Source: a virus
Taxonomy: Duplodnaviria; Caudoviricetes
DNA length: 57,011 bases
Direction: 5' to 3' (one strand)
IMG/VR virus record: IMGVR_UViG_3300044984_002188
Coordinates: 1-57,011 of that record
Positions 1-57,011 of this stretch are shown here, piece after piece. How positions within the stretch are numbered: position 1 is the stretch's first letter; each line of letters starts with the position of its first letter. The notes under the pieces are model-generated. The model saw nothing but the letters and a program-made list of their open reading frames with translations. It was not told the origin of the DNA and did not search any database. The position numbers and the translations under genes were made by a program.

Positions 1-27
1 ATCAGGTTCCCTCCGAGGGAACCTGAT
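1..27. repeat. Perfect 12-bp inverted repeat (hairpin) at the window edge
   Basis: ATCAGGTTCCCT-ccg-AGGGAACCTGAT. Confidence 0.85.
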
Positions 28-149
28 AGTTGTTATAGGACGGGATGGACGGGACGGCACCCAGGACGGCTACCTGGTAACCTCTCAAATAACCTCAAAG
101 GGACGCGACCTACCTGGTAGCTCCTGGAGCTCTTTAAATTCTGTAATAA

Positions 150-360
150 TTTACAGCTTGCCATCTTGTGGTATAGTTGCTTGCATACCCCCAGATCTGG
201 TGTATAGTATCAGTCTGTTCATGCGACCCATAATCCCCGAGTCCTCTGTGAAATATCGTAATAATTCTAGGGCTCGGGGTTATGGGGCGTTACATATTAT
301 CGGAATGTCATTTCTGGTCAGTATTATCAGCCTTGCATTGGTTATAGGCTGTGCTATACT
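150..360 (+). promoter_or_regulatory. Three tandem sigma70-like promoters with 16-bp spacers
   Basis: TTTACA(150)-16-TATAGT(172); TTGCAT(181)-16-TATAGT(203); TTGCAT(333)-16-TATACT(355). Confidence 0.5.
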
Positions 361-862
361 GTTTATGTTGATGGCAGGTATTATTGACCCTTCCAGAATA
401 TTCGGACACGATTCGGCTGGACAAGATTCTCAAAAAATTTCAAATATTTCTGAAGGTTCTTCCATCTACTATCAGGGTTTCCTGGATGTCTACCGTATGC
501 GTAAGCGGGACGGGATCTAGACTCGGACAGGATCTGGACGGGATTTAGAGGATTGTATGTATATTGTCGTGTATGGAGGCCTGCTGGGAGGGCCTTTGTG
601 TATTTTGACAAAAAATTGCAAATATTTAAGAAAATTTGTACTATTTACTTGACTCGTAGAATCGATTCTAAGCCCTTGGAGGGTTTGGGAGGCGATTTGA
701 TGCCTTGAAGGTGCTCAAATGGCTCTAAGGGGGGTCGTAGAGCGATTAGAGGGGGTTTGGGTGGTGTTCACTAGCTCATACTCTCTCAAATTTTCTCTAA
801 TATTCTTCACCCACTTCAAAGTTTTCCATCCCCACATTCCCCCACAATACCCCACTCTCGTA

Positions 863-1063
863 TTACTCTCCTCCACCACCATCTCCTCCACCTTCACCAC
901 CACTCTCTCCCTCTGTATTATTGTTATTGTTATATCCATAAAGACTATAACCATAATAAGGGAATGTATATCTCTTTGCTTTCTTCTTGGTTTTCTTCTT
1001 TTTCTTTTTGGTCAGATCAAGATAAAAATTATAGTTTTCTAAAAATTCTTTAAATTTCTTCAT
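863..1063 (-). CDS. Small low-complexity protein (K-rich, Y-rich, G/E-rich blocks), putative internal head protein
   Basis: MKKFKEFLE N-terminus; start overlaps stop of the upstream methyltransferase (ATGA). Confidence 0.7.
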   Translation of the reverse strand: MKKFKEFLENYNFYLDLTKKKKKKTKKKAKRYTFPYYGYSLYGYNNNNNTEGESGGEGGGDGGGGE

Positions 1064-1608
1064 TGCTTTATTCCGTGTATGATTCCATGTTCTAATTTTG
1101 CATCAGGGAATACCTTCTTTACATCATTCAGGTATGCGTGTGTTGGTGCATTGTTTTGCCATGAATCTTTCTTTGTCTTCTTTCCTTGTCCTGTTTTATC
1201 GCCTTCGTAAATGCCAATAAAGATTCTACCACCCGGTTTGAGTGTTGAATGTGCTGTCTTCAGGGCTTCTTGTCGGTATTCCGGCTCTTTAATGACATTC
1301 AGCACATTAAAGAGTGATGCCGTATCTGCTCCCTGCTTGCCTACAGTATCCATGATGTTCTTATTGTGTTCTTCTGGGCGATTGAAGGGATCATAGACAT
1401 GAGCGTCTACTCCCAAATTTTTAAGAAATTCTACACCATTATCAAACTTACCCCCACCATGATCAATATGAATGGTTCCGTCTTGAAACCCACCTAATTT
1501 TTTATGAACAACAGAGTAGCCAGTTGGAAGTTTGGTTTTGTTGATGCTGGTTTCGGCTGATGAGAACTCCTGAGCATCTTCTAATAAAAATTCTTTAAAT
1601 TTCTTCAT
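1060..1608 (-). CDS. Class I SAM-dependent methyltransferase with capsid-targeting-like N-terminus
   Basis: IDHGGGK (motif I), VYDPF, LFNVLNVI, LKPGGRIFI; late promoter AATAAATA at 1616-1623. Confidence 0.8.
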   Translation of the reverse strand: MKKFKEFLLEDAQEFSSAETSINKTKLPTGYSVVHKKLGGFQDGTIHIDHGGGKFDNGVEFLKNLGVDAHVYDPFNRPEEHNKNIMDTVGKQGADTASLFNVLNVIKEPEYRQEALKTAHSTLKPGGRIFIGIYEGDKTGQGKKTKKDSWQNNAPTHAYLNDVKKVFPDAKLEHGIIHGIKQ

Positions 1609-1615
1609 GGTACAA

Positions 1616-1657
1616 TATTTATTGAATGCTTGACTTATTAGTACTATGTTCTATAAT
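1616..1657. promoter_or_regulatory. Divergent promoter pair: late (-) and sigma70-type (+)
   Basis: AATAAATA on - at 1616-1623; TTGACT(1630)-16-TATAAT(1652) on +. Confidence 0.7.
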
Positions 1658-1664
1658 TAATCCT

Positions 1665-2204
1665 ATGAGAAATGTTACTTTGCCTTATCACCTATATGTG
1701 AATGTTAAAAATTCATTTCTTGGAGAGAATATGCCTATTGGCTTTACTCCTGCTATCTGGCATGGTGTGTATTCTCGTCCGGGTCAGTTGATCTGCTGCC
1801 ATGTGATTCTTCAATCGGGTGCTCATTGGTCAGGTCTTCCTCTTGCTGCACTATCGACTACTGATGTATTTGATTCCGGTGAGAATATTAACATTCAACC
1901 TTGGGGTGGAATGGGAAATAATATTGAAACTTTTATGGCAACCTACTTGGAAGGGCTTTCCGTGAATGTCTTTCATGCCGGAAAAGAAGGTAGGCACACC
2001 GGAATTATCCTTGATTGGGAAGATGGGTATTCTCGTTACCCAGCCGAACATAAGCCCCTAAGTCTTATTGCTCTTGACTGTGGGTATTTTGCTCTCGTTC
2101 CCAATAATCATTTTACTTTAAAAGATAAGCATTTTGTGAATGATAAAAATTCAAATAATTTAAAATTTTATAAACGTGGTGAGACTGTGTATTGGGAGCG
2201 TTAA
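1665..2204 (+). CDS. Hypothetical protein
   Basis: Long ORF; ATG 7 nt after the -10 box (track start at 1626 lies upstream of the promoter). Confidence 0.75.
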   Translation: MRNVTLPYHLYVNVKNSFLGENMPIGFTPAIWHGVYSRPGQLICCHVILQSGAHWSGLPLAALSTTDVFDSGENINIQPWGGMGNNIETFMATYLEGLSVNVFHAGKEGRHTGIILDWEDGYSRYPAEHKPLSLIALDCGYFALVPNNHFTLKDKHFVNDKNSNNLKFYKRGETVYWER

Positions 2205-2605
2205 GTATTTCTCTTGGTAGGAGATACTTTCTTACCTGATGCCCCATGCATACCCACTCTTGACTTCTCTGCCTTCTTGCGTTGCAGTTCCTTTGATGAC
2301 ATCTCTGATGAGGTCTTTGGGGTCTTCTTGCTGACTCTTTTACTTGGTCTGCAATACTCATTCTTACCACCTGCACCACAATCTTTACCAGTCTTGGTAT
2401 CTTTCCAATCCTCTGCCTCCCAGCGTTTCAGATTGGCTCCCTCTTTCGACTTTTTAACATTCCCCTTGCCTTTGCGGCACTTCGCAGTTGCTTGTGCGGC
2501 TCGTGCAGACCATTTACCGTAAGAAGCCATAACCTTGCGATAGCATGCATCCTTCTCTTCATAGAGATCGGATGATTCTGCTAAAAATTCTTTAAATTTC
2601 TTCAT
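2201..2605 (-). CDS. Basic Cys-containing protein (DUF5872-like), putative internal head protein
   Basis: MKKFKEFLAE leader; KDACYRKV, LKRWEAEDW and CRPSKRVSKKTPKT motifs recalled from phage/NCLDV proteins. Confidence 0.7.
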   Translation of the reverse strand: MKKFKEFLAESSDLYEEKDACYRKVMASYGKWSARAAQATAKCRKGKGNVKKSKEGANLKRWEAEDWKDTKTGKDCGAGGKNEYCRPSKRVSKKTPKTSSEMSSKELQRKKAEKSRVGMHGASGKKVSPTKRNT

Positions 2606-2711
2606 TGTATAAGTTTTATTGAATTTTTTTAAATTTATGAGTTAATTCTCTCAAAATCATTATCATTTAGTTTAAATAAGTCTGAATATGTAGGGAATCT
2701 GTGAAAAATGA

Positions 2712-3170
2712 TCATTTTTTCCACAGACGAGTTCTTTTTATTAATTGCATGAATTCATTATATAATCTTTGTAAAGCATCTTTTTTATCGAGACCATAAA
2801 ATCCCCTCGCCAGTTCATTTGCTATTCTTCGTAATTTTTCTCTCATTGCAGCTATTTCTTCATCCGTAGCACATGGATTTCCGGGATCACAATTAAGATT
2901 TAGCTGTTGTAACATCCACTCTATAATATCAAATAATTCTTGGTCATATGGCTTCTCCGGTTGTCTTGGTTTTTCGTAGGAAGGTATTAATCTCGGATCA
3001 AACATTCTAGGATCAATACCACTCGGAGGAACAACAGACGGAGTAACTTGAGTTGGAGTAACTTGAGTTGGTGTAGGAACAGCTGCTTCACTCAACATTT
3101 TTTTAATATTGTTAATTTGCTCTTGAAGTTGCTCACACTTGTGTTTGTAAAGATTTGTTAAATGATCCAT
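2712..3170 (-). CDS. Pro-rich late hypothetical protein
   Basis: TATAAATA at 3176-3183 is 5 nt before ATG 3170; contains a 15-nt tandem repeat (TPTQV) at 3040-3071. Confidence 0.7.
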   Translation of the reverse strand: MDHLTNLYKHKCEQLQEQINNIKKMLSEAAVPTPTQVTPTQVTPSVVPPSGIDPRMFDPRLIPSYEKPRQPEKPYDQELFDIIEWMLQQLNLNCDPGNPCATDEEIAAMREKLRRIANELARGFYGLDKKDALQRLYNEFMQLIKRTRLWKK

Positions 3171-3204
3171 GGAGTTATTTATATTTTTTATGGTGAGTTT
3201 TTTA

Positions 3205-3702
3205 TTATACAATTGTAGGAGGATGAGTAAAATATCGATAGAATTTCTTTATAATTTCTTGAAACGCTTTCTTAATTGGGGTTTGACCATAATTTCCATT
3301 GCCGAGGTTTCTTTCACGGCGTAAACGAAGATATTCCCGACGCAAATATTCCAACATTTGTTGAAATTCTGAATCCATAAGTTCTTTGTGTTTTATTCCG
3401 TGTTGTTGTTCCCACAAACCCTTCCAAATTTTATAAAACTCATCTATATTAAAAGTTTCGGTCCATTCTTCTTCTGGAGTTTTTCTTTCTTCAAAAAAAT
3501 CAGGTTTATCTTTTACAGAAGTTTTTTGTTTTCCTTGTAGTTTAGTTGGTACAACAGGTTTTGGTGGTTCATTTACACCATTCATTGAAGCATCATCTAC
3601 CTTTGAAGAATCTATTCTAATATCTTGAAAGGTGTCATTTGTATTTTCAAATAATTTTGAAAATATTATTTTATTAATGCTTTTTTGATTCAATTTCTTC
3701 AT
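3205..3702 (-). CDS. Late hypothetical protein
   Basis: 165-aa ORF; CATAAATA at 3710-3717. Confidence 0.7.
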   Translation of the reverse strand: MKKLNQKSINKIIFSKLFENTNDTFQDIRIDSSKVDDASMNGVNEPPKPVVPTKLQGKQKTSVKDKPDFFEERKTPEEEWTETFNIDEFYKIWKGLWEQQHGIKHKELMDSEFQQMLEYLRREYLRLRRERNLGNGNYGQTPIKKAFQEIIKKFYRYFTHPPTIV

Positions 3703-3709
3703 AGTATAA

Positions 3710-3751
3710 TATTTATGAATTATTTGACAAATCGTGTCTATATATTATACT
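3710..3751. promoter_or_regulatory. Divergent promoter pair: late (-) and sigma70-type (+)
   Basis: CATAAATA on -; TTGACA(3724)-16-TATACT(3746) on +. Confidence 0.7.
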
Positions 3752-3761
3752 TATTTCTTCT

Positions 3762-4184
3762 ATGTCGCATGAGTGTCAATATCCCTTTGTTTGCGAAAAG
3801 ACTGCCTATAACAGAGGTTGCAGATGTCCAGTCTGCATGAAAACTAGATCAAATAAACATTTAAAATATTACCATAAAAATGGTGGCAAAGAACACGAAG
3901 CAGAATATAAGAAAAAAAATAAAAAGCGTGATAGACCTCTTGCCAATGCTAGATATGCAAAAAGACGAGCCTTGAAGAAAGATGCATCAGTAAATCTTAC
4001 ACCTGATGAAAAATTACTAATTCAAGAAATTTATATAAAATGTAAATTAATTAGTGAATCTACAGGTATAGAACATCATGTAGATCATATCATTCCAATA
4101 TCTAAAGGTGGATTACATCATCCATCAAATCTTCAAATTTTAACAGCATTTGAAAATTTGAGTAAAGGTGCTAAAATTCTTTAA
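3762..4184 (+). CDS. HNH endonuclease (free-standing, homing type)
   Basis: HHVDHIIPISKGGLHHPSNLQILTAFENLSKG; N-terminal YNRGCRCPVC Cys cluster. Confidence 0.9.
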   Translation: MSHECQYPFVCEKTAYNRGCRCPVCMKTRSNKHLKYYHKNGGKEHEAEYKKKNKKRDRPLANARYAKRRALKKDASVNLTPDEKLLIQEIYIKCKLISESTGIEHHVDHIIPISKGGLHHPSNLQILTAFENLSKGAKIL

Positions 4185-4227
4185 GACTATATCTTGTACT
4201 TTTATTCTTATAGTGTATACTAACTTT

Positions 4228-4662
4228 ATGATTTCTAGACTCTATTCGGCTGGTCAAATCTTTCATGATTCTGTATATGAGGGTTCCATGTATGTGGAAG
4301 TTTCATATACAAATAGATTAACCTTTGACTCTGCATATACCATGATGGAACCTTGGGCTGAAGCCATTGAGCCTTCTACTGTTGCCATTACAAGTTTTTC
4401 ATCAAATTTGTTCATGGGAACGGCTGATGGTCTATGGATCTATAAAATATACAATGGTGGAGTATTGGTCAAGACCATTCAGATGGTTGATCAGCAGTTT
4501 GCCATTCCAATAATGTATGATCGAGTCGAGAGCATTTCAATGGGTTCGTTACAAATGACACCTTCAAGTGATGTTGCCCCTACTCCCGTTCCTTCTCCGG
4601 GCATGGGGTTGATGCTAGGAATGGCTGCATTTATTTCATTAAAACGTAAACGAGTTGTTTGA
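4228..4662 (+). CDS. Protein with PEP-CTERM-like C-terminal sorting signal
   Basis: C-terminus VPSPG-MGLMLGMAAFISL-KRKR; ATG 6 nt after TTGTAC-16-TATACT; alternative GTG start at 4168. Confidence 0.7.
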   Translation: MISRLYSAGQIFHDSVYEGSMYVEVSYTNRLTFDSAYTMMEPWAEAIEPSTVAITSFSSNLFMGTADGLWIYKIYNGGVLVKTIQMVDQQFAIPIMYDRVESISMGSLQMTPSSDVAPTPVPSPGMGLMLGMAAFISLKRKRVV

Positions 4663-4692
4663 CAACCACTCTACATAAGGTATCATATTGAT

Positions 4693-4929
4693 ATGAACAC
4701 AACACTCAAGACATCAAAGATTGGGAGTAACCATGCCACCTTCAGCGGCAATGAATATATGTTCATTGAATGGATGTATAAAGTGAAGCCTGAGTTTGAA
4801 TACAACTACATTAGACTTGACGATGCGTTTACCATTCTTTTTGATGGTAACAAGAAGTTTGCTAATGACATTCTTAAGTTTATTCGTAATGACGGACACT
4901 ATACGCTTATAAACAAGAATTGGAAATAA
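4693..4929 (+). CDS. Hypothetical protein
   Basis: ATG 6 nt after TTGACA(4659)-16-TATCAT(4681). Confidence 0.7.
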   Translation: MNTTLKTSKIGSNHATFSGNEYMFIEWMYKVKPEFEYNYIRLDDAFTILFDGNKKFANDILKFIRNDGHYTLINKNWK

Positions 4930-4936
4930 CATCAAC

Positions 4937-5167
4937 ATGAGCAAAGAAATTGATATACTAAAAGCAGAGAATGACCTTCTTCACGAAAAAATTGAAGTTA
5001 TGCGAACCGTTCTATATGAATGGAATGCAACATCACACCCCGTATGGGAATATCGAAAGTTAAAACAAATTGGTGAGACTGAAAGTGATTACGAAGATTT
5101 AGTCGAAGATGATGACGGTGGATGGTCTGCCGGACCGGATGATGACGATTTTGAAAACGAAAACTAA
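4937..5167 (+). CDS. Hypothetical protein with acidic C-terminus
   Basis: Tightly packed ORF in the + strand run. Confidence 0.65.
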   Translation: MSKEIDILKAENDLLHEKIEVMRTVLYEWNATSHPVWEYRKLKQIGETESDYEDLVEDDDGGWSAGPDDDDFENEN

Positions 5168-5178
5168 ACTTTAATAAA

Positions 5179-5442
5179 ATGTTTCAAAAGCCACATCCAT
5201 TTACAAATAAAAGTTTTATTTCTGAGTGTGTTGAATCTCCAACGGGTGAACGAAGTATACGAGTTTACCATAAAAAACTGAGTATCTACGTACCAAAGAA
5301 AGCACATATTCATGATCCTGTTGTAATTTTTAAATTAGCAGCATGGATGGTAAAAGCATCTGAATGGGTTTCAGAACAAAAACTATATGTTCCAACTAAA
5401 AAATGTTTAAACTCTCACAAGGGAAAAACAAAAGTAAAATGA
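5179..5442 (+). CDS. Hypothetical protein
   Basis: Stop overlaps the next ATG (ATGA). Confidence 0.65.
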   Translation: MFQKPHPFTNKSFISECVESPTGERSIRVYHKKLSIYVPKKAHIHDPVVIFKLAAWMVKASEWVSEQKLYVPTKKCLNSHKGKTKVK

Positions 5443-5702
5443 TTACTAAAACACTTAAAAAAGTTAAAGCCAAGAAGTATTACTACTCATTCGTCTACAA
5501 TCGTGGAAATTATTTTCAAATTTCTCGAGGACTAGAGAATCGTTACCCGAAGCAATTTATGGGTTCGGGTATGATGATGGGTAAGAATAGTTTTGATCTT
5601 GGCTTTGAATGTACTGCTCTTGAGTACAAGAAGATTGTTGCGTGTGCTCGTCGTCGTTATGGAAGAATTCAAAAAATTACAAGGAATCAAATTGACTACT
5701 AA
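5439..5702 (+). CDS. Basic hypothetical protein
   Basis: ATGA coupling to the upstream ORF. Confidence 0.65.
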   Translation: MITKTLKKVKAKKYYYSFVYNRGNYFQISRGLENRYPKQFMGSGMMMGKNSFDLGFECTALEYKKIVACARRRYGRIQKITRNQIDY

Positions 5703-5877
5703 AAAGAAAATTACCAAGCCTGCTCCTAGACGTTATACTCCATTCTTACCACCACAACGAGTAATGCATTTTCTTATTGATTTAAGCATTCTTGCTTTAC
5801 TTGTTTCGTGTGCTAGTTCTCTTGTTGTATTGACTGTGCAACTCTGTCAGAAGATTACCATTACTGTTGGAAAGTAA
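5692..5877 (+). CDS. Small membrane protein
   Basis: Probable TTG start; basic N-terminus then hydrophobic stretch FLIDLSILALLVSCASSLVVLTV. Confidence 0.55.
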   Translation: MTTKKKITKPAPRRYTPFLPPQRVMHFLIDLSILALLVSCASSLVVLTVQLCQKITITVGK

Positions 5878-5878
5878 T

Positions 5879-6421
5879 ATGACCACGTACTTCATTGGTT
5901 GCCCACACTTTGGACACGAAGCAATGTATCGCTTCGTTCGTGCCAATGGTGAAAAGGTTCGTCCATATGCATCAGCCGCAGAAGGTGATGCCGTTATAAT
6001 GGAGAATTGGAATAAGACTGTTTCCAAAGGTGACAAGGTGTATGTCATGGGAGATGTAGCATTCACACCCAAGGATCTCAAGATTCTTGAATCACTCAAT
6101 GGTTCCAAGATTCTTATCAAGGGTAACCATGACACTCTCGAACTTTCAAAATATGCCAAGTACTTTCGTGATGTTCGTGCTTATCACAAACTCGATAATG
6201 AAATTCTTTCGCATATTCCAATTCACCCCGTATCTCTGTGGAGAGCCAAGCGGAATGCATCTTGGCTAAATATTCATGCCCATCTTCATGCCGAAGAAGT
6301 GATGCTTGCAGAAGGAGTGACAGATCTGAGATATTTCTCTTGCTGTGTGGAGAGAATAGGGTATACTCCTATAAGTATTGATGAGATACGAAATCGTGTT
6401 GCTAAACTTCACTTAACCTAA
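5879..6421 (+). CDS. Calcineurin-like metallophosphoesterase
   Basis: CPHFGH, VMGDV, KGNHD, LSHIP, NIHAHLH motifs. Confidence 0.9.
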   Translation: MTTYFIGCPHFGHEAMYRFVRANGEKVRPYASAAEGDAVIMENWNKTVSKGDKVYVMGDVAFTPKDLKILESLNGSKILIKGNHDTLELSKYAKYFRDVRAYHKLDNEILSHIPIHPVSLWRAKRNASWLNIHAHLHAEEVMLAEGVTDLRYFSCCVERIGYTPISIDEIRNRVAKLHLT

Positions 6422-6432
6422 AAGGAAACCAT

Positions 6433-6546
6433 ATGAAAATTACACTCGAAACCGCCATTATCAAGTCCGCAATCTTTATCGCAAAGGTAGTTGTGTTCTG
6501 CGTTATCTTTAATAGCCTGTGCTTCTTCCGTAAAATCGGATTCTAA
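6433..6546 (+). CDS. 37-aa hydrophobic peptide (not in ORF track)
   Basis: AAGGA SD-like site upstream; MKITLETAIIKSAIFIAKVVVFCVIFNSLCFFRKIGF fills the intergenic gap. Confidence 0.55.
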   Translation: MKITLETAIIKSAIFIAKVVVFCVIFNSLCFFRKIGF

Positions 6547-6556
6547 AGCAAACACT

Positions 6557-6766
6557 ATGAATGACGATATGCTTGAACTCAGTATGTGGCGTGATGGAAA
6601 CATTATGCACGAAAACTGCATAGAAGACATGAAGAAACTTAAAGAAGAACGCGATGAAGCACGGCGTGAGGTGTGTGAATTGGCTTCACGACCATACATT
6701 AAACACGCATACGAATATGCACACGAACGCGGCTGGGATTGTTTCCAGGAGAATAATAATGGCTAA
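6557..6766 (+). CDS. Hypothetical protein (ERDEARREVC...GWDCF type)
   Basis: ATG at 6557; motif recalled from freshwater phage proteins. Confidence 0.65.
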   Translation: MNDDMLELSMWRDGNIMHENCIEDMKKLKEERDEARREVCELASRPYIKHAYEYAHERGWDCFQENNNG

Positions 6767-6995
6767 CACATTTGTAGGCGACAATGATCACGGTGATAAA
6801 GTTTTACCTTTATCAGATCTGCTGTGGGAAGAGGTTACAAAACTTCGCCAAGAGGTTGTTAGACTTAATAATGTAATCAACGAATTAAAATCGCTAGATG
6901 AACGCAACGAATCTGTAAAAAATAGTTATCAAAAGATTCTTGACAAACACCACGATATTTTTCAGAAATTAGCACAGGATAACACCAATGTCTGA
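6759..6995 (+). CDS. Coiled-coil hypothetical protein
   Basis: AGGAG upstream of ATG 6759 (MANTFVG...). Confidence 0.65.
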   Translation: MANTFVGDNDHGDKVLPLSDLLWEEVTKLRQEVVRLNNVINELKSLDERNESVKNSYQKILDKHHDIFQKLAQDNTNV

Positions 6996-7221
6996 TGAAA
7001 CCACTGTAAGACACGGAATGACTGACGAACGTTGGGAGTATCTCATGCAGCCATTTGAAGGCGATGAAAATGTCATGCTTACTGCAAAAGAAGTTGACAA
7101 TGGGTGGCATTGGTGTTATAGTTGGGATAGTCTTCTCATTCATGTAGAAGATGTTGAGTTTGAACATTGTAAGTGTGATTTTATGAAAAGGTTTCGTAAG
7201 GAAAAGACAAATGAGAATTAA
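6988..7221 (+). CDS. Hypothetical protein
   Basis: Overlap-packed ORF; GWHWC...HCKC possible metal site. Confidence 0.65.
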   Translation: MSDETTVRHGMTDERWEYLMQPFEGDENVMLTAKEVDNGWHWCYSWDSLLIHVEDVEFEHCKCDFMKRFRKEKTNEN

Positions 7222-7525
7222 ACCACCTACACTCGGAGAAAAGATTGCAATGACAATGACAAACGATAATGCGCCTATTGCTGATGCATCCACTCTTGTG
7301 GCTCGGTTGGAGGAACACTCTGACTTTGCTCACAAGGTAGTTCGTGATCTTCTACGAGAAGCATCAGAACGAATTCAGTTTCTCACAAAGGAACGGGATT
7401 ACTTTGAGATGAAGATGATTTTCTATGCCAAGGATGTAGAGAAAGAAGAAAGAAATCAGTTGTACATAGCCAAAGAGGCTAAACACATGGAACTACATGG
7501 AACAGAATGTCTACCAAAAGAATAA
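7211..7525 (+). CDS. Hypothetical protein
   Basis: Overlap-packed ORF ending the + strand run. Confidence 0.65.
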   Translation: MRIKPPTLGEKIAMTMTNDNAPIADASTLVARLEEHSDFAHKVVRDLLREASERIQFLTKERDYFEMKMIFYAKDVEKEERNQLYIAKEAKHMELHGTECLPKE

Positions 7526-7537
7526 GTTTTATTAAAC

Positions 7538-8125
7538 TTACATAGTTGGAAAAAATGGACTATTTGGACTTGGTGGTCCATAATTGAATGTACCTGGAGT
7601 ACCTTCAGGAGTGTTTTTTCTCATAGGTGGATTTTCTTGTTCATCTATTTCCCATTCAAACCATTCTGGTGATGCATATGGGTATGGATTATCGGCATGC
7701 CAATTTTTAAGAATCCACTCGCGTCTATCACGAAGATAATTAGGACTACCAACTGGATGTTTAGACTTAAAGGTTGGAAATGGACCTGGACCACTAAATG
7801 GTCGAGGTACATTTGGATCTAAATTTTGATTTGGGTGGGGCTCATTAAAATTACGCATACGACCATCTTGAGTTAGTTCATATCGCTCCTGGTCCGTCAT
7901 TTGTTCTGGAACACCTTGCGTAGGCAGTGGTCTATCAGATTCACTCAACATTTTTTTTAAATATTGAACTTGCTCTTGTAAATTTTGAGCTAAAGTTTGA
8001 TAATATTTGGTAGTAGGATTACGATCAATAATTTCTTGCTGCTTATTAATTTCAGCAGCTTTTAAAATTTTTGCGTTATCGTAAATATTATTTGATAGAT
8101 TTAAATGGTCTTTAAAGAAATTCAT
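7538..8125 (-). CDS. Pro/Trp-rich late hypothetical protein
   Basis: TATAAATA at 8131-8138, 5 nt before ATG; shares LQEQ...KKMLSE with 2712..3170. Confidence 0.75.
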   Translation of the reverse strand: MNFFKDHLNLSNNIYDNAKILKAAEINKQQEIIDRNPTTKYYQTLAQNLQEQVQYLKKMLSESDRPLPTQGVPEQMTDQERYELTQDGRMRNFNEPHPNQNLDPNVPRPFSGPGPFPTFKSKHPVGSPNYLRDRREWILKNWHADNPYPYASPEWFEWEIDEQENPPMRKNTPEGTPGTFNYGPPSPNSPFFPTM

Positions 8126-8130
8126 ATAAC

Positions 8131-8177
8131 TATTTATATTAGATTATATTTGACATTAGAGTATTTTGAGATATACT
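8131..8177. promoter_or_regulatory. Divergent promoter pair: late (-) and sigma70-type (+)
   Basis: TATAAATA on -; TTGACA(8150)-16-TATACT(8172) on +. Confidence 0.75.
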
Positions 8178-8183
8178 AAACAT

Positions 8184-8348
8184 ATGAAAAATCTCTTCAA
8201 TAAATTGACTATACCACTCATTGTTCTTGGTATTGTCAATATAATTGGTTTTATTTACCATACTAACTATACAGGTGCGGTAGTTGGTAGTTTTGTTGGA
8301 TTAATTGTTGCATTTCTTTCAATTGAAATTCGTGCAAAGTTTGAATAA
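8184..8348 (+). CDS. Small two-TM membrane protein
   Basis: Two hydrophobic segments; ATG 6 nt after the -10 box. Confidence 0.7.
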   Translation: MKNLFNKLTIPLIVLGIVNIIGFIYHTNYTGAVVGSFVGLIVAFLSIEIRAKFE

Positions 8349-8353
8349 AAATT

Positions 8354-8428
8354 GGTCCTATCGTCTAGCCTGGTTTAGGACCTGAGACTTTCAATCTCAG
8401 TACATGGGTTCAAATCCCATTAGGATCA
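8354..8428 (+). tRNA. tRNA-Glu (TTC)
   Basis: Acceptor GGTCCTA/TAGGATC; anticodon arm TGAGA-ct TTC aa-TCTCA; GGTTCAAATCC T-arm; no encoded CCA. Confidence 0.9.
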
Positions 8429-8430
8429 CT

Positions 8431-8619
8431 ATGAATGATATAGAATTAAGATTAAGAAACATGTCGGAAAAATGGCACACAGTAAACCGAGAGGTTTCTG
8501 ATCTGTGTCGTGATGCTGCGGAAGAAATTAGAGTAATGAAATTAAAAGGAACATATGCCGATGATCTTATCCATGCGTATAAGCGTGGAACAGGTTGGGG
8601 CATAGGTAGTGATGAATAA
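8431..8619 (+). CDS. Hypothetical protein between two tRNAs
   Basis: ATG 2 nt after tRNA-Glu; DIELRLR...DAAEEI motif common in small phage ORFs. Confidence 0.65.
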   Translation: MNDIELRLRNMSEKWHTVNREVSDLCRDAAEEIRVMKLKGTYADDLIHAYKRGTGWGIGSDE

Positions 8620-8624
8620 TATTT

Positions 8625-8697
8625 TGAGGGTTAGTTCAGTTGGTAGAACGTGGGACTTTGGTTCCCAATGTCGGGAGTTCGAATCTCTCACCCTCAG
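8625..8697 (+). tRNA. tRNA-Gln (TTG)
   Basis: Acceptor TGAGGGT/ACCCTCA; anticodon arm TGGGA-ct TTG gt-TCCCA; GTTCGAATC; no encoded CCA. Confidence 0.9.
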
Positions 8698-8710
8698 TTA
8701 AGGAAATAAT

Positions 8711-8968
8711 ATGGCAAATTTTAAACCTATCGGCAAATACATTTGGGTCAAGACTACTTTTGGTGGCGAAAAGACCAACGAGTTTGGTATCATCTACCAA
8801 GAGCGTTCTAAGTCCAAGTTCATTTGGAGTACTGTTCTCGCTATCGGTGATAAGTTGACCGAAGATATCAAGGTTGGTGATGAGATTCTTTGGGATGTCA
8901 CCCAATTAAAAGATGGCTACAGTGGAAACCATTTAGTGCATCAAGATTGGGTTCAGGCTACTAATTAA
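8711..8968 (+). CDS. groES: GroES-like co-chaperonin (gp31 analogue)
   Basis: FKPIGKYIWVK, KTNEFGII mobile loop, VLAIG, IKVGDEIL; 85 aa. Confidence 0.85.
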   Translation: MANFKPIGKYIWVKTTFGGEKTNEFGIIYQERSKSKFIWSTVLAIGDKLTEDIKVGDEILWDVTQLKDGYSGNHLVHQDWVQATN

Positions 8969-8970
8969 TA

Positions 8971-9453
8971 TTATATTTTTATATCAAGCAAGGTTCCCAT
9001 ATTGGGTTTCTTTGCTTTTTTAAGATTAATATCAGCTTGTGTATCAATATGTTTACGAATGGTTTCATTTGCATCAGCGATAGAATCATAATCCTTTTCA
9101 CTAATGCTTGATCCTCTTTCTTTTATAAGAGACTCACGAGTAGATTTTGTTATATGTTGAAGCGCATCATATAAATCTGGCTCACCATATTGAGTGGTAA
9201 GGTTTTTATGCAATTCTCCAAAGTGTTGCGAATCATCACCCAAAATCTTAGATATTGATCCACCTAAATGTTTTTTAAATTCACCATGAATACCTGTATC
9301 ATCACCTTGTACATTTGGAAGTTCAGTATTGATAAAATGTAAAAACTGACCTAATACATGATCTCTATGATCATTTATTTTTGGTTTTTTATCTCCATAA
9401 TTAAATGGTACGATGTCATTTTCTTCAAGTAAATATTGTTTAAAAGTTTTCAT
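8971..9453 (-). CDS. Putative internal head protein
   Basis: MKTFKQYLLEE leader; AATAAATA at 9461-9468. Confidence 0.75.
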   Translation of the reverse strand: MKTFKQYLLEENDIVPFNYGDKKPKINDHRDHVLGQFLHFINTELPNVQGDDTGIHGEFKKHLGGSISKILGDDSQHFGELHKNLTTQYGEPDLYDALQHITKSTRESLIKERGSSISEKDYDSIADANETIRKHIDTQADINLKKAKKPNMGTLLDIKI

Positions 9454-9476
9454 ACTACATTATTTATTAAAAGAAA

Positions 9477-9501
9477 CAACCCCCGAACATCTCGGGGGTT
9501 G
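9477..9501 (-). terminator. Intrinsic terminator
   Basis: CAACCCCCGA-5nt-TCGGGGGTTG, followed on the - strand by TTTCTTTT. Confidence 0.8.
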
Positions 9502-9531
9502 ACATACTAAAGGTTCAAATTTTAGTACGAT

Positions 9532-10146
9532 TTATCTGTTTCCTCTAAAATACATTTTATTCTGATCATCGCGCACATCACGTGCATGACTTTGATCACC
9601 GATACGTTCTAAAGTATCTTCAATATGTGCAGCAAATGCTCCTTGACCACCTAACAGTTTGTATGATGCTTTAAGCCCTTCTGCGTGTGAAGAATCAGCT
9701 TGATCTAAACTTCCTTTTTTAATTAATTGACTAAGATGTTGAGAAATTTCAGCATGAGTTTTTGGATCAATTGAACCACCTGCAGATCCACCTTCATCAT
9801 TGTCTAAAAAATCTTGAAGCATATCGGAAGAGGATGGACCTTTTTTTGCTTCATTTAAAATTCTTGGAAAGCCACCATAACTTATTTGACCATAAGAAAT
9901 AACTGTACCTTCTTTAAGGGTAGTCTTCTTCTTTTTATCAATGGCTTTCTTGATTGCCTTATCCTTAGATCCAAAGTACTCATCCTTTGATGATTCTACT
10001 TCACCATCACCATCATAGTCTTTGGTAGATTTCTTGTCCTTCTTTTTCGATTTGTTAAACTTACTGATATCAAATCGTTTCTCAATGAGATTGAGTTGAG
10101 CTTGAAGTTGTTCGTACAATGCTTTGTAGTATTCTAGGTCATTCAT
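9532..10146 (-). CDS. Late hypothetical protein, putative internal head protein
   Basis: TATAAATA at 10152-10159; DYDGDGEVES...KDKAIKKA and YGGFP modules. Confidence 0.75.
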   Translation of the reverse strand: MNDLEYYKALYEQLQAQLNLIEKRFDISKFNKSKKKDKKSTKDYDGDGEVESSKDEYFGSKDKAIKKAIDKKKKTTLKEGTVISYGQISYGGFPRILNEAKKGPSSSDMLQDFLDNDEGGSAGGSIDPKTHAEISQHLSQLIKKGSLDQADSSHAEGLKASYKLLGGQGAFAAHIEDTLERIGDQSHARDVRDDQNKMYFRGNR

Positions 10147-10154
10147 ATTATTAT

Positions 10155-10892
10155 TTATAAACTTAATCGTTTATCCTGTGTTGATTTAATATACTCATTC
10201 ATTTTATCCAAATAACCCCTATTTCGTAGTTCTTTGAATACCATATTCTCAATACTCACTTCTCCAGACTTTTTAAGTCCAGAACTTCTCATATTTCGAA
10301 TCTTTTCTTTCAATTTATCAAAAGATTCATCTTCAGCATTTGATGAAATTAAATCATCAATTTTTTCAATATATTCGTTAACCTTCTTTTCAATACTTGG
10401 ATCATTTAAATCTACATCTTGGTGTTTTGGTTCCGTGATCCATTGGTCATTAAGCACGCTATAAGCCCCCTGGTCAGGTGGTACGGCTTCTTTGATGTCT
10501 TGAGCGTATATTTCTACATCATGCCCTAGAATGGAAATGTCATGAGTTAAAGACCAAAGTTGCTTCTTATCTTTAAGATAGTCATCTATTAAATTTGGGC
10601 AATTATCAATTTTTCTTTTATCAACAAGAATGTGAAGATCGATATCTGAATAAGAAGTATATGCATAACTTGCATTACCACCAACTAGAATATAATCTTC
10701 TACTGCACTTTCTGGTAAACCAACCCATTCAACCCAGGTACTCCCAATTTCTAGAAGTTTAGCTTTAATATTCTTTTTTAATTGCATACCATCCCAAATC
10801 TTTGGATTTAGTTCATTATGATATTCAAGAGTTAAAGAAGTATTTTCTTCTAAGAATTGTTTAAAAGAAAGTATTTTATATTCTTTAATCAT
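10155..10892 (-). CDS. Nucleotidyltransferase (Pol-beta superfamily)
   Basis: LVGGNASYAYTSYSDIDLHILVD and a later VEIYAQD; N-terminal SFKQFLEE. Confidence 0.85.
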   Translation of the reverse strand: MIKEYKILSFKQFLEENTSLTLEYHNELNPKIWDGMQLKKNIKAKLLEIGSTWVEWVGLPESAVEDYILVGGNASYAYTSYSDIDLHILVDKRKIDNCPNLIDDYLKDKKQLWSLTHDISILGHDVEIYAQDIKEAVPPDQGAYSVLNDQWITEPKHQDVDLNDPSIEKKVNEYIEKIDDLISSNAEDESFDKLKEKIRNMRSSGLKKSGEVSIENMVFKELRNRGYLDKMNEYIKSTQDKRLSL

Positions 10893-10917
10893 TTTTTTAT
10901 ATACAATTATAGTAAAC

Positions 10918-11319
10918 TTAATTTACTCTTTGGCCATTTCCGTAATCAACAAACCACTGTTGCATGCGTTCCCATAAATCTAACCATTGTTGCCAACGTA
11001 TTAGAAAATCTGGTCTACTTTCACCAGGAATTTGCTTTGGTTGATTGTCTTTTTGCCAATTCCACCACCAATCTATCCATTCTTGTGAATTTCCAGGTGG
11101 TGGTACAGGTTTATCTGTTGGATACACTCCAGGAGGTGGTCCAGCTGGAATTCCTGGAGCTGGTCCCCCCGCACCATTACTATTCGTAGAAGTTTGAGCA
11201 GTTATTACAGTAGGCTCATTAACTTCATTAATATTTTTAGGAAATCCACCATAATTAATAATATTGTTTCCTATTACTCTACCTTCATTTAAATTATATT
11301 TTTTATTATAGTAATTCAT
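10918..11319 (-). CDS. Pro/Trp-rich hypothetical protein
   Basis: YGGFP module shared with 9532..10146. Confidence 0.7.
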   Translation of the reverse strand: MNYYNKKYNLNEGRVIGNNIINYGGFPKNINEVNEPTVITAQTSTNSNGAGGPAPGIPAGPPPGVYPTDKPVPPPGNSQEWIDWWWNWQKDNQPKQIPGESRPDFLIRWQQWLDLWERMQQWFVDYGNGQRVN

Positions 11320-11322
11320 TTA

Positions 11323-11709
11323 TTATCTCATTCCGTGTAAACCTTTTAATCTCATGACTTCTCGTGTATATGCATTTCCTTGAGAAGTATTTAAAGTCTG
11401 CCAACTTGCATTTTCTGGTTGTTCAGTTTCTAAAGTATTTGGATTATCATAATCTAATGTTATTAGCTCTCTAATCTCTGCTTCTGTTTCTGGTGTATGT
11501 GTAAAACCCTGATATGGTAGAGGCTTTAAAGGATCCTCTGGAGGTGGCATACCCTTCTTACCCCCCTTACCTTTTTTAGAAGGCATACCAGGAGGTGGCA
11601 TAACACCCGGAGGCATTGCCATTTGAGGCATTCCGGGTCCACCTGGAGGACCAACTAATGCTAATTCTTCATTTATAAAAGCTTTAAACGATAAAATTGA
11701 TTTTTTCAT
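11323..11709 (-). CDS. Pro/Gly-rich putative internal head protein
   Basis: LSFKAFINEE leader; ATGA overlap with the upstream gene. Confidence 0.7.
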   Translation of the reverse strand: MKKSILSFKAFINEELALVGPPGGPGMPQMAMPPGVMPPPGMPSKKGKGGKKGMPPPEDPLKPLPYQGFTHTPETEAEIRELITLDYDNPNTLETEQPENASWQTLNTSQGNAYTREVMRLKGLHGMR

Positions 11710-12389
11710 GTGTTATTTCCATTATAACTGTTATCATTATAATTTTTAATTTTATAAACTTGGCGAGAATATTGATCGTAATGATATGTTTCTGTAGGAA
11801 CAGTAGGTGCTGCACGACCTGATACTTCATCGGGTACATAAAGATTATATTTTTGTAACATTGCTTTTAAATTTTGTTGTAAATGATTGGCAACAGCGTT
11901 ATTCATTGTTTGCCATGTTACAACTTTTGATTCTGGTGCTAAATTAAATTTTTCTTTTACTTTATCAGTATAGGCGCGGCTAACAGAACTGTTATCAGTT
12001 TTATCAGCATATTGATTAACAAATTGTTGTACTGAAGCAGTTAAAGTTGGAGCTAGTTCAAATCCCATACCAAAACTTGCTGTATTTACAGAAGTTCCGG
12101 GAGTATTGGCTACAATTACTGCCCCTGCACCAGTTTGGTTTTCTGCAGTATCAAATGCTGGGAATACACTAGCAATTGATTCTATACCTTTAACTGGAAC
12201 TAATACAGGTTCTTTAGGTGGTGCAGCAGCTTCAAAAATACCTTTAGATGTTTTATTTCGTTTAAAAGAATCAAATAATTGAGATTTAATTCCTTTGTTG
12301 ACTTTTTTAATGCCTAAAGCAGAAGAATTTAGTTTTGAACTAAAAACATCCTGCACGTTATAAACATTTCCTTCATTCGTTTCTTGCAT
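11706..12389 (-). CDS. Late hypothetical protein
   Basis: TATAAATA at 12395-12402, 5 nt before ATG. Confidence 0.75.
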   Translation of the reverse strand: MQETNEGNVYNVQDVFSSKLNSSALGIKKVNKGIKSQLFDSFKRNKTSKGIFEAAAPPKEPVLVPVKGIESIASVFPAFDTAENQTGAGAVIVANTPGTSVNTASFGMGFELAPTLTASVQQFVNQYADKTDNSSVSRAYTDKVKEKFNLAPESKVVTWQTMNNAVANHLQQNLKAMLQKYNLYVPDEVSGRAAPTVPTETYHYDQYSRQVYKIKNYNDNSYNGNNT

Positions 12390-12425
12390 AATACTATTTA
12401 TACATTATATTTCATCTATACAATC

Positions 12426-12716
12426 ATGGCAAAAATACGCAAAACAGCTCCAGCTAAAAAAAGAAAATCTCCAATTTTTCCCCCAGTACCTGTAAAAGTA
12501 TATCCAGCTTTTATTCAATCTTTTATAGATGAAGTTGAAAGTAAACACAATTTTAAAGTTGTTGTAAATCAATATACTGAGGATAGCACATACCATGTTG
12601 GAGTATGTAAGCCAGTAAAGCACAATAAATATCACTGTATCTGGATGTCAAATTTTGTAGATAATCCAGAAATATTGAAAACATTCTGGTTAAGCGAATC
12701 ATTTAAAAATTCCTAA
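12426..12716 (+). CDS. Hypothetical protein with basic N-terminus
   Basis: TTGCAT(12384)-16-TATATT(12406) upstream. Confidence 0.7.
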   Translation: MAKIRKTAPAKKRKSPIFPPVPVKVYPAFIQSFIDEVESKHNFKVVVNQYTEDSTYHVGVCKPVKHNKYHCIWMSNFVDNPEILKTFWLSESFKNS

Positions 12717-12726
12717 ATATGGTAGA

Positions 12727-13146
12727 ATGATTGTAGATTATAATTATAAACCTTATGTACATATTGTTACATCTGCACCCGCAGCAACATTAGAGTACAC
12801 TCCTCCATTTAAAAATAATAAGGGGTTTATATTTTTTGTTGGAGTAGATGATAATAGTTCAGCATATTATCCAACAATAACATTATCTACACCAGATAAT
12901 ACTGGTATAACTTTTTCTTCTTTATTCGAAACTGGTAGTTTTGGAGATATGTTTATGCAATTTAAAAGAGATACTAATTCCACGACTACATCACGATCTT
13001 TTGATATGGCAATGGTACGGGGTGGTTCATCAAACCAACATAATTCTTCATTTTTTCCATTTACATATCAAAAAATTACAATTAACGCTGATGACACACC
13101 AGGATCAAACTGGGTAACGGCTCCAGTAATAATAACACTCTATTAA
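12727..13146 (+). CDS. Late beta-rich protein, paralog 1
   Basis: CCTAAATA at 12712; NKGFIF and FFPF motifs. Confidence 0.7.
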   Translation: MIVDYNYKPYVHIVTSAPAATLEYTPPFKNNKGFIFFVGVDDNSSAYYPTITLSTPDNTGITFSSLFETGSFGDMFMQFKRDTNSTTTSRSFDMAMVRGGSSNQHNSSFFPFTYQKITINADDTPGSNWVTAPVIITLY

Positions 13147-13148
13147 AA

Positions 13149-13424
13149 ATGAGATTATATAAAAAAATAAAACCTTTGTTATCCGGTGCTACTCCTTCTA
13201 TAACTAATAAAGGGGTTTTATTAATTAATACTTCAGCAAGTGTTGTTGATTGTAGTGTAAATATATTAAATGTTGATAATACTATTTCAACATTAGAATT
13301 AACCCTTAATTCAATTTCTGCAACTACTCTATCTATTTCATCATTCCCAAATTTTACATTAATTCCATTTCACATTACTAGTTGGACAAGCGCATCCGCT
13401 ATTAACGGATACGAACTTTTTTAA
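13149..13424 (+). CDS. Late beta-rich protein, paralog 2
   Basis: NKGVLL...LIPFHITSW...GYELF. Confidence 0.7.
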   Translation: MRLYKKIKPLLSGATPSITNKGVLLINTSASVVDCSVNILNVDNTISTLELTLNSISATTLSISSFPNFTLIPFHITSWTSASAINGYELF

Positions 13425-13438
13425 GAATAAATAATATT

Positions 13439-13690
13439 ATGAGAACATTTAAAAAATTAAAAGAATTTGGAACTACCGTTGCTGGAGCCACTGGTGGCAG
13501 AAGTAATGAAGGAGTATTATTTGTCAACGGTGGTGTCGCTGGAACACTCACAGTACAGAGTTTAGCTCCAACAGGAGCAATTACATCCGTGGGTCCAATT
13601 TCTCTTGGAGCAAATCAAACTTTGATTTATCCAATTTTTACATATGGCTGGACTGCAAGTCAAGCTATGAAAGCTTACGAATTATTTTAA
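13439..13690 (+). CDS. Late beta-rich protein, paralog 3
   Basis: AATAAATA at 13426; NEGVLF...IYPIFTYGW...AYELF. Confidence 0.7.
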   Translation: MRTFKKLKEFGTTVAGATGGRSNEGVLFVNGGVAGTLTVQSLAPTGAITSVGPISLGANQTLIYPIFTYGWTASQAMKAYELF

Positions 13691-13693
13691 ATT

Positions 13694-13900
13694 GTGTCTA
13701 AAGAGATTAGATGTCTCATTACCAATAATCTTCTTAAAAAAGGTGAGTGGTTTTGGCTATCGTGGGAAATGGATGCGGCAATCTCAGCACCGGGTCTAGC
13801 AGAGTTAGAAATGCGCCGTCATGATCCTGACGATGACTTTGCTAGAATGTTGTGGCAAGAATGGGAATGGACTCGAGAAATCGGAAACCCAGATCTTTAA
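13694..13900 (+). CDS. Trp-rich hypothetical protein
   Basis: GTG start 3 nt after the previous stop. Confidence 0.6.
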   Translation: MSKEIRCLITNNLLKKGEWFWLSWEMDAAISAPGLAELEMRRHDPDDDFARMLWQEWEWTREIGNPDL

Positions 13901-14541
13901 TTTCCCAACATTCTAGAAATCTTTTGTGATACCGATTCCTTGACTGTTTTCCAGTTTTTGCTAGGAAGTTCGTATTTTCCTTCATCTTCTGGTTCTTCTT
14001 CATCGCCCATTACATTATCAGATGCATCAAGTCTTACGTCCTGAGCATCAGCATCACCATCTCTATCAACGTCAGTAGGTTTAGAGTCATGTGCCCATGG
14101 GAAAGACGGTAGTCTACCAATTTCTTCTGTACCTGAATCTGGATCTGTTGGATTAAATGAGTCGTCAGCATCTCCATGATAGCCAGTTTCTACACGTTGT
14201 ACACCAGTACCAGTAGCTTGTTTTTCAGCCCTGACTTCTGCAACTCTATCTTGAAATCCATCAAAATCAAAATCACTTAGTTCTCCACCACCAGAACTTT
14301 TAGCAGCGGCAGCTGCTTTAGCAGCAGCTTCTCTATTCTCACGCCGCTTTACAGTATCTGCAGCTTCACGAGCTCTTTTTGCAGCTATTCCTGCTTCACT
14401 GCGATTTGGCTTATTAGCCTCGGTAATCATCTGGTTTCTTAACTCACGTTGTTCTGCAAGAATTTCAAATCCTTTTATTTGAGATTGTACACCAGCTTGA
14501 TTTAAGGAATGAATCCAACCGTAATAACCTTTGTTCTTCAT
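13897..14541 (-). CDS. Late hypothetical protein, acidic, with DxDxDG motif
   Basis: ACTAAATA at 14547-14554, 5 nt before ATG 14541. Confidence 0.75.
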   Translation of the reverse strand: MKNKGYYGWIHSLNQAGVQSQIKGFEILAEQRELRNQMITEANKPNRSEAGIAAKRAREAADTVKRRENREAAAKAAAAAKSSGGGELSDFDFDGFQDRVAEVRAEKQATGTGVQRVETGYHGDADDSFNPTDPDSGTEEIGRLPSFPWAHDSKPTDVDRDGDADAQDVRLDASDNVMGDEEEPEDEGKYELPSKNWKTVKESVSQKISRMLGN

Positions 14542-14546
14542 ATTAT

Positions 14547-14581
14547 TATTTAGTTGACACAAAAGTTCTATGTGCTATACT
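14547..14581. promoter_or_regulatory. Divergent promoter pair: late (-) and sigma70-type (+)
   Basis: ACTAAATA on -; TTGACA(14554)-16-TATACT(14576) on +. Confidence 0.75.
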
Positions 14582-14587
14582 CCCTCT

Positions 14588-14722
14588 ATGACTTATGGTT
14601 CACACGGTGCAGGTAAGGGAAGTTCACCCAGACACGTAAATTTGGAACAATATGGTAAAAATTATGAAGCAATTTTTAAAAAGAAGCCAGTAAAGAAAAA
14701 GTCTAAAAAATCACCTAAATAA
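14588..14722 (+). CDS. 44-aa basic peptide (not in ORF track)
   Basis: MTYGSHGAGKGSSPRHVNLEQYGKNYEAIFKKKPVKKKSKKSPK; ATG 6 nt after the -10 box. Confidence 0.75.
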   Translation: MTYGSHGAGKGSSPRHVNLEQYGKNYEAIFKKKPVKKKSKKSPK

Positions 14723-14727
14723 ACTAC

Positions 14728-14810
14728 GCAAGAGTACTCAAGCGGTCAACGAGAGCAGATTGTAAATCTGCTGATTAATTTCTACGAAGGTTCGAATCCC
14801 TCCTCTTGCA
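14728..14810 (+). tRNA. tRNA-Tyr (GTA)
   Basis: Acceptor GCAAGAG/CTCTTGC; GCAGA-tt GTA aa-TCTGC; long variable arm; no encoded CCA. Confidence 0.9.
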
Positions 14811-14852
14811 TTTATTATTTGACTTCTCCTTGGATATGTGTATAATATGACC

Positions 14853-15209
14853 ATGAAAACACCTCCAGATCCAATTAAAAAAAATTCATATCATATTTCA
14901 GAGTCTGTATTAAAACAAATGGATGAAGCCAAGCGAGTTAAAAAAATGTATAAAACTCCTAAACATTACGAATATGATCCATCTCTAAATGGTTTGACCG
15001 AACCTGGGTCAAACCAAGTTGCTATCAATCAAGCACTCAATGATAGAATGAAAGAATTGCAGACTAGAAATATGGCTTTAGAAAGCAGACTTGAAAGGCT
15101 TGAAGCAGTTTTAAGTTCTAAACACTTTCTTGACTTTACTAGTAAGTTAGAAGAAATGACTGATAAACTAGATGATCTTCAATCTAAAATAGATTTACTT
15201 GACGAATAA
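14853..15209 (+). CDS. Coiled-coil hypothetical protein
   Basis: TTGACT(14819)-16-TATAAT(14841), ATG 6 nt later. Confidence 0.7.
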   Translation: MKTPPDPIKKNSYHISESVLKQMDEAKRVKKMYKTPKHYEYDPSLNGLTEPGSNQVAINQALNDRMKELQTRNMALESRLERLEAVLSSKHFLDFTSKLEEMTDKLDDLQSKIDLLDE

Positions 15210-15232
15210 ATAAACCGGAGTATATTATTATT

Positions 15233-15406
15233 ATGCCTAACTCAAAACAACGTATTACCAAGCGTGCTCATAGAAAGCGTGAAGAACGCATGAAGCGTAA
15301 TCGTATTCAGAGCCTTATGAAGGCTCGTGTTGGTACACTTCGCAGTCTTGACGCGAGTGGACAACTTCCTGTATGTGTCAAGGAAAAGAGACTGCCCAAT
15401 GGCTAA
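15233..15406 (+). CDS. 57-aa very basic protein (not in ORF track)
   Basis: MPNSKQRITKRAHRKREERMKRNRIQSLMKARVGTLRSLDASGQLPVCVKEKRLPNG; TTGACG-16-TATATT-6-ATG. Confidence 0.7.
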   Translation: MPNSKQRITKRAHRKREERMKRNRIQSLMKARVGTLRSLDASGQLPVCVKEKRLPNG

Positions 15407-15695
15407 AACTGCCACAATGATGTCGTTTGATGAACTTCGAAAGAAGTATGATCATATTGATTGTTTTTTCACATATTATAATGGAGAGAAATCTTCTTTT
15501 GATTTTTATGGCACTGATGCAAATGGAACCGAGGTTCGTATTTCCATTGGTGGATGTCCTGCATGGATCAAGACCATTGAGTTTGGTCCTAAAGACCCTC
15601 TAAATATTAGTGATTCAATCGAACGTCATGTTCGTTTTGTTTCTGTAACAGATAACCGTGGTAAGCAAGTTTACGAACAATTTTTTGATGTCTAA
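15399..15695 (+). CDS. Hypothetical protein
   Basis: ATG 15399 (MAKTATMMSF) overlaps the upstream ORF end. Confidence 0.7.
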   Translation: MAKTATMMSFDELRKKYDHIDCFFTYYNGEKSSFDFYGTDANGTEVRISIGGCPAWIKTIEFGPKDPLNISDSIERHVRFVSVTDNRGKQVYEQFFDV

Positions 15696-15704
15696 AGGAA
15701 ACTA

Positions 15705-16157
15705 ATGGGAAATTCAGATCATAACGATTTTAGAAATTGGCAAAATGGTGACGATAGCGAAGAGAACAATCCGAATAACGGATTCTTCTTCTTTGGTAAT
15801 TCTAGCCCAGAGTTTAAGAAGATGTGGGATCAAATGCGTAACGGTGAAAACCCTGCAGATAGCCTTCGTGACTATCTTAACATGGATGACATTTTAAATG
15901 AGTGGACTAAGGAAGATAAGAAGAAACACTTTAATCCAAATAATAAGTTTAATCCAAACAATCCACCAAAGCCTTCACGTAAACCTATTCGAAATAAACC
16001 TAAAACTACACCGTTTACTCAAGAAGAATATTTTAAACTTATTGAGATTCGTGGATACCTTGCTATCCAGGAACAGTTTGCACATGTCAAGGCACTAGAT
16101 AAATTGCTTAATCAAATTATTATTAAGCCAATTGATAATTTAGGAGAATTCCAATGA
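15705..16157 (+). CDS. Hypothetical protein
   Basis: AAGGA SD; 150 aa. Confidence 0.7.
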   Translation: MGNSDHNDFRNWQNGDDSEENNPNNGFFFFGNSSPEFKKMWDQMRNGENPADSLRDYLNMDDILNEWTKEDKKKHFNPNNKFNPNNPPKPSRKPIRNKPKTTPFTQEEYFKLIEIRGYLAIQEQFAHVKALDKLLNQIIIKPIDNLGEFQ

Positions 16158-16366
16158 CATATATTGCAGGTGAAGCATACGATAAGGGCTATAAAGCCCG
16201 TATGGGTGGTGCAGAGAAAGCATCTAATGTCTATGAGTCTACAAGTGTATATTGGCAAGAATGGGCTACTGGTTGGGACGATGCTCACACCAAGATAATT
16301 AATGAAGCCAGACAAAATGCTGGCTGTTCAAAACCTAAGTGTTGTAAGACATTTATTCAAGAATAA
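16154..16366 (+). CDS. Ribosome modulation factor (Rmf/CrpP-fold)-like protein
   Basis: AYDKGYKARMGG...NVY...QEWATGWDDA matches the Rmf pattern AxxxGYxAxxxG...CPY...WxxGWxxA. Confidence 0.65.
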   Translation: MTYIAGEAYDKGYKARMGGAEKASNVYESTSVYWQEWATGWDDAHTKIINEARQNAGCSKPKCCKTFIQE

Positions 16367-16392
16367 AAAAAATCCCCGAAAGGGGATTTTTA
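16367..16392. terminator. Bidirectional intrinsic terminator
   Basis: AAAAATCCCC-GAAA-GGGGATTTTT between convergent genes. Confidence 0.85.
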
Positions 16393-17106
16393 AATATAAT
16401 CTTCTTCATTTAAAATATCTAAAAATCCTAAATCGTATTCTTCAACAAAACTTTTAGAAGGATATGAAATCCAATGAATATCTTTCTTAGATCTTATAGC
16501 CATCTTACCTGAAGGATTTCTTTGTTGAAATCTTTTAAGATATCTTTTAGTTTCGCTATCTGGAATATGTTTCCATGCCTTGGCGTTTTTAAAATTCTTA
16601 AATTCAACATCATCAACATCAAACATTTCTACTGGCATACGACTAAACATAGGTATATCTAATGGTTTTTCATATCCCATTACTGCACCAGAATTCTGTA
16701 CAGTTTGAGGTGTGCCAAGAGTACCGGGAGCACCACCACCAGAAACCATACCAGTACCCATATCTTCGTTAATTAATAAACCAGATTCTAGATAACCTTC
16801 AATAAAGAATAAAAATTCACTAGAATTCAATCCCAATAATTCTGCTTCTTCATTAAACATTTGAAAAGTAGAAACATAACTAGCTAAACGTGCTTTTGTA
16901 TAACTCATGGGAAGTTGATCAAAAATCTTCTTCAATTTAATTATAAAATATTCGTAAGGATCTATGCTACTTTCAGGTTTAAGTAGATTACCATTTGCAT
17001 CGATTACTCCAGATGAAAAAGCTGCTAGACTCGTATAAGGAGCCGTAATAGTTTCAGAAAATTTGGATAATGAGAATGAAGGTATGTAAGCTGATGAAGA
17101 CTGCAT
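16390..17106 (-). CDS. Conserved T4-like late hypothetical protein
   Basis: PY...AF..GVIDANGNLLK...IIKLKKIF motif recalled from T4-like phages; ACTAAATA at 17114. Confidence 0.7.
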   Translation of the reverse strand: MQSSSAYIPSFSLSKFSETITAPYTSLAAFSSGVIDANGNLLKPESSIDPYEYFIIKLKKIFDQLPMSYTKARLASYVSTFQMFNEEAELLGLNSSEFLFFIEGYLESGLLINEDMGTGMVSGGGAPGTLGTPQTVQNSGAVMGYEKPLDIPMFSRMPVEMFDVDDVEFKNFKNAKAWKHIPDSETKRYLKRFQQRNPSGKMAIRSKKDIHWISYPSKSFVEEYDLGFLDILNEEDYI

Positions 17107-17116
17107 ATACTAATAT

Positions 17117-17515
17117 TTAGTTTTCAGCCTGTAACAACTTTCGATCAACTCTAGGGTCTGTATTAATTTTATTATAATTAACTTCTGGAATAGATACAGC
17201 ACCAAATTCCAAAAATACTAGAAATGATTTCAAATATGAATGTAATCTTGGTTCTAGTTTAAAAAAGAGAATTCTAATGCAATTCTCTTCACCAAACACA
17301 TTTCTTAAAATTATAATATGGTTCATTATAAGACGTTCTCTTATAGATTTTAACGTCTTATGCTTATGAATTTTTTGTAATAGTCTCTTAACGTACTTAA
17401 TACGCTTTAAATCATCAATAAATTCATTTTTTCCAGAACATTCTGGATTAAAATAAGTCTTTTGACAGAAGTCTAAAAAGTCTTCCTCATTCAAAAAGCT
17501 ACTTTTTGGATTCAT
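17117..17515 (-). CDS. Conserved T4-like hypothetical protein (DUF7207-like)
   Basis: EFIDDLKRIKYVKRLL...ERLIMNHIIILRNVFG...LFFKLE. Confidence 0.75.
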   Translation of the reverse strand: MNPKSSFLNEEDFLDFCQKTYFNPECSGKNEFIDDLKRIKYVKRLLQKIHKHKTLKSIRERLIMNHIIILRNVFGEENCIRILFFKLEPRLHSYLKSFLVFLEFGAVSIPEVNYNKINTDPRVDRKLLQAEN

Positions 17516-17522
17516 TGTTATA

Positions 17523-18068
17523 TTAATGCATGCAGCCACAATCGGTCCCACTATTTAATGAAGAATCACCACCGGGTACAATTGCTATATTAAGTTTCTT
17601 TAAGAAATTTGGTTGTTTGGTAACAGTAACAGATAAAGTTAATGAATGTCCTAATTTTTCTTTAATTCCATCACCTTGACTGAAACCATTTACACTTACA
17701 TCATCATATGGATTCTGACCGTATACACCTAGTTGTGGACTACCATATTGAACTAGTTCAAACGAATTTGGTCCATCTTGGAGTGCTGATTTATATCCAA
17801 AATCAAAACCAAAATGGTTTAATTTTTGTTTAATAACTGCCATTACTCCATCTGGATCAATGTATTCTCTTGATGAGAATCCATAAAGCATAGCATTAAT
17901 AGCATCAATTGAATGTGGAAGCTTTATATTAAAAGTACCTTTGTCAGTTAAAGCTGATTGACCTAATCGACCTTGAGGATCACCAATGTAAAGTCCACCA
18001 CCAAAGGTTTGTTCTGGTGCGTTTTCTTGTAATACGTTAATTTTGTTTAATAATTGTTTAAATTTCAT
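17523..18068 (-). CDS. Late hypothetical protein
   Basis: MKFKQLL...LQE leader; ACTAAATA near 18079. Confidence 0.7.
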   Translation of the reverse strand: MKFKQLLNKINVLQENAPEQTFGGGLYIGDPQGRLGQSALTDKGTFNIKLPHSIDAINAMLYGFSSREYIDPDGVMAVIKQKLNHFGFDFGYKSALQDGPNSFELVQYGSPQLGVYGQNPYDDVSVNGFSQGDGIKEKLGHSLTLSVTVTKQPNFLKKLNIAIVPGGDSSLNSGTDCGCMH

Positions 18069-18083
18069 TGGTGTTCTTTATAT

Positions 18084-18980
18084 TTAGTTCTGAATTATTT
18101 TCTTATTCATTAACCCATACAAATTAGGATCATATGGTTTTGTGAGTAAAGAATTCAATGTATTAGCAGAAATAACCTTAGTTACATTCTCTAACTTATT
18201 ATTTGGTAAAACCTCTGTACTCTCTTTTAACATATCGGTTACGGATTTGGTACTCCAGGTCCTACAAGCCCAGTAGCGTGCCTTCCAGCGAGGTCCAGGG
18301 GTATCACATCTGTGTCTTGCACGAAAATTACGACGACGAGCTGGATTATCTCGCTTAATTTCCATATTAGGGTCACCAAAATTAACTTTAACCACATTAC
18401 CTTTATCATTCTTTACAAAAACTTTATACTTTTTAACATCACCAGACATAATTTTATTCAATTTTACTTTTTTGTTTCCTTCTTCATATATTTCAATTTT
18501 TTCATTGTATTCATTATATGAAGTCTCTTCAATATTATCTACAAACCCCATGACTGTATTAGCTTCAAAAATTTCAGTACTTTCACAATTATTATTTAAA
18601 AAAGTTACATGATAAAGCCCATTAGACTCTTCAATATAATCTACTTCTAACATCTGACCAGATTCATTGATAATTACATCACAAGGAAGCAATTCATGTG
18701 CTTCGATGGTATCAAAATTCATTGTAAATACTTTAGAAGCACCTTTTACTGCAAACAAATTATAAGATTCTTTAATTTCAGAAACACCAGTTTTTACAAA
18801 TACTGGATTATTGCCTTTACTCTCTGTAATTTCTTTTTTGCTTTTAACAGTTTTCTTATCAGCATTACGCTTTTTAATAGAACTAGAATTACTGTTGGCA
18901 GCTTTTTTAGCTAGCCATTTACCAAGTCCTGTTTCTGCAAAAATCTTTTCAAGGAGAATGTTAACATTTTTAGAATTCAT
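18084..18980 (-). CDS. Late protein with C-terminal DUF6321-like domain
   Basis: KVNFGDPNMEIKRDNPARRRNFRARHRC...KARYWACRTW. Confidence 0.75.
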   Translation of the reverse strand: MNSKNVNILLEKIFAETGLGKWLAKKAANSNSSSIKKRNADKKTVKSKKEITESKGNNPVFVKTGVSEIKESYNLFAVKGASKVFTMNFDTIEAHELLPCDVIINESGQMLEVDYIEESNGLYHVTFLNNNCESTEIFEANTVMGFVDNIEETSYNEYNEKIEIYEEGNKKVKLNKIMSGDVKKYKVFVKNDKGNVVKVNFGDPNMEIKRDNPARRRNFRARHRCDTPGPRWKARYWACRTWSTKSVTDMLKESTEVLPNNKLENVTKVISANTLNSLLTKPYDPNLYGLMNKKIIQN

Positions 18981-18982
18981 GA

Positions 18983-21355
18983 TTAGTTCCTATTTTGTGT
19001 TTCACCTTTATGGTGACCGTTATCGGCTCTATTTTCAGAACGATCCCGAACACGTAAATTTTTTACATTGTTTGAACCACCATTACGAAGAGCATTTTTA
19101 TGATCAATATCTTTTTTAGATCCTTTTTTAACAACTCCTTTTTTGATCATCAGTTCACGTGCAGCAGTTCTTGATGCACGTTCTCTTTTCTGTTTGGGTT
19201 TACCGTGGTAATTTTTATATTCTTTTTTATAATTTCTTATATACTTCTCTTCTAGATTATCAGAAATAATATCTTCAAACAAAGGAATAAGATATTCTGT
19301 GTCTTCGACTGTATATGAGTAAATTTTATTTAAAATTGGAATTAGACATCCAGCACGTAGATCATCTTCTTCTAAAAGAAGAGGACCATAATGTTCAATC
19401 ATATTTCTTTCCGTATCAGAAATTATATTAACTTTATTCAATTTAGACAATAAAAAATTATTTGTTAAAGATTCAATAAGCATTTCATTAATAACAAAGT
19501 AATTTTCACCCAATAATTTATCAGTAACAGTTTCAGTTTTGTTTACTGGAATCTTAATTGTCTTTTTTCCAATAGTAACATAATTATACTCTACTGAATT
19601 AATATCTTCAGGTTTAAATCCAGGGAGTAAACTAGCATTAATATCAAAAGATAGATTATCAATTGAATTTTTAACAATTAATGAAAGAGGTTCAATAGAT
19701 TTTCTATCTACAAAAAGTTTATTTGTATTTTCTGTATCTTCTTTACTTTCAACTACGGTTTTCCATTTTTGTAAATTCTGAACAGCAGACTTTTTATATG
19801 TGGATATATTTGAAGTATCCATTGCAAATTCATTTTGTTTGATATCAATTGAGGCAGTTTTAGCAATCTCACTCATATAATCATCAGACATCGGAAATAC
19901 ACCATTGGTTGTTATAATATGGTTTGGTGCATTCTTTGGGTCAACCATGCCATCACCACGTAAAGATGTTTGTAATATATTCTTAGTTAAAGAAACCAAG
20001 AATGAATTCTTTTTTCCACCTTTAAATAAATCGTTACCAGCTTTTTTAATTGAACTTTCGTATGCTGAAACAGATGCAGCAGGATTAATCTGACCATTTT
20101 GATCAATTACAAATCCTAAACTTTGTCCTGATGGAGAAAATATTTCTTGTGATTGAAATTTCTTTACTAATTCAGGATTACTAAGAATTAGTTGAATAGA
20201 TTGATCGGGTAATAATTGTGGTGAAAATTTATCACCAAATGAAGTTACATCTGCTAGAAGTTTCTTTACATATGGATCAGATTTTGCAAGCTCTGGATCC
20301 ATTATTGTTTTAGTCAAAGCATTACCAATAATACCTCTAACAATTTTTCCACTTTGGTTTAAAGAGTTTGTGCTCATAGTAAATTCACCACCAGCAGAAA
20401 TCTTAAATTTGTATTCACCACATTGTAATTCTGGAACACCATCGGAATACATACTGGAATTACCAGATTCTACTGTACTTAATAGATTTTGAATACACTC
20501 ATCACCAATTTGTGATAGAATCTTATTTGCTTGTAAAAAAGCTGTCTTGGTAAAATCTAAAGAATTGGCTGATCCAGAAAATAATGCATTTAATTCTTGT
20601 TCACTTGCTCCAGCTTTTAATTTGGCAGCAAAAATTAAAGCATTAATTACTTGTTGATTGTATGGTAAATTTGAAGTAGTATTAATACCAAATTGGTTAG
20701 TTAAAGCTTCAAAAGTAATATTATCAAATTCTGCAGATTTTTTAGGAGCCCTAATGCTCTTAAAATATTCTTGTTGCAAATCTAATGGCATAGATGCCAT
20801 TTGATTGGTATCCATACCCTGCATTGCTTGCAAAATTTCTTCTTTAGATAATCGTTTAGCCTTTTGTGGCTGTTCTTCTTTAGTTTCTGGCTCGCCTTGT
20901 TTTGTCTTTTTAGGTTTATCATCTTCTGCAGGAGTTTTAGCTTTTTTATCTTCTTTTTCTCCTGAAGCTTTTAATTCACCAAATAGTAATTTGGACGCAC
21001 GAGTCTGTTCAAATTTTGGATCATTTGTAAAGCTCTTTGCTTCGTCTTCCGTTAATGTATCTCCTTTATTTAATTTTACATGGGTTTCTTTATTAAAAGA
21101 GTCTTTAAAAATTAATTGGATTCTACCAGAAGCAGTTTTTACAGCAATAACTTCTTTGACCAATTCTCCTTTTGATTTTCTATCTCTTGGGATTTGCTTT
21201 GATCTTTCAACTCTTTTACGAGCTGCATCCTTTGATTTATTGTTAGATGCGTTACCGGTAGCCTTTTCTTTAGCGATAGCTTCCCCAGTAGTCCTAAAGG
21301 AGTCGGAGGCAGTGCGGGAGGCTTCGGTTAACTTTAAAAGATCTTTGAAGTTCAT
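18983..21355 (-). CDS. 790-aa late protein with C-terminal HNH domain
   Basis: KDIDHKNALRNGGSNNVKNLRVRDRSENRADN; MNFKDLLKLTE leader; GATAAATA at 21363. Confidence 0.8.
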   Translation of the reverse strand: MNFKDLLKLTEASRTASDSFRTTGEAIAKEKATGNASNNKSKDAARKRVERSKQIPRDRKSKGELVKEVIAVKTASGRIQLIFKDSFNKETHVKLNKGDTLTEDEAKSFTNDPKFEQTRASKLLFGELKASGEKEDKKAKTPAEDDKPKKTKQGEPETKEEQPQKAKRLSKEEILQAMQGMDTNQMASMPLDLQQEYFKSIRAPKKSAEFDNITFEALTNQFGINTTSNLPYNQQVINALIFAAKLKAGASEQELNALFSGSANSLDFTKTAFLQANKILSQIGDECIQNLLSTVESGNSSMYSDGVPELQCGEYKFKISAGGEFTMSTNSLNQSGKIVRGIIGNALTKTIMDPELAKSDPYVKKLLADVTSFGDKFSPQLLPDQSIQLILSNPELVKKFQSQEIFSPSGQSLGFVIDQNGQINPAASVSAYESSIKKAGNDLFKGGKKNSFLVSLTKNILQTSLRGDGMVDPKNAPNHIITTNGVFPMSDDYMSEIAKTASIDIKQNEFAMDTSNISTYKKSAVQNLQKWKTVVESKEDTENTNKLFVDRKSIEPLSLIVKNSIDNLSFDINASLLPGFKPEDINSVEYNYVTIGKKTIKIPVNKTETVTDKLLGENYFVINEMLIESLTNNFLLSKLNKVNIISDTERNMIEHYGPLLLEEDDLRAGCLIPILNKIYSYTVEDTEYLIPLFEDIISDNLEEKYIRNYKKEYKNYHGKPKQKRERASRTAARELMIKKGVVKKGSKKDIDHKNALRNGGSNNVKNLRVRDRSENRADNGHHKGETQNRN

Positions 21356-21361
21356 CTATCT

Positions 21362-21964
21362 TTATTTATCACTATTAAAATCCCCTTTATTACTGAAAGG
21401 ATTGTAAAGTATTAAATTTTTATGGCTTTTAGCTCTACCATTACTGACACGGTAGAGAGCCTTTGAACTTAAATTGTTGTTTTTAGCAAATTCTCTAACA
21501 TTATCTACAACAATTAGCTGTTTTGTGGTTATATCTTGAAAAACAACTCGTTTAGTTATTGCTATCTTTTGTGGTTTAGCTTTTTTAACTTTAAAGTGGG
21601 CACCCTCAGTAGATTTGGTAGCACGTATTTCTACAGCTGTCCATCCTTTATATGTTTTACGAGTTCCATTTAAAAGATCACATATTTTTCCGGATGTCAT
21701 TCCTTGTTCTTTAGCAAATTCTGCCATGTTGGTAAAGAATGTTTTTTCACCAGTATCGGCTCGTTTTAACCAATATCCATTCTTTTCATCTTCTGGTGGA
21801 ATCCATTGCCATGATCTACCATTTTGTTTAAAAAAACCACCATGTTGTGTAATAAATGCGTTTCTCTGGGTTGCTGCTTTGGAATTATCATTCATTTTAA
21901 TCCAAAGTTTACTTCCACGAGTATTAACAATTTGTTCTAACGATTTTATTTCATGATATTCCAT
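21362..21964 (-). CDS. Protein with two NUMOD1-like DNA-binding repeats
   Basis: NMAEFAKEQGM...LLNGTRKTYKGW and NVREFAKNNNL...VSNGRAKSHKNL. Confidence 0.7.
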   Translation of the reverse strand: MEYHEIKSLEQIVNTRGSKLWIKMNDNSKAATQRNAFITQHGGFFKQNGRSWQWIPPEDEKNGYWLKRADTGEKTFFTNMAEFAKEQGMTSGKICDLLNGTRKTYKGWTAVEIRATKSTEGAHFKVKKAKPQKIAITKRVVFQDITTKQLIVVDNVREFAKNNNLSSKALYRVSNGRAKSHKNLILYNPFSNKGDFNSDK

Positions 21965-22604
21965 GATTATTATTATAACTCACTATTACATTTTTTAACT
22001 TTTTAACATATTTTATAGGTTTATTTTGAAAAATTTGTGTTAAACCATCTTCACATGAAATAAGAATAGCAAAATTTTCTACTATTATTCCAGTTCTTTC
22101 TTGAAACATTAAAGCATAAGCAGTAGCTTGTGTAAAGTAACTTTCAACATCTTGTTTTCTTTTTTCTTTACTGCTTGCTTTAAAATCTATAATTGAAAGT
22201 TTACCATCGTATTCAGCAATACAATCAGTTCTTCCAGCAAGACCCAATGTCTTAGACCATAAAGGTGTTTCGATAGCAACTATATTTTGAATTTTATCAA
22301 GTTCTGGCTTTATTTGATTAAAAAGAACTTTAAAATTTGGAAGCATATTATCAAAGTCAATTTCTTCGTTATTTAAATAACTTTCAATTATACTATGTAA
22401 TTTGGTGCCTCTAGCCAAAACTCTTCTACTTTCTTCTGGATTTTTTCTTCTCCATTCAGCAAAAAAGTTTTGTTTATCCCAGCCTACAACCGAAGTAACA
22501 CTTGGAAAAATGCCACCAGGAGTTTCATAAAAGCGTTTACCATCAATGGTAACTTCTTTTAATTTATTGTCAATTTCTATTGGTTTATGTAAAAAGTTAT
22601 TCAT
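21951..22604 (-). CDS. PD-(D/E)XK (RecB/Cas4-like) exonuclease
   Basis: PSVTSV, RGTKLH, AGRTDC, IIDFKAS, QATAYA; TTGTAA-16-TATACT upstream. Confidence 0.88.
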   Translation of the reverse strand: MNNFLHKPIEIDNKLKEVTIDGKRFYETPGGIFPSVTSVVGWDKQNFFAEWRRKNPEESRRVLARGTKLHSIIESYLNNEEIDFDNMLPNFKVLFNQIKPELDKIQNIVAIETPLWSKTLGLAGRTDCIAEYDGKLSIIDFKASSKEKRKQDVESYFTQATAYALMFQERTGIIVENFAILISCEDGLTQIFQNKPIKYVKKLKNVIVSYNNNHGIS

Positions 22605-22655
22605 GAATACACATTCTTATAAGTATAACACACATTATGTAAATTACAAATTTTA

Positions 22656-24266
22656 TTATCTAAGTCTAATAGTACGGGCTGTTTGATATAAATTTTGAAG
22701 CATGGCACTAATATCACCACCCTTCATTCTTTTTTGCTCATCATCATCATAACTTCCGCGACCTACATTATCATTTGACCCCAATGGTAAACCCGGTAAA
22801 GCTGGTGGTACTGGTCGACTTGGTTCACTTGGAAGAGTAACTTTTCCTGGTGGGGGAAGTAAACCTCCTCCTGGTGGGGGGGTAGTTGTTCCAAAACCTG
22901 TTGTTTGAACTTGTTGTTGCTGCTGTACTTGTTTTTGTTGTTGTTGTACTTGTTGTTGCTGTACTTGTTGTTGCTGTTGCTGTACTTGTTGTTGCTGTAC
23001 TACTGGAGCTTGAGCCGGAGCTTGATACGGAGCTTGAGCTTGAGCTGGAGCTTGATTAGGAATAGACGGAATAACTGTATTTAAATTAATATTAGGGGAA
23101 CTTTTATTTAAATTTACTTTATTTTGAACTATTTTTGGAGCATTTACTGGAACTGACGCTGAAACTTGCTTTCCTCCACCAATATTTGAACCAACACTTG
23201 GTTGAGCCGTGTTTGGAGCACTCGATCTTATTGAAGTACCCTGTGTTGGTGCTACTTGAGTTGTTCTAGTAGCTCTTGCCACCATATCAGCCTCAACGGC
23301 ACTCATTCCAGTTGCAGCTGGTGAATCTAATAAACCTGTAGCCATAATTGCTGCAGTACGAACTGGACCAGATGCTGCTGCTTTACCAGCAACTTTTGTT
23401 GCTGCAGAAATAGCTGACTGTGTAGCCTTTATACCCAACTTAGGAGCAGCAATAGCTAATGGTGTAGTAGCTGAACCAAGTATATTACCAGCAAGTTCAG
23501 CAACCGGAGCTGCTTCTGTTCCTTTAATTACATTTTCAGCACCTTGCATTAATCTATTACGTGCAAGTAAAGTCGTACCACCAGCAATACCTGCTTGTGT
23601 TCCTAGACCAACCAATCCAATAGATTTTTTACCAACACCCATTGAACGTAATGCAGCTGTACCAAGACTTTTTGCAAGTCCAGCACCAGCAAATAAAGCT
23701 AAATCAGCTTTAACATTTTGGGGATTATCCATATGCTTTTCATAATATTCACCAACGTTATCAATAAAATCACCTTGACGAATTCCTTCCCATGCAGGAG
23801 CAACAAATTTTTCATTTTTATTATCTTTTTTGCCACCAAATAAATCAGTTGCTGTTCTAGCTATCCACCCGGATTGATATCCTTGAACTCCACGTCCTGG
23901 AGCTTTTTGTGCTTCAAGTCTTCCGCTTGATTTATCTAAGATTAAAGGATTAGTAACATCACCTGTAATATTTGAATATTCATCTCTTGTTAATAAAGAA
24001 ACAGAGTTTGGATCTTGATCTAAAACTGTAAGATATGCTTTATCTACATCTGATTTAGATATATTAGCTTGCTTACCCGTTATTGATGAAGATAATTTAG
24101 CATTTGCTTCAGCTTCTTTTTGTACTTTAGCATCAAATTCTTTTCTTAATTTTGCATAAGATCCGGAAGCCAATTTAGATACTGGAGACTTTTCATCTTC
24201 ATTCAAAATATTTTGTTGATATCTTTGTTCTAAAAGGTATTTTACAATAGGATGTATTTTACGCAT
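22656..24266 (-). CDS. Large Ala/Gly/Gln/Pro-rich late protein
   Basis: 536 aa; KYLLE...ILNE leader; glycine-zipper-like hydrophobic segments; poly-Q tract. Confidence 0.75.
   Translation of the reverse strand: MRKIHPIVKYLLEQRYQQNILNEDEKSPVSKLASGSYAKLRKEFDAKVQKEAEANAKLSSSITGKQANISKSDVDKAYLTVLDQDPNSVSLLTRDEYSNITGDVTNPLILDKSSGRLEAQKAPGRGVQGYQSGWIARTATDLFGGKKDNKNEKFVAPAWEGIRQGDFIDNVGEYYEKHMDNPQNVKADLALFAGAGLAKSLGTAALRSMGVGKKSIGLVGLGTQAGIAGGTTLLARNRLMQGAENVIKGTEAAPVAELAGNILGSATTPLAIAAPKLGIKATQSAISAATKVAGKAAASGPVRTAAIMATGLLDSPAATGMSAVEADMVARATRTTQVAPTQGTSIRSSAPNTAQPSVGSNIGGGKQVSASVPVNAPKIVQNKVNLNKSSPNINLNTVIPSIPNQAPAQAQAPYQAPAQAPVVQQQQVQQQQQQVQQQQVQQQQKQVQQQQQVQTTGFGTTTPPPGGGLLPPPGKVTLPSEPSRPVPPALPGLPLGSNDNVGRGSYDDDEQKRMKGGDISAMLQNLYQTARTIRLR
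22905..23056 (-). repeat. Poly-Q/V tract and AQAP repeats (coding)
   Basis: QAPAQAQAPYQAPAQAPVVQQQQVQQQQQQVQQQQVQQQQKQVQQQQQVQ. Confidence 0.85.
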
Positions 24267-26128
24267 TATTGGCCTCTAAGACGTTTAAGTTGATCATCAA
24301 TATCTGTTTTACTGCCAGGAGCAATTGAAGGTCTAGAAGTATTTGTTGTGCCCGATTTCATAATATCTGACAATAATGACGTTCCATATTCAGCTGGCTG
24401 TACTGGACCAGCTACATCTGCATCACCAGCTTTTCCTGGTACTGCTCTTTGTTGTCGTCTTTCTTGTTCTCTTTTTCTACCCTGTATAGCTTGGTCATCT
24501 AAGCTTCTTTGATTTTGTTCTCTTGCTCTTACATCAGCTCTACCAGCAGCAAGATTAGCATTATCACCACCTGTTGGGGTTGGTAAGAATGGTTCTGGGG
24601 CTGCTCTTTGCTCAGTACCACCTAACATAAATGGTACTTTTGGTTTTGGTGGACCCATCATACCAGGTTCAAATAGAGATGGTATTCTAGTACTATTTTT
24701 TTGTAGAGATGCTTTTAGTGCCGCAGCTTTATCTGCAGTTGCCTGTAATCTTCCTTGATTCTCTAAAGAACCTTGTTGTACTTTTTCTTTATTAATTTGA
24801 GACATTACTTGTGGCATTACAGAAGCTTTATCTTTAGCAATCTCTTGTGCTCGAATTTCTGGATTATTTTGGAAATCACTTAGTTCTTGAGCAGATATGT
24901 CAGCCTGACGTGTAAGTCTACCAGCTTCAGCTGCTCGTGCCTCACTAGCATTTCTTTGCAGGTTTATCATACTATCGGTTGACCCAGCAAGATCTCTAGC
25001 TTCTGCTGAACTATATCTACCAGCTCCAGCTTGTCTACTTACAAGAGAACTGTCTTCTCTATTAGTAGCATCATAATCTCTACCAGTATTTGACTTAAAT
25101 TCACCATAAGTCATATTGGTACCTTGAATCTTAACATTCTGCATTTTTTCTTTACGAGCAGCAGCTTGTTGTGCAGCATCTGCACGATTTTGTTGCTCTC
25201 TTTGTGTTACATCTCTTTGAGTAGCGTCTCTGGATGAAGCAAATGATGATTCAGTATCAGAATCAAAATAGGCTTTACTTCGAGTACGGGCAGCTGCTTC
25301 TTTTGCAGCTTCTTCTGGAGTTTTCTTTGCAGCAGCAAGAGCAGCAATGTCATCTTCCTGTTGGAAACTACTAATATTACTAGAAAGCTCCGAAGAAAGA
25401 GCTGGTTTACCTTGCATACCTGCAACTTTACTTCTAACAGTTGTTTCTAACTCAGCATTGGGTTTTGATAAATCTCCACCTCTCATCATTATTTTGGCTA
25501 ATGCTAATTCACCAGCATCTTTAGCACTTAATGTAGAAGGATCTTGAGCAGATGTTCTGGAAATAACATCTGCTATACGAGTTGCTTGCATTCTACCACG
25601 CTCAGAAGGATCAGTTGGACCCTGTTGTTTATAAGAATCAAGCTCTTTTACCTTATCTTCACGTTTTGTTTTTAATTCAGTTTGTTTTTTTAGATTTTCT
25701 TGATATTTTTCTTCATTTCTTGGATCACGATCTCTCCAAGCTGGACGCTCATCTTCTGGTCTACGTCTTGTAGAACCACTTGATGACGCACCGCCACCCA
25801 ATGAGCCAAATGATTGTGCTGGTGCTTCTGTTAAGTTAAATAAATTAGATGTAATGTTAGGAGACGATCCAACATTTCTTGGAGTTGCTTTTTGAATAGA
25901 ACTTTCATTCAAAGCAATGAGTGGTAATACACTATTTCTTATATCATCTGAGATACGTGGTTGTACCAAGTCTTTCTCAACATAAAAAGGAGAATTTAAT
26001 GACATAACTTTTGTAATGTCTTCCTTTAAGGTTGATGCACGTTTAACAGAATTGATGTCCGGATTCTTTGTTTTGGTTAAAAAATCCTTGACTTCCCAGT
26101 AAAATAGTCTATCTTGTTTATTATCCAT
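24266..26128 (-). CDS. Large helical/low-complexity late protein
   Basis: 620 aa; TCTAAATA at 26139-26146; several LxE sites near the N-terminus. Confidence 0.75.
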   Translation of the reverse strand: MDNKQDRLFYWEVKDFLTKTKNPDINSVKRASTLKEDITKVMSLNSPFYVEKDLVQPRISDDIRNSVLPLIALNESSIQKATPRNVGSSPNITSNLFNLTEAPAQSFGSLGGGASSSGSTRRRPEDERPAWRDRDPRNEEKYQENLKKQTELKTKREDKVKELDSYKQQGPTDPSERGRMQATRIADVISRTSAQDPSTLSAKDAGELALAKIMMRGGDLSKPNAELETTVRSKVAGMQGKPALSSELSSNISSFQQEDDIAALAAAKKTPEEAAKEAAARTRSKAYFDSDTESSFASSRDATQRDVTQREQQNRADAAQQAAARKEKMQNVKIQGTNMTYGEFKSNTGRDYDATNREDSSLVSRQAGAGRYSSAEARDLAGSTDSMINLQRNASEARAAEAGRLTRQADISAQELSDFQNNPEIRAQEIAKDKASVMPQVMSQINKEKVQQGSLENQGRLQATADKAAALKASLQKNSTRIPSLFEPGMMGPPKPKVPFMLGGTEQRAAPEPFLPTPTGGDNANLAAGRADVRAREQNQRSLDDQAIQGRKREQERRQQRAVPGKAGDADVAGPVQPAEYGTSLLSDIMKSGTTNTSRPSIAPGSKTDIDDQLKRLRGQ

Positions 26129-26168
26129 GGCTATGAAATATTTAGATTTTTATAAATACTTAAAAGGT

Positions 26169-26657
26169 ATGAATAAACAGGTTCTCTTGTTAAACCAAGA
26201 TAGTACACCCCTTAATATCATTACCATTAGTAAAGCCTTTAAATTAATCAGCCGAGACAAAGTTTGGGGCGATGCCTCAGATGAATTTATTGAAGTAGTC
26301 TCCGTATCTAAGACTATCAAAATTCCCAAAATTTTAATTTTAAAGTATTATGTAAAATTGCCTTTTAAAAAGGCTACTGCATCTAGGCAGAATATTTTAA
26401 GACGAGATCTGTATTGCTGCCAATATTGTGGAAAAGAGATGAATAATAAAGATGCTACTATTGACCATATTATACCTACCTGTAAAGGTGGAGCATCTTC
26501 TTGGGTGAATATGGTAGCATCCTGTAGAGCATGTAATTTATTTAAAGGAAGTAAAACTCCCAAAGAAGCCCAAATGGTTTTAAAAAATAAACCAAAAGAA
26601 CCTTCCTATGGATTCTTGTTTGAATCTATGCTAATTACCTTTAGAAAGAAAAAATAA
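26169..26657 (+). CDS. HNH endonuclease (McrA/HNH_5-like)
   Basis: VLLLN, RRDLYCCQYCG, TIDHIIP..KGG, WVNMVASCRACN; TATAAATA at 26151. Confidence 0.9.
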   Translation: MNKQVLLLNQDSTPLNIITISKAFKLISRDKVWGDASDEFIEVVSVSKTIKIPKILILKYYVKLPFKKATASRQNILRRDLYCCQYCGKEMNNKDATIDHIIPTCKGGASSWVNMVASCRACNLFKGSKTPKEAQMVLKNKPKEPSYGFLFESMLITFRKKK

Positions 26658-26962
26658 TGCCCAATTATGCTTTTAAGTGTGAAAATTGTGATCATGGCTT
26701 TGATGAAATGTTAAATCTTTCAGATAGAGATATTCCATTGACTAAACCTTGTCCAGAATGCAAACAGAAAAAGATTTTTAGAAATTGGGGTGCAAGCAAG
26801 CCAATTTTAATGGCAGATGCTACACTTACTCCAACAAAAGCCATGGGTAGTCAATTCAAAGAAGTTATTGATAAGATTAAATCCAATGGTCATGTGCCAA
26901 AGCGGTTTCATGAAAAATTGGATAATAGTCTAAATTCTAATGCTGGTAGAAGGCTACGTTAA
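26657..26962 (+). CDS. FmdB-family zinc-ribbon protein
   Basis: MPNYAFKCENCDHGF...CPEC. Confidence 0.85.
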   Translation: MPNYAFKCENCDHGFDEMLNLSDRDIPLTKPCPECKQKKIFRNWGASKPILMADATLTPTKAMGSQFKEVIDKIKSNGHVPKRFHEKLDNSLNSNAGRRLR

Positions 26963-27507
26963 GTTTTAGATTCTATCAAAGCCTTTAAAACATAATAACT
27001 ATCAATAACATCTGTAACAGGATTACTTAAAGTTTTTTGAGCGAACACTGATTTCAAATCAGTGTTTGTTTCTTTACTGAAGGTCTCATACATTACCTGT
27101 TTATCAGCGTTACCTTTGCCTGTGGCGCATTTCTTGACCTTAGACGGCTCTACGATGGTTACGGGAATGGCGTGCTTGTAGAGCTTGTATTTAAGAAGAC
27201 CCATGTTCTCAGCTAAATTGAATACTTTACCTTTAGCTCCATATGCATAACCTTCCATACCAACATCAGCTGCACCAATACAAAGATTGGTTGCCCATTC
27301 TGATATGGTGTCGAATCGATCTACGTCTTGTACATATTCCTGAAATGATTCACCAGTAATATTTGGTGCAATCTTATCAGCATATTTTTTAGTATTAGTA
27401 AGATAATAGAAAAAACAATTCTCAAACTTAAATGTCTTGCGTTCATCAAATAAACACAAGCAAGGGCAAGTTATAGAATAATCAATTCCTATTAACATAT
27501 GATACAT
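26959..27507 (-). CDS. RuvC-like Holliday junction resolvase
   Basis: IGIDYS, MEGYAYG, VKKCATGKGNADK, DVIDS. Confidence 0.85.
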   Translation of the reverse strand: MYHMLIGIDYSITCPCLCLFDERKTFKFENCFFYYLTNTKKYADKIAPNITGESFQEYVQDVDRFDTISEWATNLCIGAADVGMEGYAYGAKGKVFNLAENMGLLKYKLYKHAIPVTIVEPSKVKKCATGKGNADKQVMYETFSKETNTDLKSVFAQKTLSNPVTDVIDSYYVLKALIESKT

Positions 27508-27513
27508 TGGTAT

Positions 27514-28041
27514 TCAAGAAACTTTACCCACTTTTCTATAGTAGATATGTTCTGCCGTTATTGTTTGATTACCTGGTACAATATCATGTGTAACATTTAG
27601 AGCAGTTATGGCATTTGCTGTAGTTCCAGATAAGTCTGTTAAAAATGACTGTTTAACATAAGCAATGGTTATGATTTCCCAACGACCTTTTTCTGAACCT
27701 GGACCAGTATAAGGCAATATCACAGAACCAGTAACTCCAGTAAATGTTGGTTCGATATTTTTAAATACATCAATATAATAATTTGGAATAAAACCAGAAA
27801 TAAGATTTACACCAAAAGAGAAAAAATCATTATTTAAATATATGTGAGAGGCATAATCTGCAGTTATACCAGAATTATTAATATCGGATGGTGTACGTGT
27901 ATATAATTCTTTTGATAAACCAGATGCTGTTACGACTGCATCGCCAAGAAAGCTAGATTGGGTCACACCCGGTAAAGTATTTGTAATAGAATTTGAATTT
28001 GGAATAATTGCTCCAAAAATTCTAGTAGGAGCATATGTCAT
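27514..28041 (-). CDS. Putative virion structural protein
   Basis: T/S/G-rich composition; part of a late run. Confidence 0.6.
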   Translation of the reverse strand: MTYAPTRIFGAIIPNSNSITNTLPGVTQSSFLGDAVVTASGLSKELYTRTPSDINNSGITADYASHIYLNNDFFSFGVNLISGFIPNYYIDVFKNIEPTFTGVTGSVILPYTGPGSEKGRWEIITIAYVKQSFLTDLSGTTANAITALNVTHDIVPGNQTITAEHIYYRKVGKVS

Positions 28042-28044
28042 ATT

Positions 28045-29241
28045 TTAATTAATCCATTTTTGATATAAAGAGTTTGCTGATGCATTTAAATTATTTAGAG
28101 CGTTTTGTAAATAAGTAAAATCAATTTGAGTAGCTAAAGTCAATCCCTGATTAAGTGGATAATAATAATGATTTTTATCAATCAATCTATTTTCTAAATT
28201 ACCATATAAAGGTAAAGCATCTGTAACATAACATGGTCCACTCACAAATGCTACATTCCCACCAAAGACATCAACAATTCCCGCACCACCACTCGCTATA
28301 CTTGCTACAAAATATAAAGAATTATTTTTCATATAAAGGATCTGTGAAGAAGAATCTCCTGTCCAAACCGCTGCTGCTGTAACACCATCAATATAACGTG
28401 AAAAAATTCCACTAATTGTATTTGGAGAAATTATATAAGGATTATTTAAAAAACTGTAACCGGCTATTAGTTTTTGTAAAGGTATAATTTTATCATTTCC
28501 ATCCCAAAGATAGACATTAGTACAAGCAACAGATATTTGATTTTGATTTAGACCAATTCTATTATATTCAAAGGTCATTCCTTGATCTTTCATGTCTTGT
28601 ATTAATACAGACGGACTAATCTTTTTTGCTATTGGTTGGCTCATAGTAGGGCCAACTCCCATTAAATCCATAATACCATAATCATCAGTTAAAATTTGAT
28701 ATTGTGTTGATCCAGCTGCAAATCCAGGAATTTCTGGTGATCCTAAAAAATACTTTGGCTTATTGTATGCAGTAGATCCAGTTATTTGATTTAATGGAAC
28801 ACAATTATACATACCAGTATATGGTCCATATGAACAAAATCCAGATAAAGTATTATTCCAAAGAGTTAGTGATAATGCTGGATATGCTGTTGTAGTTCCA
28901 GTATATTTTGCAGTTGGATCAATACCAAATGCTCCAAAGGAATCAGAAGATTTATTTGGACTATAATGAATATTTCCGGATATTGTTTTATCCCCTATAA
29001 CAATATATAATGGGTTATCTTTTATATTATAATAATTTGGTAATGAGGTAATTCCAGCTTCAGGAGGAATTGGAATTGGTCCAGTACCCGTAAATGCTCT
29101 GTATCGTGGTATTACAGAAGCAAAATCTGCAGAAGCACCATATATTAAACTATTTGGATTTAATCCTATTGGGTATCCTATATTACCAGCCCCATAAAGA
29201 TAAATGTCATGAATTGTTGGGTCATAGTCTTTATAATACAT
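28045..29241 (-). CDS. Putative virion protein with a GDSS serine-protease-like motif
   Basis: 398 aa; WTGDSSSQILY. Confidence 0.6.
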   Translation of the reverse strand: MYYKDYDPTIHDIYLYGAGNIGYPIGLNPNSLIYGASADFASVIPRYRAFTGTGPIPIPPEAGITSLPNYYNIKDNPLYIVIGDKTISGNIHYSPNKSSDSFGAFGIDPTAKYTGTTTAYPALSLTLWNNTLSGFCSYGPYTGMYNCVPLNQITGSTAYNKPKYFLGSPEIPGFAAGSTQYQILTDDYGIMDLMGVGPTMSQPIAKKISPSVLIQDMKDQGMTFEYNRIGLNQNQISVACTNVYLWDGNDKIIPLQKLIAGYSFLNNPYIISPNTISGIFSRYIDGVTAAAVWTGDSSSQILYMKNNSLYFVASIASGGAGIVDVFGGNVAFVSGPCYVTDALPLYGNLENRLIDKNHYYYPLNQGLTLATQIDFTYLQNALNNLNASANSLYQKWIN

Positions 29242-29978
29242 TACATTTTAATCCAATTACCAGTTGTTCCACCAATTCCACCAGAATAAGAAAGAGGAAC
29301 TACTACACCTGGCAAAGTATTTATTGTCTCGTTAATCATATTAATATATTGTAACAAACTTAACATAGTAGATTCTCTTGCAAAATCTATAGTTGGATCA
29401 CTTGCAAGAACTGATGCACCAGGAATATTAATTTCAACATTTTTGCCTCTTTGTGTTACTGTAACACCATCACCTTTAATAATTAAATCGTTTACAGATC
29501 TTAGAATAGATTTTTTATTTCCATTAGAATCTACAGTTTTAATTCCTACAGCACCACCACCACCAACAGAGTTGTGGGACATAAGATTGGAACTTGTTAC
29601 TTTTTCAACAGTATTTTGTACTAACGTTGCAGCTTGACTAGTTATTAAATTTATTAATTTATTATTATCAATTGTTATTTTACCATTAACTAGTACTAAT
29701 GGATCAGAAACTTCTAATTGTTCTAATAAAGATTTTTTTTCTATAGGTTGTTCTAATTTGATAATCTGTTTTAATGTATTTTCAGAATTAACATTAAAAA
29801 ATCTATCTGTGGTTTTTTTTAAATCTTCACTTAAAAATGTAAGTGGTTTTAAGCTTTCCAAATAAGATAACTGATTCTCTCTTTGTTGCTTTTTCTCTTC
29901 CAATTTAATCTGTTCGGTTACTTGTTGGGGAGTTTTATGAATAAAAGTATTTGAAAATGTTTGTTTATCTTTTGACAT
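29241..29978 (-). CDS. Putative virion structural protein
   Basis: TATAAATA at 29991; coiled coil followed by GGGGAVG and a fibre-like beta motif. Confidence 0.65.
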   Translation of the reverse strand: MSKDKQTFSNTFIHKTPQQVTEQIKLEEKKQQRENQLSYLESLKPLTFLSEDLKKTTDRFFNVNSENTLKQIIKLEQPIEKKSLLEQLEVSDPLVLVNGKITIDNNKLINLITSQAATLVQNTVEKVTSSNLMSHNSVGGGGAVGIKTVDSNGNKKSILRSVNDLIIKGDGVTVTQRGKNVEINIPGASVLASDPTIDFARESTMLSLLQYINMINETINTLPGVVVPLSYSGGIGGTTGNWIKM

Positions 29979-30002
29979 GGTATACAAACATATTTATACC
30001 GT

Positions 30003-30090
30003 GGTCAGAGATGATGGTTCCTTAGTAATACGATGGAGTATACTTCGAATGTCACCAAAAGAATTACGAGGATTAACCATCACCTCTGCC
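30003..30090 (-). ncRNA. Candidate ~88-nt rod-like hairpin RNA
   Basis: On -: CAGAGGUGAUGGUU pairs with AACCAUCAUCUCUG (14 bp, one G-U); inner UCCU/AGGA and GUAAU/AUUAC stems; TCTAAATA late promoter 5 nt upstream. Confidence 0.6.
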
Positions 30091-30146
30091 TAAAATATTT
30101 AGAATAAAAAATACCCTTGCGGGGATTAATTATTACAGATTTGAAA

Positions 30147-30218
30147 CTCCTCGGGCTGGACTCGAACCAGTAACCGTTCGCTTAACAGGCGAATGCTCTA
30201 CCATTGAGCTACCGAAGA
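30147..30218 (-). tRNA. tRNA-Asn (GTT)
   Basis: Acceptor TCTTCGG/CCGAGGA; TTCGC-ct GTT aa-GCGAA; GGTTCGAGTCC; no encoded CCA. Confidence 0.9.
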
Positions 30219-30225
30219 ACGTGAT

Positions 30226-32115
30226 TTACACTATCTGACATCCACCTGCACTACAGGCAAACTCCTTACCAACTTCTGTATTATCTTCTGACTCATACTT
30301 CATGAGATCATTAAAGTTAACCTTGACCTTTGGATGTGCTGCATATGTTGCAGAATCAATTTGTTCAAACGGTGCCTGAGCATATGTATGATTATCACTT
30401 CCAGGAAGGAATGCAATACCTGTTGCCACATCAAAGTTCTCCCACAACCAATTGCCTACTTCAAGGAATTCACTATCCTTATAGTTGACGGTAATGGAAG
30501 GCTTGTGATGACAGTAATGCTCTTGATATGTTTTCCACAGATCAAGATGGTCAAGTGCACGAAGATCTTCTGTAGTAACAGTACCACGAGGAGCCTTCAT
30601 TGCAAAAGTAAATACGGCAGTAGAAGTTGGGTTTATCACATCATCCTCACACGGGACTCCTTGATCCTTCATCAAGTTATATAAAGGATCTTTCTTGTCC
30701 AGACGAATTCTGCGGAAATAATAATCCGCATAGCGTGGATGTAAACCCGAAGCGGAATCCACCAAGCAAGAAGTAGTGCCTTCTGGCTTGACGCAAGTGA
30801 TTGACTTGCTAGGATTAATACCCAACTTCTCTGCCCATTTGAGATTTGTAGCCGTTGCATGGTCACGAAGATTCTCAAGAAGTCGAACTAATTTTGGCTT
30901 ACCGTCAAGACCACTGGTAAGTTTATTATCAAAAATTCCTGTCATAGAAACACCAAGCAATCTTTCCTCTTCACAGTTCTTCTTCCACTCAGGACGAAGA
31001 TAAGGAAATTTTACAAAAGTAGATTGCACAGTCCCAATAATAGTGGCAATTTCAATCTTCTTCTTTAGGCTGGCTGCGGTATCATCGATACGAACTACAA
31101 CAGTTGAAAGATTACAAAATTCAAAGGGTCTTAGAATAATTTCTGCACATGGATTGGTACCATATTCACAGTTTTCCTCTCGTCCCCACTTCGCTGCTTG
31201 CTCCTGTAGAGCCCTACGATTGATCATGCCGCGTTCTCCGCTGTGAGAGTTGTACAGAGAGGTCCACTCCTCAAGAAACTGTCCCATGGGGGGTCTACCA
31301 CGATAAACCGCTGAATTATTAGCGTAAGACCGGAATCCGGCTTGTTCCCACCACGCACCTGACTTACACATGGCAATTTCACGGTCTCCCAGGTCACTGA
31401 GAGAAATCATGGCTGATCTACGCACTCCACCAACGATTACGGCATTCGCAATGGCACAGCAGGTGTCATGGCATTCAAGAGCCGAAAGTTTACGTCCTTG
31501 TGCGTTATAGAAGACCTTGACCAAAAATTTGAATAAATTGTCTAGGGGAGCAGGACCAGAAGCACGACCACCAAAAGTCTTGAGTCGTGCACCAGATGGT
31601 CGAACCTTTGACAAGTCCCACTTAGGATGTTTACCGGAATAGAGGTCATCGAATAAGGTTTTGAGAGCATTCCCCCAACCTTCCTTTGAATCTTCAACAA
31701 CGATTACCTTATCAAAATTTTTTACAATCTTGTTAGCAACAGTTGGAAGTTTATCGGTGTATTGACGTTCTACAGAATATCCTGTACCTGTTCCATTCAT
31801 GAGAATGACGAACAGTTCTGCAAATGATTCAATAGAATCAATTGGAAGATATGAGCAGTTGTATAAACATGTATTATCGTGATCAAGAGCAACACCTGCA
31901 GTCATTAAACTTCTCATGGAAGGAAGAACTTCAAGATTTAAAATTGCTTCTTTGACATCAGGTCTTTCGGCTAAAGTAGGAACCTTATCGGTGAAATAAT
32001 TCCACCAACGGTCTACACATTCATCCCAACTCTCGCGGCGATTCTGTGAAGGAAGCCAACGAGAATAACGAGAAATAAAAATAAAAGATTGAAACGGTGA
32101 TAAAGCATCTGCCAT
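30226..32115 (-). CDS. nrdJ: Class II (B12-dependent) ribonucleotide reductase
   Basis: YNC, VGGVRRSAMI, TNPCAEI, TCVKPEGT, C-terminal CSAGGC. Confidence 0.93.
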   Translation of the reverse strand: MADALSPFQSFIFISRYSRWLPSQNRRESWDECVDRWWNYFTDKVPTLAERPDVKEAILNLEVLPSMRSLMTAGVALDHDNTCLYNCSYLPIDSIESFAELFVILMNGTGTGYSVERQYTDKLPTVANKIVKNFDKVIVVEDSKEGWGNALKTLFDDLYSGKHPKWDLSKVRPSGARLKTFGGRASGPAPLDNLFKFLVKVFYNAQGRKLSALECHDTCCAIANAVIVGGVRRSAMISLSDLGDREIAMCKSGAWWEQAGFRSYANNSAVYRGRPPMGQFLEEWTSLYNSHSGERGMINRRALQEQAAKWGREENCEYGTNPCAEIILRPFEFCNLSTVVVRIDDTAASLKKKIEIATIIGTVQSTFVKFPYLRPEWKKNCEEERLLGVSMTGIFDNKLTSGLDGKPKLVRLLENLRDHATATNLKWAEKLGINPSKSITCVKPEGTTSCLVDSASGLHPRYADYYFRRIRLDKKDPLYNLMKDQGVPCEDDVINPTSTAVFTFAMKAPRGTVTTEDLRALDHLDLWKTYQEHYCHHKPSITVNYKDSEFLEVGNWLWENFDVATGIAFLPGSDNHTYAQAPFEQIDSATYAAHPKVKVNFNDLMKYESEDNTEVGKEFACSAGGCQIV

Positions 32116-32139
32116 AAAAATGAACTCCTAGTGGGTGTC

Positions 32140-32892
32140 TTATTTAGTTGTTAGAGTATGCCATGAAACTGGGAAACGAGGAGCAATTAATTTGTCAATT
32201 GCTTTAGCAAATTCTTGCACTTCCCATTGGGCATGTGTGTCAATACGAAGATTATAAACTCTTGCAAATGCATAGAGTGAACCAGTCCATACGAATTCTG
32301 TGTATGTACCTTGTGGTAAAATTGATCGTGCTTGTTCTGGTGCAACACCATCTGCTAATAGACGGTTATACATATCTAAACATTCTTTTGCAACACCAGA
32401 ATATTCTTGACGTAATTTAATACATGTATCAAGATCTTCAATAGCACCACTGCTGCCTTGCTTGGCTCCATTAGTTGGAGCATTTCTCCAAAGAGGTACA
32501 TAGATCTCTGGCTCAAAGGTAACATAACGGCGACTTACTTCATTCATGACAAGACCAACTTGATGTTTGCCAAGTTGTGCACGAACAAAGATAGGACACT
32601 TGATACGAAGACTAATCTGTGGATGGCAGAATGGCGTAAAGTGATTATGCTTGGCAAGATATGTAATTAACTTTACATCTCTATCCAGTAGATAAGATTC
32701 ATATGGTTCTTCTTTACCTGGACGAGGAGTGTGATCTTCCATTGTTCCATAGACACTCTGCTTATTAAATGAAACACGGGCAGCATCCACTACAGATAAA
32801 TCGTTACCCATGTAATCCATAAGCTGTACATGTCCATGATCAAGTACTGAAAGGTTAGTCTGCTCCGGAAACGTTGGTATTGTCTGTGTCAT
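32140..32892 (-). CDS. thyX: Flavin-dependent thymidylate synthase
   Basis: AARVS, HFTPF, NEVSRRY, PEQARSILP, HAQWEV. Confidence 0.93.
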   Translation of the reverse strand: MTQTIPTFPEQTNLSVLDHGHVQLMDYMGNDLSVVDAARVSFNKQSVYGTMEDHTPRPGKEEPYESYLLDRDVKLITYLAKHNHFTPFCHPQISLRIKCPIFVRAQLGKHQVGLVMNEVSRRYVTFEPEIYVPLWRNAPTNGAKQGSSGAIEDLDTCIKLRQEYSGVAKECLDMYNRLLADGVAPEQARSILPQGTYTEFVWTGSLYAFARVYNLRIDTHAQWEVQEFAKAIDKLIAPRFPVSWHTLTTK

Positions 32893-33094
32893 CTTCTTCA
32901 TCCTCATCTATATCTACAAGTTCAACTCTTACGCCATCAATCTTTGTAAAGTCTGCTGCATATTCTCGAGCACGACCCCATAGTTCAGGGTCCATTTCTT
33001 TTACATACTCACCAAATCTTTGGACAAAGGTGATGTACGCTTCACTAGCCTTTAAAATATCTTCTTCAGATAGTTTCTCGTTTTCATCTTCCAT
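32855..33094 (-). CDS. Acidic hypothetical protein
   Basis: 79-aa ORF abutting the primase stop. Confidence 0.7.
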   Translation of the reverse strand: MEDENEKLSEEDILKASEAYITFVQRFGEYVKEMDPELWGRAREYAADFTKIDGVRVELVDIDEDEEDDTDNTNVSGAD

Positions 33095-34087
33095 TTAAAC
33101 CTTCTTCCAGTAAGTATACTTTACTTTTGCTTTAAGTCCAGAATAAACATTGTTGATTATCAGTTTCATGGTCATTAATTCACCGAATGCTAGAACCATG
33201 TCGTTAATATCTTTTTTATCAATTTCATTTGGCCAGATTACTACATTTCTTCCAGCCTCAATGTACTTTCCAATCAAGTGAACAATTTCTACATTTCTTG
33301 GTTCATTATCAAATATAAACACAACCTTTGATTTTGAGATCTTCTTAGGAAGATCTTCTAACCAACCTGCACCCTGCATTGAAATTCCATTTGGAATAAA
33401 CATGGAATCAATCGGACCTTCAGTCACATACACAGTATCTCTTGCGTCTACTTTATCTATGTTGTACCATAGACGCTCTTCACCTTCACGCTTTAAGGTG
33501 ATGTACCTTATCGCTTTCTCTTGCGCTTTTTCTTCGATAATCCTACCTTGGACACCAATAAGGCTCCCGCTCTCGTCATAGAACGGTATGACGAGCCTAC
33601 CTTCCTTAGATCCTTCTCTATCGAAAGAAGACATGATTCTACTGAAATCACTGCAGTAATAAAAATTGCAATACTTTTCTTTTGGAATTTCTCTAGATTG
33701 AACATATTTTACCGCCGGATGATCTGCATTGAGTAAATCAAGCCTTGTTCCGAGATCACTGAACACTGGCTGTTTCTTTTCTGTCTTCGTTGTAACCAAC
33801 GGTTCTGGATTTTTGTCTTTGAAATTTTCAAATGCATATTCTTTGCAGAGTGATGGGCTGACGCTTTCAAGTACAGAATATAAACTACAAGCAATACCGC
33901 AGTTGTGACATTTATAAACATAATTTCCTTTGTTTTCAAAAAAGAAGCCTCTCGTCTTCGTCTTGTTCTTTAGTGAGTCTCCACACTTAAAACAACGACA
34001 CGTAGCAAGGTTCTCTTTCTTCCACTTAAACTTCTCAAGTGAGCCAGACAACATATTCACATATTTCTTATCAATATATATACTCAT
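33095..34087 (-). CDS. 61: DNA primase (T4 gp61-like)
   Basis: CFKCGDS...YKCHNC zinc finger; TEGPIDSMF, FDNEPRN, KDIND TOPRIM motifs. Confidence 0.93.
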   Translation of the reverse strand: MSIYIDKKYVNMLSGSLEKFKWKKENLATCRCFKCGDSLKNKTKTRGFFFENKGNYVYKCHNCGIACSLYSVLESVSPSLCKEYAFENFKDKNPEPLVTTKTEKKQPVFSDLGTRLDLLNADHPAVKYVQSREIPKEKYCNFYYCSDFSRIMSSFDREGSKEGRLVIPFYDESGSLIGVQGRIIEEKAQEKAIRYITLKREGEERLWYNIDKVDARDTVYVTEGPIDSMFIPNGISMQGAGWLEDLPKKISKSKVVFIFDNEPRNVEIVHLIGKYIEAGRNVVIWPNEIDKKDINDMVLAFGELMTMKLIINNVYSGLKAKVKYTYWKKV

Positions 34088-35502
34088 TTTGCAGCGTCTT
34101 CAAATGTCCAGTTTACTGCCTTATTCTTTTTCTTACCAAAATTAGAATCAAATGCTAATGGATCAGAACCTGATCCGAATCCTTCTTCATTTGTATTATT
34201 TGCATTGACAAGATTATTATTTGAATTTTCTACATCATAGAACTTCATTTTGGATTTATTCACACCAATAAGAAATTTACGATTCTTAGTTGTATCATTA
34301 CCACGGTTCTTTAACTGCTTCACCATGAGTTGACCATTCTGTGCTAACTCTTCAGTCTCAATGAGTGCAATGAAGAAGTCTGTAGTTTGTGGTAGACCAA
34401 AACTTTCAGATGTATCTGTCATCTCCATATCACTACTCTTTGCACCTTCACGATTTACCTGAGTAGCAGACCATAGTGGTACATTGAACTGCTTGGCAAG
34501 ACCACGAAGTTCTTCTGCAATACCCTTGACATAGGTGTAACTATTCATACCGTTTCCCATCTTGAATCTTGCACATGAGCAGATGTTTAGATAATCAACA
34601 ATGATAATGTCCGGCTTAAACTTCTTCTTAATCTTCAGTTCTTCCATAAGATTACGGAAGTGAGTTACATTGGCTGCAGCAGTAGGATATTCTTTAATAA
34701 TAAGTTTACCACGGCAAGTCTTCTTGAGATTGTTTACCTTGTTCTCGTACATAGCAAGAGGCATCTTCTCAAGAACATGAATGTCTGTATCTAAAAGATT
34801 AGCATCAATGCGTTTAGCAATTTCTTCTTCAGACATTTCAAGTGTGATATACAACACATTCAAATTCTGTGTAAGACACGCAGCAGCATGATGGCACAAG
34901 AATGCACTCTTACCAACACCGGATGCTGCCATCACTACGTTGAGAGTCTTCTTGCGAACTCCACCACCTGTGATGAGATTAAACATCTCAAGATCAAATG
35001 GTACACGTTCTTCTACGCGATGATAATATTCATAGCGTTCATCAACATCTTCAAAGAAGTCGTGTCCTACACGAGTATCAAAGGACACAGATAGAGCCTT
35101 AGACATGATCTCAGGAATTGCATTCTGAGTCTGCTCCTTATCCTTACCTTCAATGATCCCGATGGATGCCATGATACCATTATAAATGGCTTTCTCTTTG
35201 CAGAACTTTTCAGTATGTTCTACGAGCCACTCAGTATCAGACTTCTCACCTTCCTTATACATCTCATCAGAGATGGCAACACACTTCTTGAATTCACTGT
35301 CTCCAAGAGTCTTGTCATCTCCAAGTGAAATTAGTACAGCATCCTTAGTAGGAATGTTATTGTACTTAAGAAGAAACTTACTTACAATATTAAAGACTGT
35401 TCGTTCAGCCTTGTCTTGAAAGTATTCTTCTTGAAGGAACGGGACAACCTTGCGAGCAAAGTCCTCATTGAGAACTAAGTTCTTTAGAATAACTGTTTCC
35501 AT
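34084..35502 (-). CDS. 41: Replicative helicase (T4 gp41-like)
   Basis: ASGVGKS Walker A, ITLEM, VDYL, ATQVNR, SESFGLP; TTGACA-16-TATAAT-6-ATG. Confidence 0.95.
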   Translation of the reverse strand: METVILKNLVLNEDFARKVVPFLQEEYFQDKAERTVFNIVSKFLLKYNNIPTKDAVLISLGDDKTLGDSEFKKCVAISDEMYKEGEKSDTEWLVEHTEKFCKEKAIYNGIMASIGIIEGKDKEQTQNAIPEIMSKALSVSFDTRVGHDFFEDVDERYEYYHRVEERVPFDLEMFNLITGGGVRKKTLNVVMAASGVGKSAFLCHHAAACLTQNLNVLYITLEMSEEEIAKRIDANLLDTDIHVLEKMPLAMYENKVNNLKKTCRGKLIIKEYPTAAANVTHFRNLMEELKIKKKFKPDIIIVDYLNICSCARFKMGNGMNSYTYVKGIAEELRGLAKQFNVPLWSATQVNREGAKSSDMEMTDTSESFGLPQTTDFFIALIETEELAQNGQLMVKQLKNRGNDTTKNRKFLIGVNKSKMKFYDVENSNNNLVNANNTNEEGFGSGSDPLAFDSNFGKKKNKAVNWTFEDAAK

Positions 35503-35522
35503 GGTTTTATTATATCACTGGG

Positions 35523-35849
35523 TTAGGCGTTGTCAAGATGATCTTCATGAACATCTGCTTCAAGATCTTTACCGTCATCACTTTCAACTTGTGACTCTAT
35601 GATCTTTACAAATATTTCACCAGCAGTTTGCGTGAAATCTTTATCGGCTTGATCAAACCCTTCAGGGAATTTAATCATTTCAATTTCCATAGTAACATTT
35701 AAACCATCATTACCGTCTTCTTTAAAATCAATTTTACCATACCGATAAACAATACCAGCAAATTGCCCTGATATAATTTGAATCGGACATGTCTGTGTAC
35801 TGTCTACCGATGCTTCTGGAAGAAATTTATATTCAACTGCCTTGTCCAT
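35523..35849 (-). CDS. gp40-like head vertex assembly chaperone
   Basis: IQIISGQFAGIVYRYGKI; position between uvsX and 41 as in T4. Confidence 0.6.
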   Translation of the reverse strand: MDKAVEYKFLPEASVDSTQTCPIQIISGQFAGIVYRYGKIDFKEDGNDGLNVTMEIEMIKFPEGFDQADKDFTQTAGEIFVKIIESQVESDDGKDLEADVHEDHLDNA

Positions 35850-36855
35850 ACTTAAATCCTTTTTGAATTTCCACATCCAACTTGTCAAGAATATCTTTTG
35901 TAAAATACTTTTCAGGATCTTCATCTATATTTTTCTCAAATGCTTTTGTACCATCTGGGAGTTCTACTCGTGTTGAAACCTTCTTGAATATATTATATTC
36001 AATTGCAAGGTCTGTCAAGCCATAATATCTGCTTAATCCAGAAGTATAATTCAATCTTGTCTGAACGTGCATGTTTTCCTTGACAAAACGATTCTTATAG
36101 TTGGTGCATTTAATAAAGTTACCAACGATACCTTCGTCAGTCTTATCCTTGCTCTTTGACAGCATGATGATATTGCTAGCCGCATACTTGATACCTGTAC
36201 CACCACCAAGATCCTTAGTAGGAACATATGAACCAATAACTTGGTATGTATGGTTCGTAAGAAGAAGTGGTATCTTTGCCTTACCAAGTTTGAGGGTAAG
36301 AACACGGAACGTAGCCTTGGTAAGTTGTGCCTTGGTCATATCACGCACATCCTTACCTTCTGCCGAATCATTCATTTCTTTGTTTGTCGATAACATTCCC
36401 AAAGAATCAAGAACCATAAAGATTGGCTTGCGGTCTTCTTCAGGTGTTTCAAGTACATCATTGACGATCTTGAGAGCCTGGTTCTTGAACTCTTCGATTG
36501 TTGCAACAGGAACAACTGCAATTCTTTTGGAATCGATTCCCCGTTGTGCAAACATGTCTGAAGTGATTGCTTGCTCCGTGTCAAAGTAGATGACAACACC
36601 GTCTTTGTGGTCTTTAAGGAATTGAGTAGCGATTCCAATTGCATAGAAAGTCTTTCCAGTAGCAGGATCTCCTGCAAGACAAGAGATCTTGTTTGCAGGT
36701 AGTCCACCATATATAGAGCCTGAAAGCAAAGCATTCAGTACATATGATCCAGTATCAATAAAACCTGTAACATCAGCACCATCAATACCATCGGCTACGA
36801 TGGCTGCATCAGGATTATTTAGTTTGCTTAGTAGATTTGTTAGGTACTTTGACAT
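35833..36855 (-). CDS. uvsX: RecA-like recombinase UvsX
   Basis: DTGSYVLNALLSGS, GDPATGKT, FDTE, LDSLG, RDMTKAQ. Confidence 0.95.
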   Translation of the reverse strand: MSKYLTNLLSKLNNPDAAIVADGIDGADVTGFIDTGSYVLNALLSGSIYGGLPANKISCLAGDPATGKTFYAIGIATQFLKDHKDGVVIYFDTEQAITSDMFAQRGIDSKRIAVVPVATIEEFKNQALKIVNDVLETPEEDRKPIFMVLDSLGMLSTNKEMNDSAEGKDVRDMTKAQLTKATFRVLTLKLGKAKIPLLLTNHTYQVIGSYVPTKDLGGGTGIKYAASNIIMLSKSKDKTDEGIVGNFIKCTNYKNRFVKENMHVQTRLNYTSGLSRYYGLTDLAIEYNIFKKVSTRVELPDGTKAFEKNIDEDPEKYFTKDILDKLDVEIQKGFKYGQGS

Positions 36856-37192
36856 TCTCTTCTTTCTTCTTTTGTGAGACTTTCCAATTTTCGTTTTCCC
36901 AATATTGACATGCTTCTAAAGAATCATTGAGCCTATGATAATGTTCTTTGAGTAAAGTTTCAATTGTATGAATTCTATTATATAGATCACTATTATTTTC
37001 AGCACCAAAGTTTGGGTGATTTTTTAATTTGTGACCTCTGTATTCACAATGTGAACGATATTCGTGCAACAACATTGTGAATGGCATTTCTTGAATAGAA
37101 TCTACAAATTCATGATATGGAACTTTTAAAATATCATATTCGTATTGCCACGGGATAGTTTTTGTAACAGTAACTTTAATATTCTTTTTCAT
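36815..37192 (-). CDS. Hypothetical protein
   Basis: 125-aa ORF in the replication operon. Confidence 0.65.
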   Translation of the reverse strand: MKKNIKVTVTKTIPWQYEYDILKVPYHEFVDSIQEMPFTMLLHEYRSHCEYRGHKLKNHPNFGAENNSDLYNRIHTIETLLKEHYHRLNDSLEACQYWENENWKVSQKKKEENVKVPNKSTKQTK

Positions 37193-37194
37193 AA

Positions 37195-37353
37195 TTATTC
37201 ATCAAACCAATAAGGGTTAATTGAAGCGACTACAAGCAGTGGTAGTCCAAACCAAAATCCACATGTCATAAAACAAAAGGCTGCAGCCATGCCCATAAAA
37301 ATAATAATCATACGATCCATTTGATGATCTATACGAAAATTCTTCTTAACCAT
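37195..37353 (-). CDS. Small membrane protein
   Basis: Long hydrophobic C-terminal half; start uncertain (37353 or 37320). Confidence 0.5.
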   Translation of the reverse strand: MVKKNFRIDHQMDRMIIIFMGMAAAFCFMTCGFWFGLPLLVVASINPYWFDE

Positions 37354-37366
37354 ATTCCAAATCTTT

Positions 37367-37666
37367 TTAAAGTAAGTCACTTTTCTTCTTTCCTTTCTTA
37401 TAGTTTTTTGTTGTAATAATAATACGCGCATAGTTTTCTTCAACTATGGTATCGTCAACAGTAATTGATTCTACTATTACGTCATCTACGTCATTGATAA
37501 TGTCAAGTAGTCTAGTACCAACCATAATACATGGACCACCTTCAAAATCAAATAAACCATCGCCACCCCTAGAAAATAAGGTGTGACCTTCGAGGCTATA
37601 GTTTCCGTCTTTACGTTTGGTGAGGATTCGTTCATCCCCATATCTAGATTTAAATTTCTTTACCAT
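37367..37666 (-). CDS. Hypothetical protein
   Basis: KSRYGDER...FDFEGGP; TTGACT(37735)-16-TATATT upstream. Confidence 0.7.
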   Translation of the reverse strand: MVKKFKSRYGDERILTKRKDGNYSLEGHTLFSRGGDGLFDFEGGPCIMVGTRLLDIINDVDDVIVESITVDDTIVEENYARIIITTKNYKKGKKKSDLL

Positions 37667-37715
37667 TTCTTAATATTCTTTCCAATTTTTATTTATTTAC
37701 TTCAACTAATATACA

Positions 37716-40223
37716 TCACGCAAAGAATGAGTCAAGTGTTACCTTGTCACTAATTGACCATTTGATTGCTTGTAAAATATTGTCAAGAGGTTCATTAAAA
37801 GTTTTTTCAAATTGTTTCTTACGATCCACAAATTTATCTAGTTGAAACTGTGCTGGGGCTTTGTTTATAAACCCAAGAACTGCATCACGACCACCCATAC
37901 CATACGGATTTGGAACTTTTACAAACACAAATCGAATCTTATCATTTTCTTTTATCGGTGCAACTTCTTTATCAAGTTTCAGTTTCTTCAAATATGCATT
38001 GTGTAACAGTGCTGCCTTAGTAGCAATAGGTGTTCCACTCTTGTATATATCAGAGACATCTGTGTACTTAGAGATACCCTTAACACCCCGAGGAGATGCA
38101 ATAACATCTATAGGCAATTGCATAAATTCATCATAAAATGTATTCACATACTTACGCAACTCCTCGGGGGTCTTGGTCATGATGATCATGATGCAGTCTT
38201 TGAGTTTATTACGAACAATACCGGGAGTACTGCTTCGTGCTGTTTCAAGACCCATGATCTTTAACTTTGGTTCGCTGAATCGAACACCTTCAAGATCTGT
38301 CATCAGCAACGCATATCGCTTCTTGGCAATAAACATTCCACTTGATGCAATTGCTTCACGCTTAAATGAAATCTTATTACTGAGACAATTGAGTTTAGTT
38401 GTCAACTCTTTCATCGTTCCTGTCAATTCCTTTTGAATATTCTTTTCACAGATATTATCAATAAAGGTTGTGATGTCCCCAATATCACTCTTGCTAGAAA
38501 CCTTTGTAATAATATCTTCAAGATTCAGATAAACAGAATCTGTGTCAACGGCAATGACATAATCCTTTGGATCAGCATTCTTCATCACTCTATTGATATA
38601 TGCATTCATCTGATCTTCTGCAGATCGAATGATCACCTGACCCGTAACCGTAACAGCCGTTGCTAATTCTGGAGAAGAATATGTAAATGCAGGATTACCA
38701 AGACAGCCATACAAACTGTTTGCTAGAATCTTTTTTACTGACTGACGAATCTTAAGAGCCGCAATCAATGGAATTAGTTTCTTGTCCTTAGAGACTTCGT
38801 ATTCCTTCTCCAACTTGATCATTTTCTTCTTGGCTTCCTGACGCTGGTTGAAAGTGATTTCAATCAGAGTAGGAATAAATCCCTTGACAGTATTTGAGAA
38901 GACTGAACCATTACACGCCAAACATGCAGTTTGACTAATAGCATCCTCAATCATACCTGGAATTTCTTTACGACTACTACGCAAAAAGTCATCTGCATTC
39001 AAGGATGAATTCTTTACAATACAAGTCTCGGGTGAAATGTTCCAACCAATGATAATAGATGGGTATAGAGATGTTGCATCAAAACTCACAACATTTTTAT
39101 ATAGACCGGGAATGACATCCTTGACATATGCACCAATGAACTGTTCGTCCTTAGAATACTTTGTCTTTAGTGGAGGAACAATATTTTGTTTGGCGAGATA
39201 GTCACAACAAATGGTTTCCCAAATACGAGTAGCGAAGAAGACTGTATCAAAGGTGATCTTGGCTTCATAGGCAATCGAAACCGCAAGATCAATTAACTTT
39301 AATTTACCGTCAAGTCGCTCAACCAAGACCACATCTTGGACATTGTATTCAGCAAACTTTTGAAAGTTTTGCGTATAAAACTCACGCAACGACCCATATT
39401 CGGTATAGTCCAGTTTTTGTTCATCTAGTTCTACCTTTGCTATATTATTTAGGGCGTAACTTTCTTGGTTGGTTCCAGAAAATTTCTTATATAGATCCAT
39501 GTAATCTAGAATGGTATATCCCGGAAACTCATATAGAGTATAGTCTTTACCACCAATATTGGTAATCCGCATCTTCATAAAGCCAAAGGGCATCCATGCT
39601 TGAATTTCCTTTTCTTCAAAGAACAGTTTGGCACGACCAATGATATAGGGCATATCAAAGAGTTTGATGTTCCAGCCAGTCAAAATGTCTGCATCACATT
39701 GACGAAGAATGTCAAAGATCTTCTTGATCAGTTCCTTTTCCGATGCAACAAGAACAACTCTACAATCCGGAAGGTTGAGGGGTTTCATGGTGATAACATA
39801 ATTGACACCAGAGATACGAATCGTCACCAAGTTGATGCGTTCATTAGGCGCATCAAGATTGGGAAACCCCCCTTCCGTCTCACATTCAAGGTCCAAGTAG
39901 GCTACTTTGATCTTGGAAAGATCGTATTCCACCTCAGACGGATAAGTCTCCATGATATATTGAGTAATGAAATCAGTGTTTCCATAAATTGGGCAATCTT
40001 CTAGTTCCCTGTATTGATCAAGGAATTCACGAGACTCATATAAATTCTCAAACTTAATACGACCAACATTGACACCGGTCAAGGTTTTATACTTAGTTGG
40101 AGTATCAGTACGCATATACAACGATGGCTTATATGTGACAGTATCCGTAAAACGGACACCGTTGTTATAGCCACGAACAAGAACCTTGTTCCCTTTAAGC
40201 GCACATGCTGTATAAAATTTCAT
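37716..40223 (-). CDS. 43: Family B DNA polymerase (T4 gp43-like)
   Basis: DLE exo I, GWNIKLFD, YNVQD, DATSLYPS, KILANSLYG, DTDS, KKRY. Confidence 0.97.
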   Translation of the reverse strand: MKFYTACALKGNKVLVRGYNNGVRFTDTVTYKPSLYMRTDTPTKYKTLTGVNVGRIKFENLYESREFLDQYRELEDCPIYGNTDFITQYIMETYPSEVEYDLSKIKVAYLDLECETEGGFPNLDAPNERINLVTIRISGVNYVITMKPLNLPDCRVVLVASEKELIKKIFDILRQCDADILTGWNIKLFDMPYIIGRAKLFFEEKEIQAWMPFGFMKMRITNIGGKDYTLYEFPGYTILDYMDLYKKFSGTNQESYALNNIAKVELDEQKLDYTEYGSLREFYTQNFQKFAEYNVQDVVLVERLDGKLKLIDLAVSIAYEAKITFDTVFFATRIWETICCDYLAKQNIVPPLKTKYSKDEQFIGAYVKDVIPGLYKNVVSFDATSLYPSIIIGWNISPETCIVKNSSLNADDFLRSSRKEIPGMIEDAISQTACLACNGSVFSNTVKGFIPTLIEITFNQRQEAKKKMIKLEKEYEVSKDKKLIPLIAALKIRQSVKKILANSLYGCLGNPAFTYSSPELATAVTVTGQVIIRSAEDQMNAYINRVMKNADPKDYVIAVDTDSVYLNLEDIITKVSSKSDIGDITTFIDNICEKNIQKELTGTMKELTTKLNCLSNKISFKREAIASSGMFIAKKRYALLMTDLEGVRFSEPKLKIMGLETARSSTPGIVRNKLKDCIMIIMTKTPEELRKYVNTFYDEFMQLPIDVIASPRGVKGISKYTDVSDIYKSGTPIATKAALLHNAYLKKLKLDKEVAPIKENDKIRFVFVKVPNPYGMGGRDAVLGFINKAPAQFQLDKFVDRKKQFEKTFNEPLDNILQAIKWSISDKVTLDSFFA

Positions 40224-40537
40224 TATTTTGTTTCTTTGTCTTCTAACAATCCCTGAAGTAGAATCATATAATTAATTACATCAAGAATACTGTCTTGAAC
40301 AGTCTCATTTCCCACTTTTAATTCACCCTTCTTGAGAAAAGTGGAAATACGTGAGATTTTATCAACTACTCGCAACATTAACCCCTCTTCGGCACTTGCA
40401 AAGCCAAGAATCTCTCCTCTCTTAAAATTGGCAAACGGATCTGTTCCGGATGCATAATCTGCGGACTTGTGACGCATTATTACTAATGCTCTACGGCAAA
40501 TGTCTTCGTGTAGTTGAAATAGTTCATCTCTAGTCAT
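40223..40537 (-). CDS. DUF1599 / nucleotide-modification-associated domain protein
   Basis: KSADYA, DPFANF, DKISRI, DSILDVINY. Confidence 0.75.
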   Translation of the reverse strand: MTRDELFQLHEDICRRALVIMRHKSADYASGTDPFANFKRGEILGFASAEEGLMLRVVDKISRISTFLKKGELKVGNETVQDSILDVINYMILLQGLLEDKETK

Positions 40538-40543
40538 GGCAGT

Positions 40544-40582
40544 AGTATATACCCTATTATGGGGATGTCAAGAATATAAATA
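40544..40582. promoter_or_regulatory. Divergent promoter pair: sigma70-type (-) and late (+)
   Basis: TTGACA(40571)-16-TATACT on -; TATAAATA at 40575-40582 on +. Confidence 0.75.
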
Positions 40583-40608
40583 TTAATGCACCCCAATGGA
40601 GTTTCCTT

Positions 40609-41214
40609 ATGTTAATATCCCTAATTGATTATACCAAATTTATAGACATCATTTCTCTTATTATGGTAGGTGTTATCGGGGGTGTATATGGAATTATGAA
40701 ATTTGTAAAGTCTAGAATAAAAACAGACAATTTTATTGAAATTCATACAGAAATACATGAATTATTAACAGAACTTAGAGTTACCACTAAGTGCATGAGA
40801 GCAAGTATTTTACAGTTTCATAATGGAGATTATTTTATGGATGGAATTTCCATGCGTAAATTTTCTGTAACACACGAATCCTCTCATAAAGGATACAACT
40901 CACAGGTAATAAAATTAAAAGCAAGTTTATGTTCAATGTTTATTCCCTTATTGGTTCATGTTTTAGATAATAAAAATTTAATTTATCCTCTTCGGTCATT
41001 ACCTGAAAGTTACACCAAAGGGTTCTTTGAAGATGAAAACGTTTCAGATTATGCCTGTCTTCCATTAAAAAATAAAGGTATTAATATTGGATTTATTTTA
41101 CTTCAATGGCATGAAGACTTTGAGCCACAAATAGAAGAAGAAGAAATTTTAATGAAACATTTCAAGGCTATCAAAGAATCGATTGAGATTCAACTTTCAC
41201 ATCAAAAGAACTGA
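40609..41214 (+). CDS. Putative holin (T4 T-like: one TM plus GAF-like domain)
   Basis: N-terminal TM; RASILQFHNG...KFSVTHE...CLPL...IGFILL; late promoter. Confidence 0.6.
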   Translation: MLISLIDYTKFIDIISLIMVGVIGGVYGIMKFVKSRIKTDNFIEIHTEIHELLTELRVTTKCMRASILQFHNGDYFMDGISMRKFSVTHESSHKGYNSQVIKLKASLCSMFIPLLVHVLDNKNLIYPLRSLPESYTKGFFEDENVSDYACLPLKNKGINIGFILLQWHEDFEPQIEEEEILMKHFKAIKESIEIQLSHQKN

Positions 41215-41222
41215 GGTATATT

Positions 41223-41654
41223 ATGTCTGAACAACTCATATCATTAATTGGTGGAACTGCTACTGGGTTTCTTTTCAAATATTGGGCTCAACGGGCTCAA
41301 GATCAAAAAGAAATGTTTGAGCAAATGCTTAAGGCAAATACTCAAACTACTGAAAATCAAGATAAGGCTGTACAAAGAGTACCCTTAGATCTTGGTAAGA
41401 ATGTTCGTCGTTTTATTGTACTTTCGTGTCTCTTTGCAGTTGTGGCTGCTCCGTTTGTCTTACCGTTCTTTGGTATTCCTACCTTTGTAGAAATTTCACA
41501 GAAACAACCAGATTCTCTCTTTGGATTCATTCCAGCGACAACTCGTAAATACTTTATTGAAATTCCAGGATATTTCTTGGCTGAAGAAAATCGTCAAGTT
41601 CTACTTGCCGTGGTTGGATTTTACTTCGGATCTGCAGCAGGGAGCAACAAATGA
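41223..41654 (+). CDS. Membrane protein, 3-TM holin-like
   Basis: Hydrophobic segments; VRRFI and VVGFYFGS motifs. Confidence 0.55.
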   Translation: MSEQLISLIGGTATGFLFKYWAQRAQDQKEMFEQMLKANTQTTENQDKAVQRVPLDLGKNVRRFIVLSCLFAVVAAPFVLPFFGIPTFVEISQKQPDSLFGFIPATTRKYFIEIPGYFLAEENRQVLLAVVGFYFGSAAGSNK

Positions 41655-41920
41655 AATATTTACTTCCAATCATTCTCTTTCTCGCCTCATGTACCAGTCC
41701 TGAATTTGTTACATTAAAGACAAAGGATGGTGAACATATTCACACAGTCTCTGAAAATTCTTTTTTCAATACTCCAGACAAAGCATCTGAATGGGCATTC
41801 TGGTATTTTCCAGTTGTCGTATTTGTACTCTGGATGGTATGGAAAGAATTTAAATCAATTAAATTTACTAAAAAGAAATCAACTGATTCCAGTACTACCG
41901 AACCCACCGATACGGTCTGA
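41651..41920 (+). CDS. Lipoprotein with C-terminal TM (u-spanin architecture)
   Basis: MKYLLPIILF-LAS/C lipobox; WAFWYFPVVVFVLWMVW TM followed by a basic tail. Confidence 0.6.
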   Translation: MKYLLPIILFLASCTSPEFVTLKTKDGEHIHTVSENSFFNTPDKASEWAFWYFPVVVFVLWMVWKEFKSIKFTKKKSTDSSTTEPTDTV

Positions 41921-42394
41921 CTTGAGACTTGGTTCTGTGTAAATTTCAATTAACATTGGTTGTTCGTACTTTACTAGTTCACCCTGTGCAATTCTATCTC
42001 TATCATAGATTCTAACAGGATCTGTGCTAGTGTTGATCATGATAAGTTTGGTCTCATAGGTATAATCTTCGTCTACTACACCTTCGCAGTTTGCAAGCGT
42101 AAGACCGTATTTAAGAGCCATTCCTGATCTAGGGTGTATTCGGACAGAATATCCTTGGGGCACGTTAAAAGTCAAGCCTGTGCGAACTAGAGCCCTTTCA
42201 GAAGGCATTAGAGTAATGTATGAACCCTTTTCTCCGTCATGGTCTGGAAGAAACAAATTTTCCTTTTTTCCATCATAAATTTTTACTTTTTCATTTGGTG
42301 GAATGTATGCGGCAAGATCAAAACACGCAGCCATTCTGGTCTGAAAGTTCGGATCTGGAATATTTGGAGAAACTTTGAAGTAGTCTAGGAACAT
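41879..42394 (-). CDS. dut: Trimeric dUTPase
   Basis: ACFDL, PRSG, GVVDEDY, RIAQ, RIGGFGSTG; TTGACA-16-TATAAT-6-ATG. Confidence 0.93.
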   Translation of the reverse strand: MFLDYFKVSPNIPDPNFQTRMAACFDLAAYIPPNEKVKIYDGKKENLFLPDHDGEKGSYITLMPSERALVRTGLTFNVPQGYSVRIHPRSGMALKYGLTLANCEGVVDEDYTYETKLIMINTSTDPVRIYDRDRIAQGELVKYEQPMLIEIYTEPSLKSDRIGGFGSTGIS

Positions 42395-42424
42395 GTGATT
42401 ATTATATCATAATATAGATACTTG

Positions 42425-43090
42425 TCAAGAATCAGACAATATTTCATCATCTACTGGTTCTGGTGGTAGAGAATATTGAGACCAAACTTGTCCAGTAACA
42501 ATTCCCGGCAATACTATTGAATTATAAAGCATAATATCTTCTGCATATATTTCGTTCAATGTATTTATTTGATTTTGTGTTAAAGGTGGTTTTGGTCTTT
42601 TTGCTGAATTTATCTGTACCAAATCGCCAACAAATCCTATTTCTACACATCCTTCTGTTAGGTGATCGGGAAACTTGTAAAGTTTTGCATTTGGTGTAAC
42701 TTGTTTAATCTGAAGACTAAAATGAGGATTTTTGGAAAGCACTCTTTCTTTTCTTTTTCCATTTAAATTTTGTGGTGGCAATATGGTGCTATTTATTATT
42801 GAATCTATGGTTAAATCAACATCAATAAGATTTTCTTGTGACATTGCTGACAAGAATCGTTCAATTGGTTCTCTTATAAAAGATATAACAGGTTTTGATG
42901 GATATCTTTCTTTTGGAGTAAACCCTTGCCATAATGTGTTGTCCGGTCCTTTTCCTTCTGGGTATGCTCCGGTTTGTATTAAATTTTCTTTGTCTGGATA
43001 AAAAGACTTTAACACAAGTCTTGCTATAGTAGAACACCCTGATTTTGGTATAAGAGATACGCTGTAGTTTGGAGTGATGTAATATGCCAT
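42425..43090 (-). CDS. Sulfotransferase family 2-like protein
   Basis: IPKSGCSTI (5'-PSB), FIREPIERFLSA (3'-PB), HFSLQ, YAED. Confidence 0.8.
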   Translation of the reverse strand: MAYYITPNYSVSLIPKSGCSTIARLVLKSFYPDKENLIQTGAYPEGKGPDNTLWQGFTPKERYPSKPVISFIREPIERFLSAMSQENLIDVDLTIDSIINSTILPPQNLNGKRKERVLSKNPHFSLQIKQVTPNAKLYKFPDHLTEGCVEIGFVGDLVQINSAKRPKPPLTQNQINTLNEIYAEDIMLYNSIVLPGIVTGQVWSQYSLPPEPVDDEILSDS

Positions 43091-43091
43091 T

Positions 43092-43988
43092 TTATGAACC
43101 TAATACGGTATATCCTTTTGCGGTTGCTATAGAGGGATTATCTGTCGAGGTTCCAGTATTGTTACTTACAAGTAGATAACCATCGCCTGCTGCCAAATCC
43201 GTATATATTTGATCTAGAGCAGCACCATTAAATGCACAGTATGATATATCTGCTCCACCAGAATACAAGTAGTTGTATCCACCATAAGTATAAGTAGATG
43301 GAGTATTAAAAGTGCAATTTTGAATTCTAAGAGAAGATAAGCTCGTATTAGAAGCTAACACTAAAATTATCAAAGAATTTGCGGCAGAGTTCAATCCGGT
43401 AACACTTGTTAACGCACTGCTTTTGGATACATAACAATATTGTAAAGAAGAACAACCAGAGACATCTACAGAAGTTAATGTACTGTTAGAAGCACCATTT
43501 GAACCTGAATATGCACCGGAGTCAGTAGCACCAATTCTTAAATCTGTGAGTTCCTTTAATCCAGACAGATCTAATGTTGATGGTCTTATTTCTTGTCCTA
43601 CTCCCAAAGTGGAAAACATATACAATTTTTGTAATCTTGGGCAGTTACGAAAATTTGAAGTGCTTGTTTGACTTCTTGAGGTTCCACTCCGGTGATGCCA
43701 TATTTCAGTTATATAACCTATTTTTCTTTGATTTGTAGTATTATCTATAGAATAAACCTTGAATGGTTTTGGTGTAAGATTAGTATATGGGGCTACTACT
43801 GCTTTGGAAACAAAAGATCCATTTGCGGCAGTAGAAGTAGTTCCATCCCACCATTCAATTTTATAAAACCCAGTAGAAGTGGAAAGTCTTATTCTCCATG
43901 TCACCGAACTTTGTACTATTGTTCCTTCATAATAGTCTGCTGATGGAGATTTGGTGAGTACTGGTTTTATTGATGGGATTGATATCAT
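43092..43988 (-). CDS. Leucine-rich-repeat-containing tail-associated protein
   Basis: LDLSGLKELTDL, VDVSGCSSL, LSSLRI; IEWWDGT; C-terminal IATAKGYTV. Confidence 0.65.
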   Translation of the reverse strand: MISIPSIKPVLTKSPSADYYEGTIVQSSVTWRIRLSTSTGFYKIEWWDGTTSTAANGSFVSKAVVAPYTNLTPKPFKVYSIDNTTNQRKIGYITEIWHHRSGTSRSQTSTSNFRNCPRLQKLYMFSTLGVGQEIRPSTLDLSGLKELTDLRIGATDSGAYSGSNGASNSTLTSVDVSGCSSLQYCYVSKSSALTSVTGLNSAANSLIILVLASNTSLSSLRIQNCTFNTPSTYTYGGYNYLYSGGADISYCAFNGAALDQIYTDLAAGDGYLLVSNNTGTSTDNPSIATAKGYTVLGS

Positions 43989-45178
43989 ATAGTCAAGGTT
44001 CCCGATAAATTATATACATTTGATGCATATGATATTAATGCCGCAGAACCATGCTGACCAGCAATTTTTAATCCGCTTGCGTAAGCATTTAAAGTCACAC
44101 CAGATGCTGCTGTAAATCCAACTAATCCTGTGCCAAGTTGAATTGCGGTACAATTAAATCCAACCGGGAGTCCTGTGGGTACTGTAACTGTTATAGTGGA
44201 ACCATTGTTAAATGTAACTATTTCTCCATTATCTGCTGCAATAAAAGTATATGTAGTTCCTGTTTGCGTGTTAAAGGCACTTGATGATATTCTATAACCT
44301 GTGTCTGAACTTACAGTTCCTGAGAATGTAGCACCACCAGAAGCACTAATACCCGCACTTGCAGTCAGTAGTCTAGAGAATGATCCTGTTGCACCACTAA
44401 AGTTTCCTGAGAAGGTCACACCACCTGCTGCACTAATACCTTTTGATGCACTCAATAATCCAGTAAAGGAAGATGTGACACCAGTAAACAGTCCTTGAAA
44501 AATAGCAGGTCCTAGAAAAATAGCATTTGATGCCGCTGATGTTTGCATATTACCATCAATATACAACGCGCAACCATTATTTATTGTGAAAAGTGGGTCT
44601 CCCGTTGGATTTCTATCTAACTGTGCATATGTTACCCAATTTCCAGATGGATGTTTAAATCCAAATTTAATTGAAGAATTTAGATCATAATCTGAACCAT
44701 CTACTGCACCAATGTATAGATTTGCAATACCCGAATTTGCTGGATCATATCCTGTTGAATTGATTCCTGCACCACCACCATCATCCAAACCCAAACCATT
44801 TGAAACTCTAGAAAATTCTAACCCTTGTTGGGCATTACCTGCAATTCCATCTTCACCAGTGGGTCCAATAAATTTTAAAATTGTATTATTATATGCAGAA
44901 TATGGAGCATATCCAAGAATCAAATAAGGACTACCACACAAACCTTCTGCAGATTTATATTGAATGCTGCCATAAGTTCCACCAACTGCCGTAAGACCAG
45001 TAACAGCACCTGTGAGTCCATTGAAAGTTGCAACACCACCGTCAGTATTTGCTAATAAAGCATTACCGCCAGTTATTCCGATAAAAAGTCTTTTGTTTGT
45101 AAAATCGTATGCTAGTTCTCCGAAAGTTAATCCCGATGGAGTACCTGCACCTTTTTTTATCTTAATTCTAGTAGTCAT
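43985..45178 (-). CDS. Tail fibre-like protein
   Basis: IKIKKGAGTPSGLTFGELAY N-terminus; FNGLTGAV; QTGTTYT...DNGEIV...PVGF C-terminal domain. Confidence 0.75.
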   Translation of the reverse strand: MTTRIKIKKGAGTPSGLTFGELAYDFTNKRLFIGITGGNALLANTDGGVATFNGLTGAVTGLTAVGGTYGSIQYKSAEGLCGSPYLILGYAPYSAYNNTILKFIGPTGEDGIAGNAQQGLEFSRVSNGLGLDDGGGAGINSTGYDPANSGIANLYIGAVDGSDYDLNSSIKFGFKHPSGNWVTYAQLDRNPTGDPLFTINNGCALYIDGNMQTSAASNAIFLGPAIFQGLFTGVTSSFTGLLSASKGISAAGGVTFSGNFSGATGSFSRLLTASAGISASGGATFSGTVSSDTGYRISSSAFNTQTGTTYTFIAADNGEIVTFNNGSTITVTVPTGLPVGFNCTAIQLGTGLVGFTAASGVTLNAYASGLKIAGQHGSAALISYASNVYNLSGTLTI

Positions 45179-45220
45179 TTAACTCACCTTATATACATAA
45201 TATCAATTAATGTATTTTAA

Positions 45221-45427
45221 TTAAAATGTATCGCCATCCAACTTTTCATGCTTTTTCTTCTTATCTAGTTTATTTAGGGCTGTATTATACTTCTCGGTAA
45301 GATCCGCATTCTTTGCTCTTTCAATTAACAAATTTGCCTCTAATACTAGATTTATATTTGTTAATTCTCTAAATTTATTCTGTAACAATGGAATAACTAT
45401 AGTCTCATTATAATTAGGTTCACTCAT
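45221..45427 (-). CDS. Small coiled-coil protein
   Basis: 68-aa ORF with AAGGA SD. Confidence 0.65.
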   Translation of the reverse strand: MSEPNYNETIVIPLLQNKFRELTNINLVLEANLLIERAKNADLTEKYNTALNKLDKKKKHEKLDGDTF

Positions 45428-45437
45428 ATATTAATCC

Positions 45438-47318
45438 TTAGAAGCTTCCACCGTCGATTAAGGTTGCAGAAAGTTCTCCAGTTGCAACATTGTATTCAAG
45501 AGCACCGGCAGGAGAGGCATTGACCAATAGACCTGTACTCGATGATGCTGCTGCAACACCAACAAGGAATATTGTTCCTGTTGTTTGTTCGGTAGCAACT
45601 ATATTGGTGGATGTTGTTGCAGTTGTTGCAGTTAAGGCATTTCCACTAAAAGTATTACCGGTTATAATTCTTGCTGAAAAATCACCAGAACCATCTCTTG
45701 CAACTATGGCACTGACAGTATTTGCAGATGTTGCGGTGGTTGCTGAATTGGAAACTTTACCCGCAGTTGATATTGTAGCAAGGTATGTGTCAGTTATAGC
45801 AGTACCGTTCCAAGTACCACTAGTAATCGTACCAACTTGTGTGAGAGAAGATCCTGTAATACCACTACCAAGAGCAGATGAACTTAATACAGAAGCATTA
45901 TTGATCTTGAATACTTTACCTGTTGGAAGATTCCAATCTTGATTGGATGTCAAATTACTATTGGTACTATCCCATAAAATTGATTTATCTGTTGTACCTT
46001 TAATAATAATACCGCCACCATTTGCAGTAGCATCATCTGGTGTGCCAATCGCAGCCATTTCAATATTTCTATCATCTACTGTGAGTGTGGTACTGTTTAT
46101 TGTTGTAGTAGTACCATTTACTGTAAGATTTCCAGCAACAGTAAGTGCACCAGCAAACGTTGCAGTCCCACCTAAAACACCCATATTCAATGCGGTTGCT
46201 GCACTCGCAAAGTTAACAGTAGTTGCAGTTGTATTAACAAGATCAAAACTTGCACTTGGGGTGGTAAGGCTTGTTGTGATAGCTGGACTTGTTGCAAGAA
46301 CATTTACATTACCAGTACCAGTAACTGCTGTTAGAGTTACTCCAGCGATTCTGAATACGTTTCCTGTATTACCAGTATCATAAGTCTTGTTGGTGAATGT
46401 ATCAGTGGTTGCTTTACCAACAAGAGTATCTGATGCATCCGGTAGAGTTACTGTACGAGCACCTGTTGCAGGTGCAGGTGTTAATGTTATACTATTTGAA
46501 CCACCTATAGGTTGAAATATTACATTGGCGGGACCAACAGCACCAGTGTCTTTTGAACCAAGATAAAGATCACCACCAGTAATTGTAACTAGTTGAGAAC
46601 CTGAGGTTTTAGAATTGCTTACTGTTAAAGATGCTATTGAATTAGATCCAACAGCCGTTGTAGTAGGCGACAAAGACAAATAGCCAGATGGTTGAATAAT
46701 AAGATAGTTTGCTGTTCCACCTGATGTTGTGATAGTGGCTGCAGTCGTTCCCAATATAAGTGTAGGATTTCGTAATGCAATACTACCAGTAGTACCACCC
46801 ATAGTAATACCGGAAGCTGCTAAACCTATGTTTAGTTTGGCGGTACCTGTAGCAAATATATCTCCAACTGCTTTTCCAACTCCAGATACAATATCTCCAT
46901 TAATCGTTAGATTACCCCCTAATTTCAATTCAGCAGTTGTTGGATTATAAGATAAAGGATTAGGAAAATAATCAATACCAAGAGTAACACCTGCACCTGC
47001 GGTACTACCGAATACCAAATATCTGATTGCATCTGAATTATCATTTGCAATGGTAATTACATTACTACCAGAAATCTGACTAGTAATTCTTTGATCAATT
47101 GCAAATTGTGTTGCAAGAGATGTTTTTGCTGCATTATCTGTCCACGATCCAGTAGTTCCAATTTGTGCACCAACCCAGACTGGACTACCACCAGAAATAC
47201 CAACATAGAGTTGATTTGCTGTGAGACCAGTACCTTGAACAAACGCCATTTCACCGAATGAAAGTCCAGCAGGTGGAACTGCAGTTGTTGAACGTTTAAT
47301 TGTAATCTTTGATGCCAT
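45438..47318 (-). CDS. Tail fibre-like protein
   Basis: ITIKRS...LSFGEMA; GNLTVNGTTTTINSTTLTVDD; IDGGSF C-terminus. Confidence 0.8.
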   Translation of the reverse strand: MASKITIKRSTTAVPPAGLSFGEMAFVQGTGLTANQLYVGISGGSPVWVGAQIGTTGSWTDNAAKTSLATQFAIDQRITSQISGSNVITIANDNSDAIRYLVFGSTAGAGVTLGIDYFPNPLSYNPTTAELKLGGNLTINGDIVSGVGKAVGDIFATGTAKLNIGLAASGITMGGTTGSIALRNPTLILGTTAATITTSGGTANYLIIQPSGYLSLSPTTTAVGSNSIASLTVSNSKTSGSQLVTITGGDLYLGSKDTGAVGPANVIFQPIGGSNSITLTPAPATGARTVTLPDASDTLVGKATTDTFTNKTYDTGNTGNVFRIAGVTLTAVTGTGNVNVLATSPAITTSLTTPSASFDLVNTTATTVNFASAATALNMGVLGGTATFAGALTVAGNLTVNGTTTTINSTTLTVDDRNIEMAAIGTPDDATANGGGIIIKGTTDKSILWDSTNSNLTSNQDWNLPTGKVFKINNASVLSSSALGSGITGSSLTQVGTITSGTWNGTAITDTYLATISTAGKVSNSATTATSANTVSAIVARDGSGDFSARIITGNTFSGNALTATTATTSTNIVATEQTTGTIFLVGVAAASSSTGLLVNASPAGALEYNVATGELSATLIDGGSF

Positions 47319-47349
47319 TGTGTATTATTCCTTAAGAATATTTATGATA

Positions 47350-47865
47350 TTAGAACTCTCCACCATCCATGCTCATATCATCAATACTCTCTATTGTATT
47401 ATTGTAAGTAACACCAAATATTCCAGTTTCGGTGACTATTCTACCAGTTACAATTAAATCTCCAATAATTTGAACATTACTAGAAAAAGTTGCACCAGAT
47501 ACACTAATACCACTTGAAAAATTTTGAAGAGGGCCAAATGTATTTGAAGTTCCGGTAGTTACACCGCTAACTGCACCCGTTAATCCATTGAAAGATGTGA
47601 CATATTCTGTTGGTATGCTGCTACTGAAAGCAACAAGATCAATATCAGCAATACCATTGGCATACCAATATTTGTATGATACTCCACCAACAATCAATCT
47701 TACTTCCATTGACTGAAAACGAACAGCACTTGGGATTGCTGCATTTGCTGCAGCAACACCAGCAACAAGAGATACTGCTGTATATGGACCAGACCAAGCA
47801 TCTACCGGTACCGGATTTGTTGGTTGTATACCAAAGGGAAGTTGTAATCCTGGATTAATTGGCAT
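47350..47865 (-). CDS. Tail fibre-associated protein
   Basis: PVDAW...MEV N-terminus; SFNGLTGAV; MDGGEF end. Confidence 0.7.
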   Translation of the reverse strand: MPINPGLQLPFGIQPTNPVPVDAWSGPYTAVSLVAGVAAANAAIPSAVRFQSMEVRLIVGGVSYKYWYANGIADIDLVAFSSSIPTEYVTSFNGLTGAVSGVTTGTSNTFGPLQNFSSGISVSGATFSSNVQIIGDLIVTGRIVTETGIFGVTYNNTIESIDDMSMDGGEF

Positions 47866-47866
47866 G

Positions 47867-49252
47867 TTATGCTCTAGTCACTGAATGTCTATGATTTGTG
47901 CTATAAGTTATTCCCTGCGTCATCGTATAGACATTATATGAAGATGTAATTCCAGCATAGTCTAAAATTCCAGTTAACCCAGAATTCAAAATATATTGAT
48001 CCGTAATATTTGCATTAAGTCCATCAAGATCAATAGCAGAAGTAATACCCAATGTCGATGGAAGTGCAACTGTAAAGTTTTTATATATTGATCCAGTATC
48101 AAGATTAAATGGATTGCTAGGATTGGTTATACTTATATTCAATGCCTTGGAAGGAAGAGAACGAATATTGGCAGAAGTAGTTGGTGCAGATGCAGTTGCA
48201 CCGTAGAAAATATAATTATAATAATTTATGGTACTGGAATTAGTAGTAAGAGAACCAGCAATCGAATCCTGATATGCGTCTGTAACCTTTATACGATACA
48301 CAGCAGAAGAAACTGTATTTGCAGTTGAATGGTTTACTGATCCGGTAGATATTGATGATGGATCTGCTGTAATACCAGTTGCACTTTCAATGCCAGTAAA
48401 TCCCCCTCCATTTTCTTGAACTTGTCGTTGCCAACTTGTAATAGCAACATTTGGACTATTTTTCTCTATTAGAGCACTAATAGTAGATTCAACATTTCCT
48501 TTTTCTCTACTCGTTGATGTTTCTGGACTACTAGTATTTGTTCCGATGACTGTAATTGTTCGTGTTGGTGCAACATATGCAGTTGGAGTTATATTCAGAA
48601 TTGCTTCACCAGTAGCACCAACACTATCTGTTACACGATAACGATAATTGAATGCTTGAGAATTAAACGCACTGTCTGTTAAAGTATGTGTATAACCAGT
48701 GATTCCTATATTTGTAGAAAGAGCAGTATATCCATCAGTATAATTTCTTCTCCAATCTAAAGTCACACCACTTGCTGTTGCACCGAGACTGTTTATAACA
48801 TAAGAAAAATTTAATACATTGCTTATTGCAGTTTGATTAAATGGTATGGTAGTTGAACTTGTCAAAGATACTGTTGGAGACAAAGCAGCAACAAGAGCAT
48901 CTTGAATAACTTCTACGGCAGTTTTTCCAATTGCAGGAATTATATCACCTTGAACATATTTACCAAAAAACTTTCCAGATCCAAAGGCAGCAATAAGGTC
49001 AGCATCAAAAACATCTACGGATCCACTAGCACCCCCAGAAGACGCAATAGTAATAGTATTGCCAAATGGAGTTAAAGTAATATTTGAACCAGCAGCAAGA
49101 GTTACGCCACCAGAAAGTCCGTTTAATGATCGTACAACAGTGCCAGTATTAGTGTTATAAACATTCCAAGCACTACCATTCCATTGCCATGAATAAATAC
49201 CAGAAGTATATAATTCATTTATTTCTGGTAATGGAGGAAAATCTAATGCCAC
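47867..49252 (-). CDS. Tail fibre/adhesin-like protein
   Basis: MALDFPPLP...WQWNGSAW module; Ig-like T/S-rich body. Confidence 0.7.
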   Translation of the reverse strand: MALDFPPLPEINELYTSGIYSWQWNGSAWNVYNTNTGTVVRSLNGLSGGVTLAAGSNITLTPFGNTITIASSGGASGSVDVFDADLIAAFGSGKFFGKYVQGDIIPAIGKTAVEVIQDALVAALSPTVSLTSSTTIPFNQTAISNVLNFSYVINSLGATASGVTLDWRRNYTDGYTALSTNIGITGYTHTLTDSAFNSQAFNYRYRVTDSVGATGEAILNITPTAYVAPTRTITVIGTNTSSPETSTSREKGNVESTISALIEKNSPNVAITSWQRQVQENGGGFTGIESATGITADPSSISTGSVNHSTANTVSSAVYRIKVTDAYQDSIAGSLTTNSSTINYYNYIFYGATASAPTTSANIRSLPSKALNISITNPSNPFNLDTGSIYKNFTVALPSTLGITSAIDLDGLNANITDQYILNSGLTGILDYAGITSSYNVYTMTQGITYSTNHRHSVTRA

Positions 49253-49274
49253 GTTTTAATATTTATGTCAGATT

Positions 49275-49577
49275 TTAAACGTCTGTTGATCCAACAAACT
49301 CACTATTGGGAATTGACTTTGTAAAGTCATATGCAGATTTTACCTCATTCATTCCCGCAGCATCAATGACAGCAGGTGCAAACCACACATCAAAATCAAA
49401 CACAGTGATGGTTCTTTCATCAAGAGGAACCTTATTGTCTATTCTTGCTTGTTCAGAAACATAGCCATCTAAAATAACTGTACCTGTCTTGGCGGTATGA
49501 TTCAAACTCAGAGTACGAATCTTCCAATATTGCGAATAGGTTCCTGTAGGATGTTGAATAATTTGTTGTAGTGCCAT
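49275..49577 (-). CDS. Tail fibre assembly-type small protein
   Basis: MALQ...AYDFTKSIPNSEFVGSTDV pattern typical of genes next to fibres. Confidence 0.6.
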   Translation of the reverse strand: MALQQIIQHPTGTYSQYWKIRTLSLNHTAKTGTVILDGYVSEQARIDNKVPLDERTITVFDFDVWFAPAVIDAAGMNEVKSAYDFTKSIPNSEFVGSTDV

Positions 49578-49897
49578 TATGTTGACTCCAATACTGATAC
49601 GATGATATCAAGTCCCGCAGTTAATCCTGCTGTAACTTTGAGTGTGTCTCCTGTTACGAGTGGAATTGGTGCATCAAGTGCTTGGTATGTTGCTTGAATT
49701 GGAACTGCTGCTGCACGAACAATGTAGTATGCTGTTGCTCCCTTGAACAACTGAACAGATACACTATTGGCTAGTGTGGTGTTGCTATTGGCAACATGAA
49801 TAGCATTCACTATTGCAGTTCCTGTGATTCCTGCATAGATTGTTGTGGCTGCTGTGACACCGACTGAAGTTGCGTAATTTGTGTATATGTCTGGCAT
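49577..49897 (-). CDS. Small beta-sandwich structural protein
   Basis: IVNAIHVAN...LVTGDTLKV...SVLE; TATAAATA at 49913. Confidence 0.65.
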   Translation of the reverse strand: MPDIYTNYATSVGVTAATTIYAGITGTAIVNAIHVANSNTTLANSVSVQLFKGATAYYIVRAAAVPIQATYQALDAPIPLVTGDTLKVTAGLTAGLDIIVSVLEST

Positions 49898-49915
49898 TAG
49901 TATTTCCTTTAGTAT

Positions 49916-50860
49916 TTATAGTCCGAAACGATCCTTAATGGCGTTGTAATTTTGTGCAACTTGTGTTGCAGAGAATGCAACACCACTATAGATTCTAACC
50001 AATCCAATACTGGCATCAATGTATTGAGTAGAACTATCTGCTCTTCTTCCAATTTCTACTGTTTTTGGATTTGTTATGCTTAAAGTTCCAGACCCAGTAA
50101 CAGCCGAAGAAACATTGTTGATATAAACTGCTTGTGGAATTCCGCTACTAACTGAAACAATTAGATGTCCCCATGCTCCAGTTGTAGTAAATGCTGTTGT
50201 TGTGTCATAAAAATTAGTACCATTAAATGCAAATCTAATTGGATTTATTCCTTCACCTGGTCTTTGGAAAAGCCACCCACCAGAAATAAATCCACCATAA
50301 GAAAATATTGTATAATATGATGCTGTGGAAAGAACATCAAACTTAATAACTGTTTCAAAAGTAAAGGTATTGCTAGTCATAAAAGATTTACTACCTAAAC
50401 TAACATAATCATTAGTACCATCAAAACCAATAGACCCACCATTTGCACTACTATAAGTTGGTCCATTTGTAAGTGTTCCATTATTACCATTACCACTCAA
50501 GTCTGTCCAAGCAGTTCCAGTTCCTGGATAACTAGCAGCATCTCCTGCATCAAGGTTGAGAACTAAACCCGCTGTAATAATACCAAACCCAAACTCTCCT
50601 AAATCTCTCTCAATGAAATGCTTCAACATAGGAATAGTTCCTGCCTTTGTACGGCGTTGATCTGTTGTTCCATTGTAACCAGAGTTTAATCCAAATCCAC
50701 GTTTAGGAATTAGAAGATTCTGCTTTGCCCAGATATTACTTTTTTGTATTCCTGTTTCTTGACGCACACCAACCCATGAAGAACCATCCCATGCCCACAC
50801 CTTTCCTTCGTAGGTGTATTCTTGGTTTACTGATGGAGATGGTGGAAATTGTATTGGCAT
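49916..50860 (-). CDS. LamG/concanavalin A-like domain protein
   Basis: GLVLNLDAG..SYPGTG..WTDLSGNGNNGTLTNGP...QNYNAIKDRFGL; start at MPIQFPP. Confidence 0.85.
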   Translation of the reverse strand: MPIQFPPSPSVNQEYTYEGKVWAWDGSSWVGVRQETGIQKSNIWAKQNLLIPKRGFGLNSGYNGTTDQRRTKAGTIPMLKHFIERDLGEFGFGIITAGLVLNLDAGDAASYPGTGTAWTDLSGNGNNGTLTNGPTYSSANGGSIGFDGTNDYVSLGSKSFMTSNTFTFETVIKFDVLSTASYYTIFSYGGFISGGWLFQRPGEGINPIRFAFNGTNFYDTTTAFTTTGAWGHLIVSVSSGIPQAVYINNVSSAVTGSGTLSITNPKTVEIGRRADSSTQYIDASIGLVRIYSGVAFSATQVAQNYNAIKDRFGL

Positions 50861-51732
50861 TATATTTGTGGTGCTGAGTATTTGTATGGGTGATCTATAG
50901 GAAGACTTGCTTGCAGTCCCCATTTCCATGCAAGATAGCCTTCTATTTTTTGTCTTGTGGTGGTATCTGTGGTTTCCACCATAATTATTTCTCCTATTAC
51001 TCCATGCGCTCTTCTTGATACAAAATACTGCCCTCCAATAGAATAACCAATATTAGTAGTGTCTGGTGTCGAAATAGTGTTAGTAGTGCTTTCTATTGTT
51101 CCATTTCTCCACACACCCCATCCTGTAGTATTACTTTGAAATGCCATTACATTTCCTGTACTACTTGAATATACTGTTCCTGCTGACAGATCATAATTTC
51201 CTAATCCAGGGCCTTGGTAGTAAGGATAAGATGCACCAAAATTATTACTATTTTTTATATAGTGCAATGCACCTCGGTCTGTTCCTGTTCCTGCAGACGC
51301 TCTTATACCAATAGCGGGTCTATAAACATCTGCACCAGTTCCTGCACCACTTCTTGAAAAAACCCAATACACTCCATGTGTTTGGTTTCTCATGGCTATA
51401 GTAGAAATATTCATTATGTCATCTACACCATCAAATAAAACTCCTGGCAACGAACCAGGAAAAGCAGTGGCAGAGTACGATGGTTGTAGTGTTGTGGTGG
51501 CTTGAGTTGCGTTTACTGCATTTCCAGTTTTATCTGCCCATGTTGCAACACCTGTTGCAATAGTGATTGTACTAGAGTCTGCTGCATCTAACCAAAAGAC
51601 AGTAGAAATGTTTGCAGGTGTCCAACCCAAATCTCTTTCCATGTAATGCTTCAGACTAGGAATGGTTCCTGCCTTTGTACGGCGTTGATCTGTGTTGCCG
51701 CAGTATCCTGAATTAAGTCGCCATCTTCTCAT
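50860..51732 (-). CDS. LamG-like lectin domain protein
   Basis: WTPA...WLDAAD...FDGVDD...IEGYLAWKWGL. Confidence 0.8.
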   Translation of the reverse strand: MRRWRLNSGYCGNTDQRRTKAGTIPSLKHYMERDLGWTPANISTVFWLDAADSSTITIATGVATWADKTGNAVNATQATTTLQPSYSATAFPGSLPGVLFDGVDDIMNISTIAMRNQTHGVYWVFSRSGAGTGADVYRPAIGIRASAGTGTDRGALHYIKNSNNFGASYPYYQGPGLGNYDLSAGTVYSSSTGNVMAFQSNTTGWGVWRNGTIESTTNTISTPDTTNIGYSIGGQYFVSRRAHGVIGEIIMVETTDTTTRQKIEGYLAWKWGLQASLPIDHPYKYSAPQI

Positions 51733-52862
51733 GATAAGAACCACCCTCTCTTGAAGTCTACGATGTATTGAACTGTACCTGTGAGTCCATTGACGGAATT
51801 TACAATATTTGTTGGAGTTGCTCCTGTAGCACCTGTTGCTCCCCGTTCGGATGTCAAGGGAACTGCTATAAACTTCATAAACTCAACAGTGATATTCTTT
51901 GCGGCAGTTTTGTTCTGCACAATAAAGAAGATACGATCATCCGTCTCAAGATCAACTATTGTCTGAATAGCACCCGCAACTGGTTTAGATGCTGATGAAC
52001 AGTCAACATAGATTTCTGATTCCGAGATTCTGTCAGCATCCGCACTCAGACCACTAGCAGGATCTGTGTTCTTTCCGATGTAGAATCCGCAAGTGTTGTT
52101 ACTAACTTCGCTAAAAAAGTCGAAGGTTGCTATAGCATGGAATCTTCCACTAGTACCTGTATATTTTAAAGAGTTGGTCGAGGGATCTTTGATAAAATTG
52201 TATAAGGCTCCTGTCTGTATAGTTCCCGAAACAACCTGACGCTGGTTGATTACGGAAATTACTGTCTCGACAGCATTATTTTTCAAATACATCACACCTA
52301 CATCGTTGTTACCAGCAACACCTGAACCTGCGGTACCTGTTGCACCTTGAGAACCTGTTGCACCAGTATTACCTTGAGAACCTGTTGCACCAGTATTACC
52401 TTGAGAACCTGTTGCACCAGTATTACCTTGAGAACCTGTTGCACCAGTATTACCTTGAGAACCTGTTGCTCCTGTAGCACCTGTAGCACCTGTTGCACCT
52501 GTTGCACCATTTGTTCCATTAGCACCTGTCGCTCCTTGAGGACCAAAAGGTTCAACCCAATAGGAAGATGTTCCGTCTGTAATATAAACAAATATATTTC
52601 CGCTTGTGGTGTTGAACCACATATCACCGTATGTGGCTCCTGCAGGTGCTGTGGTTGATGAGGTGAAACTTATTGCACCTGTGATACCTTGAGGACCTGT
52701 TGGACCAGTAGGACCTGCTGGTCCTGTCGCACCAGTTGCACCAATAGTACCACTGCCACCTGAAGAATAAATATCCCAAGCAATACCATTCCATTGCCAA
52801 GAACGACCACCGAATGTGTATATTTCGTTTAGTGCTGGTGTTGAAGGAAAATCTATTGCCAT
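51729..52862 (-). CDS. Collagen-like tail fibre protein
   Basis: MAIDFP module; Gly-X-Y runs; TATAAATA at 52868. Confidence 0.85.
   Translation of the reverse strand: MAIDFPSTPALNEIYTFGGRSWQWNGIAWDIYSSGGSGTIGATGATGPAGPTGPTGPQGITGAISFTSSTTAPAGATYGDMWFNTTSGNIFVYITDGTSSYWVEPFGPQGATGANGTNGATGATGATGATGATGSQGNTGATGSQGNTGATGSQGNTGATGSQGNTGATGSQGATGTAGSGVAGNNDVGVMYLKNNAVETVISVINQRQVVSGTIQTGALYNFIKDPSTNSLKYTGTSGRFHAIATFDFFSEVSNNTCGFYIGKNTDPASGLSADADRISESEIYVDCSSASKPVAGAIQTIVDLETDDRIFFIVQNKTAAKNITVEFMKFIAVPLTSERGATGATGATPTNIVNSVNGLTGTVQYIVDFKRGWFLS
52335..52470 (-). repeat. 27-nt coding tandem repeat (SQGNTGATG, about 4.5 copies)
   Basis: ccttgagaacctgttgcaccagtatta repeated. Confidence 0.9.
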
Positions 52863-52877
52863 GTGTTTATTTTATAC

Positions 52878-55754
52878 TTACCAGAACCTGAGAGTTCGCC
52901 ACATTTCCTGTCCGTTATGACGCATGATATAAAGATATTTTAAACCATCAGCAGTAGTTACAATTTCCATACGACTACCAATAATTGCAGAACCTTGTAC
53001 ATAAGGCGTTGTAGTTTCACCATTCATTTGGAATGTCTGCAAGTCTATTGAATACACTCTTCCTGTTGCGTCTTTAGTAAAGAAGTATGTGTCTTCGCCA
53101 TCATAAACAAACATTGATCCAGTTGTGAGTGTAACTGTTTGTGGTGTGAATACAGGAGAGACATCCCATGTATTTGAAGGAATATCATAGATATCAAATC
53201 CGTTACTTATACCACCACGATTTGAGATCAACCATCTTCCTGCCTTAGCAGTATCAGCAATACCATACAACCATGTTACATTTGTTCCTGTTGAACGAGC
53301 AGCAATCTCATAAATTACATAGACCGAGGTTGTATCGGTAGTTACAGCAGATGCAAGAGTCATTACTGTAGCACTATTAGAGTTAATAGTAATTTCGTTT
53401 CCTATACCTGTACCTGCAACAATTCTTACACGCTTACCTGCAAGAATATTTGTTGTCCAGTTTTTATTAGCATCGGTAATAGTTGTAGATGCACCACCCG
53501 TAGTCACAACACCAAACGCATCTAAAATCTCATACTTTGTAGTTGCATCAGGTGTTGCAACACCCCATGATGCTACAGTAAGAGTAGTGGCTGTATTTGA
53601 TGTAATTGTAGATTCGTTGCCGATTCCCGTTCCAGAAACAACTCGTACTTTACAGTTTAGCCACTGATTATTATTCCAATTTTTAGTGGAGTCAACAAGA
53701 GTTGTAGCAGTTCCAGATGTTGCCCAACCGTTTCTTTGTTTGTTCAATACCTTATTTGTTTGCATAGAACCAAAACAATTAATTTCTTGAACTACATAAC
53801 GGCTTGTTCCGTTTACTGCTGCTGTAATAGTAGGAACTGTAATTGTTGTAGCAGTATTTGAAGTAATTCTTCTACTCTGTATTGTTGGAGTAATACCAAA
53901 AGTCTGAATATGAACAATCTTTCCTGTATGTTCATTGGTATCCCATGTAGCACTAGCATCTACAAGTACAGTCGTAGATTGTGAACTTGCAGCAGTTGGT
54001 GATGCCGCAGCCGCAGCATTTGCAGCAATTGAGAAAGTAGTTGATGAACCTATTCCAATAGTTGCAAACACTGCATTAAAGGTAGTTTCTGTGGCACATC
54101 CCGCGATAGTTACGGATTCACCATGACGGAAATCATGATTTGTGGCAGTTGTAACAACTGCACTTTTTCCAGTAGTTACAGTTAAAGTTAATGATGTACC
54201 ACTACCACCTGTAGTAGCACTACTGGTAATAGCAGCATAATTGATACCACTATTTGCAAGTTGAACAGAAGTAACAGCACCACCTGTTGTTACCCCTGTC
54301 ACATAAGCAGTAGCAAGAGTTCCTGTTGTAGAAAGAGTAACAAGATCACCGACAACATAATTTGTTCCTGCTGCATTCACTGCAACCGTTAAGATACCAG
54401 TGGCGTTATATACAATACCAGATATCGCATACCCTTCATGTGGTGCTCCATATGTTGTACCAGCATATGGGGTTGCAGAAATATTTCTAGCAATTCCCGT
54501 ATCACTCACATGACCATTAGACCAAATATCTGCTTCTACTCCATATTGAAACAGTGCAGAACTTGCATTTCCCGACAACCATACTTTATCAGTATCTCCA
54601 TATATTGCATATTGTGAAGTTGCATCAGGTGTGATATCCCATTTTCTAGCAATCCACATGGTTGTATCATTGTGTCCAACGATTCTTCTTCGTTGTCCAA
54701 TACCAGTGCCACTTGTAATACGAACCTGATAATTTGCATAACGATCATAATCCATCGTTGCACCACTATTTACTAGTGTTCGTGAGGTTGCAGACGATGC
54801 AGTGAGTCCACTGACATATGCACCTGCGGCTTCACCTGTTCGATCTATAGAAAAATCAGTTCCCAGTGCAGCAGTTAGGTGACCACCAATAGGTGTCTTA
54901 GTCATCCATGTATCGGTTAAAATATCATAAAATTGCATGGAAGAAAACGGAGTTGCTGATGCAGATGAAGTTAACCACAAACCACCAGCAAGAATCATAT
55001 AAACAGAACTTTCGTCTGGTGTTACAGTCCATGCAGTATCTACAGTTAATACCGATGATTCAATGACATAGTGTGCCTGTGATCCTGTTGTTGTTACAGG
55101 AACAGCATATGGAGTAACAGCAGAAAATCCCGTATTGTTGAAGGAATCGATTGCTTGAAAATTGGTATCCATGAAAGTCAATGAAGTCGTATCATTATAA
55201 GAAATTCTACGAATTTGAGTCTGTCCTGTATTATAAACTAAACGACATTGATATCCATCCCATTGGTTGACTCTCCACTTCTTTGTAGAGTCTGCAATAG
55301 ATACGAGTGCTGTAGTATTTGTAAATGCAGTAATAACACCAAAGTCTGCTATTTCTGCATCTGCCAGTTCAGTAATGGTTCGTTCTTGTCCTGCCCCTTT
55401 ACCTGCAATAATACGAATTTTAATATTATCAGGAAGATGCGAATGGCGACTGAATCCTGCTACAGTAATAGTAGTAGACGATGCTGCAACAGCATGACCA
55501 CGATATCCAGAGTATGCTGAATATTTCAGACTCACTGCTGTAAGTGGTGGGATATTGGGACCAGCACACTCTTGCCATGTATCAGCATAGGTGTCATATC
55601 TCCACATTGCTGGACCAACAAGATAGTACATATATCGTGCAGAAAGATCACTTGAAGCAAGGTTAGAAATTGAAGAAGTTAGTGCTGGAGCAAACCGCAT
55701 CCATTCAAATACTGGTAGATCTACTTGTGTTTTTAATAAATTTGTTACTGCCAT
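52878..55754 (-). CDS. Large tail/adhesin protein with internal repeats
   Basis: 958 aa; repeated L.D..K.W..N......VRI..GTG.G..R.I..N..T modules inside a Kelch-like frame. Confidence 0.75.
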   Translation of the reverse strand: MAVTNLLKTQVDLPVFEWMRFAPALTSSISNLASSDLSARYMYYLVGPAMWRYDTYADTWQECAGPNIPPLTAVSLKYSAYSGYRGHAVAASSTTITVAGFSRHSHLPDNIKIRIIAGKGAGQERTITELADAEIADFGVITAFTNTTALVSIADSTKKWRVNQWDGYQCRLVYNTGQTQIRRISYNDTTSLTFMDTNFQAIDSFNNTGFSAVTPYAVPVTTTGSQAHYVIESSVLTVDTAWTVTPDESSVYMILAGGLWLTSSASATPFSSMQFYDILTDTWMTKTPIGGHLTAALGTDFSIDRTGEAAGAYVSGLTASSATSRTLVNSGATMDYDRYANYQVRITSGTGIGQRRRIVGHNDTTMWIARKWDITPDATSQYAIYGDTDKVWLSGNASSALFQYGVEADIWSNGHVSDTGIARNISATPYAGTTYGAPHEGYAISGIVYNATGILTVAVNAAGTNYVVGDLVTLSTTGTLATAYVTGVTTGGAVTSVQLANSGINYAAITSSATTGGSGTSLTLTVTTGKSAVVTTATNHDFRHGESVTIAGCATETTFNAVFATIGIGSSTTFSIAANAAAAASPTAASSQSTTVLVDASATWDTNEHTGKIVHIQTFGITPTIQSRRITSNTATTITVPTITAAVNGTSRYVVQEINCFGSMQTNKVLNKQRNGWATSGTATTLVDSTKNWNNNQWLNCKVRVVSGTGIGNESTITSNTATTLTVASWGVATPDATTKYEILDAFGVVTTGGASTTITDANKNWTTNILAGKRVRIVAGTGIGNEITINSNSATVMTLASAVTTDTTSVYVIYEIAARSTGTNVTWLYGIADTAKAGRWLISNRGGISNGFDIYDIPSNTWDVSPVFTPQTVTLTTGSMFVYDGEDTYFFTKDATGRVYSIDLQTFQMNGETTTPYVQGSAIIGSRMEIVTTADGLKYLYIMRHNGQEMWRTLRFW

Positions 55755-55766
55755 ATATTTCCTTAA

Positions 55767-56381
55767 TTATGTAAATGAAAGTTTGGATCGAATTGCGGAT
55801 GCATAACATGCTTGAGCGTCATTGGCTACACGCCATAATTGATGAACAGGTCCTTCCAAGATTGATGCCGTAGTTACAGTACTCAAAACATATGGATTTG
55901 CTGATTGTGCTGCCATATTTTGACTTCCTATTTGATTACTTACATTAACTGTTCCCGAAACAGGAATAGTTGCATTAAGTTCAGTTGGGTTGGATGAATT
56001 GTTTGCGCCAATTGCTTCAATCGTAACTCTTTGTCGAAGTTTGCTATCTACAACAGCATTGCTTTCAAGCAATTTATTCATACGGCGAAGAAGAGTAGCA
56101 AGACTCTCTTCATAACTCTCAACATCAATGTAAATTTGCAGAACATCAGATGCATTCATGGATGCTGTATTATAATCTAAAGTCAGCACATTGCTAGCAA
56201 AACTTACCGCACCATTTGTAGAATCTGCAAAATTATAAATTATTGTGTTTGCAGTGGTATTGGTAATAAGAAGAATATTGGCTAATGTAATGGTATATTG
56301 AAGACCTGTAAAAGTTACGGTCTTGGCTGCTGGATCAAAGATGTATCCACCTACTATATCTGTTCCGACTAATCTTTTCAT
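55767..56381 (-). CDS. Putative structural protein
   Basis: YIFDPAAKTV...ILLITNTT..IIYNFAD...LQIYID; TATAAATA at 56395. Confidence 0.7.
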   Translation of the reverse strand: MKRLVGTDIVGGYIFDPAAKTVTFTGLQYTITLANILLITNTTANTIIYNFADSTNGAVSFASNVLTLDYNTASMNASDVLQIYIDVESYEESLATLLRRMNKLLESNAVVDSKLRQRVTIEAIGANNSSNPTELNATIPVSGTVNVSNQIGSQNMAAQSANPYVLSTVTTASILEGPVHQLWRVANDAQACYASAIRSKLSFT

Positions 56382-56397
56382 TTGTGTTCCTCTCTAT

Positions 56398-57009
56398 TTA
56401 TAGCACAGTTGCCATAGCAATTACAAACGCAGCATTTACACCACCGCCACCAGAAGATGCAATTGTAAGCGTATTACCTGCTGGAGTTATAGTAATATTT
56501 GTACCGGCTACAAAATTTACATTACCTGTGAGTCCATTGAATGTGATTACATAATCAGTTGGTATTGCACCAGTTGCACCAGTGTTTCCTTGTGGACCAG
56601 TACCACCAGTGTTACCAGTAGTTCCCTGAATACCTTGTGGACCAGTACCACCAGTGTTCCCAGTTACACCTTGAATACCTTGAGATCCAGTACCACCAGT
56701 ATTACCAGTTACACCTTGAATACCTTGTGGACCAGTACCACCAGTATTACCAGTTACACCTTGAATACCTTGTGGACCAGTACCACCAGTGTTCCCAGTT
56801 ACACCTTGAATACCTTGTGGACCAGTACCACCAGTATTACCAGTTACACCTTGAATACCTTGTGGACCAGTACCACCAGTGTTCCCAGTTACACCTTGAA
56901 TACCTTGTGGACCAGTACCACCAGTATTACCAGTTACACCTTGAATACCTTGTGGACCAGTACCACCAGTGTTCCCAGTTACACCTTGAATACCTTGTGG
57001 ACCAGTACC
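56398..57009 (-). CDS. Collagen-like tail fibre protein, 5'-truncated by the window end (not in ORF track)
   Basis: Open frame of [15 protein letters not shown] repeats, then TFNGLTGNV...[10 protein letters not shown]-stop. Confidence 0.85.
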
Positions 57010-57011
57010 AC
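56590..57011 (-). repeat. 45-nt coding tandem repeat, at least 9 copies
   Basis: ggaccagtaccaccagt(a/g)tt(a/c)ccagttacaccttgaataccttgt. Confidence 0.92.

Follow-up and report, generated by a model that had tools for sequence, protein, structure and literature searches.

A non-canonical RMF-like protein of uncultivated T4-like lake phages as a candidate adaptor for translation or ribosome rescue

An uncultivated T4-like lake phage carries, at positions 16154-16366 (+) of the window, by which we mean the whole analysed stretch of 57,011 nucleotides, a real gene that is under purifying selection and whose product resembles the bacterial ribosome modulation factor, RMF. The reading that we prefer, at a probability of about 0.4, is that this product is a non-canonical RMF-fold adaptor that would act by protein contacts, the translation or rescue machinery being the leading candidate for its target.

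The reading frame runs from ATG to TAA over 70 codons, for a protein of 70 aa. The first-pass annotation had pointed to it as an Rmf-like frame with a C-terminal CxxPxCC, quoting stretches of it beside stretches of E. coli Rmf: the former are present exactly there, and the latter agree with the rmf product of NC_000913.3. A scan of viral contigs yields 69 loci that hold the gene, at 47-96% identity, with a dN/dS of 0.12 in the group of 70-aa proteins (166 pairs) and of 0.035 in the 71-aa group (129 pairs). Sixteen further viral-contig loci hold distant relatives, at 35-40% identity. In a large protein collection, all 9 candidates proved to be relatives, at 65-94% identity, and a profile search of 1.84 billion representative proteins returned only 24 matches at E<=0.001; two long proteins among these, P0028 and P0031, were set aside as repeat proteins. 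Lake-water metagenomes contain the window: 18 runs share at least 98% of its words, and some of them are possibly its source.

Searches of other collections returned little. With tblastn, three versions of the family find no match in 50,697 GenBank phage records, and the window protein finds nothing at E<=1 in 72,556 plasmids. The genomes of 185,579 species give only one distant match, a 126-aa acidic protein from a gammaproteobacterial MAG that passes the Pfam RMF profile at 39.4 bits. A profile of the family, A3, has no match in HTVC008M, S-RSM4 and T4 (0/3), in a search run without a positive control, and a weak search for longer fused forms found 0 among 8000 scored candidates. The family sits on viral contigs (69 and 16 loci) and not, as RMF does, on gammaproteobacterial chromosomes; RMF is a stationary-phase factor, whereas the phage gene is led by a Shine-Dalgarno (SD) motif within an operon.

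It is well supported that the hairpin formed by residues ~3-55 shares its ancestry with RMF, although the match is borderline by curated thresholds. The likeness noticed at first pass goes beyond chance: the Pfam profile PF04957 matches residues 7-46 with E 3.9e-6, and its scores, 27.3 bits with hmmscan and 28.6 bits for the gene in a six-frame genome search, fall on either side of the gathering cut-off of 27.9. The NCBIfam equivalog profile of RMF, NF011162, gives E 7e-7 and 29 bits, and misses its cut-off of 40 bits. Among the ten closest family members, 7 match PF04957 at E<=0.1 and 9 match NF011162 at E<=1. BLASTP against E. coli RMF aligns 38 positions, 12 of them identical, with E 1e-4, and hhalign of 36 family members against 15 named RMFs places residues 7-45 on RMF residues 11-48 with 85% probability and E 6e-6. 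A profile of the ten closest members compared to PDB sequences has 6 matches at E<=10, RMF not among them. The core motif of RMF, G-Y-x-x-G-x-x-G ... W-x-x-G-W-x-x-A, is present in the phage family, and the scaffold residues common to both are, in the order RMF/phage, G16/G12, Y17/Y13, G23/G19, W40/W37, G43/G40, W44/W41 and A47/A44, with family variants Y/F at position 13 and W/Y at position 37.

The predicted fold agrees with this kinship. An AlphaFold (AF2) model computed from a 36-sequence alignment has a pLDDT of 82 and helices at residues 7-17 and 32-56; it presents the two alpha-helices and the linker of ~13 residues that characterise RMF. The hairpin, encoded at 16154..16321 (+) by codons 1-56, is thus predicted to share its two-helix form, ~50 residues long, with the RMFs of E. 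coli and Vibrio (PF04957; NF011162; PDB 4V8G, 6H4N, 9IOT, 2JRM). In an exhaustive comparison to 48,161 chains, RMF (4V8G) ranks first with Z 5.4 and an rmsd of 2.9 over 50 residues, but the chain ranked next is unrelated and reaches Z 5.1: structure by itself would not decide the question. A second comparison, with 23 chains, ranks the RMFs 9IOT, 4V8G and 2JRM first to third with Z of 5.5, 5.4 and 4.6, the rmsd to the RMF of 4V8G and 9IOT being 2.9-3.0 over 50 residues. The Foldseek E-values of the RMF matches, 0.9-5.6, are non-significant, and the match of the modelled structure to RMF is weak in absolute terms.

RMF binds the 30S and brings 70S ribosomes to dimerise into 100S particles. What the phage protein does not share with RMF is the equipment by which RMF holds the ribosome. 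In the portion of Beckert et al. (bioRxiv 382572) that describes the RMF site, helix 1 inserts between h28 and h37/h40, residues R3, K5, R8, R11 and R15 hold the 16S rRNA backbone, the N-terminal extension entwines with S7, and the site is incompatible with the duplex between SD and anti-SD. The phage protein lacks the basic N-terminal arm: helix 1 begins after only 6 residues, and no basic residue is among them. Four of the five Arg/Lys residues in contact with rRNA are gone in the phage family, R3, K5 and R8 being absent and the position of R11 being occupied by S, E or Q; only 13 of the 36 members have K at the position of R15. At the position of R45 the family has D, E or N, and W stands in place of R37, which contacts S1. 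The strong positive charge is gone as well: the net charge is +5 to +8 in all 15 RMFs versus -2 to +3 in the 36 family members, the hairpin domain carries -3 to 0 across the 69 loci, and the window protein has a net charge of 0, with -2 on residues 1-53. Judged by its residues, the phage protein is a non-canonical RMF that appears to have lost its contacts to 16S rRNA. With the basic arm and these Arg/Lys contacts lost, protein-protein contacts become its most likely mode of action.

The phage protein also has something that RMF does not have, a tail of 15 residues. In the window, it is encoded at 16322..16366 (+) by codons 57-70 and the stop, contains three Cys and ends in F-I-Q-E. The tail ends are conserved at all 69 loci, as FIQD in 52, FIQE in 16 and FLQD in 1, and the dN/dS of the tail is 0.11. 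Its pLDDT of 51-75, a low-confidence model, suggests that this basic tail is probably disordered. The three Cys (C58, C63 and C64 in the window, as C-x-x-P-x-C-C) are found at 67 of the 69 loci; they are missing in the other two and in most distant relatives, which places them outside any universal mechanism. The end of the tail is kept further: a C-terminal [FY][ILV]x[DE] is found in 14 of 21 distant representatives, usually two residues past a Lys or Arg, on linkers that are unrelated and mostly devoid of Cys. Among the 186 window ORFs of at least 40 aa, the RMF-like one is the only one with such a C-terminal motif. A terminal tetrapeptide kept on a disordered tail resembles a docking motif, and we infer that it may serve as one.

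The RMF-like gene comes last, and is translationally coupled, in a conserved operon of four genes that has a promoter of the host type. This sigma-70-like promoter, identified by consensus match only, lies at 15199..15226 (+) and reads TTGACG-16-TATATT, a 10/12 match. It is one of three such promoters on the (+) strand, the others being at 14554-14581 and 14819-14846, and each is followed exactly 6 nt past its -10 box by an in-frame ATG. In the operon this ATG is at 15233, which predicts a leaderless first cistron. This cistron (15233..15406, +) codes for a strongly basic protein of 57 aa that belongs to no known family and has homologues at 61 of the 69 loci; the idea that it might be a detached RMF arm was dropped, the resemblance being of four residues only. 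The second cistron (15399..15695, +), of no known family either, codes for ~91-98 aa, with a start that is uncertain between 15399, 15417 and 15420 and an SD-like AAGGA upstream; its homologues are found at 66 of the 69 loci.

The third cistron (15705..16157, +) codes for a protein of 150 aa whose N-terminal half is of low complexity and whose C-terminal part contains an invariant helical segment, Y109-K133: across 23 sequences, the C-terminal 25-35 residues are invariant and the remainder is 45-60% identical. This protein has no match in Pfam, PHROG or PADLOC, and no informative match in the PDB or the Atlas. Its gene is directly upstream of the RMF-like gene at all 69 loci, and at 63 of them the stop of the one overlaps the start of the other by 4 nt (ATGA). 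SD-like motifs precede cistrons 2 to 4. That of the RMF-like gene is AGGAG at 16142..16146 (+), 7 nt before the ATG, and one is found at 68 of the 69 loci, the exception being due to the start chosen.

The operon is closed, after the stop of the RMF-like gene and between convergent genes, by a bidirectional intrinsic terminator at 16368..16391: a 10-bp hairpin with a GC core and flanking A/T runs, of -14.2 kcal/mol and z -3.3, with 0 of 200 shuffles equally stable. The three convergent genes downstream are found at all 69 loci and have late-type starts, TAAATA-N5/7-ATG. Just upstream of the operon is a coiled-coil ORF (14853-15206/15209, +) found in only 16 of the 69 relatives; its 14853-15206 form gives the sole PADLOC match, to LmuB with E 0.0023, the four-gene operon having none. 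The sole PHROGs match is phrog_17748, an entry without function, at E 0.014. Further upstream are tRNA-Tyr (GTA), at 14728..14810 (+), and a gene for a 44-aa protein with a basic tail, at 14588..14722 (+), whose frame opens also at 14570 and whose ATG at 14588 is 6 nt past the -10 box of the TTGACA-16-TATACT promoter (14554-14581).

The gene had been described at first pass as closing an early island with tRNA-Tyr and two small basic proteins. The tRNA, the two frames (14570/14588-14722 and 15233-15406) and the terminator after the stop are all in place; the word early is drawn from the type of the promoter only, which suggests such a timing for the RMF-like gene. Contigs from two RNA-library runs cover parts of the operon: they come from relatives that are 85-95% similar, and contigs as such reveal neither transcription nor its starts or strand.

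In divergent lineages, the family is found beside or inside phage tRNA/tmRNA arrays, which is a new observation. A tRNA or tmRNA gene lies within 1.5 kb of the RMF-like gene at 38 of the 69 window-type loci, 57 of which have that much upstream DNA, and at 14 of the 16 distant loci, with a median gap of 16 nt. At 21 of the 69 window-type loci this is a permuted tmRNA ~0.9 kb upstream, and at 4 of the 16 distant ones a standard tmRNA ~0.4 kb downstream. Rfam identifies tmRNAs in 6 of 7 related loci tested: in the window-type lineage, the two-piece tmRNA_permuted (RF04321) adjoins the operon in L009 (4337-4617), L022 (4712-4989), L048 (4581-4859) and L065 (4735-5012), and in distant lineages the one-piece tmRNA (RF00023) is found in L083 (5606-5966) and L088 (5653-5998). 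The permuted tmRNA of relatives comes next after tRNA-Tyr; in L009, it lies between tRNA-Tyr and the coiled-coil gene. This slot is empty in the window and in L002: no tmRNA reaches the Rfam gathering score in the window, and none is found at E<=1 in 14400-15500.

The other neighbours vary by lineage. The 150-aa gene is found by tblastn at 0 of the 16 distant loci, and a tiny protein with the motif HGAGKG(D/S)SxR...Y..N...IF, encoded at 14588-14722 in the window and at 4444-4569 in L074, accompanies the RMF-like gene across distant phages: its homologues are present at 42 of the 69 window-type loci (median identity 88%) and at 10 of the 16 distant ones. In L089 (4633-4989), a protein with this motif is fused to a MazE/AbrB-type domain. 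L074 also has, at 5798-5989, an ORF of 63 aa whose N-terminal helix is hydrophobic; it contains a motif of the RGY type, ends in Y-S-L-V-D, and may be a second, membrane-anchored relative of the RMF-like family.

The linkage to RNA genes suggests a translation-related role for the family. It may just as well stem from a hyperplastic region of small early genes that these phages share, and since the carrier lineages are related, the linkages are not independent events. Excerpts of PMC9004378 report a two-piece tmRNA and bS21 in pelagimyophage-like phages, which are T4-like and of the same ecological type; the relatives of the window phage likewise carry a two-piece tmRNA by the operon, and neither the window nor 4 related records yielded a bS21. 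In those excerpts, the tmRNA and bS21 are bona fide ribosome or rescue components, unlike the RMF-like protein.

Small phage proteins of the RMF fold are already in databases, in many unrelated phages, as far as predicted structures can tell. BFVD and UniProt contain many phage proteins of 45-65 aa with the same predicted hairpin, at 17-34% identity to the window protein, with Foldseek probabilities of 0.8-1.0 and TM up to 0.78, two of which were automatically named 'Ribosome modulation factor'. The window protein fits the description of this class, namely a phage protein of 45-90 aa that has the hairpin and lacks the basic contacts; what sets its family apart is the conservation of the tail, the coupling to the upstream gene and the linkage to tRNA/tmRNA genes. 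A literature search found no paper describing a phage RMF-like protein. CrpP, which the first-pass annotation grouped with Rmf by fold, is a small protein of Pseudomonas plasmids and ICEs and has a disputed function.

The closest parallel is bacterial. According to excerpts of PMC13411936, the RMF homologue BatR (PA3049) of P. aeruginosa has a C-terminal extension of 15 residues, reportedly plays no role in hibernation, and binds the kinase SrkA. By this description, BatR and the phage protein are alike in joining an RMF core to a C-terminal extension of ~15 residues; the extension of BatR is predicted to be helical and its gene lies on a gammaproteobacterial chromosome, whereas the phage tail is predicted to be disordered, is rich in Cys and ends in F-I-Q-D/E. 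By analogy, an RMF homologue that binds a kinase would be a precedent for an adaptor acting by protein contacts.

Such an adaptor is what we propose for the phage. A small protein of the early class, in which a two-helix hairpin derived from RMF is followed by a flexible, basic tail, would be made from a host-type promoter as a translationally coupled last cistron. The last four residues of the tail (F-I/L-x-D/E) would form a docking motif, so that the protein could work as a two-handed adaptor or modulator that binds proteins, and its target would be part of the host machinery for translation or ribosome rescue. The family stayed by or in tRNA/tmRNA arrays as its other neighbours changed, which makes such a component the most likely target. 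The protein-binding mode, the translation-related target and the early timing are the parts of this proposal that we infer.

A target outside of translation is nearly as likely. The protein would then be a host-takeover or regulatory adaptor directed at a kinase, a protease, RNA polymerase, the nucleoid or a defence protein, possibly in a complex with the coupled 150-aa protein. The binding of SrkA by BatR, with its C-terminal extension (excerpts of PMC13411936), argues for such a role, as do the acidic or neutral RMF-fold proteins of many unrelated phages. The 150-aa protein is a candidate partner by its invariant C-terminal helix and by the constancy of its gene, which is adjacent at 69/69 loci and overlapping at 63/69. 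However, the C-terminal motif is kept in distant members that have no such neighbour (0/16 by tblastn), and since the 150-aa gene is absent from distant loci, its product cannot be the universal partner. PADLOC and PHROG gave no function, and a target outside of translation leaves the tRNA/tmRNA linkage unexplained.

Another reading involves the way in which this phage begins its genes. The first-pass annotation held the phage to be rich in leaderless mRNAs, and geometry bears this out: a -10-like hexamer lies 5-7 nt upstream of 23 of the 77 gene starts of the window versus 71 of all 2215 ATG triplets. Its caveat that some genes keep SD motifs is equally sound, with 21 of the 77 starts, including those of the RMF-like gene and of the internal operon cistrons, preceded by one; 2 starts have both features and 35 have neither. 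Twelve window ORFs of at least 45 aa start 5 or 7 nt past TAAATA, the core of the T4 late promoter, and all 12 window ATGs at these distances open long ORFs. Near-consensus promoters of the type TTGACA-N16/17-TATAAT are followed, after exactly 6 nt, by the ATGs at 4693, 8184, 14588, 14853 and 15233 (+) and at 35502, 40537 and 42394 (-). From this regular distance between promoter and start, one predicts that first cistrons of the early as well as the late class are leaderless, and many starts of the window phage are probably leaderless, the support being geometry and not mapped transcripts. At 8711-8968, directly after tRNA-Gln, is a GroES-like gene (Cpn10, 26.8 bits) with an SD-like motif.

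For comparisons between phages, starts were chosen by a uniform automatic procedure, under which the window has 21 leaderless-type starts out of 77. The proportion is 54/214 in 11 related loci pooled, 15/190 in a 168-kb distant carrier and 5/76 in five distant loci; the comparison phages have 0/58 (T4), 2/64 (S-RSM4) and 9/57 (HTVC008M). Leaderless-type starts extend beyond the carriers of the RMF-like gene: HTVC008M shows the geometry, and a homologue was not found there by tblastn or by a profile search without positive control. In HTVC008M (NC_020484.1 1-50000, L101), eight gene starts are exactly 5 nt past a -10-like or TAAATA hexamer, and this abutment of promoter and start may be common to pelagimyophage-like phages in general.

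One can imagine a more specific form of the preferred adaptor, which we consider improbable. An RMF-derived factor, co-transcribed with phage tRNAs and tmRNA, would dock on the small-subunit platform or on S1/SmpB via protein contacts and its F-I-Q-D peptide, retuning initiation or rescue in slow-growing lake bacteria, where it would favour leaderless first cistrons or wake idle ribosomes. If this docking were true, a hibernation factor would have given rise to a viral factor of translation specificity.

The mechanism suggested at first pass is different: seated like RMF on the 30S platform, the protein would mask the anti-SD and so move initiation away from the SD-led mRNAs of the host, towards the leaderless ones of the phage. 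The homology of the hairpin, the exclusion of the SD-anti-SD duplex by the RMF site (in the same portion of Beckert et al., bioRxiv 382572), the linkage to tRNA/tmRNA genes and the leaderless geometry of the window (23/77), of its relatives (54/214) and of the distant carrier (15/190), versus 0/58 in T4, all speak in favour of it. We nevertheless judge it improbable. Four of the five rRNA contacts and the arm entwined with S7 are absent, the remaining residues at contact positions are not conserved, the domain is acidic, and the charge at R45 is reversed. Three cistrons of the operon, the RMF-like gene among them, depend on SD motifs, as do the 21 SD-led genes among 77, so a blocker of the anti-SD would hit phage genes too. 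HTVC008M has the geometry (9/57) and no homologue found, and the RMF-fold small proteins of many unrelated phages count against the mechanism as well. RMF itself is reported, in excerpts of bioRxiv 2025.10.07.680626 and PMC13411936, only in a subset of Gammaproteobacteria, whereas the two-piece tmRNA of the relatives points to other hosts (excerpts of PMC9004378).

It is very unlikely that this is a mini-protein that binds a metal or is redox-active, with C58, C63 and C64, together with H45, as the residues that would hold the metal and the RMF-like part as a mere scaffold: the three Cys are found at 67/69 loci and H45 is nearly invariant in the ten closest members, but Cys is lacking at the other two loci and in most of the distant relatives whose C-terminal motif is kept, H45 is replaced by N, D or S in many family members, and the tail is modelled at low confidence. 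Packaging as virion cargo, suggested by the late-type TAAATA-N5/7-ATG starts of the convergent downstream genes, is just as improbable for a free-standing protein, unfused to a head protein and with no longer fused forms found in a weak search, whose gene has no late motif, a sigma-70-like operon promoter and its own terminator.

If the preferred adaptor has the ribosome or trans-translation as its target, it would reveal how an abundant group of freshwater T4-like phages retunes host protein synthesis. In window-type phages, about one gene in four begins directly at a promoter, and a protein that acts on translation would offer a way into the leaderless translation of uncultured hosts. Should it not act there, the family would be a clear case, alongside BatR, that the profile-based label 'ribosome modulation factor' is unsafe for phage proteins. 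In either case, the function can be approached by experiment through the conserved C-terminal tetrapeptide and the coupled neighbour.

Follow-up and report, generated by a model that had tools for sequence, protein, structure and literature searches.

A candidate structured RNA element beside a Holliday-junction resolvase gene in T4-like phages from lake water

Between a tRNA-Asn gene and a three-gene cassette, the minus strand of a 57-kb viral contig (completeness estimate 34%) carries a short stretch that can be folded into a long hairpin and that is framed by two boxes resembling the late promoters of T4-type phages. We refer to the whole stretch of DNA that was analysed, 57,011 nucleotides in length, as the window. 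The locus raises the question whether this hairpin is a real RNA structure and, if so, whether it is a separate late small RNA beside the tRNA, as the original prediction held, or part of a longer message. We addressed this by folding the element, by following it through related phage contigs and by comparing it with the RNA hairpins known from T4 and other phages.

The locus and its hairpin

The DNA polymerase encoded in the window is gp43-like and has its best matches in T4-like cyanomyoviruses (41% identity), and a UvsX-like recombinase, a gp41/DnaB-family helicase and a primase are found in T4 gene order. A search of sequencing runs showed that lake-water metagenomes contain the window DNA, with 14 DNA runs holding at least half of the sampled words. 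The same search returned six metatranscriptome runs with small shares of the window's words. In contigs from four metatranscriptome runs only tRNA-like pieces and parts of the ribonucleotide reductase (RNR) gene were matched; nothing fell between 29500 and 30146, and the tRNA-like pieces had loose ends from other organisms. These contigs are uninformative on the hairpin.

The genes and signals of the locus lie on the minus strand and are given here from upstream to downstream. The conserved upstream anchor is the gene of a class II (B12-type) RNR of 629 aa (30226..32115; phrog_367, E 2e-169), for which the top phage DNA match is annotated as an adenosylcobalamin-dependent RNR. It is followed by tRNA-Asn (GTT) at 30146..30219 (ARAGORN; Rfam tRNA, 63.2 bits) and by a small CCCC-GCAA-GGG hairpin with a run of six T (30106..30124), a weakened copy of the terminator that relatives have at the end of their RNR-tRNA unit. 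Compared with them it lacks one G, and for this reason the terminator scan does not call the small hairpin of the window. In the related locus L019, a 7-pair version of it upstream of the first late-promoter-like box was called terminator-like and was the sole site called there. This first box (P1), a T4-type late-promoter-like sequence reading TCTAAATA, is located at 30096..30103 in the window, 5 nt before G30090, which is the first paired base of the 88-nt element (30003..30090). A second late-promoter-like box (P2), reading TATAAATA, lies at 29991..29998, starting 4 nt past the hairpin and leaving 12 nt to the next ATG. This ATG (29978) opens the first gene of the cassette, encoding 245 aa (29241..29978), and genes 2 and 3 encode 398 aa and 175 aa (27514..29241); for none of the three was a family match found. 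The RuvC-like Holliday-junction resolvase gene follows at 26959..27507 (phrog_159, E 4e-29). The minus-strand sequence of the hairpin, its coordinates and both boxes were found exactly as the original prediction had given them.

The minus-strand sequence 30003-30090 has a minimum free energy of −30.7 kcal/mol (z −4.43), and none of 200 dinucleotide shuffles folded as well. This confirms the predicted hairpin with its long closing stem and nested inner stems. The closing stem in the window comprises 15 pairs (2 + 13), one of which is G·U, and a single A bulges out on its 3′ side; the nested inner stems have 4, 5 and 3 pairs. Counted over the whole helix, the window's fold has 27 pairs, and the consensus folds computed for relatives have 24-29. 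At its base the element has an outer stem of 12-15 pairs, above which 3-6 nt bulge out on the 5′ side. A conserved UCC/GGA helix and a freely covarying 5-bp helix come next, and beyond a pyrimidine-rich internal loop an apical stem of 4-5 bp carries a loop of 10-14 nt. Three motifs that are unpaired or located at helix edges are nearly invariant over 38 distinct sequences. These are CUUUUGG, which runs from the internal loop into the apical stem (30055..30061, columns at least 75-95% conserved), UCGAAGUA in the apical loop (30041..30048, columns at least 95% conserved) and CAUCG (30031..30035), which belongs to the 3′ half of both the apical stem and the internal loop.

A terminator had been excluded in the original prediction on the grounds of length and the lack of a U-tract. 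In line with this, the terminator scan called no terminator-like site or U-tract in 29700-30400; the stem is followed by ACGGUAUAAAUA, and with no U-tract directly after the stem the element falls outside the intrinsic (Rho-independent) terminators. The gap had also been described as free of ORFs, which is incorrect, since the element is overlapped by a 38-aa ORF on the plus strand (29977-30093) and also by the reading frame of the next gene when this is extended to a TTG. Neither is conserved. The 38-aa ORF begins in a flank that relatives have replaced, and an in-frame ATG is found solely in the window's subgroup. Moreover, the length of the element varies between 89 and 92 nt among subgroups (a difference of 1-3 nt), so that no reading frame is shared. 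We rejected a protein-coding small ORF, as frame, start codon and stop are not conserved.

Conservation, covariation and strand

A scan with a 16-mer from the stem returned 27 viral loci, nine of which were true homologues, and a scan with a 19-mer from the loop led to the same nine contigs. The element is 99% identical among ten close copies, whereas the surrounding 400 nt are just 82-92% identical and some copies have both flanks replaced. Using the neighbouring RNR protein as query, we obtained 542 relatives, from which 80 loci were kept (RNR identity to the window 83-99%). A covariance model made from the ten close copies and run on these loci matched 59 of the 80, once each and always on the RNR strand, with five weak reverse-strand echoes. 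The 59 matched loci represent 24 distinct sequences. Non-coding versions of the element were found in 32 loci and form five subgroups that are substantially divergent in sequence.

The window and each of four large related contigs contain one copy of the element. When the viral collection was searched with a pattern of the loop motifs, 80 loci (31 distinct) were found, all of them in the same slot. The same pattern gave 20 matches in bacterial and archaeal genomes, which is about the number expected by chance (an estimate by our own arithmetic); the full hairpin was not found among them, the best match reaching 18 bits and being local. So far, the family is confined to one clade of uncultivated T4-like lake-water phages.

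RNAalifold, run on a MAFFT alignment of 18 distinct non-coding versions, recovered the same hairpin unprompted, with 24 pairs, eight of which showed compensatory changes. In this alignment 99.1% of the 432 cells were paired, compared to 90.9% in column shuffles (reached by 0 of 500, a count that is not a probability since the sequences are related), and when the partners were slid by 1-3 columns only 30-56% of the cells were paired. Changes on both sides were observed in 9 of the 24 pairs, and the 44 double-change cells compare with 13.5 in shuffles (0/500, to be read in the same way). For instance, one pair of the middle helix is A-U, G-C and U-A in six sequences each. We also fitted 38 distinct versions to a second model; in the resulting alignment, which leans to the structure by construction while the MAFFT result does not, 96.6% of 988 cells were paired and changes on both sides were present in 17 of 26 pairs. 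Double-change cells numbered 156 in this alignment and 45.1 in shuffles (0/500, again for related sequences). Together, the controls with slid partners and the variety of independent pair types make a strong case for covariation.

Joint MAFFT alignment of the non-coding versions with coding versions, described below, misaligned the outer stems, and RNAalifold then gave only 4 pairs. The two groups were therefore analysed apart, and jointly only on the model-fitted alignment.

In the 18 sequences, 428 of the 432 cells are canonical on the gene (RNR) strand, compared to 395 of 432 on the opposite strand, and G·U cells outnumber A·C cells on the gene strand by 36 to 3. Because G·U far exceeds A·C in the relatives, the folded molecule has the minus-strand sequence. 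The minus strand had been proposed before on the basis of a single G-U pair in the window; the strand itself stands by virtue of the relatives, while the single pair does not suffice, as the plus strand folds nearly as well (−29.2, z −4.30). The folded molecule is likely RNA and less likely one strand of DNA. Taking these data together, we are highly confident that the minus strand encodes a genuine RNA structure maintained by selection.

Searching Rfam 15 with the window segment 29500-30700 at E values up to 10 returned the tRNA and two chance snoRNA matches (14.5 bits versus a gathering threshold of 40). Rfam also gave 16 matches over 34,132 bases from five divergent relatives, all of them clear of the hairpins. 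The element family matches no Rfam family and is, on these comparisons, previously undescribed. A structured and novel minus-strand RNA, the core of the original prediction, is thus supported both by this search and by the compensatory changes in its homologues.

Neighbouring genes, late-promoter boxes and a homologous hairpin inside a protease gene

In the window the element lies 55 nt from tRNA-Asn, with the terminator-like hairpin and the promoter box in between. The original prediction had linked the two, and this link dissolves among the relatives. There, P1 either follows tRNA-Asn with no insert or is separated from it by an HNH endonuclease gene (~370 nt) or by other genes spanning 0.9-2.6 kb (insertions of 0.4-2.6 kb overall), and in L023 the tRNA is absent from the locus. 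Since relatives insert up to 2.6 kb here and L023 is without the tRNA, tRNA-Asn is not the partner of the element, and we regard their adjacency as incidental.

On the other side of the hairpin, the RuvC-like gene starts ~15 nt past it in 27 of the 32 non-coding loci, and in the remaining five an inserted cassette or gene occupies the position of the RuvC-like gene. The three-gene cassette of the window is also present in L039, L051, L109 and L115; it was inserted at the fourth codon of the resolvase gene and took over the leader and the second ATG. In one locus a 630-aa gene is inserted in place of the cassette. In eight more divergent loci the resolvase gene stands behind a box and the hairpin is absent, so the element is not needed for the RuvC-like gene as such.

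The late promoter reads NATAAATA in T4-like cyanophages and TATAAATA in T4, according to the available text of PMC2984593. We found 25 NATAAATA boxes in the window, 15 of which are located 5-26 nt upstream of a start codon on the same strand, nine of these at a spacing of just 5 or 7 nt. The bare 8-mer TATAAATA, on the other hand, is not over-represented in the window (9 found versus 7.1 expected). It is the placement of the boxes, and not the frequency of TATAAATA, that is the telling feature.

A P1 box is present in all 33 non-coding copies (the window and the 32 loci), reading TCTAAATA in 3, TATAAATA in 8 and CATAAATA in 22 of them. The window's own version, TCTAAATA, differs from NATAAATA at the second base. 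The spacing from P1 to the first paired base is 5 nt in 29 copies and 6 nt in the other four. Late transcription in T4 starts about six bases after the box. By this rule, the P1 spacing of 5-6 nt makes the predicted transcript begin where the stem begins in all 33 copies, which agrees with the earlier proposal that the late box sets the transcription start near the first G. In 32 of the 33, P2 follows the hairpin at a distance of 4-5 nt, and another 3-14 nt separate this box from the start of the gene. In seven loci P2 reads TATAGATA, and the downstream gene would in these cases probably be dependent on P1. A homologue of the T4 late sigma factor gp55 was detected in three of five contigs searched, namely the three largest (E about 1e-18); the window, itself a partial contig, lacks it.

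In 27 of the 80 loci the matches to the covariance model are weaker and fall inside an ORF of 265 aa that occupies the same slot. This ORF has a lipoprotein-type signal peptide and a Pfam Trypsin domain (residues 75-249, E 2.8e-11), and the segment homologous to the hairpin lies in frame between the two, at residues ~36-63. The protease gene is headed by a P1 box, and its stop codon is located inside a AATAAATA box just before the resolvase gene. The embedded hairpin retains the loop motifs and has a G+C-rich outer stem of 14 bp. When versions about 65% identical as proteins were compared, it was the most conserved nucleotide stretch of the gene (0.77-0.93 versus about 0.65 elsewhere). A −1 frameshift site before the embedded hairpin was considered and rejected, since, judged by eye, the A-run of the L073 type is out of register for slippage and directly adjoins the stem.

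Both RNR clades, at 98% and 89-91% identity to the window, include loci with the hairpin form and loci with the protease form. Because both forms are present in both clades, the two alleles are old and have been exchanged between backgrounds. Two closely related loci, one of each form, are collinear across the tRNA, the terminator and P1; collinearity resumes at P2 and extends into the resolvase gene. The simplest history would derive the non-coding form from the protease gene through loss of the regions for the signal peptide and the protease domain, with the hairpin retained, though the change may have run the opposite way. Similarity was also seen between the 5′ half of the window-type hairpin and the opening 30 nt of the protease ORF (shuffling p about 0.002; 10-nt identity), and two candidate repeats within the protease gene were not significantly alike (p 0.1-0.6). 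These data give only a hint of an origin by deletion between direct repeats.

The protease form also bears on the second box. The presence of P2 had been taken as a sign that the hairpin is a separate unit, which is a weak argument, as the protease-bearing sisters already have both boxes and P2 has the TATAGATA version in seven loci. Because the protease form carries both boxes, the tandem layout can be inheritance and not design.

Possible roles of the element

Our preferred reading, to which we assign a probability of roughly 45%, is that the element acts in cis as a protein-recognised 5′ domain of a late operon transcript. P1 would fire late, with the first transcribed base being the first paired base, and the transcript would read on past the hairpin into the operon that ends with the RuvC-like gene and that is headed, in the window, by the inserted three-gene cassette. 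The base-paired 5′ end may shield the message from 5′-end-dependent decay, and/or the irregular helix of ~27 bp may be a processing site, and the invariant loops would be recognised by a specific protein. The free-standing form would be the RNA structure of the protease gene, retained after the flanking coding parts were lost.

Several observations are consistent with this. No terminator-like site was found past the hairpin in the window or in L019, which suggests that the transcript continues into the operon, and in 27 of the 80 loci the homologous hairpin lies within an mRNA. The close placement of P2 and of the RuvC-like gene behind the hairpin, the TATAGATA version of P2 in seven loci and the single copy per contig fit with it as well. 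With 27 pairs in the window, the helix would be long enough for an RNase III site, which takes about two turns of mostly paired helix. The near-invariance of the loops suggests a specific protein partner. Against the cis-acting reading speaks that most copies keep an intact P2, possibly making a hairpin-containing transcript redundant, and that a generic 5′ stabiliser or RNase III site needs no invariant loops. The eight divergent loci that have the resolvase gene behind a box but lack the hairpin, and the departure of the window's own P1 from NATAAATA, count against it too. When P1 transcripts were folded for the window, L019, L060 and L075, the hairpin stayed clear of the region where the next gene begins, which gives no sign of direct control of translation.

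The leader of E. coli ompA is a 5′ stem-loop that stabilises its mRNA, and the intergenic RNase III sites of T7 are processing hairpins; such stabilisers and RNase III hairpins need shape rather than sequence. In a stabiliser of this type the stem begins 0-2 nt from the 5′ end of the mRNA and lengthens its half-life. The element resembles them in its stem from the predicted first base, its ~27 irregular pairs, which are long enough for RNase III, and its position at the head of an operon. In contrast to them, it has three nearly invariant unpaired motifs. A second comparison is offered by T4, where genes e, soc, 49 and I-TevI, of which 49 encodes a Holliday-junction resolvase, are described in the available text of PMC3014915 as having a leader hairpin together with a late promoter. 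The likeness consists in an RNA hairpin and a TATAAATA-type late box just upstream of the gene; moreover, T4 gene 49 adjoins an RNR gene, as does the resolvase locus here. Unlike the T4 leader hairpins, the element is self-closed and ends 4 nt before P2, the start codon lies 15-27 nt beyond it and is unpaired, and an additional late box is located ahead of the whole hairpin. In T4-type inhibitory leaders the Shine-Dalgarno or start region is sequestered and the promoter lies inside the structure, whereas here the start region is outside the hairpin and P2 is 4-5 nt beyond it. We therefore did not assign the element to these leaders. The element is of a kind already known, that of a phage leader or small-RNA hairpin, and the twist is the existence of an in-frame protease form next to a free-standing form.

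A different possibility is a free-standing, trans-acting late small RNA of ~90-95 nt that would be made from P1 and have paired 5′ and 3′ ends. Its 3′ end would be generated by processing in the A/U-rich stretch after the stem, and its loops would bind or titrate a host or phage factor. Such an RNA would fit with the stem beginning at the predicted +1 in 33 of 33 copies, with loop motifs that are near-invariant in 38 distinct sequences and with a structure that was kept after the surrounding coding sequence was lost, and the second box right after the hairpin could serve the next gene alone. T4 itself makes the late small RNAs RNAC and RNAD, which come from the tRNA region and have unknown roles, as stated in the available parts of PMC3014915 and PMC9697503 and in line with the original prediction. 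They are the two small RNAs of T4 named in PMC3014915, a 2010 review of post-transcriptional control in T4, according to which neither a trans-acting regulatory RNA nor a riboswitch of this phage had been characterised functionally. As small structured RNAs of a T4-type phage with a tRNA gene nearby they are similar to the element. However, T4 rnaD and rnaC abut tRNA-Arg with gaps of 1-6 nt, and the predicted fold of rnaC ends in a T-arm-like hairpin that the element does not have. The covariance model, run over T4 69000-75000 with filters off, found nothing in the tRNA/rnaC/rnaD region (best 7.5 bits, E 1.4, elsewhere), and with folds that differ we rejected homology; the analogy drawn in the original prediction was not borne out. 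The antisense RNA CfrI of S-PM2, which spans ~225 nt across psbA and a homing endonuclease gene (PMC2984593, available text), is likewise a non-coding RNA of an aquatic T4-like phage with unknown function. The element differs from it in being on the sense strand, 88 nt long, a single hairpin and in an unrelated context.

What weighs against a free small RNA is that the hairpin has no terminator or U-tract behind it. Both boxes pre-exist in the protease form, so that their tandem layout needs no functional explanation, P2 reads TATAGATA in seven loci, and a translated region would be an odd home for the homologue of a trans-acting RNA. In addition, complements of the loop motifs are found on no transcript of the window. 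TACTTCGA occurs twice (1.0 expected), once in the element itself and once on a non-coding strand, and in the same search for targets CCAAAAGG occurred once (2.2 expected). A free-standing small RNA at this locus seems rather unlikely to us. We are similarly doubtful about the broader notion of an RNA that is functional in its own right, trans-acting or as a decoy, and that would have persisted in two guises, protease-embedded and stand-alone. If true, it would mean that a viral RNA function outlived, or predated, its host gene.

The selected entity could also be the DNA, as a strand-specific single-stranded hairpin or a cruciform used in replication or recombination, such as a loading site or substrate beside the resolvase gene, or as a junction for the exchange of cassettes. 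The element is present as a single copy among replication and recombination genes and is conserved both as coding and as non-coding sequence. Its flanks gain and lose cassettes, with the HNH gene or 0.9-2.6 kb upstream and the three-gene cassette or the 630-aa gene downstream, and the presence of both forms in both RNR clades implies exchange. In T4-type phages such exchange is known for PeSLs, which are composite promoter-terminator cassettes (PMC4122927, available text; see also PMC2839356). Like the element, a PeSL is a small conserved intergenic block with a terminator, a promoter and a stem-loop between exchangeable genes. PeSLs, however, are multi-copy units of which many occur per genome, with early promoters, whereas the element is single copy and has late-type boxes, a long covarying hairpin and invariant loops; only the variable flanks agree, and we did not place it among the PeSLs. 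Furthermore, the excess of G·U over A·C (36:3) is compatible with RNA or with a single DNA strand but not with a cruciform, which is symmetrical, and a recombination junction would explain conservation of the sequence but not compensatory changes of pairs. We consider a DNA-level role improbable. Even less credit, amounting to a few percent at best, is due to the view that the hairpin has no function of its own, being either what is left of a decaying protease gene or an inverted repeat that arose by chance. It is homologous to a part of that gene, and one reading frame is, by eye, open in several versions. Such a remnant would not be expected to show compensatory changes in 9 of 24 and 17 of 26 pairs or 99% identity among close copies with diverged flanks, nor does it fit with lengths of 89-92 nt that shift the frame between subgroups and with the lack of a conserved start codon. 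Selection of the structure independently of coding argues against a dead remnant.

The element is a new RNA candidate of the T4 superfamily with unusually good comparative support and a defined promoter context, and the family is ready for Rfam-style curation. In this abundant group of phages from lakes, it also marks the hypervariable junction that adjoins the resolvase gene. The copy embedded in the protease gene offers a natural experiment on how RNA structure and coding constraint coexist, and on a structure that survives the loss of the gene around it.

Flanking genes and T4 small RNAs

The ribonucleotide reductase (RNR) encoded in the window at 30226-32115 belongs to class II (B12-type). 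In the stretch of the T4 record examined, an anaerobic nrdD/nrdG pair is annotated. Further tRNA genes, for Glu, Gln and Tyr, were found on the plus strand at 8354-8429, 8624-8698 and 14728-14810, respectively, distant from the hairpin locus. For T4 rnaC (positions 1909-2047 of L038, the T4 stretch), a stable fold was predicted (z -4.6), ending in a T-arm-like hairpin with a 5-bp stem and a 7-nt loop. The stability of the T4 rnaD fold was not above that of shuffled sequences (z -0.8).

Between the RNR-tRNA unit and the resolvase gene

The small terminator hairpin that precedes P1, the late-promoter-like box 5′ of the 88-nt hairpin, lies at 30106-30124 in the window. This copy has one G fewer than in the relatives, and in our terminator scan it was no longer scored as a terminator. 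The window's phage may show more read-through out of the RNR-tRNA unit.

In several relatives, small HNH endonuclease genes, each with its own terminator, have been inserted between tRNA-Asn and the P1 box, for instance the 140-aa ORF in the related loci L013 and L003 and the gene at 4971-5321 of the sister-phage locus L040. HNH-like genes are likewise present upstream of the resolvase gene in the hairpin-less relatives. The window's HNH genes are found at 21362-21964 and 26127-26657.

In sister phages, a gene for a trypsin-like serine protease (L040, 5368-6165, and 26 other related loci) lies downstream of the RNR/tRNA unit and ahead of the resolvase gene; its product carries a signal peptide of the lipoprotein type. 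The window lacks this gene. To our knowledge, T4-like phages seldom carry a protease that is secreted or membrane-anchored.

Late-promoter-like boxes and start codons

Nine window genes have their start codon just 5 or 7 nt downstream of a late-promoter-like NATAAATA box; examples of such boxes throughout the window are 8131-8138, 10152-10159, 12395-12402, 13426-13433 and 49260-49267. In T4, late transcription starts about 6 nt past the box. If this spacing holds here, the late mRNAs of these nine genes would be leaderless or carry leaders of 1-2 nt.

At the start of the RuvC-like gene, a second in-frame ATG follows the first by nine bases (MYTM... or MFHM...); the pair is located directly 3′ of the hairpin in three related loci (L019, L060 and L075) and at 27496-27507 in the window. 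A three-gene cassette (27514-29978, minus strand; 245, 398 and 175 aa) interrupts this gene at its fourth codon and has taken over its leader and second ATG. The cassette is present in just some relatives, with 57-87% identity, and its three products had no match in Pfam or PHROG.

The two ATGs of the RuvC-like gene lie 3 and 12 nt downstream of the box 3′ of the hairpin (P2), in contrast to the hairpin-less relatives, which have a single ATG 5 nt from the box. This arrangement suggests that transcripts from the P1 and P2 boxes use different start codons of the RuvC-like gene, and two nested products are similarly annotated for T4 gene 49.
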